From the NCBI GenBank assembly GCA_900088475.1, contig FLMG01003894.1, positions 10,270-74,269 on the forward strand: DNA of 64,000 bases, read 5' to 3'. The stretch comes from Hyphochytrium catenoides. Lineage: Eukaryota > Protista > Hyphochytriomycota. Positions 1 to 64,000 of this stretch are shown one piece after another. The translations under genes were made by a program, and so were the position numbers. The notes under the pieces were generated by a model that made no database searches, had not been told where the DNA came from, and saw only the letters and a list, made by a program, of their open reading frames with translations. The first letter of the stretch is position 1, and each line of letters opens with the position of its first letter.

Positions 1-454
1 TGAGTGCCCAAAGGTTCTTTGACGAGAAACCACCGCAATTCACAGGTCAAGACACAGAAGTGCTTGTGCCGTCCGAAGGGAGCTGAGAAGCAGCTTCTGG
101 TTCGTGGTGTCGCGAGCCTAGAAATGACAACGCTTTATTTTACAAGGGAAGAAGAATCCAAGTTCTGCAGCAGCCAGCAACTAGGTTCTCGAACTACGTA
201 CAAAACTCTCTCCTAAGTCACCGGAACTGCACCAGGCAATACAGCAGGGCCAGGATGGATGCTTCAGAGCGCGAGGATCTCCTGGCCGCTCGGCAGGGCG
301 CCTGGGCAATTTACGAAGTTGGGATCGGTCTCCAGCGCCGCTGTGACACCAGTTCAGTGCAGCGCTTCGCGGAAGCCATCAACAACATCCGCTCTAGCCC
401 TTCGGTCTTTAGCTCGGCAAAATGCAGACGCTTGCTTGAGGATGGGCGCTTTGG

Positions 455-958
455 CTAGGTGTTGACTGAAAATTTGTGTCCGCACTTCTTGCATTCATAG
501 AAAACAGTCTGTCCCTCGTCTGCCGACCGCAACTGCATAGTATAGAACTCCATCTCAGGGTTGTTGCAGGTGGGACAGGCTTCCTCCACCTGCAAATGGC
601 AGAAAAGAGCTTAAGATCGGGGCCACCCAGAATTCTTAAAGATCTAAGTCTAACTACCGTCGCTCTGGCGGGCCCAGTCGCCTTTTCTGTGACGCCTAGA
701 GATCGCAGCCATTGAGGTGGCTGCTCTTCCTTGCTGAATGTGACACTAGTCAAGTTATTAAGGTCTACGGGAAGGCGTAAGTTAGCAACATGTCAATAGA
801 TGAAGCTTTGTCTGCCTAGAAAGCGTACCGCGGTAGCCGCACTTGTACCCACAAGTGCCACACACGATGTTGCCGCTCTCCGGCAAGTACAGGATTGATC
901 CGCAGTAAGGACAGAACGGAGGTCCATCCTCTCGGCGGCCCCTTGTGACAGTATTCAT
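455..958 (-). CDS. RPA12: RNA polymerase I subunit RPA12 (ZNRD1/POLR1H), 3 exons; not visible as one ORF in the track
   Basis: Manual splicing (GT-AG introns 828-765 and 657-590) gives MNTVTRGRREDGPPFCPYCGSILYLPESGNIVCGTCGYKCGYRD...VEEACPTCNNPEMEFYTMQLRSADEGQTVFYECKKCGHKFSVNT*: two zinc ribbons and the TFIIS-like QLRSADEGQTVFY motif typical of A12. Confidence 0.93.
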
Positions 959-1792
959 CGCACTCCAGTTAGAGTAGGACCAATCGGCAACAATAGAGCC
1001 AACAAACTAGCGCCTGCAATGGAAGTCGCTCTGCCAATGCCAGTGGCTCAAGCTCTTGCCCAGGGATGTTGACCCTTCCGTCTCCTTCTGGCTCGGTGAA
1101 GCTCCACGGGCCTGGCCGATGATGGTGCCGCATCAGAACACACGGCTTCTAATGATGGACAAATGATTGTTCAGCGAACGGCATCCAGTCCTCCACCTCC
1201 CTCTTCCTCTTCTTTAGGCGCTTCTGATTGACAGAGAGGGGAGCTGTGTTCAAGTCCCAGGGGAGCTCTGTGATGGTAGTATTAGCCTAAGGGGGAGGTC
1301 TGGGTGAAACCCGAGGGGAGTTCTGGAACGACCCTTACCTTGTCTGTGCTGCGCCAGGAGGAGCTCTGGGTAGGATTCCAGTTGCTACATTGCCTCGTCT
1401 TGAGAGAGATCCAGTTCTCGATAAAAAGGCATCGTTATTGAAGACTGCTGATCTGCTGATGCAGCGTCATGAGGAGAAGTGCAGGTGCAGAGGCTAGAGC
1501 CGCTGCTAGCGCCGACTAGAAGATTTGAGAGGACCAACCCTGATGGACCCGAAGGCGAAGGGGACCTCTCTCCGAGTCTAGCGGTGACGGGCGGGCTGCG
1601 TGGTGAGCCTACGTTGTAATTTCTGTCGGTGGACTTGTATAGGGATCCACGTCTAATGATCCCCAGTAGTAGGCAGTAAGCTCAGTCAAAGCCAGCTCCG
1701 TTTGCTCCCTAGCTACGACGTTGTCCTCCATCAAACAAAGGAACACCAAACGAGAGAACTGCACTGTCGTGCGGACTGTAGTTGTCGCCAAG

Positions 1793-4700
1793 ATGGAGCT
1801 TCCGCTGCCGTTGGCACCCATGACGATGCGGACCCTAGGCGACCGGTCCTATGAAAAGAGAAAGGTGGCAGCGCTAGAAATTGAAGGGCTAGTCAAAGAG
1901 CTTCAGGAAAGGGGCAAGGAAGAGCAGATACGGGCGATCATAAAGCTACTAGCTAAGGACTTCTGGTAAGCCTTGAAGTCCTTGCACTCCCTCTTGGGCA
2001 AGAGGCTTGCACGTCCGTCTAACCGAAACATCGCGAGCAGCTGTTCCACAAATGCAAACCATAGGAAGGGCGGACTCATTGGGCTGGCGGCCACTGCTAT
2101 CGGCTTGACTCATCAGACCAACATCTACCTCGTAGAGCTTCTGCCGCCTGTGCTTCACTGCTTTGACGATCCTGAGGGAAGGGTCCGATATTACGCATGT
2201 GAATCGCTCTATAACATTGCGAAGGTGGCTCGTGGAGGCATCTTGCCACACTTCAATGAAATATTCGACGGGCTCTGCAAGGTAATGTACTTGGCCTTAA
2301 TAGGCTTTCGGCTGGGACTAGCTAACCCCTGCGATAAAGCTCTTTGCGGACGTAGATCTGGATGTGAAGAACGGCGCCAGTCTTCTTGATCGGCTAGTCA
2401 AAGATATAGTGACAGAGAGTGAGACCTTTAATGTTGATCAGTTCATCCCTTTGCTTCAGAAGTACATCCGTATGACCAACCCTTACATTCGACAGTTGCT
2501 GGTACGCGACCCCGTGGATGTCGACGTTCGCCTACATCTTCCCTCTTCATTGTGGCCCCTTCTGTTGTCTCCTGTACTGTTCGCATGTTTGCCTGTACTC
2601 CTTTTCTTACCCTTCTGCCAACCCAATATCTCTAGCCTCCTCTCAGATTGTACTTGCAATGGCAATTTCAGTGCTCTAATCTCTTCTCCAGGTCGGCTGG
2701 ATCACTGTTCTAGACTCTGTTCCAGACATTGATATGCTTGACTGGCTGCCAGGTGAGGCATCTCTTTCTCGTCTTCTGGTACCAGTACATGGTGCGTTCA
2801 AGCTGCTGATCCCTTCTCTGTCATCGTCGTTGTAGACTTCTTGGATGGACTGTTCAATATGTTGAGCGACGGGAACCGAGAGATTCGGCAGGTGAGATGA
2901 CTGAGGTAACTCCCTTGATGTCAAAAGTGCCCTTCCCACCGGAATGGGAGTAGACCGCAGGCCAGAGCCCTCATCAGTCGCCCTTGGCTTTGTCTTCTCA
3001 CTCATGGTAACCTTCAGGCGGCAGATAGTGCCCTTGCGGAATTTCTTCGGGAGATCAAGCAGGCAGAGTACGTGGAAATCGCCCAGATGGTTCCAATACT
3101 AGTCGGTCAGGTAAGGCAAATCTGAGAAAGAAGATCAGGCCGCAAACTACCCTCAACAGCCACGACAAAGAATGTATGGACAGGGTCACCGTTAGACGGA
3201 GCGATAGAGAAGGGAGACCTTAAGAGACCTCCTACGTGTCAGATAATGCCTAACTGTATCCCACAGTGTCGATCTACAGAGAGGTTTAACCGCCTGACGG
3301 CCATGACCTGGGTTCTGGAGCTAGTGAACCTCGGTCGGGAGAGGATGATTCCCTTCTGTCCTGACCTACTAAGTACGTTCAGGCATACGAAAGAGAGCCT
3401 AGCATGGGACAGAGAGCCCTTGGAGAAGGTAGAAAGGAAGACTTGGGAAGGCGAACTGGGAGACATGTTCAATGCGAAAAAGAAATACACTTGAGAGGCA
3501 AGAGAGATGGAAGATGGCAAAGTCAAAATAAGTGTCGGACAGTGGATATTGACGGCATATGCTTACTCATTCTTCCAGGCGCCATCATGTACTGCATCTC
3601 AGACGAGGAGCATGAGATTCGGCAGGTAGCAGAAAGAGTTAATGAAGATCTCCTTAGCCTAGTCATGCAGACAACGTACGTCACGGACAGACTTGCCTCT
3701 TGTCATTTGCTTAGCCTGGAACCTTCTTTCTCTCCTTCCTCGTGCTTATCGTCTTGCTTGTGCAGGCAGGAGGTAGCTCTTGGGGCTCTATTGGACACTC
3801 TTCGCGCAGAGCTCTTCAGCGACCATGTCCCTACAAGGATGGCTACCCTCAAGTGGGTGGCAGTACTCCTTGATCGGTCTCATGGAAAGTTTGATGCCAG
3901 GATTGGTGAGGACACTTGGTGTAGCTACTATCCTCTACCTTGCTAATTGCTTACTGGCTACATAGGATCAGTTATGTCTACCATCGCTAAATCGCTTTAT
4001 CATATGAGCTCACATTCATTGTCCTCCCTATTCTCGACGACCCTTGATCGCCAGGTTCGCTGCTACCGTCCCTCCTCAAGACCCTATCGGACGTCTCTGA
4101 TGCCGTTGTGCTGTTGGATATATCCTGCTCTCCCACAGCAACTCTGTCTTCTAACTAGTCCCTCTCCTGTTGCTTGCTGGGGAAGTCATGTTGGACTCTA
4201 TGTTCCTTCATTGTCTGCAGCGATAGGTCAAAGATGTCCTCACTGTCTGTCCTGTCCGCTTTCCTCTTCCTACTCGGCATTATTGACTCCGCTTCCTCCA
4301 GTTTTACGTAACTCCCGCTATGTGCCTTCTGTGCGCCTTGACTTTCCTTACCTCGAAGTATTGGCGCGGGTGGCGGTCGATGAGTCTGATTTACATAATG
4401 TCTTGCAAAGCGTGGTAGACCTCTTTGCCGCTGATAGAAGGTCGTACGCTGTTTCTGCCCATCGTCCCTCGTGTCTTTCTTATCTCACCATGACTTGTGC
4501 ATGAACTTTTATCTTTGTATACATTTTTGGGGTTTCTTCCTATGTCTTGAGTCTTTCTCTATCTTCTAGTGTGTTGTTACTCTTCGATAATCGCTCATCT
4601 TGCTTGCTCCGCTGGGCTCACATGGATTGTCCATTGCCCCCAAATGCTTACCGTCAACTCTTTAGGTTGCTAGAGTCTCGCGGTAGTCTTATTATCAGAA

Positions 4701-6404
4701 AGCTCTGTGTCCTTTTGGACGCGAGGAACATCTACACTCACTTGGCGCGCATCATCAAGGCGGAGGAAGATACAGAGTTTGCGAGCCTCATGGTGCAGAC
4801 CCTCAATATTATTTTGCTGACAGCTCCAGAGCTTGTACGTGTACATCAATCGTCCTCTGTCTTAGCTTAGTCTGAGAAGTTCTAGTGTCATCTAGCTCAG
4901 GACCTAAGACGCTTCTGACCATCTGTTAACCACTCTGGCACACCTCATAGCTTTCCTTGGCCCACATTCCTTACCTCCCAATGGGCGAGCAACACGACTA
5001 ATGAATCTCTACAGAGGGAGTTGCGTCTCATCCTGCGAAGGAGTTTCTCAGAGACAGGTAACGAGAGTGATAGAGAAGTCTTCAAGGTGAGATAGGCAAT
5101 CCCAAAGATACGCTAGACGGGCATAAACCTCCATCCCAGGCCACATGCTATTCTTTTTTGTCCCTCTCCCAGTGTTCAGAGGGGTGCCTCTTGGTGATCA
5201 CCACTTTCTTCGTTCTGTGGCTTCGTCCTGCAATTCTCAGCGCACTCCTAGGCTCCATGTCGTATCCTTAAGTTCTCTGTTGTTGGTTGGTTTGGCGCTG
5301 TTCCATTCCTCTCCTTGTCCTTCGGAGTCCATTGCAAATGTACTTACCTTCACTTCTACCTTCACCCATCATACTCATCAGGTGCTATTCGAGTCGTGGT
5401 GCCACAACTCCGTTTCCACCTATAGTCTCTGCCTCTTGGCCGAAGCTTACGAGCTCTCAAGTTATCTTATCTCACAATTGTAAGCCCACTTCTGTACAGC
5501 TTTCTATGAAACGCTTCTGTTCAAAGCTTTCAATCACTTGGCTTCCAGCCCAGCAATTAGCTATCTCTTGCATTCTAGCAGAGTCTCACCTAGCTTACTT
5601 TGATAGCGCCGCTGTGGAGGTCTCGGTGGGCTTCTTGATGCAGATTGACAAGCTAGTGCAGCTCCTAGAGTCGCCCGTCTTCATCGGTAAGTTCCCAGCT
5701 CCTAAGAGGTCTATGAACACCTCCTTCCTCGAGCATTGTCTCGATCGTCCGCCTTTTGCACTTTGGGCGGGTGCACATACTTCCAGTCTGGGTGTTCCTA
5801 CGTGACTGGTATAGCCCATTTCTAAGTGGCGCCCTTCTTGCTCCTAGGATTACGTCTGCAGCTTTTAGAGACGGATGCACCTTACTACCCTGCACTTGTC
5901 AAGAGCTTGTACGGCCTTTTGATGCTCTTGCCGCAGGTATAGAACCATACCGTCGCTCCTCTGTACACTCCCCTTAATAACACATCCATTCGTGTCTCCA
6001 TTTGAATATCTTTGCCAAATGATCCATCCTCAGAGCTCAGCCTTTCGGATCTTGAGAGACCGTCTTTCGTCCGTAACTTCTATGGCTACAATCATGGATG
6101 TGAGCTTTCAGCACAGGTTGGTCACACTCTCTGGTCCTTAGCCTTCTGTTTCCTCCGCGCCACCAGGGCCCGGCCTGCTGCTGCCCACGTAGCACTCCAT
6201 CTTACTGAGAATGCTAGGCCCTTTAGGCCGAGTTTATAACCTTCACGTGGTGCATGTAGGAAGGAGAGCCAGTCATCACAAGACAAGACGGAGCTTCAGG
6301 GACTTCTCAGCCACTTCCGAAGCATCCAGCAGCTTCATTCCGACATTCAGCAAGCAGCGGTTAACAAGAAGCGACTCACGAGCGTGAGATCGAAGGAGGA
6401 ATAG
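1793..6404 (+). CDS. VAC14: VAC14, scaffold of the Fab1/PIKfyve complex; about 16 exons, one intron is AT-AC
   Basis: Exons encode [118 protein letters not shown] and [13 protein letters not shown] at 1793, TAG at 6402-6404. Confidence 0.95.
4120..4351 (+). other. U12-type (minor spliceosome) AT-AC intron in VAC14
   Basis: 5' end ATATCCTG, branch-like CCTTGAC at 4336-4342, terminal AC at 4350-4351. Removing it joins ...VVLLD to LEVLARV... in frame. Confidence 0.9.
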
Positions 6405-6787
6405 GCAGTCTCGAGAGAGGCTTCCAAGAAGACAGTAGAGAAGCGAGAAGAACCAAGGAATCAGCTTGGGAGCGAGCGGGGGCCAGACAGAGAGACAGGG
6501 AGACTTTGCATAACCTTGGACGAGGGAGGGATGAAGACGGTCTTTAAACAACAAGAAAGGCACAAAGTTATGTCCGCTAACAAGGGACATCCAGCTTTCT
6601 AACATATTATCTATATGTATAAATATCTACGACGCTGACAACAAACGACATGCATGAGTTTACATAGATGGGGAAATAATGCTGATAATAGGGTAGCAGC
6701 CAACACCAGATGAGCCCTATGAACGTCAGGAGAGAGAGAATGGTGTGATCGCTCGGTTGTTACCTCGAAAGCAGCCTTGCAACCCCA

Positions 6788-6893
6788 AGGAGAGCGTGAG
6801 GGAACAGTGCCTGGCCCCTGCGGCACAAAGCGAGAACGCGAGGAGAGCGTGAGGGAACAGTGCCTGGCCCCTGCGGCACAAAGCGAGAACGCG
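6788..6893. repeat. Perfect 53-bp tandem duplication (2 copies)
   Basis: aggagagcgtgagggaacagtgcctggcccctgcggcacaaagcgagaacgcg at 6788-6840 and 6841-6893, between the convergent 3' ends of VAC14 and the CKK gene. Confidence 0.95.
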
Positions 6894-6982
6894 AAGAAGA
6901 GCTATACGTCTGCGGGGGACAATCCTCTGCTCCCGCCCCTCCTGGACCTAGCTATCAGCAGAAAAAAGAAACACTAGGAGAT

Positions 6983-9900
6983 CTATTTCTTTTTCTTCTT
7001 GAGCATCGCTTGGTTGAGCGCCACAGCGTCCGTCTTGACGGTGAAAGACTTTGTTGGCACAGGAGAGAACTGTTTCCTTCCAGAATTGTATCGATAGAGC
7101 TGTCCTATCATCTCATCACGGAGATAAAGAGGACCAACGCCATAGATTTTCTTGAGCTCCTGCTTGGTAGACGAGAAGGAATAGAGTGCGCGAAAGTGAA
7201 GAGACTTTTCGCTGCGGAAAAGAACGACAAAGTTGTCTGATGGATCTTTGTCCAGGGCTTCTAGAACCTGAGACAACGGGAGGAGAAAGGAGATATGAGT
7301 GGATATTGGATATGAAGCCTTTAGGAGTTCCTGGAAAAGAGGCGGAAGAGAGGACAGACGAGGCGGACCCAGAGGACGCGTCGGGAAGTAAACGGCAAGA
7401 TTGCCTTAGCCATGAGATACTAGAGCTAACTTTCTAATCTGCTTTAAGAGGAGCCAGAGGGAAGAGGAGGAAGGGTTGCCCTGGGCTTTGATGCGCAGGA
7501 AGAGAGAAGGACGCAGTGGCAGGGAGCAAACAACGTTGAGGAGAGCAAGTCTCACCTGAGAGGTAAAGAGAAAATAATAGGATTGAAAGAAGCAGAAGGG
7601 TCCCTCTGAGATGGTCTCAATAGAGAGAAGAGAGGGAAGTGCAGGGTAATAAGAATGAAGACGGGAGGAGACGTCATACTCACCTCTTGATTCTCTTTCG
7701 CCATATGGTGCCCAGCCAGGAGGTTAAACTCTAGAGCCTTCCGGATTATCCGCCGGTTGGAGGGCCGCTGGTTGCTGAGGTCAATGAGAGGCATCTCGTG
7801 GTCTTCTCTAGCCTCAGACTCCAAATCTTGCTCTTCTTCATCTCTGTCCGTCTCTCTCCCTGACATGGATGAGAGGAGAGAGGACCGTCTTGAGGCGGAA
7901 GAACGGTCTGTTGACTGATTGTCCTGCTGTGTCTCCTCTAAGAGAGTCCTTGTTTTCTGCTTGGCCAAAGTTCCCCTCTCCTTTTCTCTCTCCTTTTCTT
8001 CCCGTAGTTTCTTCTGCCTCAGAACTTCGAGCTTCTCCGCTTTTCTCCTCTGAACCTCGTCATTGTTCGGGGTCATAAATATGTCAATACGGGAGGAAGG
8101 CTCTTTCATCTCTCTTTGCGTGAGCCCAGTCTCTGGCGCTGCAGCAGCGGGGAGAGAGAGAACCTGGGCGGGTCTGTTTAGTGGCGCCTGCTCTTGATGG
8201 GTCAGAGGGGAACCTGAAGCTGGAGGCTCCGACGCTTTTAGAGGTTTGACAAGGGTAGTTGGAAGGTGAAGAGGAGGAGGCGGCTTAGACTTTGGTGCTT
8301 CCTTAAAGGTCTCAGACGCCGTCTCATACATCCTTCCGTCTCTTTGATCTTCGTCTTCTTCTCTACGTACTGCCGTGTTAGTTGGAAAGCTCTGCAGCTT
8401 TTGCCCAGACAGTGTAGCTCCATTTAGTGAGGTTTTCTCGTCACAAGCGCCTGAGCCCTCATCCTTTGTTTCATCCTTGGATCGCTCTTCCTCCTCTACG
8501 TTTCGACTGACTTTAGTCAGTATGCGCTGAAGGAGGCGCAACCTCCGCTGATGGTTCTCTCTCATTCTTTCTTCTCTTTCCTCCATCATCTGTCTACGTC
8601 GCCGCATCTCGTTGTTTAGCAGGGCGAAGCCTATAGCAACCCTTTGAGGCTGTTTGCTCTGCTTCTCTGGTACAGCTGAAGGAAAAGACGGCAATAGAAC
8701 TGATCCGATGGTTTGAGAGGATTGTAGCAGCTGTGTCTTGGCAACGGTACCATCGCCATCATCGAGCCAGGACGAGTGGACGTCCGGCTTGTGCTCCTGC
8801 TCTTCTGCTCTCGGCTTCACCTCTTCATTGGGATAAGTTGGCTTGATGGACACTGTTAGATGAGCCGCCTGTCCGCCAGGTTCTAAAGGTTTCTCGGCTT
8901 CTGGAGCTCCAAGATCCTGCCTTGCTAAAGTTTCCAACATTCCCTCCGTAGCGTCCAGCTCTGAGACTTGTCGAGGCTCAATGGGAGGCTCCAGTGGCAC
9001 CATAGCTGCTGAGTTATAGAGAATTCCCTTCGGGTCTCTTCTGCTAGCTGAGGCTGGTCTTTTCTTCGGTGTTAGAGCAAGGCTGTGATCGTGCAGGCGT
9101 TTGGCAGTCTCCTGGAAGCTGCTATGGACCTCCTGGTGCAGTTGTCTCAGCTTATCTTCCACTGAGAGTTGCAATACCTTCTCAGGCTCTTCTGCCACTG
9201 CCACAAACTGTGACGACGGCTCAGGGTGCTGCCTGACCTCCCTTGGTGGGTCTACTTTTGCCGTTGAAGCCTTGGCTGGACTCGGACTCTCGTTTACTTT
9301 GATCTTGTTCCTCGGTAAGGTCTCTTCGTGGCTAGATGGCAGTTCATCGCTTAAGAGTGAACCCGCCTCTGAGCCTTTCTCTCTTTGTTCCATCTCAGTC
9401 GTCCCTATCATGGACTGGCGATGGATGGAAAGAATCGAAGGCTCTGTCTGAGATCTCTGGAAACCTAAAGCAGTCGGAATGCTGCCGAACGTTGACCATC
9501 TCTTTCTTCTCCGACCAGTGCTAAGGGGAGCTGGGATCAGTGTTTCTTGCTGAGTACCGGCAGCGAGGGCTCTACCCGCAGTCTTGGCACCTTCCACAAC
9601 GTCCGCAGTCGTAAGCTGTGCAAGATTCAGCAAAGGCACAGGCCGACCGAAGGGCTGGAGGGCAGGAGAAGGATTGGCAGGCAACAGGACTGTTCCTCTC
9701 TCTTGATGTGCACCCACAGCCCCTGTCAAGGTGAAGGATTGGTTACTCTGGTCTGAAGACACTGTGCCCTTGAGGATGGACTCGATCTGAGGGCTGAGCT
9801 TCGAATATGACCGCCTGAAGTTCTGGAGTAGCATTTGACCCTTGGACAGTCGGAGAGGTTCCTCCCGGACAGTGGAGGATACAGTGTGCCCTGGCTCAAG

Positions 9901-11269
9901 ATCGGGCTCTATTGTTTGAGTTAGCTTTGGCTCGGTATTGTCCTCTGCGTAGCTCTTACTAGGTCTCGTCTCTGGTCTCTGTTCATCCCTGGTAGGAGCC
10001 GCAGCTTCAAGCGGCTCACTAGGCGGTGCTATCGCAAGTGAGGTGACATCGGTCGCTTTAGGAGTTTCTGGAAGTATGGAGGGATTGACCCGTGCCGAAC
10101 TAACATGAGGCACTGTGGCCGGGTTTTCTACTTCAGGACTGGCGGAAGGTTCTCGCGCCTCTTTAAGGTCTATTCTTGGCGTCAGAAGCGTCTTTTCTGC
10201 GGTACCTGAGGCAGATGATCCACTACTGCCAACAAGCCGACCTAGATCATCCTTTAGCGGTGAGTCCCGTCTAGTAACCGTCCAGATTGTATATTCGGAG
10301 TTCTGAGGTACATTGTCAGCAATGTACGCTGCGACTTCCCCTACTCCCGAACACAGGCAGAAGAGTGGGCCTGAGGCCTTCGTATGTCGCCTCTCTGAAG
10401 GGTCAAAGATCACCAAGCTCTCGAAGGCCTGCTTAGGAAACCAGATCGCGAAGTGCTGAACGCCGTCTGAGAAGATAGCCACCGCTTCGTTGTCGGCAAG
10501 CCGCCGTTTGAGACCTGATAAAGAGTTGTCTAGATCGCTTACATCTTGAAGAACACTTCCAAGGTCCCAAGATGGATTCAGGACGATGGCGCGCTTGCTA
10601 TAGTCTCCAACCTGCTGAAGAACATCCCGCACCGAGAAGTCATCTTCCGGAGAGCTGTCGTTGCGATGGAGAAGCTTGGTAGCATTTTTGCAGCCAGTTT
10701 CAATGATCTGAGGAACATGGGGAGATGCCCAGAAAGTGAATTGTAAGAGAAGGTCGGCAGCGTGAGAATCCCTTTGCCCTCATTAGAAGTTTATTCCCTC
10801 CCCACCTTCGTTTTATCTCTCCCTCTCTTTCTCTCTCTCCCTCTCTCTCTGTCTGTCTCTCTTACTCTTTCTGTATACTTCCGTCTCTCGTGCTCTGTAT
10901 TGCTTCTCGCTCTCCGTGATAAGATCTGGTTCCTCTTTGATTCTTCTCTGCTATCACCTGGCTGACACCCTCACGGACATGGATACCTTTGACCAACATC
11001 CCTAATCCATCTCTATGTCCTAAATCTGGCCCCGGGACCTGTCTTTTGTCCTGGTGTCCTTTCTCATACAACCATCACTTACTTTCTGAATGAAAGAAGG
11101 CGTCGCCTTGTGACTGAAGAGCTGCTTCCAGGTTACGCCGCCCGCCAAGAGGCGTATAGCGCAGTCTGTGACTACTGAGAGCGATGTCAAGCCGTACAGA
11201 GGCGCTTCTTTGGAGATGCCGGTGTAGCTTTGAATCCCAAGAGTCCCGTGGACTGTTTGGACTGTGCAT
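6983..11269 (-). CDS. CAMSAP/Patronin-like protein with C-terminal CKK microtubule-binding domain (about 4 exons, long disordered and coiled-coil middle)
   Basis: SNRRIIRKALEFNLLAG...NQE spliced to VLEALDKDPSDNFVVLFRSEKSLHFRALY...KKIYGVGP...YRYNSGRKQFSPVPTKSFTVKTDAV, which matches the CKK domain. Large exon in ORF 7552-10632. Probable ATG at 11269. Confidence 0.8.
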
Positions 11270-12150
11270 GGCGACGATGAAATAAACGCTTAGACATCCA
11301 AGACAGCTAGATTTGGCGGTCAGAACCTTACCCTGGCTAAGATCATGGTTTCTCATATCCCCCGCGGACTTTTCATCGGCTTAGCCGCACATATATATCG
11401 CCCTTCCAACGCCACCAACTCTCATTGGCAGAAAAGAGCGAGAAGTAGAGCCCACTTCGCCTGCTCTCTTACAGGCCACACACTGCTGCCTCCAGTGCTG
11501 GCGGTGGGCCTCAGTGCTCGGCGCCTCTTGGAATGAATGAGCCGGCCCTGCTCCAGCACTATTAAGCCTACCTAGGGTATATGAAGGGCATTTCTCAATG
11601 AGCAGTCTCTGTAAGGAGCTTCATCAAGCCTGAAGATTGTCGGCTGGAAGTGCACTTTCTGTGACACAAAACTCGTTGTAACCTTTCGAGAAGAGCCGTT
11701 ACTGGCTGAAAATATGACGGCTAACGGCTAGCAGACTACCTCGCCACTGGGACACTGCAGCTAACAGCGGTCCACACATTTGGAGTGCCAAACACAAGCA
11801 CCCGGGTCTTTCAAATAGTTCTTCTTCCAAAAAACCCTAGAGCCCTTACACTTACCCTCTCTACCCGGGTCATGAGAGGACTAGGAATACCCGGAACTAT
11901 TGTCTAGAAAAGTTATGTGTCTCCTGGGCTATGACGGAATCTACTCGAGACACCTAACCCGGGTCTTTGAAGTTGTGGAGGGGTGATGTCAGAGCTTCTG
12001 ATCGGTCAGATCCTTCCTCTTCCCTCCTCCTCTCTTGATTCCTCTCTTCGTCACCATCCTTTCTGATGAGTTGTGCCGTACTCCAAGGGGAGAACTGGAA
12101 TGATTCCGATGGTCAATGGCCACTGAGGTCCAGTGCGTGGAGTGATGGTG

Positions 12151-12410
12151 AGGGAGAGAGAGGGAGAGGGAGAGAGAGAGAGACAGACAGACAGTGAGAG
12201 TGAGACAAAGAGAGACAGAGAGAGAGAGAGAGAGACAGAGAGACAGAGACACCAATGGAGAGAGAGAGAGAGAGAGACAGAGACACCAATGGAGAGAGAG
12301 AGAGAGAGAGTGAGCAAGAGAGAGAGAGAGACATCAAGAGAGAGAGAGCAACAGAGAGGGAGAGACACCAAGAGAGAGAGACACGAAGAGAGAGAAAGAC
12401 TGAGAGAGGG
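12151..12410. repeat. Compound (GA)n/(GAGACA)n microsatellite upstream of CLU1
   Basis: Long imperfect GA tract with an internal duplicated unit gagacagagacaccaatggagagagag. Confidence 0.9.
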
Positions 12411-12655
12411 AGAATCCGAAAGGGGAGGAAGGGCAAGGGAAGCTCATCAACCAGGAAGTTGAAGGACAGACACGGCGTTTCTTTGAGCCTCGTGGCGCCT
12501 CTGGCTGATCTGTCGAGCTATCTACTCGGTGTTTTTACACCTCGTCTTCATCGCGCGCCCATATCTCCATCTGCAAGTGCAAAGGAAGCTTTCCTTCCTT
12601 ATCCGGAGCTCTACACTCAATAAGAGGACACGCAGCCGCATAAGAAGCGACTGCC

Positions 12656-15519
12656 ATGGAGGACGAAAAGAAAGGTCAACCAGAGGAGCAGGAGGAGGCC
12701 CTGCGGAAGGAGATGACGGTCGGCAAGGAGGCTGAGAAAGAAGACGCCACTGAGGAAGGCAAGAAGGAGACCGAGAAAGAAGAGGCCGGTGAAGAAGGCA
12801 AAAAGGACAGTACCTCCGCGGCTACCCAGACTCTTCTCAAGAAGCTTGAGGAGGCTGACCAACAAATCTTGCAGGAAGTTTCGGACGCGGAGCCTCTCGT
12901 CTTTTCCGTCAATTTAGTTACTCCTTCGGGCTCCACCGTCCGATTGGATCATGTTAGCACCTCGGACACGGTCCTTGGACTCAAGCAGCTCATCGGTGAT
13001 CTACCTGAGCTTGCCTGCGAGACGTGCTACCGCCTTGACCTCGTTAACGGCTCGGAAATGTAAGTATAGGCCAGGCACCTTCCGTCTACCTGATCTTTAT
13101 CTAGAGGTCTGCTTTGCATCTTCCTATATTTCTCCTCCCTACCTCCCCTGTCAGAATGCGCCGCTGCTTCCCTTTCTGTTTAACTGCCCTCTGACCGAGT
13201 ATCTCTTGTGCCGTGCGTCTCAGAGTCACTCTGAACGACTACTCAGAGATCACCGAGTTTCCTGCGCTTAAGGAAGACTGTGAACTGCGCATGGTGAGAG
13301 AGATTTATGACGCCAGGAAGGCGAAGCTTCATTTAAAGAGATTTCGAGAAGTTCTTGCGAACCCGCCAGTTCCTCCTCCTCCAGCAGCTAGCCTCACAGA
13401 GACCGAAGAAGCAGCAGACGCAGAGCCGGAGAGCAGCTCGACTTCGGATCTACCTCTGCCTCCGGGATCAGGAGAGAGGAAGAAGCACAAGAAGGGAAAG
13501 AAGAAGAATGCCAAGAAGGCAGCAGCCGATCAGGAACTAAAACGCGCTCTCGAGGAGCTTCAGTCTCTCGATATTCCTGTCAAAGTGAACCTACTTAAGT
13601 TCTATGAGCATGTAAATAACGCAGTGGGCTCCAGCAAAGAAGAAGGATCGGCCTCTAAGAGCAAGGAGGCCGAAAAGGATAGTGTCTGGCTGCCACAATG
13701 CCTAAAGTCCATCTGCTTTTCGGGGTTCAACCCTCCTCCTGGGCCGCGGAGGCTACAGGGAGACCTCTTCTACCTGGAAGTAACGCCTTTGGAGGGTCCT
13801 GTGCTGCACATCACCGCCTGTCCTCAGGGCTTCTACGTCAACCGTTCCAAGGGAGAGACGTTCTCTGCTCTTCCTGCTGATCAATCTTTCCTTTCTCACT
13901 CACTTCTGGAGCTGCTGTCGACTGCCTCTCCTTCTTTCACTTCCCAATATGAGAAGCTTCTGAAGGAGGCAGAGAAGATTGCTTTAGAAGGCAGTCTCCC
14001 CATTGAAGCACTGCTAGCTTCAGGGAAGAACGTCGGTGCCAAGCCTCAGTGGAACTACCCTTATAAGAAGAGTCAGAAAGAGCCAGATCATAATTTTGAT
14101 AAGGTGCGAGCGGAGGAGAGCCTTCTGTACAGCTATGGAATGGAGGAGAAGGGTGTGGTTAGGGACTGGAACGAGGAATATCAGTGCTGCAAAGAGCTTC
14201 CTTCCGCCACATTGAAGGAAAGAGTTGCTCGGGCCCGTGTTCTCACCAAGATATACGCTGAGTTTGAAGACGCAGCCCGAGCCGGAGCGGTGGCCATTGT
14301 ACAAGGCCACATTCCTGCTCTGAACCCCATGGATCCGCCCAAGGCGCATGTCTATGTGTTCAACTCTATCTTTTTCTCTTACGCCGTGGACGGAAGAAAT
14401 GTCTTTTCTGGAATGGGAGGGGATGAGGCTGCACGGAGTTCTGCTAACCACGACCTCAGGGGAGTGATGCAGGTCAACCTGGCAGGCATACCAGGCTTAC
14501 ACACCTTGCTGACAGCGGTAGTAGACTATTGTGGGCTGAGAGTGGTGGCACAAAGCATCATTCCTGGTATTTTGCAGGGAGAGGCAGCGTCCACCCTCGT
14601 CTATGGCTCTGTGGACAATGGAAATACTCTCGCTTCGGATCCTAAGATGCATGAGATGATGTGCCAGCTAGGAAAGGCCCTGGGAATGGTAGAGAGAGAG
14701 ATCAAGCCTCTTGGAAAGGCACAGAATGAGGAAGAAGGAGAGGCAGAAACCGAGGGGTCTGCAGATGAGAAGCTCGGCGTCAGTATTGGAGGAGGACAAG
14801 CTTCAGAGGATCCGCAGAGGATTTGTGGGCCTGTGGATTGCAAGGGTATCAAGGGCTCAGATGGTCGCTTTTACATCCTTGACTTGGTGAGGATCACCCC
14901 GCGGGACTACACTTACTACGATTTAGCCATGAAGAGGAGCCAAGTGAAGGAGGACGACACCGAGAAGAAACCAGAAGAAGAGGGAGAGAGCCAGGACAAG
15001 AAAGAGAAAGAAACAGCAGGGCTTAACTTCAGCGCCGTGGATGATCCCACGGTCCTCCTCCGACCGGAGTTGGTTCAGCTCTACCTAAAATGGAGTCAAC
15101 ACCGCAAGAGAGCAGCCAAGGAGGGCAAGAAGGGAGAGAATGGAAGCGCCTCGACGGAAAAGGCCTCGGCGGACGCGGAAGAGTCAGGTTCTGGGAACAA
15201 GGAAGAGGAGCAGACGCCAAGTCTAGAAAAGCAGGAAAAAGCGGAGGACAAGCAGGATGAAGCTCTTGATGCCACTCCTCTCAACGTGAATGTCTTCATG
15301 CCTTATGCATGCTCCACGGATGCTGAGGAGGCTGCTCAGGACATCGAGAACGCCAAGGAGGCAGCGGTGTATCTGCAAAAGGTGGGTATCTATCTCGGGA
15401 CTTTGTCTGATGCATCTTCCTACTCGGTGCGCAGTATGGCCATTATCCTAGTCCTAGCCCCATTCTTCTTCAACTCCGTGACCTAGGCTGAACCAGCGAC
15501 ACTCATTCTCTGCCTCCTC

Positions 15520-15577
<58 letters not shown>

Positions 15578-17119
15578 GTCATCGTCCTTTGCCCTTCCTC
15601 TCCCTGCTCGCAATCTCGGTTCCTTCTCTTTCTGTCGGCATAGGTGGTCATTCCAAGCTTTCTTTCGGACCTTGTGCGGGGCACAGTGAATGTTAGCGAT
15701 GGACTCACTCTGACTGAGGCACTGCACTCCGTCGGCATTAACGCACGCTACTTGGGCCGCCTTGCCGCTCTTCTGACCGAGCTAGAGAAAGAACTCTCTC
15801 CTCCTCAGTTTCTCCTTGAGCTCTTGGAGACAGAGATGGTTGCTAGAGCGGCGAAGAGGCTGTTAAGGGACTTTTTGTCTGAGGAGAGTGCCCGGCTTGC
15901 CCCTGGCTCCATAATCCTATCTCTCTTAAACAGCCTGTTGGGGTCTCCTGCTGCTGAAAAGACTGAGCCTACGGGAAAGACGGGGACTAAGAATAAGCAG
16001 CAGAAAGCGAAAGAGAGTGGAAACTCCGGTGCTTCCGCCCCACCCTCTGATGTCCTGAACAGGACCACTCTATGGGGGAAAGTCAAGCAGGAAGTACAGA
16101 GTCACTTTGGCTACAATCTCCGCTTGTGGGGCTCAACAGCGGGCTCGGATCGATGTGATGCTCTGCCACTTCTGAGGCGGTTCTGCCTCGTGACAGGTGT
16201 GCAGGTTCTTGCAAAAGAATACGACTTCACTTCTTCGTCTCCGTTCTCCCTTGAAGACGTCTATGATCTTCTCCCCGTTGTGAAGTCTAGTCAGCCCAAG
16301 CAGCCCCTGAAGGATGCTGCAGCCATCTTAGAGAGGGCTCGCCTCTATCTGGCAGCAGGTCAAGCTCCTAAGGCCTACCAACTGGCACAAGAGAGTGCCC
16401 TTCTTCTCTTCCAAGTCACCGGTCCGGTCCATCAGGAGCTAGCCTATACCTCTGTCTTGCTTGCTATGGCAGCCTACGAGGCTCAGGACCCTCTTGGTGC
16501 CTTTTCTCAGCAGCAAAGGGCACTCTCTCTCTTCTCGCAGCTAGACGGTCTAGACCATCCTCACACGGCGCATGCACACGCTACAATGGCCCTTTACTGC
16601 CAGGCAGTAGGTGATGGACCCTTGGCTATTCGTCACACACGGCGAGCTATCTACTTGTTAGAACTTGTGGGAGGAGAGCGAGGAAGAGAGGTCATGGTGC
16701 TCTATCATAAGCTGGGACAGCTTTACCACGAGATGGGCCTGGTGAATGGTGCTCTTAAGAGCTTCGGAGAGAGTCTTAGGCGCTGCACTGACGATCATCT
16801 CCATATCGCTGCTGTCCTGCACTCTCTGGCGCTCGTTTATTCATCGGTTGGCGCCTACAGGGAGGCGATGAAGTTTGAAAAGAAGGCCTTCGCACTGTTC
16901 AAGGAGCTCCTTGGGGAGAATGACTATAGGACTAAGGACTGCGCCCTCCTCCTCGCCGTCTTCACTGAGAGGGCAGTGGAAGGTGCCAAGCTGGACAAGC
17001 AGCAGGAGGCAGCGGCGGCATCTGATGCGGCTGCAGCTGACCTAGTAGCTTCAGAACTGCTGAGGCTAGAGGAAGAGAAGGCAGGAAAGAAGAAGAAGAA
17101 GCAGAAGGGCAAGAAGTAA
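12656..17119 (+). CDS. CLU1: Clustered mitochondria protein (CLU1/CLUH/TIF31), 3 exons
   Basis: CLU_N region; SGFNPPPGPRRLQGDLFYLEV, RDWNEEYQ, DYCGLRVVAQSIIPGIL, CKGIKGSDGRFYILDLVR, DGLTLTEALHSVGINARYLG and C-terminal TPRs. GT-AG introns near 13059-13223 and 15382-15643. Confidence 0.95.
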
Positions 17120-17535
17120 AGGATGACCAAGAAAGTTCCCATAGGGAATAGCAGGAGTCGTTCCTCTATTAGAGACGACAGAAGTAACTTCTACGTTGCT
17201 TATCCCCTCCGTCTTGGGCCTGAACGGCTCCATAGTTTCAGAGTGACAAATGCCTTCATGATTCAAGCGAGGGAGGACAGGGGACGGTGCACGGGGTTGC
17301 CTACTAGCGTCTTAAGCCATAATCATAGGGTTAGCTCTGTAGACATTCAAAAGATCATTGGGACCGAAGAAACTCTTTGTGCCTCCCTCGCATTAACAAT
17401 CTTTCACCGACACTTAGGCTGTGCAGAATAAATAGAAGGACACTCACAGCCTGCCCTAGCTTTCACTGCTGTTATACAACGTCCCATACCCTTCCTCTTG
17501 ACCTATTCTCTCGCGCCTAACAGGAGCTGACTTTC

Positions 17536-19159
17536 TCAAGGCATCCGATCGAAGGGCTCTGTGTCCTTGTAGCAGTGTTCGAACACTGCAGCTACAAAGT
17601 CCTCGGCCTGATTATTGAAAGTAAGTGAGGATCTCTTGATGCACCAAAGAGGGGGATGGGCCACAAGGTAGGCCCTGCAGGAAATAACAGAAAGAAAAGG
17701 ATCGAGCTTAACAGCGTGGAGACGTGGCGTGCGTACCTTCTCACGGCAATGCGGGAGGCCTTCCAGAGACAATCGAGCACGACGTTTGACGCAAACCTGT
17801 CCCCAGACGGTGTTCAAATGGCGGTTGGAGGTCGGTTGAGGGAGGAACGAAGAGTGCATAGAGTAAGAAGGGATTCACCCTGTGTCTTAGATGAGGAGCG
17901 GGGAGACGTCACCTGGTGCTGCTTCATGACCGCAAAGTTCCTCCGGTTTATCTCCACCCAAAAGTCGCAATCTCCACTTAGAGCAGCAGCTCTCACCTAC
18001 TTAGGATACTTTATGAGACGCTTCTGCTGTTTCTATCTGCCTCTCTTCTCTGTAATCCTCTTTCTCTTTCACTCATCTCTATCTCTATCTCTGTCTCTGT
18101 CTCTCTCTCTCTCTCTCTCTCTTTCTCCCTCTCTCTGTGTCTCCCTCTCTCTCTCCCCGTCTCTCTAGATGTAGATATATCTTTGATCAATCTTCTTCTG
18201 ACCTCGCTACAAGCCAGGTGAAGGCAGTTGTCTGGCTTCATGTGTGCTCTACACCGGTCAAACGCGTGGATGAGCTCGTGGGTGATGGTACGGTCCACAT
18301 GCGACTGTTTCACCATGTGGTTCGCGCAGAGTACAACCTGCCCACCCCAGAAGACGAGAGAGACAATAATCAAAAGGAAGCACGGCACAGGTTGAGGGAG
18401 AGGACAGGTGAGAAAGAGAAGAAAGAAGAGAGCTGATGCAAGAAATTATAAGAGAAGGAAGAGCCTGGTCAGGACAGCATGGGCAGAGGGTCACTGGAGA
18501 TAAGAAGGATGGAAGCCGGAGACGAAGAGAGTCAAGAGGCACTGATTAAGAGAGAGAGGTAGTGCGCAGCCCGCATCTGAGAGTAGAGGCACTCATAGCC
18601 TTGATAACGTCAAAGGAAGAGCGGAGCAGAAGGCGCCAGTACGCACGTAAGGCTTGCCGTCCTCGTCCATCTGGAACCCTCCGAGGATGGGACCGTCACA
18701 GTGAACTGCCTTGAACACCCGCGGATGGAGCTCACACCCCATCCCTTCAATCTTTTCCATCATGAACTTCACCATTGGAGCTGCAGGTAGGAGGACAGAG
18801 ATTAGCTCAAAGGAGAAGATGGCAGGAAAGGCAAGCCACGTTAGAGTGTGGAATAGACTGATAGCTAATGCGACGAAGGGACAACGGAGCGAGGCCGAGA
18901 AAAGCGCTTGGTATACATTGGTACAGACAGGTCCGGGACATTCAGGAGAAGAGATGCGAGAGCCCAGGAGTGGTGCAGTGAGAGCCCTTGGAGCCAAAGG
19001 AAGAGTGGGGCGCTTGAGCGATGCAGAGAAGGTTTTAGCGGGTTCCGTACATCTCCGGATGGCATGATGAACTTTTTTATAGCATTTCTCAATCTCCTCC
19101 TGGTGCTCCGGAGGCGCCGTCTCCTCTGTGGACTCGACAGCCCGCTTCAGATCATCCAT
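17536..19159 (-). CDS. ATP23: Mitochondrial inner-membrane metalloprotease ATP23 (peptidase M76), about 6 exons
   Basis: PMVKFMMEKIEGMGC, CDGPILGGF, VVLCAN...THELIHAFDRCRA...CLHLACSEVRAAALSGDC, CVKRRARLS, VFEHCYKDTEPF. Confidence 0.93.
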
Positions 19160-19703
19160 GGCTCGGGATCTCTCTTAACACCTGCTCGCTCCTCTCCCCT
19201 GCGCGCCACCGTCGCTTTGACCTGGCTCTCAGTCCAGAGATCTGCTAGCGCGTGTGGCTCTGTAGCCGAGTACCTCGTCTCTGTCTGCGCTTGAGCCGGG
19301 ATGTTGGGCGTCTCTAATGAAGCTGCAGAAACAGCGGCGACGACCAGAAAAGAAAAAATCTCTGGATGGTGGTGACGGCGTAGTAATACGCGGCTGGTCA
19401 TCGGATCCCATAACCTGAGAGCCGGTGGTCAATGGAAAGTAGTAATACTGTTGGAGCTCGGGTATGGGGCTCTGCCATCATCAGAGCTCCAAGGATCTGG
19501 AGAAATCTTTGTCCTTTGACCTGTCTCCAGTCATCAAAAAGTCACCCTTGCGGAGCGCTCTCTCTCACGGCTCAGCCTCTCTCTATGCTTGTCTAAGAGC
19601 TCCTCTATCTAGAAGTCTTCGGCTACAACGCAGAGTCCCAGCCTCTAAGCGAGTGATAAGCTCTTTCTGTCTCAGTGCTGCTTTGCCTTCTAGCTGATCA
19701 ACA

Positions 19704-19848
19704 ATGTCCTCAACGAAGATGGTGGCAAGAGATGAAGAGCTGGAGGTGGAAGTGCGGAGAGAAGATCAAGATAAGATTAATGAGTTCGGAAGGCTGAACT
19801 TTCGGAAGCACGAGCTCAAAGCTGACATCCAAAGACTAAAGGTGAGAA

Positions 19849-19886
<38 letters not shown>

Positions 19887-20572
19887 GTCTCTCTGTGTCT
19901 CTCTTTCATCCTCTCTCTGTCTCTTTCGCCATATCTGTCTCTCTCTCTCTCTGTTGAGCTCGTTCACCACTTGCGGAGTATTAGCTCACCGATAAATACC
20001 TCTAGGAAAAGCTGGAGCGGCTCGATGACGCCTCAACGGAGCTGATGATGGCTGAAGGCGAGCCCGTCCAGTAGGTCCCTGGCCTCGGAACGAACCCCTT
20101 TCTCCATTTCCCTCACACTTCTACTCGCTAGGCTGTACATCGGCGACTGCTTTGTGCAGACAGAAGAAGAGTACGCCACAGATTACTTAGAGAAAGAGCA
20201 GGAGGTGAGTTCATTGAAGAAGATATGGTTGATCTCTTTATTCCTCGCCGCTACCTTATTCTCATGGACTCTCTCTTGAACCTTAGAAACTCCAGACAGA
20301 GCAGTCAGATTTATCCGCAGAGCTAGAGCGCGTACTGGCTCGACAGCAGGTAGGGGGAAGATAGAAACGCTTGAGGGTGCTCTGATCTACTCCCCATCCT
20401 TTTCTCTCTTCTCTCCCCTCTCTCTTTGGCAGATCATATCTCAACTATCACTAGTCTCCACTTGGCTCGCGTGTCTCTCTCGTGTCTGTCATCGGTAACA
20501 ATCTCCATATAGGAGCTTAAGAAAACGTTGTATGGACGCTTCGGGAAGAGCATCAACCTCGAGGACGAGTGA
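19704..20572 (+). CDS. PFDN4: Prefoldin subunit 4, 5 exons
   Basis: EVEVRREDQDKINEFGRLN, LDDASTELMM, YIGDCFV, ELKKTLYGRFGKSINLEDE*. All introns GT-AG. Confidence 0.94.
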
Positions 20573-21026
20573 TCTTCTTCGTGGAAACGAAGACACACAC
20601 ACCATCGTCCTCCCTCTACCTGACCTGAGGCGACCTTGACCTTATCGTCGAGCTTGTCGAAGAGTGTATCAAGATTGGATGGGCAACTTGTAGATGGCCA
20701 ACCGATAACCGGCAGAGGCTGTAGAGAGTTAGTTCATGCCTCGGATATGGCCTGAGTGAACATAGAACTGCCACTGCTCCCAGCTCGTGCCAGAACCTGC
20801 TGCTACGGCGTACTTCTAAGGTCCTCACATAGAGGACCAGCAAGAGATGAGCCTTAACCGATGATTGGCTGACTTGATGACATCGAAGTGCTTCTTCATC
20901 TCTGCCGTTCTCCTCTCATGTCCTTCTCTCGGTGGCCTCTTGCTCCCCTCCCTCGCCTGCGCTGCCTCGCACAGCTAGGAGCGTTAAAGTCGAGAAGAAC
21001 GGACTCCTCTAGCCTTCCGGTGTATG

Positions 21027-22500
21027 TTATGGTCGACTTTTCTTCATGATGTAGACAAAGGTGGGCCCACCCGTCTGCGGGTCAGAAGGATCAGAAAGAA
21101 TCTCTGTCGCCTCGATGGAGGTAAACTTCGCCCACTTTAGATAGCTGCTGGACAGCTTGTAGCTGAGCGTAGATATCAGGATTAGCAGTCCTACCAGCGG
21201 ATCGATGGATGAGGTGTTGGTCAGGAGGGCAAAAGGACATAGCAAGGAAAAGGCCGACTGCTTGTATAAGTGGCAGTAAAGAAGAGATTGATTGGCATGG
21301 ACAAAGCTAAATTGTCTTGAACTGCAAGAGAGTCCAAGGGAACGTACCTCCTTTGACCAAAACTCTGTGATACTCTTTGACGGCTCGTCGAGCGTGATCT
21401 TCCCCGGCATGAGGGTCGCAGGCGATGGAGTCGAGGCAGCCCTTGTCCACCACCACGTCAAACGACTCATTCGGAAACGTCAGTTCCATGGCATCCATAA
21501 GGACATACTCCATGCCACGCTGAGAAAGAAGCATGAGGCCATAAGAAAATTTGAACAGAAACCACGAGACTTAGCGAGAAGAAACGAGTAGCTGCTGTCA
21601 ATCAAAGTTTGTTGTGAGTGTGTTAGGGAAGAAGAGGGTGAGAGGCGAGCACCCATAAAATTAGTAGAAGACAAGCTGAGTCACGTACAACTCTCGCTTT
21701 GTTGAGCCTCCTAATGAGCGTCCTCGAGCTGTCAATATTGGTGATGGATCGGACACCGTGTCGCATGAGGCATTTGGCCAGTGCTGGACCACGGGGCACG
21801 ACGTTCATGTAGGGTGAGATCGTAGTAGAACATGGTCCAAGGTAGCGAGAGAGATTGGTCGACAGTAAGAAAAAGAAAAGGAGAGAGGTGGGGCGCGGAA
21901 AGAGAGAGCGCGTGTGTGACTTAAGTGACGTGGGCTTCTCGGCTAATGATAAGCAATGCTGGCTACCTGATGTCCCACAGCCCACGTGAAGGATACGATC
22001 GCCTGAGCGGAGGTAGGACCTAAAGATGGGCCGAAGAGCCTCATAGGCAATGTACCAATCATACTCCGAGGCGTCTCTGAACGTGAAGAAGGTAAGGGCA
22101 ACGTCAAGAAAACCCGTAGCGAAACTCTGCCTACTTTGTATAGAGCTTCTCCCAATAAGCCTACGTACGTCCCAAGACGGAAACGTCAGTCGTGCATACG
22201 GACAAGTGCGACGCTTCGCGGTACCTTTGAGTAGTAAGAAGCTTCTTTGCTGTCTCTTGATGGACCAACACTGGCCCTGCGACGACTCTCATCGTCGCTG
22301 TCATCCTCACTAATGTCAGAATCAAACAGCATATCCAAGGCCCTGGGCTTGAAGAGTAGGCTGATGATAACAGAGAGACCTAGTAGGCTAATGGAGCACA
22401 GCATGACGAAGACCACTGACGAGAGTTCCCTGGATGCCATCAGATGATGCAAGTCAAAATATCCTGTGTTTCTCAGTTCCATCGTTGATACAGTCATCAT
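21027..22500 (-). CDS. Class I SAM-dependent methyltransferase, METTL13-N/EEF1AKMT4-like, with an N-terminal hydrophobic segment
   Basis: Spliced motifs YYSKAYWEKLY, YDWY, DRILHVGCGTS, ITNIDSS, MDAMELTFPNESFDVVVDKGCLDSI, EYHRVLVKGG. Start codon uncertain. Confidence 0.8.
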
Positions 22501-23347
22501 GGGCTCGCGGAGTAGCCAAGCGATGCCAAAGCGATCAGGGACCGAGGCACCTCGATCCTCGCTGTACCATTTGCTGCGGGCAGTACTTTTTCCTAGGAAA
22601 AACTGTGAGCTCTTAGCACTCCGGTAAGCGCAATGAGTACTCTCCTGGGGACTGAGGCGATATATATATATATATGCAGCTTCAGACCTGTACAGGTCGA
22701 TGACTGGCTGCCTGAGACAGATCTGCAGACATCTGCGGAGCATCATCGTGAGCTCCGATGAGCTCTGAGTGAGTGTCGAAGGCCGAAGTTCTGCAGTTCT
22801 CCAGCAGCTTGAAGCTTCACCTTGAGCTTCACACATCGCTGATAACCGAACATAGCCAGATACAGATTATCTTTCAGTGATCCTCAGGACAATCAAAGAT
22901 CGGACTTTCATTTCCTTTCTCGGGAAACCTTGAGGCGTTTAACGGACTGAAAAATTGAAGGAAACGCAGTGCATAATGTCAGTGGAGAAAGTTCTTTGAA
23001 AGATTGCTTCAATGAATCTTTCGATATCTTGGACTGCAACATGTGCTGAGTGTGTTTGTCTCTGTAAACTATGCGGTGAAGCGACACTGGGTTTGACGCG
23101 GGCCTTTGCCTTTGTGTTTCTACTGCAGCAAACTAACTTCCGCACTGTCGGCGTCGGTCAGGGTGGCACTTTGAAGATCTGCAGACAGAGTTCGCCTTGC
23201 AGAGCGATCTTCATATCAACGTCTGAGCCGCCGCTAACAGACAGGGCTAGCCGAAGGGCACACGATAAAGCCGAGGGGAACTTGGTACTCTGTAGAACAC
23301 CTAAGATCTACCAGTCTTCGCTAAGCTCTTGATACAGGGCGGCTATC

Positions 23348-25676
23348 ATGGCGCACCACCATGCAGATCTTGCTGCAGATCTCCAGGCATTCAAGCTCCA
23401 TCAGAAGGCTGTGGTCAGAGATTATTACGTTGAGCCAAGACTAGGTACGACTTGTAGTCTGTGTGGATGCCTCTAAGCCAGCTGACTATTTCTTCAAGAT
23501 TATCGTACTATCAGTGGCGTGAATGGGCCCCTGGTGATTGTAGAGAATGTCAAGGTAAGGATTGCCACTCCGAAAAATAAGGCCATATGAAGACAACGGC
23601 TGTGCTGATTCAGCTCCTTTCCAGCTCCCAAAATACAATGAGATCGTGAATCTTACGCTTGCAAATGGTGAGACTCGGCAAGGACAAGTGTTGGAGGTGC
23701 AAGGCTCCCGAGCCGTCGTGCAGGTAACATCGAGCTCATCCTCAATGCACAGCACCCAAAGGACCAGCCTGACTGAGCCTCTGCAAAGGTCTTTGAAGGC
23801 ACAGACGGGATTGATAATAGGCATACCCATTGTGAGTTTACCGGCGATGTCTTGCGGATGCCTATCTCCGAAGAGATGCTTGGCAGAGCCTTCAATGGTT
23901 CAGGGAAGGCTATCGACGGCGCACCACCGGTGTTAGCGGAGGAGTATCTTGATATTCAGGGTAAAACTTTTCCACTTCTTTAGCGTCGGTTCTCCTCTCG
24001 GCATCTGAGCAGCTTGCTTGCACAGGCCAACCTATCAACCCCTCGTGCCGTGATTATCCCAAGGCTATGATTCAGACGGGTATCTCCGGTATCGACGTGA
24101 TGAACTCCATTGCCAGGGGGCAAAAGATTCCTCTTTTCTCTGCAGCTGGTCTCCCGCACAATGAAGTACGTTTTTTCGTAAAGGGCACCCTTGATCTCCT
24201 CTTAAATGCACCGCTTGTATAGGCGCGAGTACCGACATCGAGGCTCATGTCTCTTTCTTCTCTAACCTATGATTCCCTTGTGTTCTAACCGATCGCCCCG
24301 TAGATTGCTGCACAAATTGTGCGTCAGGCGGGGTTGGTGAAGAAGAAGGACGTCATTGACGGTAGTGACGAGAACTTTGCCATTGTCTTCGGTGCTATGG
24401 GTGTTAATATGGAGACGGCACGTTTCTTCCGCAACGACTTCGAGGAGAGTGGCGCCATCCAGCGGACAGCCCTTTTCATGAACTTGGCGAATGATCCTAC
24501 CATTGAGCGCATTATCACACCCCGTCTAGCTCTCACGACTGCTGAGTACTTAGCCTACGAGAGGGACTTGCATGTGCTGGTTATCTTGACAGATATGAGT
24601 TCCTATGCCGATGCTCTGAGAGAAGTATCTGCTGCAAGAGAAGAAGTGCCAGGCCGAAGAGGCTATCCTGGTTATATGTACACAGATCTCTCCACAATTT
24701 ATGAGAGAGCGGGACGAGTGATGGGGCGCAACGGGTCAATCACGCAGCTGCCCATCCTCACCATGCCAAACGACGATATCACACATCCAATCCCAGATTT
24801 GACTGGGTACATCACGGAGGGACAGATCTATGTAGACAGACAGCTGCACAACCGTCAGATCTTCCCACCAATCAATGTGTTGCCGTCTCTGTCTCGTCTG
24901 ATGAAGTCCGCCATTGGTGAGGGGATGACCCGAGATGATCATGGCGCTGTCTCCAACCAACTGGTAAGGCTTTCAGTAGGTAGCGTCGAACTGGACGGTA
25001 GACGTCCTTTGGAGCCAGTATGATAGCTGACGCTCTTCCTTTATTTTTCTTTATTCTCTCCATCTCTCTATCGGCTAACGTATCGCTGATGCCATAGTAT
25101 GCGAGTTATGCTACCGGAAAGGACGTCTTGGCTATGAAGGCGGTCGTGGGAGAGGAGGCTCTTTCTCTGGAAGACCACCTGTATCTGAAGTTCACAGAGA
25201 AGTTCGAGAGCAAGTTCATTGCTCAAGGTACCCTCCCATCTCTGTTTTAAAGACTGGTAGTGTAGGCTGCCAATCTATGAGCGTGTGCCGGCGACGATAA
25301 GCGAGGGAGGTGTGTCTTGATGGAAGGAGAAAGTGAGCAAATAGAGCTTTGGTCACGCCACGAGGGGAAGGGCGGATGGCAGTTCCCCACTTTGTTCCTT
25401 CTCGACGACGCACGGCGCCCGCACTCTTTTTTTGGCAAGCGGTCAGTCCAAGGCTCACTGTATATTTCTTATCTCTGTCGCCCCGTTCTTCTCTCTCTTC
25501 TCTGTGTCCTAGGTCCTTATGAGTCTAGGGATATTTTCGAATCCCTGGACCTTGCGTGGTCTCTCTTCCGTGCCTTCCCTAGAGAACTCCTCAAGAAGAT
25601 TCCAAAGGAGCAGCTGGACAAGTACTATGCCAGGAGGTCCAAGGGTGAAGAAGAGGTGGATGCCGAGAAGGAGTAA
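23348..25676 (+). CDS. VMA2: V-type H+-ATPase subunit B, 8 exons
   Basis: [93 protein letters not shown]. All introns GT-AG. Confidence 0.97.
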
Positions 25677-25937
25677 GTAAGCGGTCAGTTATAAGGTAAA
25701 AAGGAGGAAAAAGACGGTAGAGAAGGCTAAAAGAGAGGAAGCTCGTACTCTCACTTTCTCAGTGGTAGGAGAAGCTTTCTTAACAGATTTATAGCAGATT
25801 TCCTTTGACTCTGAACCAGCTTAGGGTGAACAAGTCTTCACTCTCTCCTCGATGGCCATGGGTGCTCTCCTTTCTATCTGCTCTTTCCTTATTCCTTTCT
25901 GTTGCTGTGATTCTCCTATACTCAAGCGCTTCTTGGT

Positions 25938-28900
25938 CTACCAGTCCTCGTCAAGCACCTCCAGCCTATCGCAAAACTTCTTCACTTCGTCCTGAAGCCG
26001 CGAGACGAGCTCTTGTGACAGTGCTGAGGATTCTGATCGAATGGTAGATGGCATTCGGGCCAAAGAGAGAGAGCGTGGCAAAAGGGGAGAAGGGGGAAAA
26101 GACATGTCGATGAGGCAGGGGAGATTGCAATAGAAGCTATCGTTAGATGACCGTGGCACCAGGCAGGCGGGAGGTTATCTGAATACAAGGAAAGAGACAA
26201 TCTAGACTCCAACCTTCTGGATGGCTGTTCACTCAATGATGGGAAGACATAAGCAATATCAGGCTGTGTATCAGTAGCAGACAGGGACGTAAACCTTGCT
26301 TTCCATTCAGCACCATCAAGATTATCCATCGAGGGACAAGGCTCTTGAGAGACGAGTCTGTCTTTACGTCTTACCTTCAATCTCTCTCAGAGTATTGGGG
26401 GCGTGCACCTGAAGATGCTCTACCAGCGCCGTGTACGTATCGGCCAGGCCCTTTGGATCTTTGGGAAAGAACTTGAGGAAATCCGAGGTCACCAGGACTA
26501 GAGCAAGTAGAGAGTCCAGACGTTTGAACGACGAAGAAACGTCCTGCACAGGTAAAAGTCGTGAGCCATAAGCGAGAAGCGCCATGTGGAGAGTGCGAGG
26601 GAGGACGGAAGGCAGACGCTTCCTCTATTGAAAGGTTCAAAAGAGCAATGAACAGGATCGGACATTGGTAGGAGAGTACCACATAGAGGAGAGAAGACAG
26701 CGGTGTGCAAATGCTATTCCGGAAGCGTAAGGAGTCCTGGACATGACCAGAGGTTGCCTTATAGAGGAAGCTTTGAGCTTGGAGAAGCTGAGCGAGGGGA
26801 AAAGAAGTCTCCGGCACCTCTGAGTACAGCATTTGGATCTTGGATCTATCACTTAGCGCCTCAATCACGTCAAGCTCAGGCCGCAGACCAAAATCTTTAG
26901 CGACCTCTGCGCTCGTGGCAAGCTGATTGTACTGAGAGAGGAGCCCTCGCATGACCTAGAAAGAGCACAGTTTGAGATACACAAGGAGGGAGAATGAGAT
27001 AGAGGCAAAAGATGAGAACGGGAGGCTCGTAAAGGCTGACGAAAGGACAGAGAGCCCAATTATTCTTGCTGACGGAGTGCCAGACACAGGAGAGCGGCGG
27101 AGACCAACAGGGAATCGCCAACGAGACAAACACCGACAGCCTGTTACATCGTCTAGGACAGAGTGAGACAAAAGGAACGCGATGGCCTACCTGCACTAAG
27201 GAGGCTAAAGCTGGGTCTTGATAGGGCGCGGGACGCAGAGAAGCACCGGGTGCTAGACAGTTAATGGCCGGGAACGTCTATCCGGTTGTCGATGTGAGAG
27301 AATCTCAGGGGAAGAGAAAAGGACTACGGAACTGGTTGACTTCAATATGAAAAAGAGATATAGATGCGGTGCAGACGCTTGAAGAGTACTAGAAGAGAGG
27401 ATGGAAACTGAGAGTAGCTTCATTGGCGCTCACCTTCTCTCTGACAAGGTTAGCGTCCAGCAGGACATGGCTGTCATGCATTGAGGCGATTATCTCGGGG
27501 GTCCCTACGGCCAACGCACAGCAGATTAGAGGCACTCTTCATCCCATAACTTCCAAGGAGAAGCGCCGGACTGAGACGCCGCGTCCCAAACTGGATGGCT
27601 GAGAAAGGTCGCAATGTAAACAAGCACAGGCTCTCTCGCTCATAGATCAAATAAGAGAGGAAAGGAGAGAGATGTCGAAGCACGGAGGGGGGGGGGGGCA
27701 CGCGGTCGTATACCAAGAAGCCATATGGGACGTAGAGAGACAGTGTATAGATAGCAAGGACGGGCCAATGCGCCGATTAAGCTTGACACGGTCAGTACAT
27801 TTCGTAGGTCTTACCGCCTGTAGTGCTTCCTTCCCCGCGTTGCAGATTGCAAAGAGAGAGGACAGTAATAGAACCGCCGCCACTGGCAGGTGACAACGCT
27901 CCTGCACGCTCTAGTAGTGGACCATGAACAGACACTCCTCTACGGTTGTACAGGGGCAGAAGCATCGCGCGTGCTAGCTCCTCATACGCCTGACAAACAG
28001 GCGGATGGAATGAGGAGTCCGAACAGTAGACGAGGACAATCGCAGCATTTGATCGAATGCCAGAGCGTTATTTGGACTCCTTCTCACTAAGACTTACCGC
28101 TGCATGCATGCCGAGGTCATCGAACACCACAAAAGCGTCCTCTCCCCGATCTCGGAAGTGCTCTGCTAGAGAACAGCCCGCCAAGGGGGCGAGGTAGCGA
28201 AGAGAGGCAGGGTCATCGCTGCAGGCGGCAATCACTGAGCAGTGAGCCAGCGCTCCCCGAGCCTTCAGGGCTGCGACAATCTTCTGTAGGCCGAGCCTGA
28301 AAGAGGAAAAAAATGAAAGGAGAAGTGAGCAGACCTCCATTATCGGTCGTGATACGGAGCTTAAGAAACACGACTCAATAATAGTAGAGCAAAAAGGCGG
28401 CTGACAGGAGAGAGACAGAGACCAGCATGAGAACCTGCTTTGGCCAACGTAGACGTAGACGCAGTGCATGCGAGAAGCATTAGTCTCTCTCTGCTCACAA
28501 AGGTTTGAGATGATGTCAACCGCCAGAGATGATTTTCCTGTGCCCCTGCAACAACATGAAAGATTAGAGAAAGAAAGGCTAAACAGAGGATGAATGGGGG
28601 ATTGGGGAGAGGCAAGACCAGACACAAATGAGGAAGCGATAAAGCGGCCATTCGAAGGCAATATAAGAGATATAAAGAGGTTTCTAAGGGTTTCCACTTA
28701 CTGCTCACCGAGAACCGCTACTCTGCTGCCATAAGCGAGCGGATGGAAGACATCGATGATCTTAACTCCAGTGACTAGTCGCCGGGTCAGTCTGTCCCGA
28801 GCCAGCAGTCGAGGAACAGGCCCAAAGACAGAGGAATCCTAATTTATGTGGAGGATGAAGGTTGAGGGATAAGGAACTAAGAGAATCTCTTTACTTTGTC

Positions 28901-29708
28901 ACGCTCCTTCTACTTTTTAGGTGACGACTTGTCTCCAAGCGGTCGTTGTATATCTCCCGTGGCCCCTTAGAGATCCTATCCTCTCACCTCTGGGCTGTAG
29001 GCCTCGACCTCTCCATCCAACGGTCTTCCCAAGGGGTCAATGACGCGTCCCTCCAATATGGAGCCCACTGGCACGGTGAGAGCCTTTCCAGTCGCCTGAA
29101 TAAGTGTTCCTCTCTATCGAGTTAGGAAGACCGCAGGTGAGAGTAACAAGAATCACCGAGGTTTTGGGTCGACGCCTTGGAATGGAGGGTAGAGAGGGGA
29201 AAGCGAGGATGGCTATGGCTGACACAAAAGGCTGTAGGACATTGAGAAGAGACACATCTTTGCCAGAGAAGAACGATGAAGAGAGTTGGATTTTATCGCT
29301 TTGAAGAAAGGGATGGGAACAGGCATTACGTTGCCCAGAAAGAGACTGGACGAAATGGTAAACAGAGAAGAGAGCTGAGGTGTAGACCTTCAGTCCCCGT
29401 TCTTTGCCTAGCACAGCTATTGATACTGTTTTCCTGTCCAGACGGAGGATAAATCCGCGTACTGGGGGTGATGTATGAATGATCACTTCCTCTCCCAACT
29501 TCGCTGTCTTCAGTCCTAGAGAGTGGCAGGAACCAACAGCATTAGAGCCAGGGCCAGGAGAGGAGCTATGGATTTGATAGGAGAATAAGGGAGCTATCGT
29601 GAAGTAAGTGGCGTGCACGCGTGGGCGAGAGAGAGAGAGAAGGAAATAGAGGGGAAAGAAGGAGGGAAGAGAGAGAAAGAGAGAAAGAGAAAGAGAGAGA
29701 GAGAGAGG

Positions 29709-29746
<38 letters not shown>

Positions 29747-30314
29747 AGGGAGAGGAAGGGAGCAGTCTTCCACGGAGAGGGCAGGTGGGAAGTCGTGGTC
29801 TTTAGGATCACATTACGAACTTGTGCGATAAGGGCCTCAGACACTTGTGAAGAACTTACCATTGGCTATCACAATGCCTCTAAGAACCTCCAGCAGCTCC
29901 CCTTCATCCTCTGAGCGCGGCGTTGCCTGAGTCGTCTTGCTGAGAATTTGCTTAAAGAGTACCTGGGAATCTTCAGAGGGAGAGACTGGCCGGTTGCCTT
30001 CCCTCTGGGCAGCTGGCGCAGTGTTATGGAATGCTCGTATTCGCGCGGGTGAGCACTCGGCAGCGGTGACCACCGAGCTGAGGCTCTGAGGTGTAGCACA
30101 CACAAGGGCCCATTGACTGCAAAGACAAAGGAGGTCGCTCTAAGATCATGGCGAGAATGTTGGAGACTAACCGGAGGGAAGTAAGAGAGAAAGACTTCAT
30201 ATAATGGCCTGTAGGAAGACCAGGACGTGAGCGGTCATACGCCTACCTGCGACGGGCAACGCAATGCGTCGTTGCTGCACTAAGCCGACCTCGGATCAAT
30301 CTCGCTCTTCTCAT
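25938..30314 (-). CDS. Highly divergent F1-ATP synthase alpha-subunit-like protein with Arg-rich mitochondrial-type presequence, 12 or more exons
   Basis: Colinear alpha motifs: [141 protein letters not shown], LSQY. Some internal exon borders uncertain. Confidence 0.82.
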
Positions 30315-31102
30315 ATCGTCGTCTTCTGCTTTCCTACAGCTCTACGAGGAGCAGGGTCCCACTATACAGTCTTACACTATGTGGTCCACATGTCAGGGGA
30401 ATCTCCGTTCTCTGGGTCCCCAGATGGCTCTTGCAATCAACGTGGGATTCAAACAAGGGGCAAATCAGAAGGACCGGTACGGGTGACTCGCGCACCCCCA
30501 AGGTAGCTTGGCTCTGATCAATGTGGGTCACTGTGGGTCTACGCGCTCAAGCTGCACTCCCAACGTCGCTGGCCTTTCTGTCGTCTTCGCCCAGATCTAA
30601 GCGCTGCTGCTCCTCCTCTTGACCCTGTCCTGTCCTGTTCTGCTGTTGCTCTTGTCTCCTCAGTGACTTTCACTCTTCCTTCAGCAGCCTCAGCAGCGCC
30701 AACATCCGCATCTTTCTTTGTGAAGATTATTGGCCACCTCATGGCCGTTAGCGGTAACCATTCAGTACTCCTCCAGGAGAGGATGAACGGCGGCAAAGGG
30801 AAAGGTGCTGCAGAGTGTCGGGGATGCTCTTCCGTGTGCCTCCACCGCCTATCTCTATTTACCTCTGTCTCGATATAACATGAAGTGTTTACACTGTATA
30901 AGGTAATCTAGTGGCCAATCTGTGTCTCTGTGTTTCTTGTCCCGATTGCCTTCTCGTTTCCATCGCAAGCAGGCCGCCGACTGGAGTGGAGATTTTAACC
31001 GCAATGACGGGGCTCTAAAGAGCGTTGAACACGAGCTGCGCGGAGAACATAGGGAACTTTGAAGCTATTCTTAGAGCTTTGCTCACCTGTTGACTAGGAA
31101 GG

Positions 31103-32243
31103 ATGAAGAAAAGAATCGCCTTTAGGAAGCTTGGCAGGGACACTGCTCATCGCTGGGCTATGCTCAGGTTGGCGAAACCTCCTCGTGCTTTGTCTGCGGC
31201 CCTCTGCTCATCCCTTGCCTTTCACATTCACCACCTGGTCTATTGCGTTCTCCTCATTCTTCCTCTCTTGTTATGTACTTCCTTGGCTGAGCTGGAGCAC
31301 GTTCCTCAGCCACAACTGGGAGTTCGGCCTATTTACCCGGCAGACAGTCTCATAACGTTGTCCTAACCTCCACCCTCCTGGTCCCCCGTCTGGCGCGTGA
31401 TCGTAGGACGATGGTAACCCAGCTGATCCAACACGAGAGGATCCGCACCACCACTCCCAAGGCCAAGGAGCTAAGACGGGTGGCAGACCAAATGGTCACG
31501 CTGGCCAAGCAAGGTGAGGCCAGTGGCACATTACCAGCGTGGGCGCTTCCTAGTCTTCGTCTGCTTTGGTTCCTGTCGTTTCTTCTCTTCTCTTGTGTCC
31601 GGTCGTTACCGAAGAGGATCACCTTGTTCCTAGCTGTGATCCCCATCACTTTTGGTGGTACCTTCCGGCTCTTTACTTCAGCTAACATTTCTTGTTCCCG
31701 CCCTGCTGCCGCCCTTCCCCCATAAAGGCGGCCGTCACCACTTTCTAATGGCCAGAGCTGTAGTGCGCGATGCGCCCACCACCAGGAAGCTCTTCGACGT
31801 ATTTGGCCCTCGCTACAAGTAGGAGGCGCACTCGGTGTATCGTCTCGCTTGCGATCAACTTGCTTCTGCCTTCTGCACAATCCCATTCGACTCCTACTTG
31901 GCAGGGGATCTGCCTTCTTTGATACATAGCTGACTTTTGATATGCAGGGAGCGTGAGGGTGGATACACGCGTGTAATAAAGTTGCACAGGCGACGAGGTG
32001 ACAATGCAGACATGAGTATTATAGAGTTTATTGACAGGTCAGAGGAGATCCTGCTGCTAGATATTGCCTTTTCACAGCCTGCGTACTTCTCTTTTCTCCT
32101 TGTGGAAAGCTTTCTGCTCTTTGCGCATCCTTGGTCTGACCCTTAGCGCCTCTCAATGGCTTGTTACATTTAGAACTGGAGAGATCAGGACCCCTCGGCC
32201 TCCGCAGCAGCGAGATCTCGGTTTGAAGGACCTCGTAGTTTAA
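31103..32243 (+). CDS. rpl17: Bacterial-type ribosomal protein L17 (probably mitochondrial), 5 exons
   Basis: [86 protein letters not shown]. Confidence 0.93.
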
Positions 32244-32319
32244 AGGCGTAGGACCGTCGTTCCATTACATTGTAGTCGATACCCTCCGCCTTCTCTATCA
32301 ACTCTATATCTGGCAGGAA

Positions 32320-34634
32320 TTACGTCTGGCCCCAGTTTGCCCTCTGACATAGCCGTGAGCAAAGTCCCGCTAGCTGCAGTGGACCGCCGACTCCATCAGC
32401 TATTCTCATGTGCGTAAAGCCAATCTCCTACAGTCCGCAATGAGAGATGAAGGAGGCCTTAGTACTTCAGGTTCACTTCTAAAATAACCTAATACAATTG
32501 AGAGCGATGACGTGGAGCACGGTTCCGTCCCGGTACTTTGACCTCCAATCCCTCTCAAGCTCCTGCCCGACCCGGTCCAGCAACTATACTTTCCGATCTA
32601 CCTCTATTTCTCCACTGACCTTTATGAGTTCGAGCTTTAGAGGCTCAGGGATGTCGTAAAACTTTAGCACCCGGAACAGAGTGCCAATGATATCTAGTGA
32701 AGAGTAGCCTGAGAGGACATACAAAGGCTTAGATGAAGGTAGAAAGGGTGATAGGATACATGTCCACCAGCTTTACCCATCTCGAAGAGCTGTAGAATCT
32801 TGTCTGTGGCCACCTTCAGCTGTCCAGTGACGCAGCTCTCTACTATCGTCCGGATCACTACAGGATGGGGCTGGTCGCACACCTGCACCATAAGGTACGA
32901 GTATGAAAACACGAGCAATGGCATCGCGATAAGAGCAAGGAGGGACACAATCACACCGACGCAGATGGGAAAAATGCCAAATCTCTAAAAAATGCTCAAG
33001 AATGCTCTTCTCCGTGGTGGGGGTAGCTTCAGTCTGTTATGTCACCCTTTGACCGTAGTTCTTAATCTCATGTTCCATCCTGCTCAACCCAAGCGAGTGT
33101 CACATCGCTTGCTCCTCCCTCATCCCTCTTTTCTAGTCAGCCTCTCTCAGGGATAGATGTCAGTTACTTGACGGACCTTGAAGACATTCGTATCATTGAC
33201 AAACTGGAACCCTGCATAAGTGGCCTGGAGGTTGTTGATCGCATTCCTCATGTCGCCCTCAGCCGTGAAGATTAACGCCTCCAAGCCCTGGTCTGTGTAT
33301 TCGATCTGCAGTCACGATGGTTAGTATGACACCTATTAAGGAAGGGGATGAGGTTACAGACCCATTAAGGCTCAAGACAAGAGAGAGGTGACGGTTTATA
33401 TTAAGGATGACTGTGCAAGTGTGAGGTTACGGAGGACGATGGGCCTTTCCAACACCTTTTCATTCTTGCAGACATCCAATAACCGAGATAGGATCATCTC
33501 ATCCTTCAGAAGTGAGTAGCGCAAGATGGCGCATCGACTCTGGGAGGAGAGAGAAGAGGCGTCAGCTCCACGCAAGGCGATTCTTGCTGGTCAATGCAAG
33601 AGGAGCAAACAGGAAACAGAGGACATGCCAGGCAGCTGCGAAAACAAGTGCAGGGCTAGATATATGATGGGGAGATGAGGACTTGTCACCCACGCTAGGG
33701 CCACAGAAAGGATAGGAAAGAGAGCAGAGACCTGTATGGGTTCGATAATCTTTGTGGAGTTATTGCAGGCTAACGCAAAGCGGGTGGTGCTGGAGAAGAG
33801 CTCCATCGTACGTCTCAAAGCTTGCTGCGCCGCTTCTGTCATGCTGTGGGTTGATAATGCGTTGGATAAGAAAGCGTTGTCAGCGCATGTGGTACAGCCA
33901 AGGCGAACTAAGGGAGATGGACGAAGAGTGGCCTTAGCGCTGTTTTACCTGTCCGCTTCATCGAGAACGATGATCTTGTGCTTTCCTGGAGGCAGCGTGA
34001 CCTTCTTCTTCGCAAAGTCTTTGATCTTATTCCTGACTACATCGATTCCCCTGGGACCGCCAAAGATAGATAGCGCGCAGGAGTCAGGTGAGGTAATATA
34101 GACTAAAGGAGGAAAGGCTTCGAAGCAGACTGAGTTGTCGGGCCTCAAGGATCTAGATAGGAGAATATCTTTGACTCCCATCTTTGACTCCTTTGATTTA
34201 GTGAGGAATAAGCTCACCTGTCATCTGAAGCGTTCAACTCGAGCACAGCATCCTTGAAGGAGTCACCTAGCAGCTCGTGGGCCAAGCATAGGATGCTGGT
34301 GGTTTTACCTGTCCCTGGAGGACCCTGCCAGGCTCAGGTAAGAAAGAGCCAATGGACAAGAGGGGGGAAGGGCATGCGTTACCGAGAGGATAATATTGGG
34401 CATGTTTCCCTCCTGTGCAATAACTCTGAGCCTTTCAACTGTGTCCTCGTTGCCGACCACATCCTTCAGCTGCAGATGTCAGCAGCAATGAAGAGCAGGA
34501 TGGGGGAGAGAAGAGGGTTAGATTATATATAAAGCACTTCCAAGATTCACTCAGCGCTGCCCTACCCGCTGTGGTCTATACTTTTCTACCCATGGAGCCT
34601 CGTACTCCATCGTAGCTTCGCCCATCAGAGTCAT
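32320..34634 (-). CDS. RFC2: Replication factor C small subunit (human RFC2 / yeast Rfc4 type), about 10 exons
   Basis: [110 protein letters not shown]. Confidence 0.95.
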
Positions 34635-35125
34635 TGTCCTTTCTTTAGACTCGACTCAAGGCCTGCAAGAGGAGCAAGTCAAGGAGACCTTGACCGACGA
34701 GGATGCACTATAGCGCTCCGGCGTCTGAGCTCTGAAATGAGCGTGGTCCGCAATAACGATTATTAAAAGGAGGAGGAGGAGGAACGCCAGAGTGACGGAG
34801 ACCTTACACAGGTTGATGCAGCCTAAAGGCTAGAATGTGTGAGAGTTTTTATGAGTCTCTTTCTGCCAAATCCTCCCCCACCTCTCTCTCTCTCTTTCTC
34901 TCTATGTCTCTCTCTCCCCCTCTCTCTCTCCTGTCTCTCCCCCTCCTGTCTCTCTCTCTTCTGTCTCTCTCTCTCCTGTCTCTCTGTCTCTCTCTCTCTG
35001 TGTTCGCGCCTTGAACCTTTTGCTTCCCGCCAAATTATTCTCCTTACGAACTCGTCTATTTTAGGACACTGATTCATAATAAGTAGAAATTCAAATTTAG
35101 TTATTCCGTATAAATAGTCTATATT

Positions 35126-38100
35126 TTATAGTCTGGCGGGGTGGGTGGGCCGCCCCGACTGGCGGATGGGCTGGCCGCGCGTGGCATCACGGAGCGCATC
35201 GATCATCTTCTCCAGCGCCCAGTCTGGGAGCTCCGGCGTCACAGGCAGGTAGACAATGCTGCGGAGGGCAGGGCCGAGCCGTGAAGGGCCAAGCAGGCGA
35301 GCAGAAGAGAAAGAGATAAGGACACGAGCTACCAACACCAAAAAAGAGCATGATAGAAAGCGCATCGCATAAGAAGGAAAAGGAGCGAGTAAGGACATCA
35401 GACACACAGAATCAGACGAGGCGATGGTGCGAATAGGACCCAACAGGAGACCAGGAAATGCAAGGAAGAGACTGAGATAGTGGTGCATAGAGACACTGGG
35501 AAGGCTAGTTAAGGAGGGAAGCTAGAAGAGTAGGAACGGTATGGCGAGGTAGAAGTCTGGGCGGAGTCAAGCGCATGACGTAGTCAAAGGCGAACAGAAC
35601 GTAGTCAAGCCAATGGCTCTGTCCGTACCTTCCCATCATTTCTGTACTCTGAGCATTCTCCTTCACATGCTCACTCTTGGCATACCTGCGGCCAGATTAT
35701 GAGCGTGCCTGTGCGATGAGGGGCACTGTCTCTGTCATTCGTGTCTGTCGCTTTGATACTGGCCTATGACAGCCGCCATCCCTCTCCTGGTCTCATACCC
35801 TCTTCCGCTGCTGTTAGCCTCCTTCCACCCACCCTTACTACCATATTGTCCTTTCTTTGAGTTGACACCTAGGTCGTCTCTCTCCCTCTACCAGCGCTTC
35901 CTCAGTCTCACCGATGCACGGAACCGAGCTGCGTGGTCCCCTGGGTGACATCAAAGCCCTAAGGTAAGGGAGAGAATAGGAGCACAGGACAGTGCCGTTA
36001 TTCTCGAGCAGAGTACGAGATGAACATACGAACGCTGGCAGTCACTATTGGCATGGAAGAGGCCCGGAGATGACGGCAAACATGTCTTGAAGTGCTCGAT
36101 ACACAAGGCAGACGGAGGCAACACATACTGCTAACAGCAAGCCGAAAGAGCGAGGCGGAGGGGGGATAGCAGCGCTAGCATTGTATCTCTTCATCAAAAA
36201 TGTTACCTCTCGAAGCATATGGTGACAGACAGACTTGGGATTCGCTACGATGACGGGGAAGAGCCAATAGGCGTGATATTGGGCTCCTTTGCCTGGAATC
36301 TGTAGCCAGAGCCGCAGAAAGTTGACGACAACGAGAGAGGTCAAGAGGGTAGATAGTGCTTGAAATGACCTTGGGGTCATGAGAAGCGATACCAGGAGAA
36401 GGAGAGAAAGAGCTCTCCAGGGAAACTCACCTGCACGGTCCGCACGTCCTTCAAGAGTTCCTCCACCTTTTGGCACTTCTGTCTATAGGACAAGGTTTAG
36501 TTTAGTTCAAGGTGACAGGGCAACACACCTTTCCCAGCAGCATTCCATAGATTGCCATGCCTCTCATCTCCTCCCCGCCAATTAACTACCAACCCACTTT
36601 TTGGGGCGCATCAGGCCTTCTCGGAGTCCTTTCTTCTTATCTTTTGGACACCTACCTCCGCTGGTCAAAATAGACAGAATCAAACGTAGTCAGACGTCTC
36701 CACAGCAAAGCAACAAGAGGCGTCGATGGCTGTTGCCTGATGAGGCGGAAAAAGTCCTCGCCTGCGAAACCTCTGATCATACTCGTGATCAGCTCGTCAT
36801 GATCCTCTGCCAGGGCGATTAGAAGGGGAAAATGGGAGTGCGAGAGTGAGAAGGGATATAGAAGGACGAGTGAGCGGGAAGAGTAAGAACCAGATTCTTC
36901 ATCACTAGAACGTCTGAGTAATCTAGATAAGGTAACAATTGACTCACTGCCGAGGGTCCTGCATCCCCTCACAAAGATTCCATAAAGAGCAGGAGAGCTC
37001 ATTGAGTGCAGCGCACTGTACTTCACGAGTCGCTGCATGAACTGAGTCCGCGGACGGACAGGGTACCTGATAAGAGCCAGGAATCAGAAGACTCAGGATT
37101 TAGACTGGAGAAGGCAGAGCAAGAATGTGGGGGAGAGAACCGGGGGCCGATCTCATTCCGTCTTCTAGCTCCTCTTCGTGAGGCACAGAGAATGAAGGAC
37201 CAAAGCTGCCCAGTATAGAGACGGAAAGAGGTGTCGATGAGCTTACGCAGCGTTGAGTTCTCTCATCCTCTTGAGAATTTTTTCATCCGCAACGCGCGCT
37301 ATGGAGCCACCAAAGGCTGTGGCTGTCTTGATAGTCCCAAAGCTGAAAAGAGAGATATCGGCGACCGGAGAACCTCGGTAAGAAGCCCCTTTATAGCACT
37401 CTGCACAATCCTACGAGCCATAAAGCATGGATGAGGAGAGCGGACGACAGCACCAAAAGAGCAAACAATGACTTTTCAGCGGCGAGGATGATGATATGTG
37501 CGGGGAACCATCCGCAGCCTATAGCAGTCTCTACGTTTTATTCTGGCTGCATTACCACCCTCCATTCTTCTTCAACCTACCTCTACAAGCAGGAGCCCAT
37601 GCTCCTTAGCCACCTTCGATATGCCGTCCAGGTTGTTCAATGTGCCGAAGATATGTGCGAAGACAATCATCTTGGACTTCTGCGAAGGTCAAGATACGCG
37701 GCAGGATGCAGAAGCACAGATGATTAGCGAGCAGCAGTGAGAGACAACGAGGGTCAATGCGCAAGATAAGGGTGAGACAGAGAGAAACGAAGAGGCAGAA
37801 ACCCTCGAAAAAGAAGAGGAGAGGCCTCGGTTGCCTCACTCACAGGGGAGATGCAGCGCTGGAGGGGCTCGACCGAGGGACCTAGGCTTCCTCCGTCTAG
37901 TTCGCAAGGGACAGGAACAAGCCCGTGGTGCTCGACGATGGCAACCATATCCTTGATTGTCACAGCGGACATGATGACTTCGGATCCTGGAGGCAGCCGA
38001 AGGGCCTGCAGCAAGAGATCGAAGGCCGTCCTGGGGAGACAGTCAGATTGGACATGGAGAGACATAGATAAAGAAGTTGGAGGGAAGGGGGATGAGGGGA

Positions 38101-38643
38101 GAGGTAGAAGGCGGAGGACAGAAGGCGGAGGACAGAAGGCGATCGGGAGTTGAGCGTCAACCTGACAGAGAGGGCGACCATGGCATCGGGGCTGCCGCGA
38201 TGCCGCCCGCTCCAGAACCTCTCAATCCGCTCTATGATTTCTGCGCGCTGGGTGTCCGGCGCCCTGAGGCTCTGAGAGATGCCGAACCACAGGTCGGAGA
38301 AGGAGACGTCCAGCCTCTTTCGCGGGAATATCGCCCATCGGCTCTTGGCCAGCCGCTGCTCCAGAGACCCTGAGGAATACCCCACAGTCAGAGTGAGGGC
38401 GAGAGGAAGCGAGACATAAGTGGATGTCTGACGGAGAATGAGGCAGCAAAGGCGGCCAATTAGAAGAGAGAAGAATTCTCAATGTGGGTGGCGGTGAGTG
38501 CTGGGAGGAGAGGGCAGAGAACAAGGAGAACTGCGGGAGGGTGAGAATGAGAAGCGACGTAGAGAGAGAGTCCAGCTTCCCAAGAAGCTATAGGGCGACA
38601 GACCGAAGGGCTTCAGGCTGCCCTCTCCCGCTGTGAGCGCCAT
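35126..38643 (-). CDS. PLP-dependent DegT/DnrJ/EryC1/StrS-like aminotransferase, multi-exon
   Basis: SVRTAFDLLLQALRLPPGSEVIMSAVTIKDM, VFAHIFG, LLVEDCAE, SFGTIKTATAFGG (PLP-binding Lys), YWLFPV, IVYLP. Start codon inferred. Confidence 0.82.
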
Positions 38644-39790
38644 TCTTTTTCTCTTTGTGAGCCGCGGCAGACCCTCTCCGGCGTCCAATTGTGAATCTCT
38701 GTCTGCAGCTTGTCCTGCCCGGGCTGGGAGCTGAGGACCTCTTCCCGGCCCAACCCTGCCGCTGCTGAGCAGCTGAGGAGGCCCAGCAACTGGCTCTCTA
38801 GACGTCACTCTCGGTCGTTCCTCTCTCTCTCTCTCTCTGCTGTCGCTTTCCCCCGATTCTTCACCTCTCTCTCTCTCCTCCCCCTCCTCTCTTCTCCCTG
38901 GTGCTATGAAGCTCTCTCATGATGCTTGACCAAGGAACGAACTTAACGCGCCACTACCGAAGCTCACTTGCCCAAAGACTAGAAGTAAGGCCTTTGGTGC
39001 TTTGCCCTTTGCCCTTGCCTATCATAGGAAGGAACTTTTAGAACGAAAAATGAAATATCAGGTCTTGCACCCGAGAATAAGATCTCAGCCGAAAGTAATG
39101 CACGAGGCGCATTGCTTCCTTTTCCCTCTTCAGGGCCTTCTGGGGCCCTTCTGCCGCCTGTGCCGAGCATCTCATCAGATCATCATCTATGTGATTGAAT
39201 ATATTTCCCTGTAGCTCAGAAGACCTCAGACTCTGGGGTATTGTAGAGTTTCTGAGCCTATTCTGCTCATATAGAGCTTGTGTTTCGTGACAGAGCTTGA
39301 CAGCTCTGAGCTTATCTTTCTCTGCAATTCTATCTTTGCTTTCACATCTCAGTCCCGTCCCACACCGCCAACTCACTGCCTAACGCGGATCACTTCTGTC
39401 TCTCAGCTACTTCGCAGCCTCTATCCAGCGGAAAGATGCTGGCCTTTCTTACGTAAGCGAGACAGAAAGGTGAAGGACAGGTCTGTAAAGAGAGAGAGAG
39501 AGAGAGAGAGTCAGGTTTGCAGAGACAGACACAAAGAGAGCGAGAGCAAGAGAGAGGAGAGACGAGAAGAGAGAGAAGCACAGCGTGAGAACAAGAGCGG
39601 CACTAGACAGACCTCGGCATTTGTTACACTTAAGCGCTAATAAATGCTAGGCTTGACCCCTCTAAACTAATCAACAGAGCCCGGACTTCATGTTGAAGCA
39701 GAACAGACCACGGCAACATCTGCTCCAAGGCGGGAGGGAGGCCATAGACCTCCACAGAGAGGCAGCAACAATGCTCAGCAGCCTGAGACT

Positions 39791-42064
39791 TCACTGCTTC
39801 TTTTCGCCCTTACTTCCAGCCTTCTTGAAGCGATTCGCAATGCTTTTGCGGAACTTTTTGTCCTCCGAGACCTTCATCGCCATCACGAACAAAATCAGGA
39901 AGGCGGAGCCGCCTAGTGTTGCCAAGCCCACGTAAATCATCGTGGAGTCCTCCGCCAGCTGAGTCACTGAGTAGGCAGGGGCAACGTGATGTTAGCACAT
40001 TGAGCTTAGACGAGAAGTAGAGAGTGAGGGAGACAACAGAAGCAAGTCAAAGATAATCTGGGAGAGAAAAAAGAAAGTCGCAGAGAGTGATAGTAGCGGG
40101 ACGAGATGGCCTAGGACCTGTGTCTCGGCCGACAATTAGCCTGGTTCCAGCGTAGGGCATAATGAAGTCGTCTCCCTTCCTGACCAGCACATTGATATAG
40201 AAAACATCGCCCTACAAGGCCAAGAGGGAAAAAATAGGACCGGCAGACGGGACCAGGGCGAGTGAGGGCTAATCGTTCAACAGCGTAACGGACAGACAAA
40301 GCATTACCGCCCCAAAGGTCATTGTCCTGCGGATGGCTTCAGCGCTGGGATTGATCTCTTCCCATCCCTGGAATTTGCTGACGTTCAAGTTCTGCATGAG
40401 GCCGCACGTGGTCCAGAGAATGCACTGTGTGTTATTCTGCAACCAGCAGACCGTGAGATGAGGATACTTGGCTTACGAATAAGCGGCTAGGACGGGGTGG
40501 GAAAGAGGTCGAGGAGAACCAGGACAGCTGCAAGCGCCCAGGACAGGTCGGAGTCTAGGTCGGCACAGGAAATGGAACGAGAGTTTGAGGGCGAAAGGAG
40601 AGGAACAGGGTCGGACCTTGACCACTGCTAAGTCCGTAGAGGCATTGTGATAGCAAGGATGCTCTGGATCTTTGGGTATGGAGTAGGCAACCAGATGGTA
40701 CTCAAAGGCCCCGCCGGAGACGGTATTCCAGTAGACATCCACGGTCTCATTGTTCACTTGCTCAGCCCACACCGTGCGATTCTCAGGAAGCGGAGGGACT
40801 TGGGCTGCAGTTGCCAATCATTAGTGCTGTCCAGCCAGAAGGACATCAAGAGGACTAGCAGGTAGGTCCTTAACCCCCAAAGAAAAGAGGAAAAAGCCTC
40901 AAAATGAGAGAGCGACAGGTACACGAAGGTAGCCATCACCTTCAGCCGTAGGGATAAACAGCTGGACCGAGTAGTTTGCTTTGGTTGAGGAGTTGACAAC
41001 CAGATACTGCTCACTGAGAGGAGAAGGAGAAACAGAGTTCATGAGAAACCTTGCCAGATCCGATAGAGCTGGGAAGGAAAGCGACCTCACCTATACTTCA
41101 TCGGCAGAGTGATGACGTTCAAGTCTCCAGCTAAGGTAAGAGAGAGAAAGAGAGCGGGCAACAGGACAGAACAGCGGGGACTGGTGAGGCTGGCTTTCCA
41201 TGTGAATGGCCATTGAAGGGCTTACTAGGCAAGAATATGGCAGCAATGGAAGGCAATTGGATAGAACCAGGCAGATGGACAGAAAGATGAAGGGAAGAGG
41301 CATCTTTGCCAGAGCAATGAGGACGCCATAAAGGGACCAGCTTTGTGGCAGAGACGATCTAGGGGTAGGAAGAAGGTGCTAAAAAGACAGGCTCTATAAA
41401 TCGAAAGCGTGGGAGAGAAGAAGAAAGGTTCACGCCGCCCTCGCTCACCGTTGGCAGGGTCGGAGGTGAATGACTTGAGGATGTTGTGGGACTGATAGAA
41501 GCCAAACTTGAGGTCGAGCAGCACGTCTCCGCCGCAGGGACTGACGATGAAGCTGATGTTGGGAGTGCCGTGATGGATCAGCGAGTAATCGTCCAGCAGC
41601 CAGTGAAAGTTTCGGATCGCGCGGTCGCCCTCTCCCTCCGTGCTGTTGGCCGTCGTAGTCTCATTCACCTTCATTCAAAGCGAGGGCGGGCTTAGGAGTA
41701 TTATACAGGGTGAGGAGATAGGCAAACTGTCCTGCTTATCCTCCAGCTTACTCTAAGATATCACTGGACAGCGTAGATAGTGAGAAAGAGAGGAATGAGG
41801 AGACGGAGGCGGAGGAGCGAGGAAGGTAGGGAGAGAAGAAAGTTCCGGGCTCCGTACCATGATGGGCGCTGTGTTCTTGTACAGGCAGTCACACTTGGGA
41901 TAGGCGAACACCTCGCCGTTCAGCTCGTAGCTACAGCAGGGAGGGACGGCCGCCGCGGCCCTGAAAGTCAGGCAAAGCACCAGAAGCAAGAGGACAGGTC
42001 GGTATGACCTGCCCCTTGCCGCCTGGGAGCCCATGCACCTGGCAGGGACTAGCAGGGATCTCAT
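39791..42064 (-). CDS. Predicted type-I membrane glycoprotein: signal peptide, Cys-containing beta-rich ectodomain, C-terminal TM and basic tail; about 8 exons
   Basis: Signal-like VLLLLVLCLTFRAAAA, several N-x-S/T sites, SPCGG, VDVYW, WTTCGL, FYINVLV. Ends with IYVGLATLGGSAFLILFVMAM followed by KVSEDKKFRK...KKQ*. Confidence 0.7.
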
Positions 42065-42779
42065 CCGTCAAACCCTCTTATTACCAGCGGGGACGCCGAG
42101 CCCTCAAAGGTACAAGCCACCGTTAGTCACTGGCCACTAAGCCTCTGAACAGTCCCAAGATCGGTCAGGAGCGAGTACCAATGCCTAGAGGAAAGCTTGG
42201 TGAGAAATGCTCTTGTCCGTCGCCCCCTCTCAAGACGGAAGTATAGCCTCTTTCCTGCTGCCTTTCTCCCCCTCCTAGTCACTCTCAGTTCTGCTCTCTC
42301 TTGCTCTCTTACTCGTTTGTCTGTTCTGGGACGCGGCTGTGCAGATGTGGCTCCTCACCCACGATAAGGTGTCGAAGGGAACAGGAAGGATAGGACAGTG
42401 GAGGAAGCTTTCGAAGAAGGATAAGGGACGCTCTCAACCGCCCTCACATTGCACTTCCCTCTCCTTCCTCCTTCTCTTGTTGCTCTCCCGGCTGCTGCTG
42501 CTCCTGCTGCCCTTTCTCAACGCTGTGTCTCTATCTCCTCACTCCTCACAATCCCTTCTCCTGATTGAGCTCCTCTCTTCTCCCTTCTCGGATCAAGCGC
42601 CAACTCCCTCATGAAAACAATCTGTGACCTTTGACAGCACCCTACCAGGCAGGCCGTTAGCGACTCTAGGGCAGGCGTTGTCTGAGGCCAACCAAACCTT
42701 TGAAAGGACGCTTTTGTCGCTGTCACGGCCCCTGCCTCCCTTCCCCTCCGTTGCCCTCAGCAGTACGAGCTAGAGCGTT

Positions 42780-45700
42780 ATAATGACCAGAGAGCGGCGA
42801 CAGCAGTCCTCGCTCCTCCCATCAACCATAAGGAGGCCTGCTTCTTCTGGCTCTGCTTACAGCTGGTACCTGAGCTGGCTGATGGATCCGAGGAAGGAAG
42901 CTGAGCGAAGGGAAGCTGTTCGACAAAGGATCTCTAGGGACGCAAACATATACTTGCGAGGGAAAGGGACCAGCAACAACAAGGCTCCTCCAGAAAGAGA
43001 GATAAGTCCAGGGACATATGCAAGCCTGCCAAGAGACAGGACATTGGGCCAAGGACTGCCCTCTCGGGAAGGCCGAAGCTAAGGAGAGAAGAGTAGAGAA
43101 GGAAAAGAAGGAGGAGGTGAGAAATGCCTGCAAAAGCGAAAGATGGTCAGGAAGGTCGTGCTTTGATGGCCAATTCGACTAGCTCTCGGACGGGAGCACC
43201 TACCATGTCTGCACCACATTAGGATGAATGCGGTCTGTTCAGAACCTGGTCCACGCCATTGTAATCTAGGGCATAGCGGGCACCAGTGTTACGGCACTCG
43301 CGAAGGGAACAGTTCTTCTCTCCGTCATCGTTTGATGGCAAGGCGGCTCCCTTGAAGGTTAGGGATGTGCTTTACCTCCCTAATGCCTCCCACAAGTTTG
43401 AAGTCCATATCCACATGCGTGGACTCTGGGGCAGAGCTACTGCTCAACAGAGAGACCAGAGTCCTTCCAGGGCCTTGACCTAAGGAGGTCCTCTGGACAG
43501 CGGATGCCGCAAACGGGGTCTGTGCAGTGAATGGAACGACCACTACCCTACAAAGTCTTCTTAAGGACCTTGAGAAAGCAGGTGTTGCCTAACCTTCAAG
43601 GGCGGATCAAACCTGCGACTTCAACGAGTGCCACCTCTTCCTCACTTCAGCAATCGCATGATGTCTAGGCCATTTAGGAGAAGCAAGACTCAGACAGGTA
43701 GTGGCCCTAGCTAATGGGATTCATCCCAAAGAGGTCGATAGAAAGCTTGCCGACTGTGTAGAGTGCGCTGAAGATAAGCGTACACAAACTTCTTTTCCTC
43801 TAGGTGAAGCTAACCGAGCGTCTGAACCGCTGGGCCTCGTGCATGCTGATAAGGTGCAGGTAGAGGCGAAGACGCATCAGGGAGCGCGCTATGCTGTCAT
43901 CTACAATGATGACAAGAGCAGGTACAAGAAGGGATATCTGTTGAAAGCCAATGCTGACCAGCCAGCAGCCTACCAAAAGTACCTTGCTGACTGCAAAGGA
44001 ACCCATGGGAAAGTTGCTCTTACTCTCCACAGTGACAACGGCGTTGAGTTTATCAACGAGAGATCTGTAACTTCAATCTGCAGGAGAGCATCGACCACAT
44101 CACTACTACGTCATACACTCCACAACAAACAGAACGGGGTAGCAGAGAGAGGCAATGGGCCTTTCATGGAAATGGTAAGAGCCATGCTGCTCGCAGCAGG
44201 TCTTCTAAAGTTCTTTCCTGGAGAGGCGCTGCAAGTGGCAATCTACCTTTCAAACCGCCTCCCAACCAAAGCTGTCCAAGGAAAGGTGCTTTATGAGGCC
44301 TTCCATGGACGGAAATCTTCCCTTCGTCATATCAGGACTTCTGGCTATCCTGGGTTATGGTACGCCAGAAGAAGGCGTACAGACTTCTAAGGTTGGATTT
44401 ATCGCGAGATGATACTCTCACGAAACGTGCGGTTCTTCGAGGACATCTTTCCTTACAAAAATAGCCTTCTTCAGCCAGACGAAGACGACCGGGCTGTGGG
44501 TGCAGCTACTGAGGATGGAGTACTTGAGTTAGCAGCTGGTGACAATGGGAGTGTAGAGGATAGCGACGGTGATTAAGTACCAGTCGAGGAGGAGGTTCAG
44601 TTGGATCTATTGACTGGCAGATAGCTCTCCAGCAGGAAGAAGGTAAGTTAGACCGGGACGGGAGAGGCGTAACCTGACAGGCCATTTATGGTGTTTTCCC
44701 TCGTGGCAACAACTGACCCTACGCAGATACCCGTGGTTGAGTCTCAGACCTACAAGAAGGCCCTAGCGTCACCTCAGACGGAGGAACGGTTAGAGGCTAT
44801 GGCGTCTGAGATGAACTCACTACCTGAGAACAACACATGGGAGTAGCTAGCAGAGTCCACGTCAGTGGAACAAAGAAGTGGATCTGACTCTTGTACCTAC
44901 TACAAGAGAAGGATCTTCTCGCAGAATGCAGTACCAAGAAAGTCAGATCCACTTCTTTGTTCCACTGACGTGGACTCTGCTTAGGACCATAGATAGACCT
45001 CAGCAGGTCGCAGACAAGCTTGGGTTGACCTGGGTCTGTAAGCCCCTCCGTCCACCACAAAGATCTCCTCATCAAGCTTGTCATAGCGAAAAGCCGTAGC
45101 AACATCTAATTGCTTGACCGAGTAACCTTCATTAGCACCCTCAAACATTTTCTCGGTATAGACTTCCAGTGTGAGAGGGAGGGCGCGTCTTGGTCATGGT
45201 ACAGACCAGCTACATTGAGCGTTTGCTGTCTTCGTTTGGCATGAGTGATGCTTAAGAAGCGGCCATCCCTCTTCAAGCAGGAATACATCTCAGAAAGGTA
45301 GGAAAAGGCCAGTCTCACTTTGGAGGAAGAGGTAAAAATGGCTAGGCCTTCCTATCGGAGTCTTCTTGGGTCTCTTATGTTTCTGGTCACTTGCACTCGT
45401 CCGGCCTCAGCCTTTGCAGTTGGTCTTCTCTGTCGTTTTCTTGGTCAACCTGGTCCAGAGCACTGGGAACCACGCAAATAGGTGCCTAGTTACCTGAAGA
45501 AGACTAAAGACTTAGGTCTTCTACTTGGCTCGTCCCAATCCCTCTAATACCGCTACCTCACCTATTACTGGTAGTGCCCTCCCTCTTCCCCTTTAAGGGT
45601 TATGGTGATGCCGATTGGGTTGGAGACCTTGCCAGTAGAAAATCCACTACTGGTCTAGTGGTTCATTTGGCACACACTCTCTTGAAGGGAGGCAGAGCCC

Positions 45701-45990
45701 ATCGCTCTGAAGGACGTGATTAAGAAGTCATTTGGCTCCAGCTCTTGGTCTCAGAAACTTCAGAAAGTGAGTCTTCTGATGGTTCTCATACCACTCTCTA
45801 CAGCGATAGCGCTAATGCTATCAGGTTGGTTCTTTATTAAACCTTTGTGCACCTCGATGTGCACTGTGGGCTATCACTTTTGTGAAGGAGAGATTGGAGA
45901 TGCATGGCTTGGACTTGAAGCATTGCCCGACCAATGGGATGGTGGCAGACCTTCTAACTAAGCCTCTGGCACGATGTATGTTGGTTGGAA
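42780..45990 (+). mobile_element. Degenerate Ty1/copia LTR retrotransposon (protease-integrase-RT-RNase H order) with stops, frameshifts and an internal inversion
   Basis: Decayed protease-region motif (SDGSTYHVC, RDVLYLP), LGH pre-integrase, integrase LVHAD..HSDNGVEF..QNGVAER..MVRAML..NRLPT, RT FLGIDF / YRSLLGSLMFLVTCTRP, RNase H GYGDADWVGDLASRKSTTG. LTRs not identified, so ends are approximate. Confidence 0.9.
44849..44981. repeat. 41-bp perfect inverted repeat at the edge of the inverted RT segment
   Basis: agcagagtccacgtcagtggaacaaagaagtggatctgact at 44849-44889 and its exact reverse complement at 44941-44981. Confidence 0.95.
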
Positions 45991-46189
45991 TTGGGGATGC
46001 AGCTGATCCTCCCCTTAATGGTGTACCGGGTGGTTAACGATTAAGGAGATCCGGTGGGAACGTCAGAGGACTGTAGCGATACCTTGACGGAGTATGCAGA
46101 TTGTCGTCTGATTCGCGGAGTCTTTGTCTCACCCACCCGTTATAGCAGAGGGAGGAGGTTGAGCTGTATCCACGATTCCAATTAACCTA

Positions 46190-46480
46190 CTACCTCTCAG
46201 CTAAACCGAGGCTCCACTGTCGTTGAGAGATGGGACTAAGCTGCTTAGCCACAGTCTCAAACGGGGCTCGCCCCAGAGGCTTAGTAAATATATCTGCCAC
46301 CATCCCATTGGTCGTGCAGTGCTTCAAGTCCAAGCAATGCATCTCCAGTCTCTCCTTCACAAAGTGATAGCGCACATCGAGAGTTTGTACCGCGAGTGAC
46401 ATTCCCTTCCTACACCTCCAGCACTCTGACCCGGGCCTGCCCACTGATTGTAGAAGAAGTCACAGGAGGGACAGTGGGTG
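46190..46480 (-). mobile_element. Second copia fragment (RNase H C-terminus) in opposite orientation
   Basis: LDVRYHFVKERLEMHCLDLKHCTTNGMVADIFTKPLGRAPFE is the canonical copia Pol C-terminus. Its nucleotide sequence resembles 45853-45969. Confidence 0.88.
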
Positions 46481-47068
46481 GCGATGACCGTCTTCTCTCC
46501 AGTGCTGCTCTTGTTTCCAAGGCAGGGTCCGCTCCCACTCATCTCTTCAGCTCTTGGCGAATAAAGGCACCGGAGAGAGCTAAGGAGCAAAAGAAAGAGA
46601 AGTTATCTTATGGAAGCAAAGCGCCACCTGGTGCATCAGCGCTGCTGCTGTACATCTTTTTACAATAGGGCCTCTGCCCTTCAGCCTAAGCTTCTTCTGT
46701 TGACCTATTTCCACTCGGCGCTAATCCTCGGTCGCCTCCCAGAGAGACAGAGAGATGGTTGACACTAGAGAAATAGTGAAGCTGGTCAACCCGATAGCAG
46801 AGTATCTGCCACGGGCAGCTCAGCAGCAAAGGAGCCGGTCCCAACGCGGCAACATATTAACCTTGAGAAAGAATCTGATGACAGCATAAGAGTGAGATGA
46901 GGAAGACACTAAGCAAGTCGTTGGAAAGCTAGGGAGAGAGACTAGAGAAACGGCTAAGTCTCCAGGGGTTCCCATGCGGGCACCCAATCCCATGCGGACA
47001 ACCCCTTCCACGGCGGAACGGTAGCGTTGCGGCATCTTGGTTCAAGGCCCTAATTCTGAACAGTTCCC

Positions 47069-49509
47069 TCAACAGGAATGCAGAAGGGACGTGGCGTGGG
47101 CTCCTCCTAACCACTCGTTCGCCATGACGACGGGCACCCAGCGGCGGAGTGAAGTCAGAAGCTCTTGGCCCGGTCGACCCTCAAACCTGTTCGCCATCAG
47201 GTCAAGGAATTGCAGAGGAAACCGTGAGGTTGAGGTGTTAGTGCCACAGTTGTTTCTGACCACAGGCCTCTCCAACGACAACCTGCGTCGCTTTGTCAGC
47301 GGGGACCGTTGCTCTGCATTTCTACTCTGAGAGCCTTTCTGCGGCCAGCCCTCCACCAACCTGACGAGAAGAGATAGTGTGCTGGTTGTGAGCTCGCATC
47401 GCGCCAAGTGGAGAGACTGCAGCCTAAACATGTCTTGGCGGTAGGACAGGAGCTTGGCGACTCCAGCGTCTCCAATTAGGTTCCAGCTGAGGTCCAGTTC
47501 CTGTAAGGCCCCGTGAGCATGGAAGGCTTCTACAAGGTCCTGCTGAAAGCTCTCTTCTCTAAGCCCTGTTCTTCTCATGATCAACCGTTGAAGTCGGACA
47601 TTTTTCCGTAACAGCAAGGCTAAGGCTTCTGGCAGACATGACTCGCCAAGGGGATTATAGCTCACGTCCACGCTGGTCAAGGTTGTGAATGATTCTGCGA
47701 CGGCGAGAAGGCCAGGACTGCCCATAGTGAGGCCAGAGAGATCCAGGACAGCAATTGGGGGTGCCCCTTCTCCTGCGGCCCGAACCGCCTCCGCGAGCCT
47801 GGTAATTTCAGGTGTACCAAGGTGGTGGATATTAGAGAGGCTTAGAGACGTCAAAAATCGGAGGTGCCCTCGCTCCATGGCTCGGAATAGTCCGCCACCC
47901 CCGTCGGCCAGGTGCTGGGTGCTGGTGAGATCAAGTGCACGGAGTGTGAGAGGGCCAGGTCGCTGTTTGCCACTCAAACCTAGCACTTCCAGCATCTCTC
48001 CATGGACCTCCTCTAGTCCCACCAGCCTTAGCGACTGGAATTTGCTATTCTTTCTCATTCCAATATTCCAAAGTTGAAGCTCATTAACTCCGAAGAGCTG
48101 CACGTGGAAGAGTGTGAGGCGGTAGAGTCCTGGGAGAAGCCGTGTGAGGAAGGTCTTCACCCAGGCCTTGGGTTCGTTATCTGCCTCACTCCCTCCTTGG
48201 GTGCTCACCATAGAGTGCCCACGCTCATCGGCGATACTCAGCGCCAATATGGGGCAGTTTGAGGCATTCGAAGTGAGCTCTGAGATAATAAAGCCGGTCA
48301 ATTGTGATGTGTGATAGCCATAGGTGATGGCAGAGCACAGAGGGAGAAGAAAGACGTAACCTAAAGGTGAAAAGGTGGAATACCTTCTTAAGGTACAATC
48401 AGACCTTAAACAGCACGAGCGAGGGAAACCGCAGTATCGAGTAAGAGGAAGAACAGAGACGCCGCAGCCTCAACCTCACCTCCGGCCTCTGAGTGCCCCT
48501 TCGGTCCTCGACTTGTGAGTGCGTTCATAACATCCCTCATGTAGATCTCAGACCCAAGGTCCACGCAGACCTCCGACAGCTTCGGAAGGTCGTGAATAAG
48601 ATCTATGACTCGGGCGAGGGAGGTGGCGTATCCCCCCAATTCTGGCGGCGTCCAGCAGGCGCCTGCATGCGTGAGCTTTATCGTCCGCAGGGAGTGAAGC
48701 TCGGCCAGTGAGGGCAGCTTTGAACGCCAGTTAACCAAGCTTTCGACCCTGACAGTCAGGGTCCAGAGAACTCCAGAGAGGACCATACGAAAGACTCGTG
48801 GCTCCAGATTTCTGAGGAGACCTGCCCCCATTGCTGCTCCAGTGCTGCGCCTCTCTCTCAGTTCCCCCGCCATCAGCAGCCGCCAAAACCATTCACGGCG
48901 GCTTTCCTCCCGCCGCCATCCGACAATTGTATTGCTGTCACTTAGTCGCTGGTAGTGCTGAACGCTAGGCGTAGACAGAGAAAGCAGATTCGGTAGGGGC
49001 TCAGAATGAGAAGGTAGGTAACACGGAAGAAGAATCCCCAAGAAAGAGACGAGGTAACAGCAGCAGAACTCTTACCATGGAGGGAACATGCCACTCCGCC
49101 GACCTTGCGTCTCCCACGCTCCGGCTAGCAACGGATAATCTTCATCTAAGACCTGCAAGGCTTGTGCAGTCGCCTCCTCAGCCAGATCGGCAGCGTCTGA
49201 GATGACTGGTTTGAGCTCATCGTCCTCTTCTACTCTTCTCTTTCTATGGGCGACTTTGTCAACCCCATTTGGTCCCAACGAGATGAGGAAGCTTTCTAGG
49301 AGGCGCAAAGAGACGGCGTCCAGGCAGTCAACTATACATGATAGCAGATCTGGCAAGGCGCAGATTGAGAGGAAGGCTGGGTCCCTTTGGCTGCTCGCCT
49401 TCTTCTCTCCAGATACTGACGCAAAGCGCGAGGACATCACTGCCGGCAATTTCCTATCCTTCTTTTCATTGAGACCTTGCTTCTCGCCATGGCCCTCTTC
49501 CCGAGGCAT
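47069..49509 (-). CDS. Leucine-rich repeat protein (RNI-like LRRs, F-box-like N-terminal segment), 3 exons
   Basis: ALPDLLSCIVDCLD (F-box-like); LRALDLT, LTSLSLSN, LTSVDVSYNPLG, LQELDLSWNLIGDAG, LQSLHLARCEL. GT-AG joins at about 49075 and 48478. Start uncertain. Confidence 0.75.
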
Positions 49510-52500
49510 GAGGAAGCAGTAGTCTCTTCTTGGCACGGAGTAAAGAGCATCAATACTGCTGCTTCTTCTTCCCACTGCCCTTGTACAAGGGGAAGTGACA
49601 GACTCCTTCCAGAACCTCTATCAAAGAAGCTTCTTGTGAATCCTTCCTTCTCCCCCGACGATGCTATTTCCCCCTGCTCCTTCCTCCCCGCTATCCTCCT
49701 TCTCCAGCGGTGGTACCTTGCCGGGTAGCCCCGATGACGCTTTCTCCGATGATGTTCGTGTTTCCTTCTTCTTCCATTGGGACTGGACGATGTCTCTGAA
49801 GAGCTCAGCGTGTGTCCCTCTGCCCTCTGCTGCTCACGGCTGGACGACTACTGGGCGAGGCTGCCATTTGTATCTTCATCCTCCGTAGCCGCGAGGCCCA
49901 GCTCCTCCTCCTCCTCATACAGCACCAGGCACCAGGGCTTCACAGCACCTGCTCCGCCCCCGCCGTGTCGTCCAAGCAGATGGATGATGTTCTCTGACAA
50001 ACACACAACAAATACAAGTACCCACCATAAGTACCTGAGAGACCTAAGGACTTGGACCTTGAACAAGTACAATCCGCGCCGCCCCATAATGACTGACAAG
50101 CTGACCAGTGCTGCCCCGCCGCCCGCCACACACTGCTGTGGGAGGAGGAGGAGGGAAGAAGAAAGAATCGCCACAAAAACTTACGAAGAGCTTGCTGCCC
50201 GGAAGCACCACTTCCCAAACCTCTTCCCGTTGACGACACGACTAATGTTTAGAAAGCATTAGTCTACAGTCCGGACTGCCTAGAGATGGTAAAAAAGTAG
50301 AGTAGCAGTTTCGGTTCTAATAACTCTTGGTGCCGCATAGTAGTGATGAGCCATTCTTGATGGTTCAGCCTCCTCATTTTTCCGTGTTGACTTCTGCTGC
50401 TAGCTTCCTCCAGCAGGTAGCAGCAGTCGTGGTGCTACAGGTCGTGTCGTCCATCATCAGAGAGCAGCAGAAAGCGTCGTCTTCTTGGTGAAGATGATCG
50501 CTGCTGCTGCTTCTTCTCGGACTGACTTCCCAGCTTCTATCGCAAATCGGTCGTTAGACACCCGCTATTTCAGTCTTCTTCTTCTTCCTGCATTGCTTTC
50601 ATTCTATTTCCTATCCTTGACCCTATCTCGCGCCCTCATACCCCACCGCAGCACCATCTAACCGAGAGCAGATGATCTGGAGGAAGCCGCGGCGCTCTAA
50701 TGTGAACACCGACTATTATCATATCCATACCTACAGCAGCATCATCATCCCTATAATAGTAGTAACGTGTGATGAACCTCTAGAAGACGCCTACTCTGCA
50801 GCTCCTTCTTTGATGATAAGGTCAGAGAGAGAGAGAATAATGATGAAGGTTTCTGGTACGTGGGAGGGCTTCATCTTCTAGTTCCTGAGGTGCTCCTTAC
50901 TTCCCAACCTCCTTTGTTGTTGTTGTTAGTAGTCTTTCTTCGCTCACCCTCCTCGCTTTGCCATCATCATGAACCTAGCTGCTCGTTGCGTCTCCTCCTC
51001 CGCAATCTCTATCGTTCAGTTCCGCTTCTTTCGTTGCTATTCGTAATAATGGCATCTCTTACCTCACTCTACCACCGATGATGTCATCCTCTTCTCTCAC
51101 GAGCGATCAACGCCTTTACTTGTTTGTTACGACCTCTCTTCTCCCAGCTCACAGTAGTAACCGCCGCCCTGGCTCGCTTTTACTCTATAATGGCTGCCAT
51201 TGTCATTTCTCCTCGATCATCTGCTGCCGCCAAAGCTATAAGTGTCCATTATTGGTATTCACTCATGTGGTGGCTTGTAATATAAGAAGACTAGGGACGG
51301 GTCCTGAGGGAGAAGAATGAGAAGAAGAAGGTCCTTTGTCTGTACCTTGGCTGGCCAGGCCTCTCTACAGACAAGCTGAGGAGGAAGACTTAGCGGGAAC
51401 GCGGTGCGCAAGTAACAAAATGCCTTCTACTTCAGAGAGAAGTTTTATTAATTGAAATATGATAGTGTAGGAGTGTAACAAGGTGGGAGTCTCCCTTGGG
51501 AGAGTCATTCAGTCTACCTGATAATGTAAAGATAGAAGTAGTTACATGCAAGAAAGATTAATCCAGAAGAGGTTATCCAAGAAACACGCAAAGGGGAAGA
51601 AGAGAGCAAAAAAGGAAAAGAATGAGAGTATCCGTCGTCAAAGCGATCCGTTGCGTACTCTAGTCACGACTGCTGCCTGTCCTGAGAGTACTTCATCATC
51701 CCATACACCCGCCGATCCTCCGTGTCATCCAGGGCGCAATCAGGTTGTGGTTAGCAGCTGTCAGAGAAACACGCACACAGGTAAAATCATGACTCTATAC
51801 TTAGCGTTTGAGACCTGGGAGCAGGAGAGCTTCCTCCTGGGCGGCGCCGGCTCAGCTCGTAACGTACTACCCCTAGTAGTTGCCCGGCGGCACCGAGGAA
51901 GCTTGAAAAGAACGCTCTAACGCCGATATGCGAGTAGTAGAGACTGCCCAATATTGAAAGTGAGATTGCAGAAGAAAGACTAACGTGGAGAGCGCCGGGA
52001 ATGCCTATTTCTTTCTTGATGCACTCCTCCATGATGATGATGCAAGATCCAGATTACTACCAGCTAAACATGGAAAACATGCAATCAGGAGTGCCGCCAT
52101 CTCTTTAAACCACTTCTTATTACGGAGGATGTGGCCCTTGACTACTACTTTACTACTTGGCGAGGACACATAAGAGACTGCCGTCCTTGGCAAGAAGCAA
52201 AAAACCTACTACATCTTGTCAAGCCGTCAATTCCTGCATAACAAGAAGCTCAGAGCCAAGCGCTTGACGGAGGTCGTTAAAAATGAGTAGGGCTACTTCT
52301 TCACCACCACCATAATTCAGAACAAATTTACCTGCTTCAGACTGCCAGTTTGACCATCACAAGAAAGGATAACAGAGTCATGACACGAGACCTTGCCCTC
52401 TCAGAAAAAGAGACGCTAAAGCAGATATGGACGAGCCTGGATCGCCTAAAGATAGTGAAGAGGTGAGATTACAGTTAGTGTGCGGCGAGGGGAAATCTCT

Positions 52501-53771
52501 ATCCCTTTCCTCGTCCATGCAAGACATCAGGAACTAGACTCCCACGCTTAGCTGAATATCTCTTTTAGAAGAAAGGACGCCATCAAGAGTCCCATATGTA
52601 GAAAAGAAGCATACCCCATAAGGGATGTGACGGTTAATAACCTGATAACACCTTACCGCCAAACATGAACGAAGAAGACAACAAAGGATTCTACTGTTGT
52701 ATGTAAGGCTGGTGATGAGGGGTTCGAGGAGATTGTCTAGATTGACACCGGCGCCGCCTTAATAAGTGGTTCGTGGAGTTATTTTACTGCGAGTCCGAAG
52801 GGGGAATCTCACTTTCAGCCCGCGCAGAACGATCCGCCTCTCTATTTTTTTCTATTTTTCGTGTTGGTGTGAGTCTATCTTGTCTTCAGGTTTTTACTCC
52901 CATCTTCTCATTAACACGAGATGATTGATAGGCTACTACTAGAACAAGAAGAAGTAAAAGAAGCAAAAAGAAGTAGGAGAAAGAGGAGAAGAGGAGAAAG
53001 AAGAAGAAGAAGAAGAAGAAGAGACAAAAAAGAGGTAAAACGCCTTGGTCTCGTCCTCAGCTCGATCTCATCCACGCTCATCATCAGTAAAGGAAGAATC
53101 ATAGTCGAGCTCCTCAGTAGTAATGCTTTTTATTGATGGCTGTATGGGTGGTGAGGCTTTGTCAGCTTCCGCTCTCAACACCTCCCCGGAGGTCCAGCCT
53201 CCTCAAGTGTCCTTCGGCCTCTGCGTTGTTCTCCCCGGAAGGTAGACTTTGTCTTACGCAAGTAGAGGGGACAATCCCGAGTTCTGGAAGCAGTTCTCGG
53301 AACTGAGGGGCAGGTAACGCCTTTCTTGTCCCGGTTTGTCCAGTCATAGCACTGGACAAAGTCTTCACTTACGATGCTTTCGGACGTCTGCCTCTTGGAG
53401 GGTCGTGTGCTGATCTTCCTCCTTCTTGGGCCTGTTGCTCTCTCAGAAGGACTGGGAGGAGGAGGAGGAGAATCACTTGTTTGTAGAGCCGTCTACCTCC
53501 TCAGTAGTAGCTCATACTGTTGGAGCCTGGGTGGTGCTTAGTGGTGTGTGGAACGTCCACTTGCCTAGGTCTTTGATCTCTCCTGCGACTTCATCCATCC
53601 ACATGGCGCGGTAAAGGTTAGGGCCGGTGTTGTCCTCAATAATAGGAAGAGGAGGACTTCCTCCCCAAAGAAGGTGGTGGTGACGGCGTTGGGCATGGTT
53701 GAATTGTTCGCTCCTTATTAAAAAATGTTAGACTTGTTGCTTTCTGATCAAGCAGAAGAATGAGGTCTCTC

Positions 53772-54419
53772 CTACTGCTGATGGTAAGGGTGAGTGCGCC
53801 TCATACGACACAGTCTCCTCTGAAGGTACTTCTCTAGCTCCTCCTTCCACTTCTTATCAAAGTACATATAGTTGACGCTGATCATCTCCTCCATAGTAGG
53901 AAGAGAGTCGAGGATGGATTGAATCAAGTCAGAGAGTTCCACGAGCCGGTCCAGAAGCGGCACCTTGAATTTTCGGATGTCATTGGGGTTGAACCTGATA
54001 ACGATTGTGGGTTTCTCGAGGAGGAGGTAGACCAGGTTTATGAACCGCTCAGCTTGGGCTGCTGGCTGCCACATCACATGTTTTTTTGGAAGCCTGCACC
54101 GTGGCGGACGATGTTGGTGCTCGTCACACTCCACAACCAGTGCAAATGTAGGCGTGTCCAGAAATGCACCCACCTCAGTAAGAGGCTGAGACCTGGGCCT
54201 GAGATGATAAGTCTTCCTTGAGCTAGATGATGTGCCTGGTTGTCCGATGCAAGAACAATTACATCCCTCAAAGGCGTTTTGCAAGTGAAGATGTAGGTTG
54301 CTGCCTAGTGTCGTCATCCAGTGGTCATCACTCGTATGGAGATTATAGGGTTGATTGTGGGCACTATATGACCTAAGGCTGGCCTTGACTGCATCGTTGT
54401 CAAGTAGAAAATGTAGCAA
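53772..54419 (-). pseudogene. Intronless ORF resembling the restriction-fold endonucleases of large DNA viruses (VE(C/V)DExQH ... IRFNP); probably decaying
   Basis: FLDTPTFALVVECDEHQH, PTIVIRFNPND, RLVELSDLI, VNYMYFD. No ATG at the ORF start; upstream ATG GCA AAA GAG is followed by in-frame TAG TGA. Confidence 0.62.
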
Positions 54420-54738
54420 AGATAGTCACTACTCTTTTGCCATCCAAAGGTGAAGTCGAAGCCTTTTGTCCCTTGTTATGGTCTGCTGCGGAAGCCCGTC
54501 AGACACTGATAGAAACGAAAAAGAACGGCGGAGCAAACATCCCAACAAGCAAGGCCGCTAACCCGGTCGTTATACCGTGGATGAAAAGGGTAGGGTTTAA
54601 CAAGAGGCGGCTTCCGTTATAACCCACTCTACAAAGAGTAAGTACCTCCGACGTGCTCTTACTCTGCCTTCCTTTCTCTCTCCAATACCCTCTAACTTCT
54701 GTCTCCTATACCTCTTTCTTTTGTTTTACGTTTCACCG

Positions 54739-57700
54739 CTAGCTCTTGCTCCTCGCTGAGTTCAACCGATGTGGCACTACTGAGGGATTGCTAGCAGATC
54801 TGGTGGTCAGGGGACCGGAGGCAAGAATCTCATCCTCAAGAGACATTACAGCGGTAGCAGCTGGCAGAGTGAGAACAAGCGATGGAGACGAAGCCGGTGG
54901 CAGATTGTGCATCTGTTGCTTCAGCTGTTGGACCGCGCGGGACTCCGATTGCAGAATCCGGATGTAGTCGTTGCCTACGGATCGATAGAGAAAGGTCGAT
55001 GAGCATTAGCCAAGGACTGGAGTTTGGGTAGCTTGCTTTTGGGAAGAAGAAGATATCCGCAGTCGAGAAGAGAGAGAACAGAGCCTTGATCGTCTGTTGA
55101 AGCCAGAATAGAAGATATGCAGTAAAGAGAGTGAGAGGAGGTGGGAAAAGGAAAGGGAGAGAGAAACAGCAAAAGAGAGAGAAAGATTGCAATTTTACCC
55201 TTATACGAGAGAGTGTCGTTGGTCTTCTCTTCCAGTTCGGTCAGATTCGAAAAGAGAATAATCGAAAGCCTCTCTGCCAAGGACTGCACCCAAATCTTCT
55301 TCGCTGATCCAGACGAGAGAGGAGGGCGATACACCTTCAAGGATTGCAGGTAATCGATGCAGTGTGGAGATAGAGCCAGCTCCGACTCCTTCGATAGCCC
55401 ACTTTCTACCTTCTTTATCGCCTGGGGCGGAAAGGAGAAAAACCTTTAGTGTGAGAAAGGGGAGTATAAGAAAGGGACAGAGAGAGAGGGTGGGAGCTTT
55501 ATGGAAAATGAAGGATCATGAGGAAGGGGTACGAATGAGAGGAAACGAAATAGTACAAATTAGTGCGGGGCTGATAGGAGTATGTGATCGGAATAAGAGA
55601 CTACGCAGAAAGTATCGAAAGAGAGAGATGTCAGAAAGAGAGAGAAAGAGAGATAGAAAGAATAGAGACGCCAACCTGGAGAAGCCTCTCTCTCGTGACC
55701 ACCATCTCTGCTGCCTTCTCCCAGAGTTCCACGCTCTTCCTTAGGCTGGCCGCGGCATCTTTTTGACAATACTTCTCCACAAAAGCGAGTTTCTGCTTAA
55801 AGGAGCATCTGCAGAGAGTAGATGAAGGGCAACGGGAAAGATGTAGCGAGGTCAGGGAGACCTGGTGAGATATGAAATAAATGACCTGGACGTCCGCTCC
55901 AGACACAAAGGGAAAAGAGAAAGAAGAGAGAGAACACAGACAGAGAGAGAGTGAATTACGGACAGAGAGAGTAGGGAAGGGAAGAAGTAAAGAATGTGAA
56001 GCAAAACTAAAATGAAGAGCAAAGAGGCGAAGAGCGAGAATGTGAAATCGGGGAAGAAAAAAGTGAGAGGCATTGGGTGGAAGTTAGAGGGCCAGAATCA
56101 GCTTAAACATCTACCTGAAGCTTCTCCCAGAGAGCCTCCAGTCGAGGCTGGAGAGATGACTGTTCGATCTGCAAGGAGGAGACAGAGCCCCGGCGGGGAG
56201 AGCCTACCAAGTCGGGGATTGAAATTAGAAAACTGAGGCTCGATGGGTGAACAAGACGAAAGAAGAGAGTGAACAAGACGAAAGAGAGAGAGTGACCACA
56301 CGATCAAGCAATGAGAAGCGGGGAAAAGGAGAAGAGAACTTGAGGAAAAAGTCGCCTCCACGAACCAGAGAGGTAAGCAAGGGTATAGAGACAAAGAGGG
56401 GAAGAGAGAAAGAAAGCGGCGATATCACTGACCACCTGTAGAGTTTCCTATCTGATGCCTTGGACTGGCCGCACTGTAGCAGACAGAGGCCGGAGCTCTT
56501 GCTCCATCGGCGGAGAGATCCTCCACGGGCTGACGGAAGAGAGAAGAGTTTTTTGTCTCCCTTGTTTCTCTTTGAGGCAGACTGCTTTCTTCTCCTTCTT
56601 TTTCTCGTTGAGAAACTTCTTGCTGTTCCCTCGACATGGTCGAAGGGTTGTCAGGCTTGCTACTGGAAGTCCCTTGAGCTTTGTTTCTCTCCTCTCTTCT
56701 CTTCTCTCCCTGTGGAACGATCGGGAAACGGTAAGAAGAGTCAGCGGCTTTACGACTCGTATCTCTCTCTGGTCTATGCCTACCATTAACTCCTCTCTCC
56801 TTTTCTCTTCTCTCTCTCTTCAACTCTCTGCTCGATGCCTCTCCCTGCTGCCAGTTTCACCCTTTCTATCCTTGAAGTGAAGAAGTTCCTCACTCCCTGG
56901 CTTATATCTTCTAGTCCTTTGTTAGCCAATAGAGCTTCTTCGATTCCTCTTCCTTGTGGCAAGCTTTTTCTTCTCTGTCTCTGTCTCTGTCTTTCTCTCT
57001 CTCTCTGTCTCCTCCCACCCTCTCTCTCCATCCCTCTCTCTTTCTCTCCATCCCTCTCTCTCTCTCTCCATCCCTCTCTCTCTCTGTCAATCCCTCTCTC
57101 CCTCTCCATCCCCTCTCTCTCTCTCTCTCTCTCTCTCCATCCTTTTTTCTCTCTCTTTCTTTCTCTCTCGTTCTTCCTCTCTCTCTCTCTCTGTGTGTCT
57201 CTCTCTTTCTCTCTCCTTCGTTTTGGTGTGTGCGTCTCTCTCTGCGCGCCTCTTCGTTTCCTATCTCTCTCACTTTTCCCCCCACCTCTCTCTTTCTCTC
57301 TCTCACTCTCCCGTTTGTCTTCAGTTTCACCAAATTTCTCCCTGAAACACCCAGACCACCACATTCTTCATGGTTCTGTTGGTGCTGCCGCGCCCTGCCC
57401 CTTCCCTTGCAATCTCTCTTTGGTTATGATGTTTACCTTGCTAAAGTCAATCTTCGTTCTCTGCGCAGTCCCAAGAGCTCTAATTCTTGTTGCTTCACTC
57501 ACTGTCTGCTGCTCTTTTATCTGTCTCTCTCCTTCCTTACTCCTGCAGGTCAGACCTTTAGCAGACGGGATTATTTGATTGAACCTTCGAGTTTACCTCT
57601 CCGCCATTCTTTCCTCTTCTTCTCTCTTCCTCAAAGATGGCTCATTCCCCTCAACTGCTTCCTCGTCAGCCCCTGTTCCCTATACAGCAATAGGAGGAGA

Positions 57701-59270
57701 AGAACGGAGAGAGAGAGAGAGAGAAGAAGAAGAAGGTAAAGAGAGAGACACATAAGATGAGAAGTTTGCTCAGAAGGTAGGTCTACCCCTCTCTGTCTCT
57801 ATCTGTGGTACCCTCTTCCATCTGATACTCTCTCTGTACTTGCTGTCGCCTCTCTCACTCATTTCTTTATTCCTCCTCGATTTATTACTCCCGGGAAGAG
57901 AATAGCTCCACCTATCTCTCTCCTTTTCCCCTCACCTCACCCATCTCTCTCTCTTTGACCTACAATCTTTTCCACCTCTCCCTCTATATATATCTAGTTC
58001 TCTCTCCCTCTGTCTCTCTCTTTGTCTCTTTCCCTCTCTCTCCACCCCCCTTTACCTTAGCAACTTCTCTCTCCTTATCTAGGATGGCGATCATACTCTC
58101 TCGAGTCAGTTGATTCTGCAAATCTTCAGACATACTCAGCATCGCCGCACGGCCGAGGACGGAGTGCCTAGAGGTACAAATGTGAGAGGAAAGAGAAGAG
58201 AGAAGAAGGTAAAGAGAAATAGTAGGGTGAGGCTTAGGAGAAGTTGACAACAAGGCAACCTATCAGCCACACGGAGAGACAGAGAGCAAGAGAGAGAGGA
58301 GAGAGAGAAGAAAAAAAAGAGAGAGAGAGAGAGANNNNNNNNNNNNNNNNNNNNNNNNNNNNNNNNGAGAGAGAGAGAGAGAGAGAGAGAGAAAGCAAGA
58401 AGGAGGCACAGATAGAGTGAGAGAATAGCGGAGAGCTGATAGAGGAACACACTTGAACATAGATTGTAATGAACGGTGAAGAGGAGGTAGGGAGAGGGGG
58501 AGAGGGACAAGCAGAAGAGAAGGAGATAGAGAAATAAACTGCTCAGGTTCTCATACTTTGGCGCTCCTTGGGCTTCTGCTTGCAGTTCTTGAAGAACCTC
58601 ATCTTGGATGTCCCCAACTTTGATGCTTGCGTTTGGAGAGACAAGAATTTGATAACCAGTGGAAATTGAGGCGCACGCCATAGAGCGCAGACGAGAGATA
58701 GGGCAAAGGACAGACGAAGAGAAGGAGAGAGAAATTGTGAGGGGAGAGAAGGAGGGAGAAGAGAAGAGACGAGAGCCATCTGCAGTTAGCGAGAGAAAGG
58801 GAAAGCACTGTACGCAAAAGAGAACATCACATCAGAGGGAAGAAACAGCGATGGCAGAAAGGTAGATAAGGACTGACAGGACGATGACAGAGAGAGAGAA
58901 AGAGAAAGAGGAATTCAAGTGTGAAAGAACATGGAGAAGCCACCTTCTCTGCATCTCCACGAGAAGCATGGCCAGGATTCTGGCAGCATTGGCTTCCCCT
59001 TGGAAGACTCCTCTCTTTTCTATCTCTCTCTTCTTACGGCTCACCCGTCGAAGCACTTCCTCCAACAGAAGATCGATTCTGTCTTGTACTCGCGCTTTCA
59101 TCTCCTCTTTCTATTAGAAAGAAAGAGCAGGAGGAAATGAAAGGTGAGAGGAGATAGAGAGAGAAGAAGATGAGTCAGCTCAGAAATGAGTTGGAGACCG
59201 AATCGAACTAGCTGCTAGGAACGTCTCCTCTTGTCAACTGACCTTTCTCCGTCCTTCTCTCTCTCTCTCT

Positions 59271-59303
<33 letters not shown>

Positions 59304-59894
59304 GCTTTTTCTCTCTCTCCCTCTTTTTCGGTTGCTGTTTTTCTCTCTCTCTCTTTTTGTGAGTATGTGTCACATTCTCTCTCCGTTCCACACCAGGATA
59401 AAGAACTAGCTGCCAGGACATCTCCATCGTCACTGTCCACTCTTTGCTCAACTTTCTTTTTCCTTCTTTCTTTCTTTCTCTCTTTTTCTCCCTCTCTCTC
59501 TTTCTCTCTCTGTGTCTCTCTCTCCGTGTGTCTCTCTCTCTCTTCCCTCTTCCTCCCCATTTCCGGCACATGCCTGTGTCTTGTCTAAGGAGGAATAGAA
59601 CTTCTGCAGGTCAGGCCGAACGACTTCTCGCTGTGCGGCTTTCAAAATCTGCGCCTGCATTTTGTTAGCAATTACAAGGCGCATCAGTGCCTCTGTCTCG
59701 CTCCTCCCTTGCTCCTCGCTGCCTGTCTCTCTCTCTTTCTCTCTCTTCGCCTCCCCTTTCTCCTTGCCAGAGTTTGAACTCCTTGAGAGACGGGTGCTGA
59801 AGAAGAGAAGACATCGGATAGAGAGAATGCCTGCTCGACGTTCTCTAATTCTTCTTACAAAGAAAGAACGGAGAGGGTGAGAGAAGAGAGACAG

Positions 59895-59949
<55 letters not shown>

Positions 59950-60426
59950 GGTAAACATATCGATGGGAGCAGAGCAAGCAGATGAGAAACAAGCATAGGA
60001 AGATCACTAAGGAGATGTTGGTCTGGTAGAAGAGAAGTAAAGGTACAGGGAGACGGGAGGGAAGAGGAGAGAGAGATTGTGCCAGAAGTTAACGGAGAGT
60101 CTCAGGACAGATGGCGAGAGCGCTGGCGAGGGAGAGAGTCATTGTGACAGTTAGGACGGGGCCATAGAGACTCAGGGAGAGGAGAGAAAGGTGAGAAGAC
60201 AGAGGTCGGGAGGGATAGGCTTAGAGGTGGAAGCTTTACCGGCTAGATGGTCAGTGGCGGTCTTGAGCAGAGATGCTCTCTAGGAAGTAGGAGCAAAAAA
60301 TAGAGAGAGATGTATGAGACAATGTCATCGAGGCACTAATGAGCAAAGAAAGAGCGAGTCGAGATCCCCCTTCCCAGGAGGAGCAAGTTAAGGGAAGCAA
60401 TGGGCGTAGTGAGAGACACATGGTTG

Positions 60427-60465
<39 letters not shown>

Positions 60466-60492
60466 CGAGAGAGAGAGGGGGGGAGAGAGAGA

Positions 60493-60534
<42 letters not shown>

Positions 60535-60953
60535 CCGACCGAGAGAGCAAAACAAAGACAGATTTCTGAGACCCTTAAAAGAGAAAGCGGCCCAGATTGG
60601 AAAAGAAGGGAGCCAACTTCCTCAAAGACACTTCAAGACAGTAGGAGAGAGAGAGAGAGAGAGAGAAGAGGGTAAAAGGAACAGAGACGTATTTGGGGAA
60701 GGAAGTCAGGGAGTGAGTGGGGAGAGAGAGAGAGACAAGAGAGAGAAAAATCAAAGAGTCTTACAACGACTTTGGCTGGCTGTTTGACAGGTTTAAGGTC
60801 TGAAGTCTGTCTGCTGTCGAGCTGAGAGGTGAGCGTTGAAGTCGCAAGCCGAACATCCGCCAATCTTCTCTCCCTTGCGAGAGCTTCCTGGTCGATAGCG
60901 TCAGACGGAGAGAGAGAGAGAGACGACAAGAGCTCTACTTCTGTCTCCTCCAT
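54739..60953 (-). CDS. Multi-exon coiled-coil protein with a CCDC87-like C-terminus; introns rich in GA/CT microsatellites
   Basis: Exons include MEETEVELLSS..., MKARVQDRIDLLLEEVLRRV, KQKLAFVEKY..LWEKAAEMVVTRERLL, ELEEKTNDTLSYK/GNDYIRIL, which resembles the CCDC87 C-terminal pattern. Exon chain only partly resolved and crosses an N gap. Confidence 0.45.
56950..57310. repeat. Long compound (CT)n microsatellite
   Basis: About 360 bp of CT, CTGT and CCATCCCT units. It produces spurious ER/LS ORFs. Confidence 0.9.
58335..58365. other. Assembly gap within a (GA)n tract
   Basis: Run of n flanked by GA repeats. Confidence 0.95.
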
Positions 60954-61607
60954 GATAAAGCAAGAAAGAGAGTAGTGAGAGGATGTGCGAGAGTAACGAA
61001 AAGGGAGATGACTGTCAAGAAGACAGAGTTTGCGTGCGACATGGGTACATACTTCGAACAAGAGGAAGTAGCACGGAATGGAATCGTGAAAGAAAGAGAC
61101 AGGAAGACACACGCCAGAAAGACAGCACCAGATAGAGAGAGAAGAAGGAGAAAGTAAGAGTGAAAGGAAGGTTTTGAGAGCACAAGCAGGAAAAAGCTCA
61201 ATCGAATGGTTATGGCACAAGTTCTGACTACCAGACAGAGAGCTCTAAGATGACAGAGGCAGAGAGAGAAAGAAAGAGAGAGCGATATTTTATATACATA
61301 GAGAGAGAAAGAGAGAAATGTAGATCGCCCGCTTTGTTGCTAAGCAATAAAGAAAGCTGAATTGTTGTGAGAGAGAGGCAGAGGCAGGATACTGGCGAGG
61401 ACACGATGCCTGACAGAGCCTGGCGCGAGAGAAACCTTTATGTCAGGAGCCATCAAGGTCATCATTGAATTCAGGACAACACGGACCAAACAAGGAGAGG
61501 AGAAGGTGAGCGAAAACTGGAGACGGACAGAGCTGAAGAAGAGATACTGCGTAAACAAAAGCCGGGAAAGGGGGAGAGAGAGAGAGAGTGAGAGAGAGAG
61601 AGAGAGG

Positions 61608-61629
61608 NNNNNNNNNNNNNNNNNNNNNN
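61608..61629. other. Assembly gap within a (GA)n tract
   Basis: Run of n flanked by GA repeats. Confidence 0.95.
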
Positions 61630-62573
61630 AGAGAGAGAGAGAGAGGGCGGAAAGAGAGAGAGAGAGTGAGAGAGAGAGAGGGAAAGAGAGAGAGAGAGGA
61701 AAAGAGAGAGAGTAGTGTATAGAACTAAATGTTTAGGAGGAGAAAGTGAACAGAAAAAAGGAGACTTGTGCCAAGGTTCCGGGGGGATTACTGAAATGGG
61801 CGTTACAATCCATCAGCCCAGGCTCCTCCTGGATTAGAAGCGAGTGCTAAGAGTGGAGTGACAAGGCCAGCTCAGGACAACCTAATATTCCCGCCGATAC
61901 CTCACCTTTCCTTCTGCTCATGAAGCAGATGACAAAGATTCTATAAGCCTCTGGCTGGGAGCTCTCACTGGTGTTTAACATTACTGGCCTGGGAGCTTTC
62001 CTTGCCGCTCGGCTGTTCAAGCGAGATGTGGCTTTTGACCGCAATGAGTACTCAAACGACCTCGCCTGAATGTACTCGAGTACATCCTTGAAAGCCTCCG
62101 GCCGGCTTGCTTCCCTTCGTTCATCACCGCCCTGTCCTCGTCTGGACCGGCTGATACGCTGGTTATCCTTGGCTGTCTCTCCTTTCCCCGTCCTCCCCCT
62201 CCCACCCTTTCACTGTAACCGGCCGATTTCCTACTCCCTTTCTCTGTTGACTCCCCACCAGGGCTCGCCCTAAAGCTCGGCAGTTAGAAAGTAAAATTAG
62301 TTAAGGTCGCGGTAGCGTCTGGGCGGTACTAGCGTATGTCTGACAGGACACATGTAATTTCTCAGTCACAAGCTTCTTTGATCTGCTCTTACTGATACTG
62401 CTGGCGGATTCGGCCTGGTTGGCCCTAGTAATCGCTGAGTCAGGAGGGGAATCATCCATGTCCCAGGCCTAGCTCCCAGTGTATCAGGTAACTTAGCAGC
62501 CATCGCTCAGTCATAGGACGATAAGGAACAGACTTTTGCGCTCATACACACGTGTTCTTGCGTTAGTTAGTTC

Positions 62574-63386
62574 CTACTTCTCTATAGGGATGACAGCACT
62601 ATTGGACCATTTACTCTCTCTGTCATCTCCACAGAACTCAGCAACAATGAAGTCAGTCAGATCGTCATAGTGACACCACCACTTGTCACCCTTCTGCAGA
62701 CCTCTCCCTTCACGAGCCACCCAGGCGCCCCCTCTCTTCCACTTATCGTGGATATAGACAGCGCGGATGAAGGTGTACGTGAAGAGTGGTGGGGAGCGCT
62801 TATCGGCAAGTTCCTGAATAAGATAGTCTTCTGATCTCTGCATATCGACATAAAGGTTCATAAGCCGGGGCTTGAGTATCTTGCGATAGAAGAGCGGAGT
62901 GCCAGGGTCACGGAAGTTTGCGGTGATAGCCACAAGCCTACAAGTCTTTCCTTTGAGTCCGCTAGGCATAGAAGATGAGCCATTCTGTCTTTCGCTTTCT
63001 TTTCCCGCCTCTTCTATCCTCCGTCTCACGCTCTTCAGCTCTTCTATGATGGCCTTTGCGGTGTCGTAGTATACACTGGTGGGGCCAGCTTTGGGCAAGC
63101 CAAAGCAGTTGGTGGTGACGGGCCCGCCAACAGCACTGAGAATAACGTCTGCTAGGCTTCCATCTACTTCAAAAACACCTTTCAAAGTCTCTTGTCTGCT
63201 TACATCCGCTGTCCTGATATGTAAACGGCGGATGGCATCGGCTGGTTGTCCGGTCTTCACGTCGTCTAAGGTAGCTTGCCGGTTGGGGCGGACTATAGCG
63301 ATGACAACATGGCCAAGCTGTAGCAGCCGGGCGACGACTCGTTTTCCTGTCTGTCCGTTGGCACCAAGGACAGCGACTGTGACCAT
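62574..63386 (-). CDS. NAD(P)H-binding atypical SDR, flavin reductase/BLVRB-like, intronless
   Basis: TVAVLGANGQTGKRVV Rossmann motif, AIVR, ADV, DVILSAVG, YVDMQRSEDYL, YTFIR, DLTDFI. Confidence 0.82.
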   Translation of the reverse strand: MVTVAVLGANGQTGKRVVARLLQLGHVVIAIVRPNRQATLDDVKTGQPADAIRRLHIRTADVSRQETLKGVFEVDGSLADVILSAVGGPVTTNCFGLPKAGPTSVYYDTAKAIIEELKSVRRRIEEAGKESERQNGSSSMPSGLKGKTCRLVAITANFRDPGTPLFYRKILKPRLMNLYVDMQRSEDYLIQELADKRSPPLFTYTFIRAVYIHDKWKRGGAWVAREGRGLQKGDKWWCHYDDLTDFIVAEFCGDDRESKWSNSAVIPIEK

Positions 63387-63876
63387 TGTTGCTTCACGCT
63401 CAAGCGCCTCGGCCCCTGGCCTTCCGACTTTTCTTCTTTCTCTGGGGTTGTCACTGCTTCAATTCCTATTTTTCGTTTACCCCGGCCACGTGCGTAGTTG
63501 GGTTAGCTTGTCGATGACTGACAACACACAGGCAAAAGCGGGACTGACTTGGAGGTTGCGAAAGCGACGAGATCGATCGGACTCTTTTCTCATCCCCCTT
63601 GGCAAGGTCAGGTTGTTTCTCCTTTCCTCTTGCTGCTGGGTACGTACGTACGTAGGTGCGCGTAGTAGGTGGTGGTCGTGCTCTCTATCTCGGCTTCTTG
63701 CTTCCTTAGATTCTTCCTCTTCATCCACTCCTAGAGGGCCGGCTGAGAACGAACTCACACATCATCGTAACTACTAACAAACAACAGGCAACGAACCCCA
63801 ACAGAATCTACCACTCCGGTCGAGGGCTCCTCCGTCCTGTCCCAGCATGTAAAGGCCCATCATCATCACCAAGCGG

Positions 63877-64000
63877 GAGGAGGAGGAGCAGGAAGCAGGA
63901 GCAGGAGGAGGAGGAGCAGGAAGCAGGAGCAGGAGGAGGAGGAGCAGGAAGCAGGAGCAGGAGGAGGAGGAGCAGGAAGCAGGGGCAGGAGGAGGAGGAG
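63877..64000. repeat. 28-bp minisatellite, at least 4 copies, running off the window end
   Basis: ggaagc anchors at 63891, 63919, 63947 and 63975 give period 28; unit ggaagcaggagcaggaggaggaggagca. Confidence 0.92.

Follow-up and report, generated by a model that had tools for sequence, protein, structure and literature searches.

The locus

Within the window, by which is meant the whole 64,000-nucleotide stretch of Hyphochytrium catenoides DNA that was analysed, a spliced gene of the F1-alpha type lies on the minus strand at 30314..25938. Its 13 exons (Table 1) are separated by 12 introns of 108–344 nt, all 12 of which have GT-AG borders and contain stop codons, and the 1836-nt coding sequence that remains on their removal is open. 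The chance of 611 codons being free of stops at the same composition is ~3e-10, and the predicted product has ~611 amino acids. An initial annotation, made from the letters of the DNA, had described mapped exons that were open with intact splice sites, and considered that the gene does not look like a pseudogene. The frame is indeed open through all 13 exons and no splice site is damaged, though one of the sites had to be moved: the acceptor of exon 4 is better placed at 29113 (CTAACTCGATAG/AG), as this adds RGTLIQ, regains the canonical spacing before VPVG and raises both profile scores by 10–15 bits, and the tblastn hits of P0195 and P0043 begin at 29110. Two junctions are ambiguous in the model, namely the acceptor of exon 9 (27504 or 27534) and the donor of exon 11 (26743 or 26680), and use of 27534 would add 10 residues just where other members of the family described below have an insertion of 11–14 residues. 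The gene, a nuclear one, is real and intact.

Table 1. Exons and selected motifs of the alpha-like gene, numbered by position in the window
Feature	Position	Strand	Content
Exon 1	30247..30314	-	ATG 30314-30312; start of presequence, Arg-rich; donor GTAGGC
Exon 2	29860..30116	-	Remaining presequence-like region to ~30005; beta-barrel domain begins
Helix SPSEDSQVLFKQILS in exon 2	~29983-29939	-	Conserved N-terminal helix; aligns with the canonical alpha N-terminal helix
Exon 3	29388..29515	-	N-terminal beta-barrel (crown) domain
Exon 4	28988..29113	-	Acceptor revised to 29113 on profile scores and tblastn hit starts
Exon 5	28702..28838	-	Linker to nucleotide-binding domain
Motifs in exon 5	28745-28737; 28709-28702	-	HPL (family-specific); first half of Walker A, G-E-Q
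Exon 6	28435..28545	-	Second half of Walker A, GTGKS, 28545-28530; strand VYVYVGQS
Exon 7	28098..28296	-	Nucleotide-binding domain, best-conserved part; Walker B VVFDDL 28130-28113
Exon 8	27815..27989	-	Shortened loop LPLYNRRGVSVHGPLLERAG 27959-27900; GGGSITVL
Exon 9	27434..27504	-	PEIIASMHDSH 27499-27467; alternative acceptor 27534
Exon 10	27191..27277	-	TFPAIN 27274-27260; ASLRP 27244-27230 replacing SVSRVG
Exon 11	26743..26955	-	C-terminal helical domain begins; DFGLRPE insertion; alternative donor 26680
Exon 12	26375..26543	-	From spliced model and alignment
Exon 13	25938..26032	-	C-terminal helix; stop TAG 25940-25938

Alpha-type fold and a mitochondrial-type N-terminus

Exon 7 by itself matches Pfam PF00006 (E 2e-14), and solved F1 alpha chains match its region at E 8e-18; exon 11 by itself gave no match in the PDB. 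The full spliced model aligns locally with alpha subunits over residues 67–597, with the three domains in alpha order behind the presequence just as had been proposed, and structure prediction for a relative, P0060, which is probably a MAST member, is in agreement. The AF2 model of that protein (pLDDT 82, pTM 0.83) has F1 alpha chains as all of its top 50 PDB matches, with TM-scores of 0.80–0.89, and the predicted fold of this relative is the three-domain fold of F1 alpha.

The N-terminus begins MRRARLIRGR, and among the first 40 residues there are 7 Arg or Lys and no Asp or Glu, which in terms of composition bears out the mitochondrial-type targeting first suggested for it. The conserved N-terminal helix follows after ~65 residues. 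Presequence-like N-termini are found not only in the Hyphochytrium protein, but also in P0060, P0103, P0123, P0286 and P0452, and the helix motif recurs in the MAST-4, P0123 and eustigmatophyte members. Going by this N-terminus, the protein is probably located in mitochondria.

Motifs kept and motifs lost

All four of the altered strings quoted in the initial annotation, GEQGTGKS, LPLYNRRGVSVHGPLLERAG, PEIIASMHDSH and ASLRP, are found in the gene. The Walker A motif GEQGTGKS (canonical GDRQTGKT) straddles the junction of exons 5 and 6 and fits GxxxxGK[ST], with the alpha-specific D-R of the P-loop absent, as it is from the whole family. Walker B (VVFDDL) and the GQ are retained, with Gln where beta has its catalytic Glu. 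From DDL to LLER the sequence has 4 residues fewer than the canonical one and is without PPGRE. The canonical SITDGQ has become SMHDSH, in which the Ser and Asp of S-I-T-D survive, and Phe occupies the position of alpha Arg-362, before PAIN (TFPAIN). As to the arginine finger, it is correct that SVSRVG has been replaced by ASLRP, yet an Arg is still present, one position off the canonical finger register, so that the finger may not be wholly lost and a contribution to a catalytic site may persist.

Across the family the elements with which alpha holds Mg-nucleotide appear to be kept, namely the Lys and Ser/Thr of the P-loop and the Asp of Walker B, with Gln or His standing where beta has its catalytic Glu. 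Judged by its residues the adenine pocket of the family resembles that of beta, with the Arg that precedes PAIN in alpha replaced by Phe or Trp. By the same criterion, the alpha contribution to the beta catalytic interface is lost or reshaped, in the DDL–LLER loop, in DGQ and in the arginine motif SVSRVG.

How far is this from a working alpha? Of 62 near-invariant alpha columns the Hyphochytrium protein keeps 40, other members of the family keep 38–41 (28 in the partial L009 ORF) and divergent true alphas keep 52–60, that of Cryptosporidium having 60; it is the same columns that are missing across the whole alpha-like family. Against a profile of 35 canonical alphas it scores 317 bits, where seven divergent true alphas score 366–622, six of them at 538–622 with Cryptosporidium at 622, and against a profile of the family from which it had been left out it scores 361. 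Its relatives reach 217–253 bits with TIGR00962, for which the cutoff is 484, and in a Pfam search of the divergent alpha-like proteins the N-terminal domain was undetected and the C-terminal domain was at most below threshold. The strong divergence first ascribed to the protein thus places it well outside the range of working alphas, and by these scores and column counts it is not an ordinary Atp1. Grouping it alone with the mitochondrial alpha clade is rejected in an AU test (p 0.017).

A loosely knit family in eustigmatophytes and MAST-4

In a maximum likelihood tree (LG+C20 PMSF) of the Hyphochytrium protein and nine relatives with 35 alphas, either canonical or merely divergent, the ten form one clade with support of 100/100, separate from the 35, and so the grouping as an ordinary Atp1 orthologue, raised at the outset as something to check, did not occur. 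Clade support is still 100 on the addition of two further members, when the Hyphochytrium protein branches as sister of the eustigmatophytes (87), a position that it takes in two of three trees. The members, all nuclear, come from eustigmatophytes (Nannochloropsis gaditana W7TVI1), MAST-4 flagellates and several further protists. An AU test does not reject the placing of the whole family with the mitochondrial alpha clade (p 0.29), and the family may have descended from a mitochondrial alpha gene.

Members of the family have HPL where alpha has (V/I)PI and an aromatic residue instead of the Arg before PAIN; their DDL–LLER loop is shortened (by 4–7 residues relative to canonical, the Hyphochytrium protein being at 4) and SVSRVG has been lost. 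Walker B is retained, as is the P-loop, with the L009 ORF (GPKNSGKR) the sole exception to GxxxxGK[ST]. Of eight family-specific residues the Hyphochytrium protein has three exactly and, at a fourth, Phe for Trp, as against none in canonical controls (n=9); the derived residues that it carries are in HPL, FPAIN and DFGL (the Gly of the C-terminal FG motif). It retains 63 of 81 family-conserved columns. The C-terminal domain of family members also carries an insertion behind FG(I/L), by which the Hyphochytrium protein is ~4 residues longer than canonical alpha. Because gaps were not used by the tree, the evidence from insertions and deletions is independent of it.

The closest identifiable relatives, at 33–37% identity, are EWM27503.1/W7TVI1 of N. 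gaditana and TFJ85506.1 of Microchloropsis salina, which share with it DVFHPL, HGPLLER, FPA and an extra segment at the equivalent place in the C-terminal domain. They differ in being intronless, in having low-complexity inserts and an insertion of 11–12 residues before SIVD, and, unlike the Hyphochytrium protein, in having no basic residue near the finger position. Both are database entries on which no paper was found. A dN/dS near 1 had been named as a warning sign. Among eustigmatophyte orthologues, to which the measurement applies, the ratio is 0.09–0.15, far below 1, and these orthologues are under purifying selection.

The cohesion of the family needs to be balanced by other features. 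A search of 1.84 billion representative proteins found no close orthologue of the Hyphochytrium protein. Its terminal branch is very long, ~1.9 substitutions per site, and therefore long-branch attraction could inflate the clade support; placed without its relatives it joins another odd sequence. When one group at a time is left out, some members score no better against the remaining family than against canonical alphas, and therefore the shared losses could be parallel. Nevertheless, on the trees and shared residues the Hyphochytrium gene is a member of a small, loosely knit but conserved alpha-like clade and not a one-off, and the eustigmatophyte/MAST-4-type family is one that has apparently been unstudied until now.

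Known alpha-like proteins

The suspicion that divergent extra atpA copies may already be known in algae was well founded. They are the xATPA proteins, among them Chlamydomonas ATP1B and Phaeodactylum B7FRE6, of a 2026 preprint by Penot-Raquin et al., in which xATPA binds beta and gamma and does not replace alpha, with the beta binding being in diatoms, is plastid-located in Phaeodactylum, and is reported to take no part in ATP synthase function (bioRxiv 10.64898/2026.07.08.737214). The authors, having searched Nannochloropsis and oomycete genomes, report none in eustigmatophytes or oomycetes (bioRxiv 10.64898/2026.07.08.737214). Plastid xATPA is the described protein closest to that of Hyphochytrium, from which it is distinct by its motif signature. 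In common are nuclear encoding, organelle targeting, a size of ~65–70 kDa, an alpha fold, a position outside the canonical clade and not being a working alpha, and, to go by the preprint's supplement, an insertion hot-spot at the equivalent place, before S-x-x-D. There xATPA has, in the supplementary sequences compared, a bump domain of ~60 amino acids between GGSL..L and S-x-x-D; at that site the Hyphochytrium protein has 2 extra residues (12 with the alternative exon 9 acceptor) and its relatives 0 to 14. The same supplementary sequences keep TP(I/L)GxGQ, K/R-PAI and the arginine of SLTR(V/I)GIG, have often lost the P-loop, and have FYSSLxQR where the Hyphochytrium family has LLER. The latter family is the reverse, with HPL, F/W-PA, LLER and the P-loop, no arginine motif, and mitochondrial-type presequences; DVFHPL is in none of the supplement sequences examined. 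The two are set apart here by these motifs.

Canonical F1 alpha (Atp1/AtpA; TIGR00962; PF02874+PF00006+PF00306) resembles the Hyphochytrium protein in domain order, GxxxxGK[ST], Walker B, Gln for Glu, LLER and GGGS-x-T, and differs in having the D-R of the P-loop, a longer DDL–LLER loop, DGQ, SVSRVG and, before PAIN, Arg rather than Phe. Mycoplasma F1-like ATPases (the gliding-motor alpha MMOB1660 and the MSC_0619 type) are likewise alpha-derived and recruited beyond the ordinary ATP synthase, but they are bacterial, and their operons also encode beta-, gamma- and epsilon-like partners (PMC3369863). Family members give weak matches to the NCBIfam gliding and MSC_0619 models, far worse than to atpA.

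What might the protein do?

The reading that we favour, and to which we would give an even chance, is that of an accessory protein of mitochondria, alpha-like and nucleotide-binding but without catalysis, and distinct from the alpha of the rotary enzyme. The imported protein would bind ATP or ADP without hydrolysis, would dock on F1 partners such as free beta or partial F1 via its alpha-like surfaces and conserved N-terminal helix, and would serve in assembly, holding or regulation and not as a motor subunit, for which the binding of beta by xATPA in diatoms is a possible parallel. In oomycetes and hyphochytrids atp1 is in mitochondrial DNA and evolves normally (PMC4824035), and by analogy the canonical atp1 of Hyphochytrium would be there too. 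More speculatively, and here we are doubtful, the family may be an old, unrecognised stramenopile one of mitochondrial, nucleotide-binding pseudo-alphas, being a nuclear atp1 copy retained beside the mtDNA-encoded working alpha, in eustigmatophytes and in oomycete/hyphochytrid relatives, and reused on beta. Nuclear-encoded beta would then be held or regulated until organelle-encoded alpha became available. Such a history would be the ‘both copies in the ancestor’ possibility, on which Sevcikova et al. (2016) did not decide.

Could the protein instead belong to the mature head of ATP synthase, as a structural variant that replaces at least one mitochondrially encoded alpha and so makes the head heteromeric? 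We think it unlikely. The P0060 model keeps the full alpha fold with its crown domain, the N-terminal helix conserved in the family has a canonical counterpart that binds OSCP or the peripheral stalk, and in the Hyphochytrium protein the Ser and Asp of S-x-x-D are kept and an Arg is near the finger position. However, neither the arginine motif nor the DDL–LLER loop is conserved across the family, scores with the canonical profile are about half those of working alphas, and we know of no ATP synthase structure with a second type of alpha. That the eustigmatophyte mitochondrial Atp1 is itself unusually divergent (PMC4824035) speaks for such a head, and that the plastid analogue xATPA is reported to be outside ATP synthase function (bioRxiv 10.64898/2026.07.08.737214) speaks against it. 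A role outside ATP synthase altogether, within some other nucleotide-dependent machine of mitochondria as a ring or a partner, is decidedly unlikely. The nucleotide site is kept, the adenine pocket appears beta-like (Phe/Trp-Pro-Ala), the motifs of the F1 catalytic interface are gone, and there is precedent in the mycoplasma ATPases with other jobs, whose models find the family if weakly, but the relatives have no conserved neighbours and, as the catalytic Glu is missing in all members, a ring of such subunits alone would be incapable of ATP hydrolysis by the known mechanism.

The likeness to xATPA, including the coincidence of the family's insertion of 11–14 residues with exactly the bump site between GGSLT..L and S-x-x-D of the supplementary sequences, could mean orthology with most of the bump domain lost. 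The opposite motif signatures in those sequences (HPL, F/W-PA, LLER and P-loop versus SLTR(V/I)GIG, K/R-PAI and FYSSLxQR), and the failure of the authors to find xATPA in Nannochloropsis or oomycete genomes (bioRxiv 10.64898/2026.07.08.737214), make this quite improbable. It is very improbable that the gene is a decaying or functionless copy, either a duplicate specific to the lineage or an atp1 that was transferred to the nucleus and is being lost, with its grouping due to long-branch attraction and parallel decay; the long terminal branch, the lack of a close relative, the arbitrary placement when alone and changes at several family-conserved residues, e.g., SMHD for S(I/V)VD, would fit, yet the open 13-exon frame with intact splice sites, the retention of the P-loop, Walker B, LLER and most family-conserved columns, the sharing of rare family-specific residues and the strong purifying selection on relatives would not. 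That it is simply the sole Atp1 of the organism, evolving fast, is extremely improbable, since the alpha of Cryptosporidium, whose F1 is a relict, still has the column count and profile score given above, since the AU test rejects the grouping with mitochondrial alphas, and since oomycetes and hyphochytrids have a normally evolving mtDNA atp1 (PMC4824035).

Implications

F1 alpha is among the most conserved of all known proteins. For that reason a copy that has been remodelled and yet is conserved and selected points to a biology of the ATP synthase head that is unseen in model organisms. The plastid counterpart, xATPA, was first described only in the 2026 preprint, and what is new here, on the trees and motifs presented, is a conserved alpha-like clade of eustigmatophytes, MAST-4 and Hyphochytrium that is different from it. 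The database label of W7TVI1, ‘atp synthase alpha subunit’, is a misnomer. Nannochloropsis provides a tractable system in which the function of such alpha-like proteins could be probed, and the family is relevant to the open question of the movement of atp1 between mitochondrial and nuclear genomes in stramenopiles. If the interpretation is right, this would be a second family, apparently mitochondrial and remodelled in a different way, and alpha-like accessory proteins would have arisen more than once or have diversified widely.

Gene structure and surroundings

The DNA here is nuclear and eukaryotic, about 51% G+C with short introns, and for the alpha-like gene three-frame translation taken together with the DNA gave a model of 13 exons (see the table). 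All 12 introns are GT-AG, are 108-344 nt long and contain stop codons, and G+C is 0.555 in the exons vs 0.491 in the introns. The joined coding sequence of 1836 nt is open, the best model being of 611 amino acids; given the base composition of the locus, the probability of so many codons (611) without a stop is about 3e-10. The initial annotation had described open exons with intact splice sites, which is borne out, and all the strings it quoted are present in the spliced protein; the acceptor of exon 4 needed correction. Moved 18 nt upstream (CTAACTCGATAG/AG), this acceptor adds RGTLIQ, restores the canonical spacing ahead of VPVG and makes either profile score 10-15 bits higher, and the new exon start coincides with the points at which the tblastn matches of two alphas begin. 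It is because spacing, profile scores and match starts agree that exon 4 is placed to start at 29113. The acceptor of exon 9 and the donor of exon 11 are ambiguous, with two candidate positions each; the long variant of exon 11 was set aside, as its 21 additional residues are found in no relative and do not raise the score. Walker A, GEQGTGKS, straddles the exon 5/6 junction and matches GxxxxGK[ST].

Positions in the window of the alpha-like gene, its revised or ambiguous parts and neighbouring features
Feature	Position	Strand	Remark
Alpha-like gene	30314-25938	-	13 exons
Tract in intron 2	29620-29800	-	long CT-rich low-complexity tract
Exon 4, revised	29113-28988	-
ORF used as query	28071-28697		stop-free; exon 6, intron, exon 7
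Exon 9 acceptor	27504 or 27534	-	ambiguous
Exon 11 donor	26743 or 26680	-	ambiguous
V-type ATPase subunit B gene	23500-25676	+	convergent with the alpha-like gene
Canonical F1 alpha tblastn match	24334-24933		within the subunit B gene
ORFs like mitochondrial ribosomal protein L17	31103-31900	+
Further CT-rich tract	near 19900		one of several

The tract in intron 2 reads SLSLSL in several frames, and others like it recur in the window. The V-type ATPase subunit B gene, itself a member of the alpha/beta ATPase superfamily and also matched by canonical F1 alpha, has its end separated by only 261 bp from the alpha-like gene's stop. Some 0.8-1.1 kb upstream of the start of the latter are the L17-like ORFs and, as their orientation is opposite, a promoter region common to two mitochondrial proteins is possible.

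Relationship to F1 alpha subunits

The database searches were made with the tabulated ORF or with relatives, and results for the whole protein are from local alignments and profiles of the spliced model. On its own, exon 7 matches Pfam PF00006 (E 2e-14) and exon 8 matches alpha chains weakly; most single exons have no Pfam match, and exon 11 alone has none in the PDB. With the exon 6-7 ORF, F1 alpha chains of known structure match at E 8e-18 and no other type of protein scores above them; among these PDB chains, the alpha of Toxoplasma is no nearer to the ORF than those of bacteria. In the spliced protein, residues 67-597 align locally with alphas at 28-37% identity. When HMMER was run exhaustively with that ORF against 1.84 billion representative proteins, nothing exceeded 76 bits, and the matches listed are of 30-56% identity; that collection holds neither the Hyphochytrium protein nor a close orthologue.

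How far does it depart from a working alpha? Across 35 canonical alphas there are 62 columns with at least 90% identity, and the Hyphochytrium protein keeps 40 of them; divergent true alphas keep 52-60 (Cryptosporidium, 60), so that the earlier description of it as strongly divergent holds. Full-length relatives keep 38-41 and the partial ORF of the Logan contig L009 keeps 28, the lost columns being mostly common to all members. Missing from the family are the P-loop Asp-Arg, the AYRQ Arg, the columns of a 10-residue loop, the Gln of DGQ and, in most members, the Arg of HSR-LLER. It retains the Gly-Lys-Ser/Thr of the P-loop, Walker B, Gln or His where beta has its catalytic Glu, LLER, GGGS-x-T and the Pro-Ala of PAIN. 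The exception as to the P-loop is the ORF at L009:89-1246 (from SRR29205950), a GC-rich member with GPKNSGKR, Arg replacing Ser/Thr, and thus the nucleotide site is not kept in every lineage. Against NCBIfam atpA, with its cutoff of 484 bits, relatives score 217-253, and in Pfam only their central domain is above threshold.

The residue before P-A-I-N, Arg in alphas, is Phe in the Hyphochytrium and eustigmatophyte proteins and Trp in the other relatives. In the bovine F1 of Abrahams and colleagues (1994) this Arg reportedly lines the alpha adenine pocket and corresponds in alignment to Tyr-345 of beta. Should this hold, F/W-P-A-V may form a beta-like adenine pocket, which is a lead. The arginine finger has likely been lost from the Hyphochytrium protein; this is not certain because the Ser and Asp of S-I-T-D are retained and an Arg is displaced by one position from the register of the finger (ASLRPAPYQ vs SVSRVGSAAQ).

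A family of aberrant alpha-like proteins

When 150 HMMER matches were re-scored with the full model, the best partners were not ordinary but aberrant alphas (P0043/P0151, P0060, P0103 and P0123), and later searches brought in P0168/P0169, P0284-P0287, P0105 (the L009 ORF) and P0465. Word-index searches, in which the best 8000 word-sharing candidates were scored, yielded mostly canonical alphas and few new members, and a feature search of the ESM Atlas that passed over alpha families returned FliI and V-type clusters and no others. Two ENA metagenome proteins, P0166 and P0167, come near the top of profile searches and might be taken for members; they were rejected as duplicated or chimeric canonical alphas, the nucleotide-binding domain being duplicated internally, probably through assembly or gene-calling errors.

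In alignments, the Hyphochytrium protein and its relatives have H-P-L in place of the (V/I)-P-I of alphas, and their P-loop does not contain the Asp-Arg specific to alphas. Between DDL and LLER they are 4-7 residues shorter and have no PPGRE; DGQ and SVSRVG are both missing, the C-terminal domain is extended by additional residues following FG(I/L), and a conserved acidic N-terminal helix has a basic leader ahead of it. Because the 90% cluster of P0287 includes proteins of Nannochloropsis gaditana (EWM27503.1 / W7TVI1) and Microchloropsis salina (TFJ85506.1), the P0043 group is eustigmatophyte. W7TVI1 carries the name 'atp synthase alpha subunit' but is a member of this divergent family and not a canonical alpha; no paper citing W7TVI1, EWM27503 or TFJ85506 was found. 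Genes adjoining P0103/P0162 fall into clusters with EukProt proteins that bear the label Stramenopile-MAST_4, and the P0060 cluster has one member from EukProt and one from Tara Oceans. The contigs that carry the relatives' genes are all eukaryotic, the neighbouring genes are ordinary eukaryotic ones, and no gene context is conserved across those contigs.

The first 40 residues of the Hyphochytrium protein include 7 Arg/Lys and no acidic residue, a composition typical of a mitochondrial presequence and in keeping with the presequence initially proposed. Basic, acid-poor leaders ahead of the conserved helix are found in it, in P0060, P0103 and P0123 and in the eustigmatophyte ORFs P0286 and P0452, and none of these leaders looks like a signal peptide. 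The published eustigmatophyte gene models (P0450/P0449: EWM27503.1/W7TVI1, TFJ85506.1) begin at the helix; P0286 and P0452, longer ORFs from other assemblies, add the presequence-like leader.

Phylogeny and membership

Under LG+C20 PMSF, the maximum likelihood tree has the Hyphochytrium protein and nine relatives in one clade (100/100), separate from 35 canonical alphas that include that of Cryptosporidium and other long-branch sequences. With two further members clade support is 100, and the Hyphochytrium protein is sister to the eustigmatophyte group (87). Placed in the tree without relatives, it has a branch of 4.2 substitutions/site adjoining another odd sequence, so long-branch attraction is a real concern and that tree was discarded as uninformative. 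The indels shared by the family are independent support, since gaps are ignored in the tree. The protein scores 361 bits on a profile of the family from which it was left out, and 317 on the canonical profile; for seven divergent true alphas the canonical profile gives 366-622 (538-622 for six) and the family profile 178-323. Of 8 conserved residues specific to the family it has 3, a fourth being Phe for Trp, and none of the 8 is found in nine canonical controls; it keeps 63 of 81 family-conserved columns. Cohesion of the family is nevertheless weak: when one group at a time is left out, some members score no higher on the remaining family than on canonical alphas. We consider that the Hyphochytrium protein probably belongs to it. 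By the AU test its placement alone with the mitochondrial alpha clade is rejected (p 0.017); that of the whole family is not (p 0.29), and descent of the family from the mitochondrial alpha is therefore allowed.

What the protein may do

Divergent extra atpA copies had been suspected in algae, and there is indeed one, xATPA (Chlamydomonas ATP1B), described in a 2026 preprint (10.64898/2026.07.08.737214). This divergent alpha homologue has a mass of about 70 kDa, a bump domain of 60 aa and a catalytic arginine that is conserved, whereas its P-loop is inconsistent. In Phaeodactylum it resides in the plastid; it binds beta and gamma and behaves unlike canonical alpha in an alpha-less yeast strain, and eustigmatophytes, chrysophytes and oomycetes are reported to lack it. 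The bump is exactly where most relatives of the Hyphochytrium protein have 11-14 extra residues, and a deep link is therefore possible. However, the xATPA signature in the accessible part of that preprint's supplement (TP(I/L)GxGQ, FYSSLxQR for LLER, K/R-PAI, SLTR(V/I)GIG) is opposite to that of the family, and none of the xATPA sequences there has DVFHPL; that the protein is an xATPA without its bump is improbable. That it is the organism's sole Atp1 is extremely improbable: atp1 is mitochondrially encoded in hyphochytrids, as in eustigmatophytes, oomycetes and bicosoecids, and a nuclear atp1 was found only in stramenopiles without a mitochondrial copy, an ancestor with both being a scenario left open (Sevcikova et al. 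2016, PMC4824035). The same paper makes no mention of the eustigmatophyte nuclear alpha-like proteins.

A decaying copy is quite improbable; eustigmatophyte orthologues have dN/dS of 0.15 at dS 0.27 and 0.10 at dS 0.73, and the family is functional. Synonymous-only differences among contigs encoding P0162 were not used, being circular because the contigs were looked up by identical protein. The AF2 model of P0060 (pLDDT 82, pTM 0.83) has residues 1-46 disordered, then a short helix, then three alpha domains, and each of the 50 structures in the PDB that it matches best is an F1 alpha chain (TM 0.80-0.89 by target). A variant subunit of the ATP synthase head is a rather unlikely reading, and a part of a separate machine outside ATP synthase distinctly unlikely. 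Most likely, to judge from sequence, the Hyphochytrium protein would be a mitochondrial alpha-like protein that binds nucleotide and does not hydrolyse it, and it may associate with F1 partners as an accessory rather than as a motor subunit.
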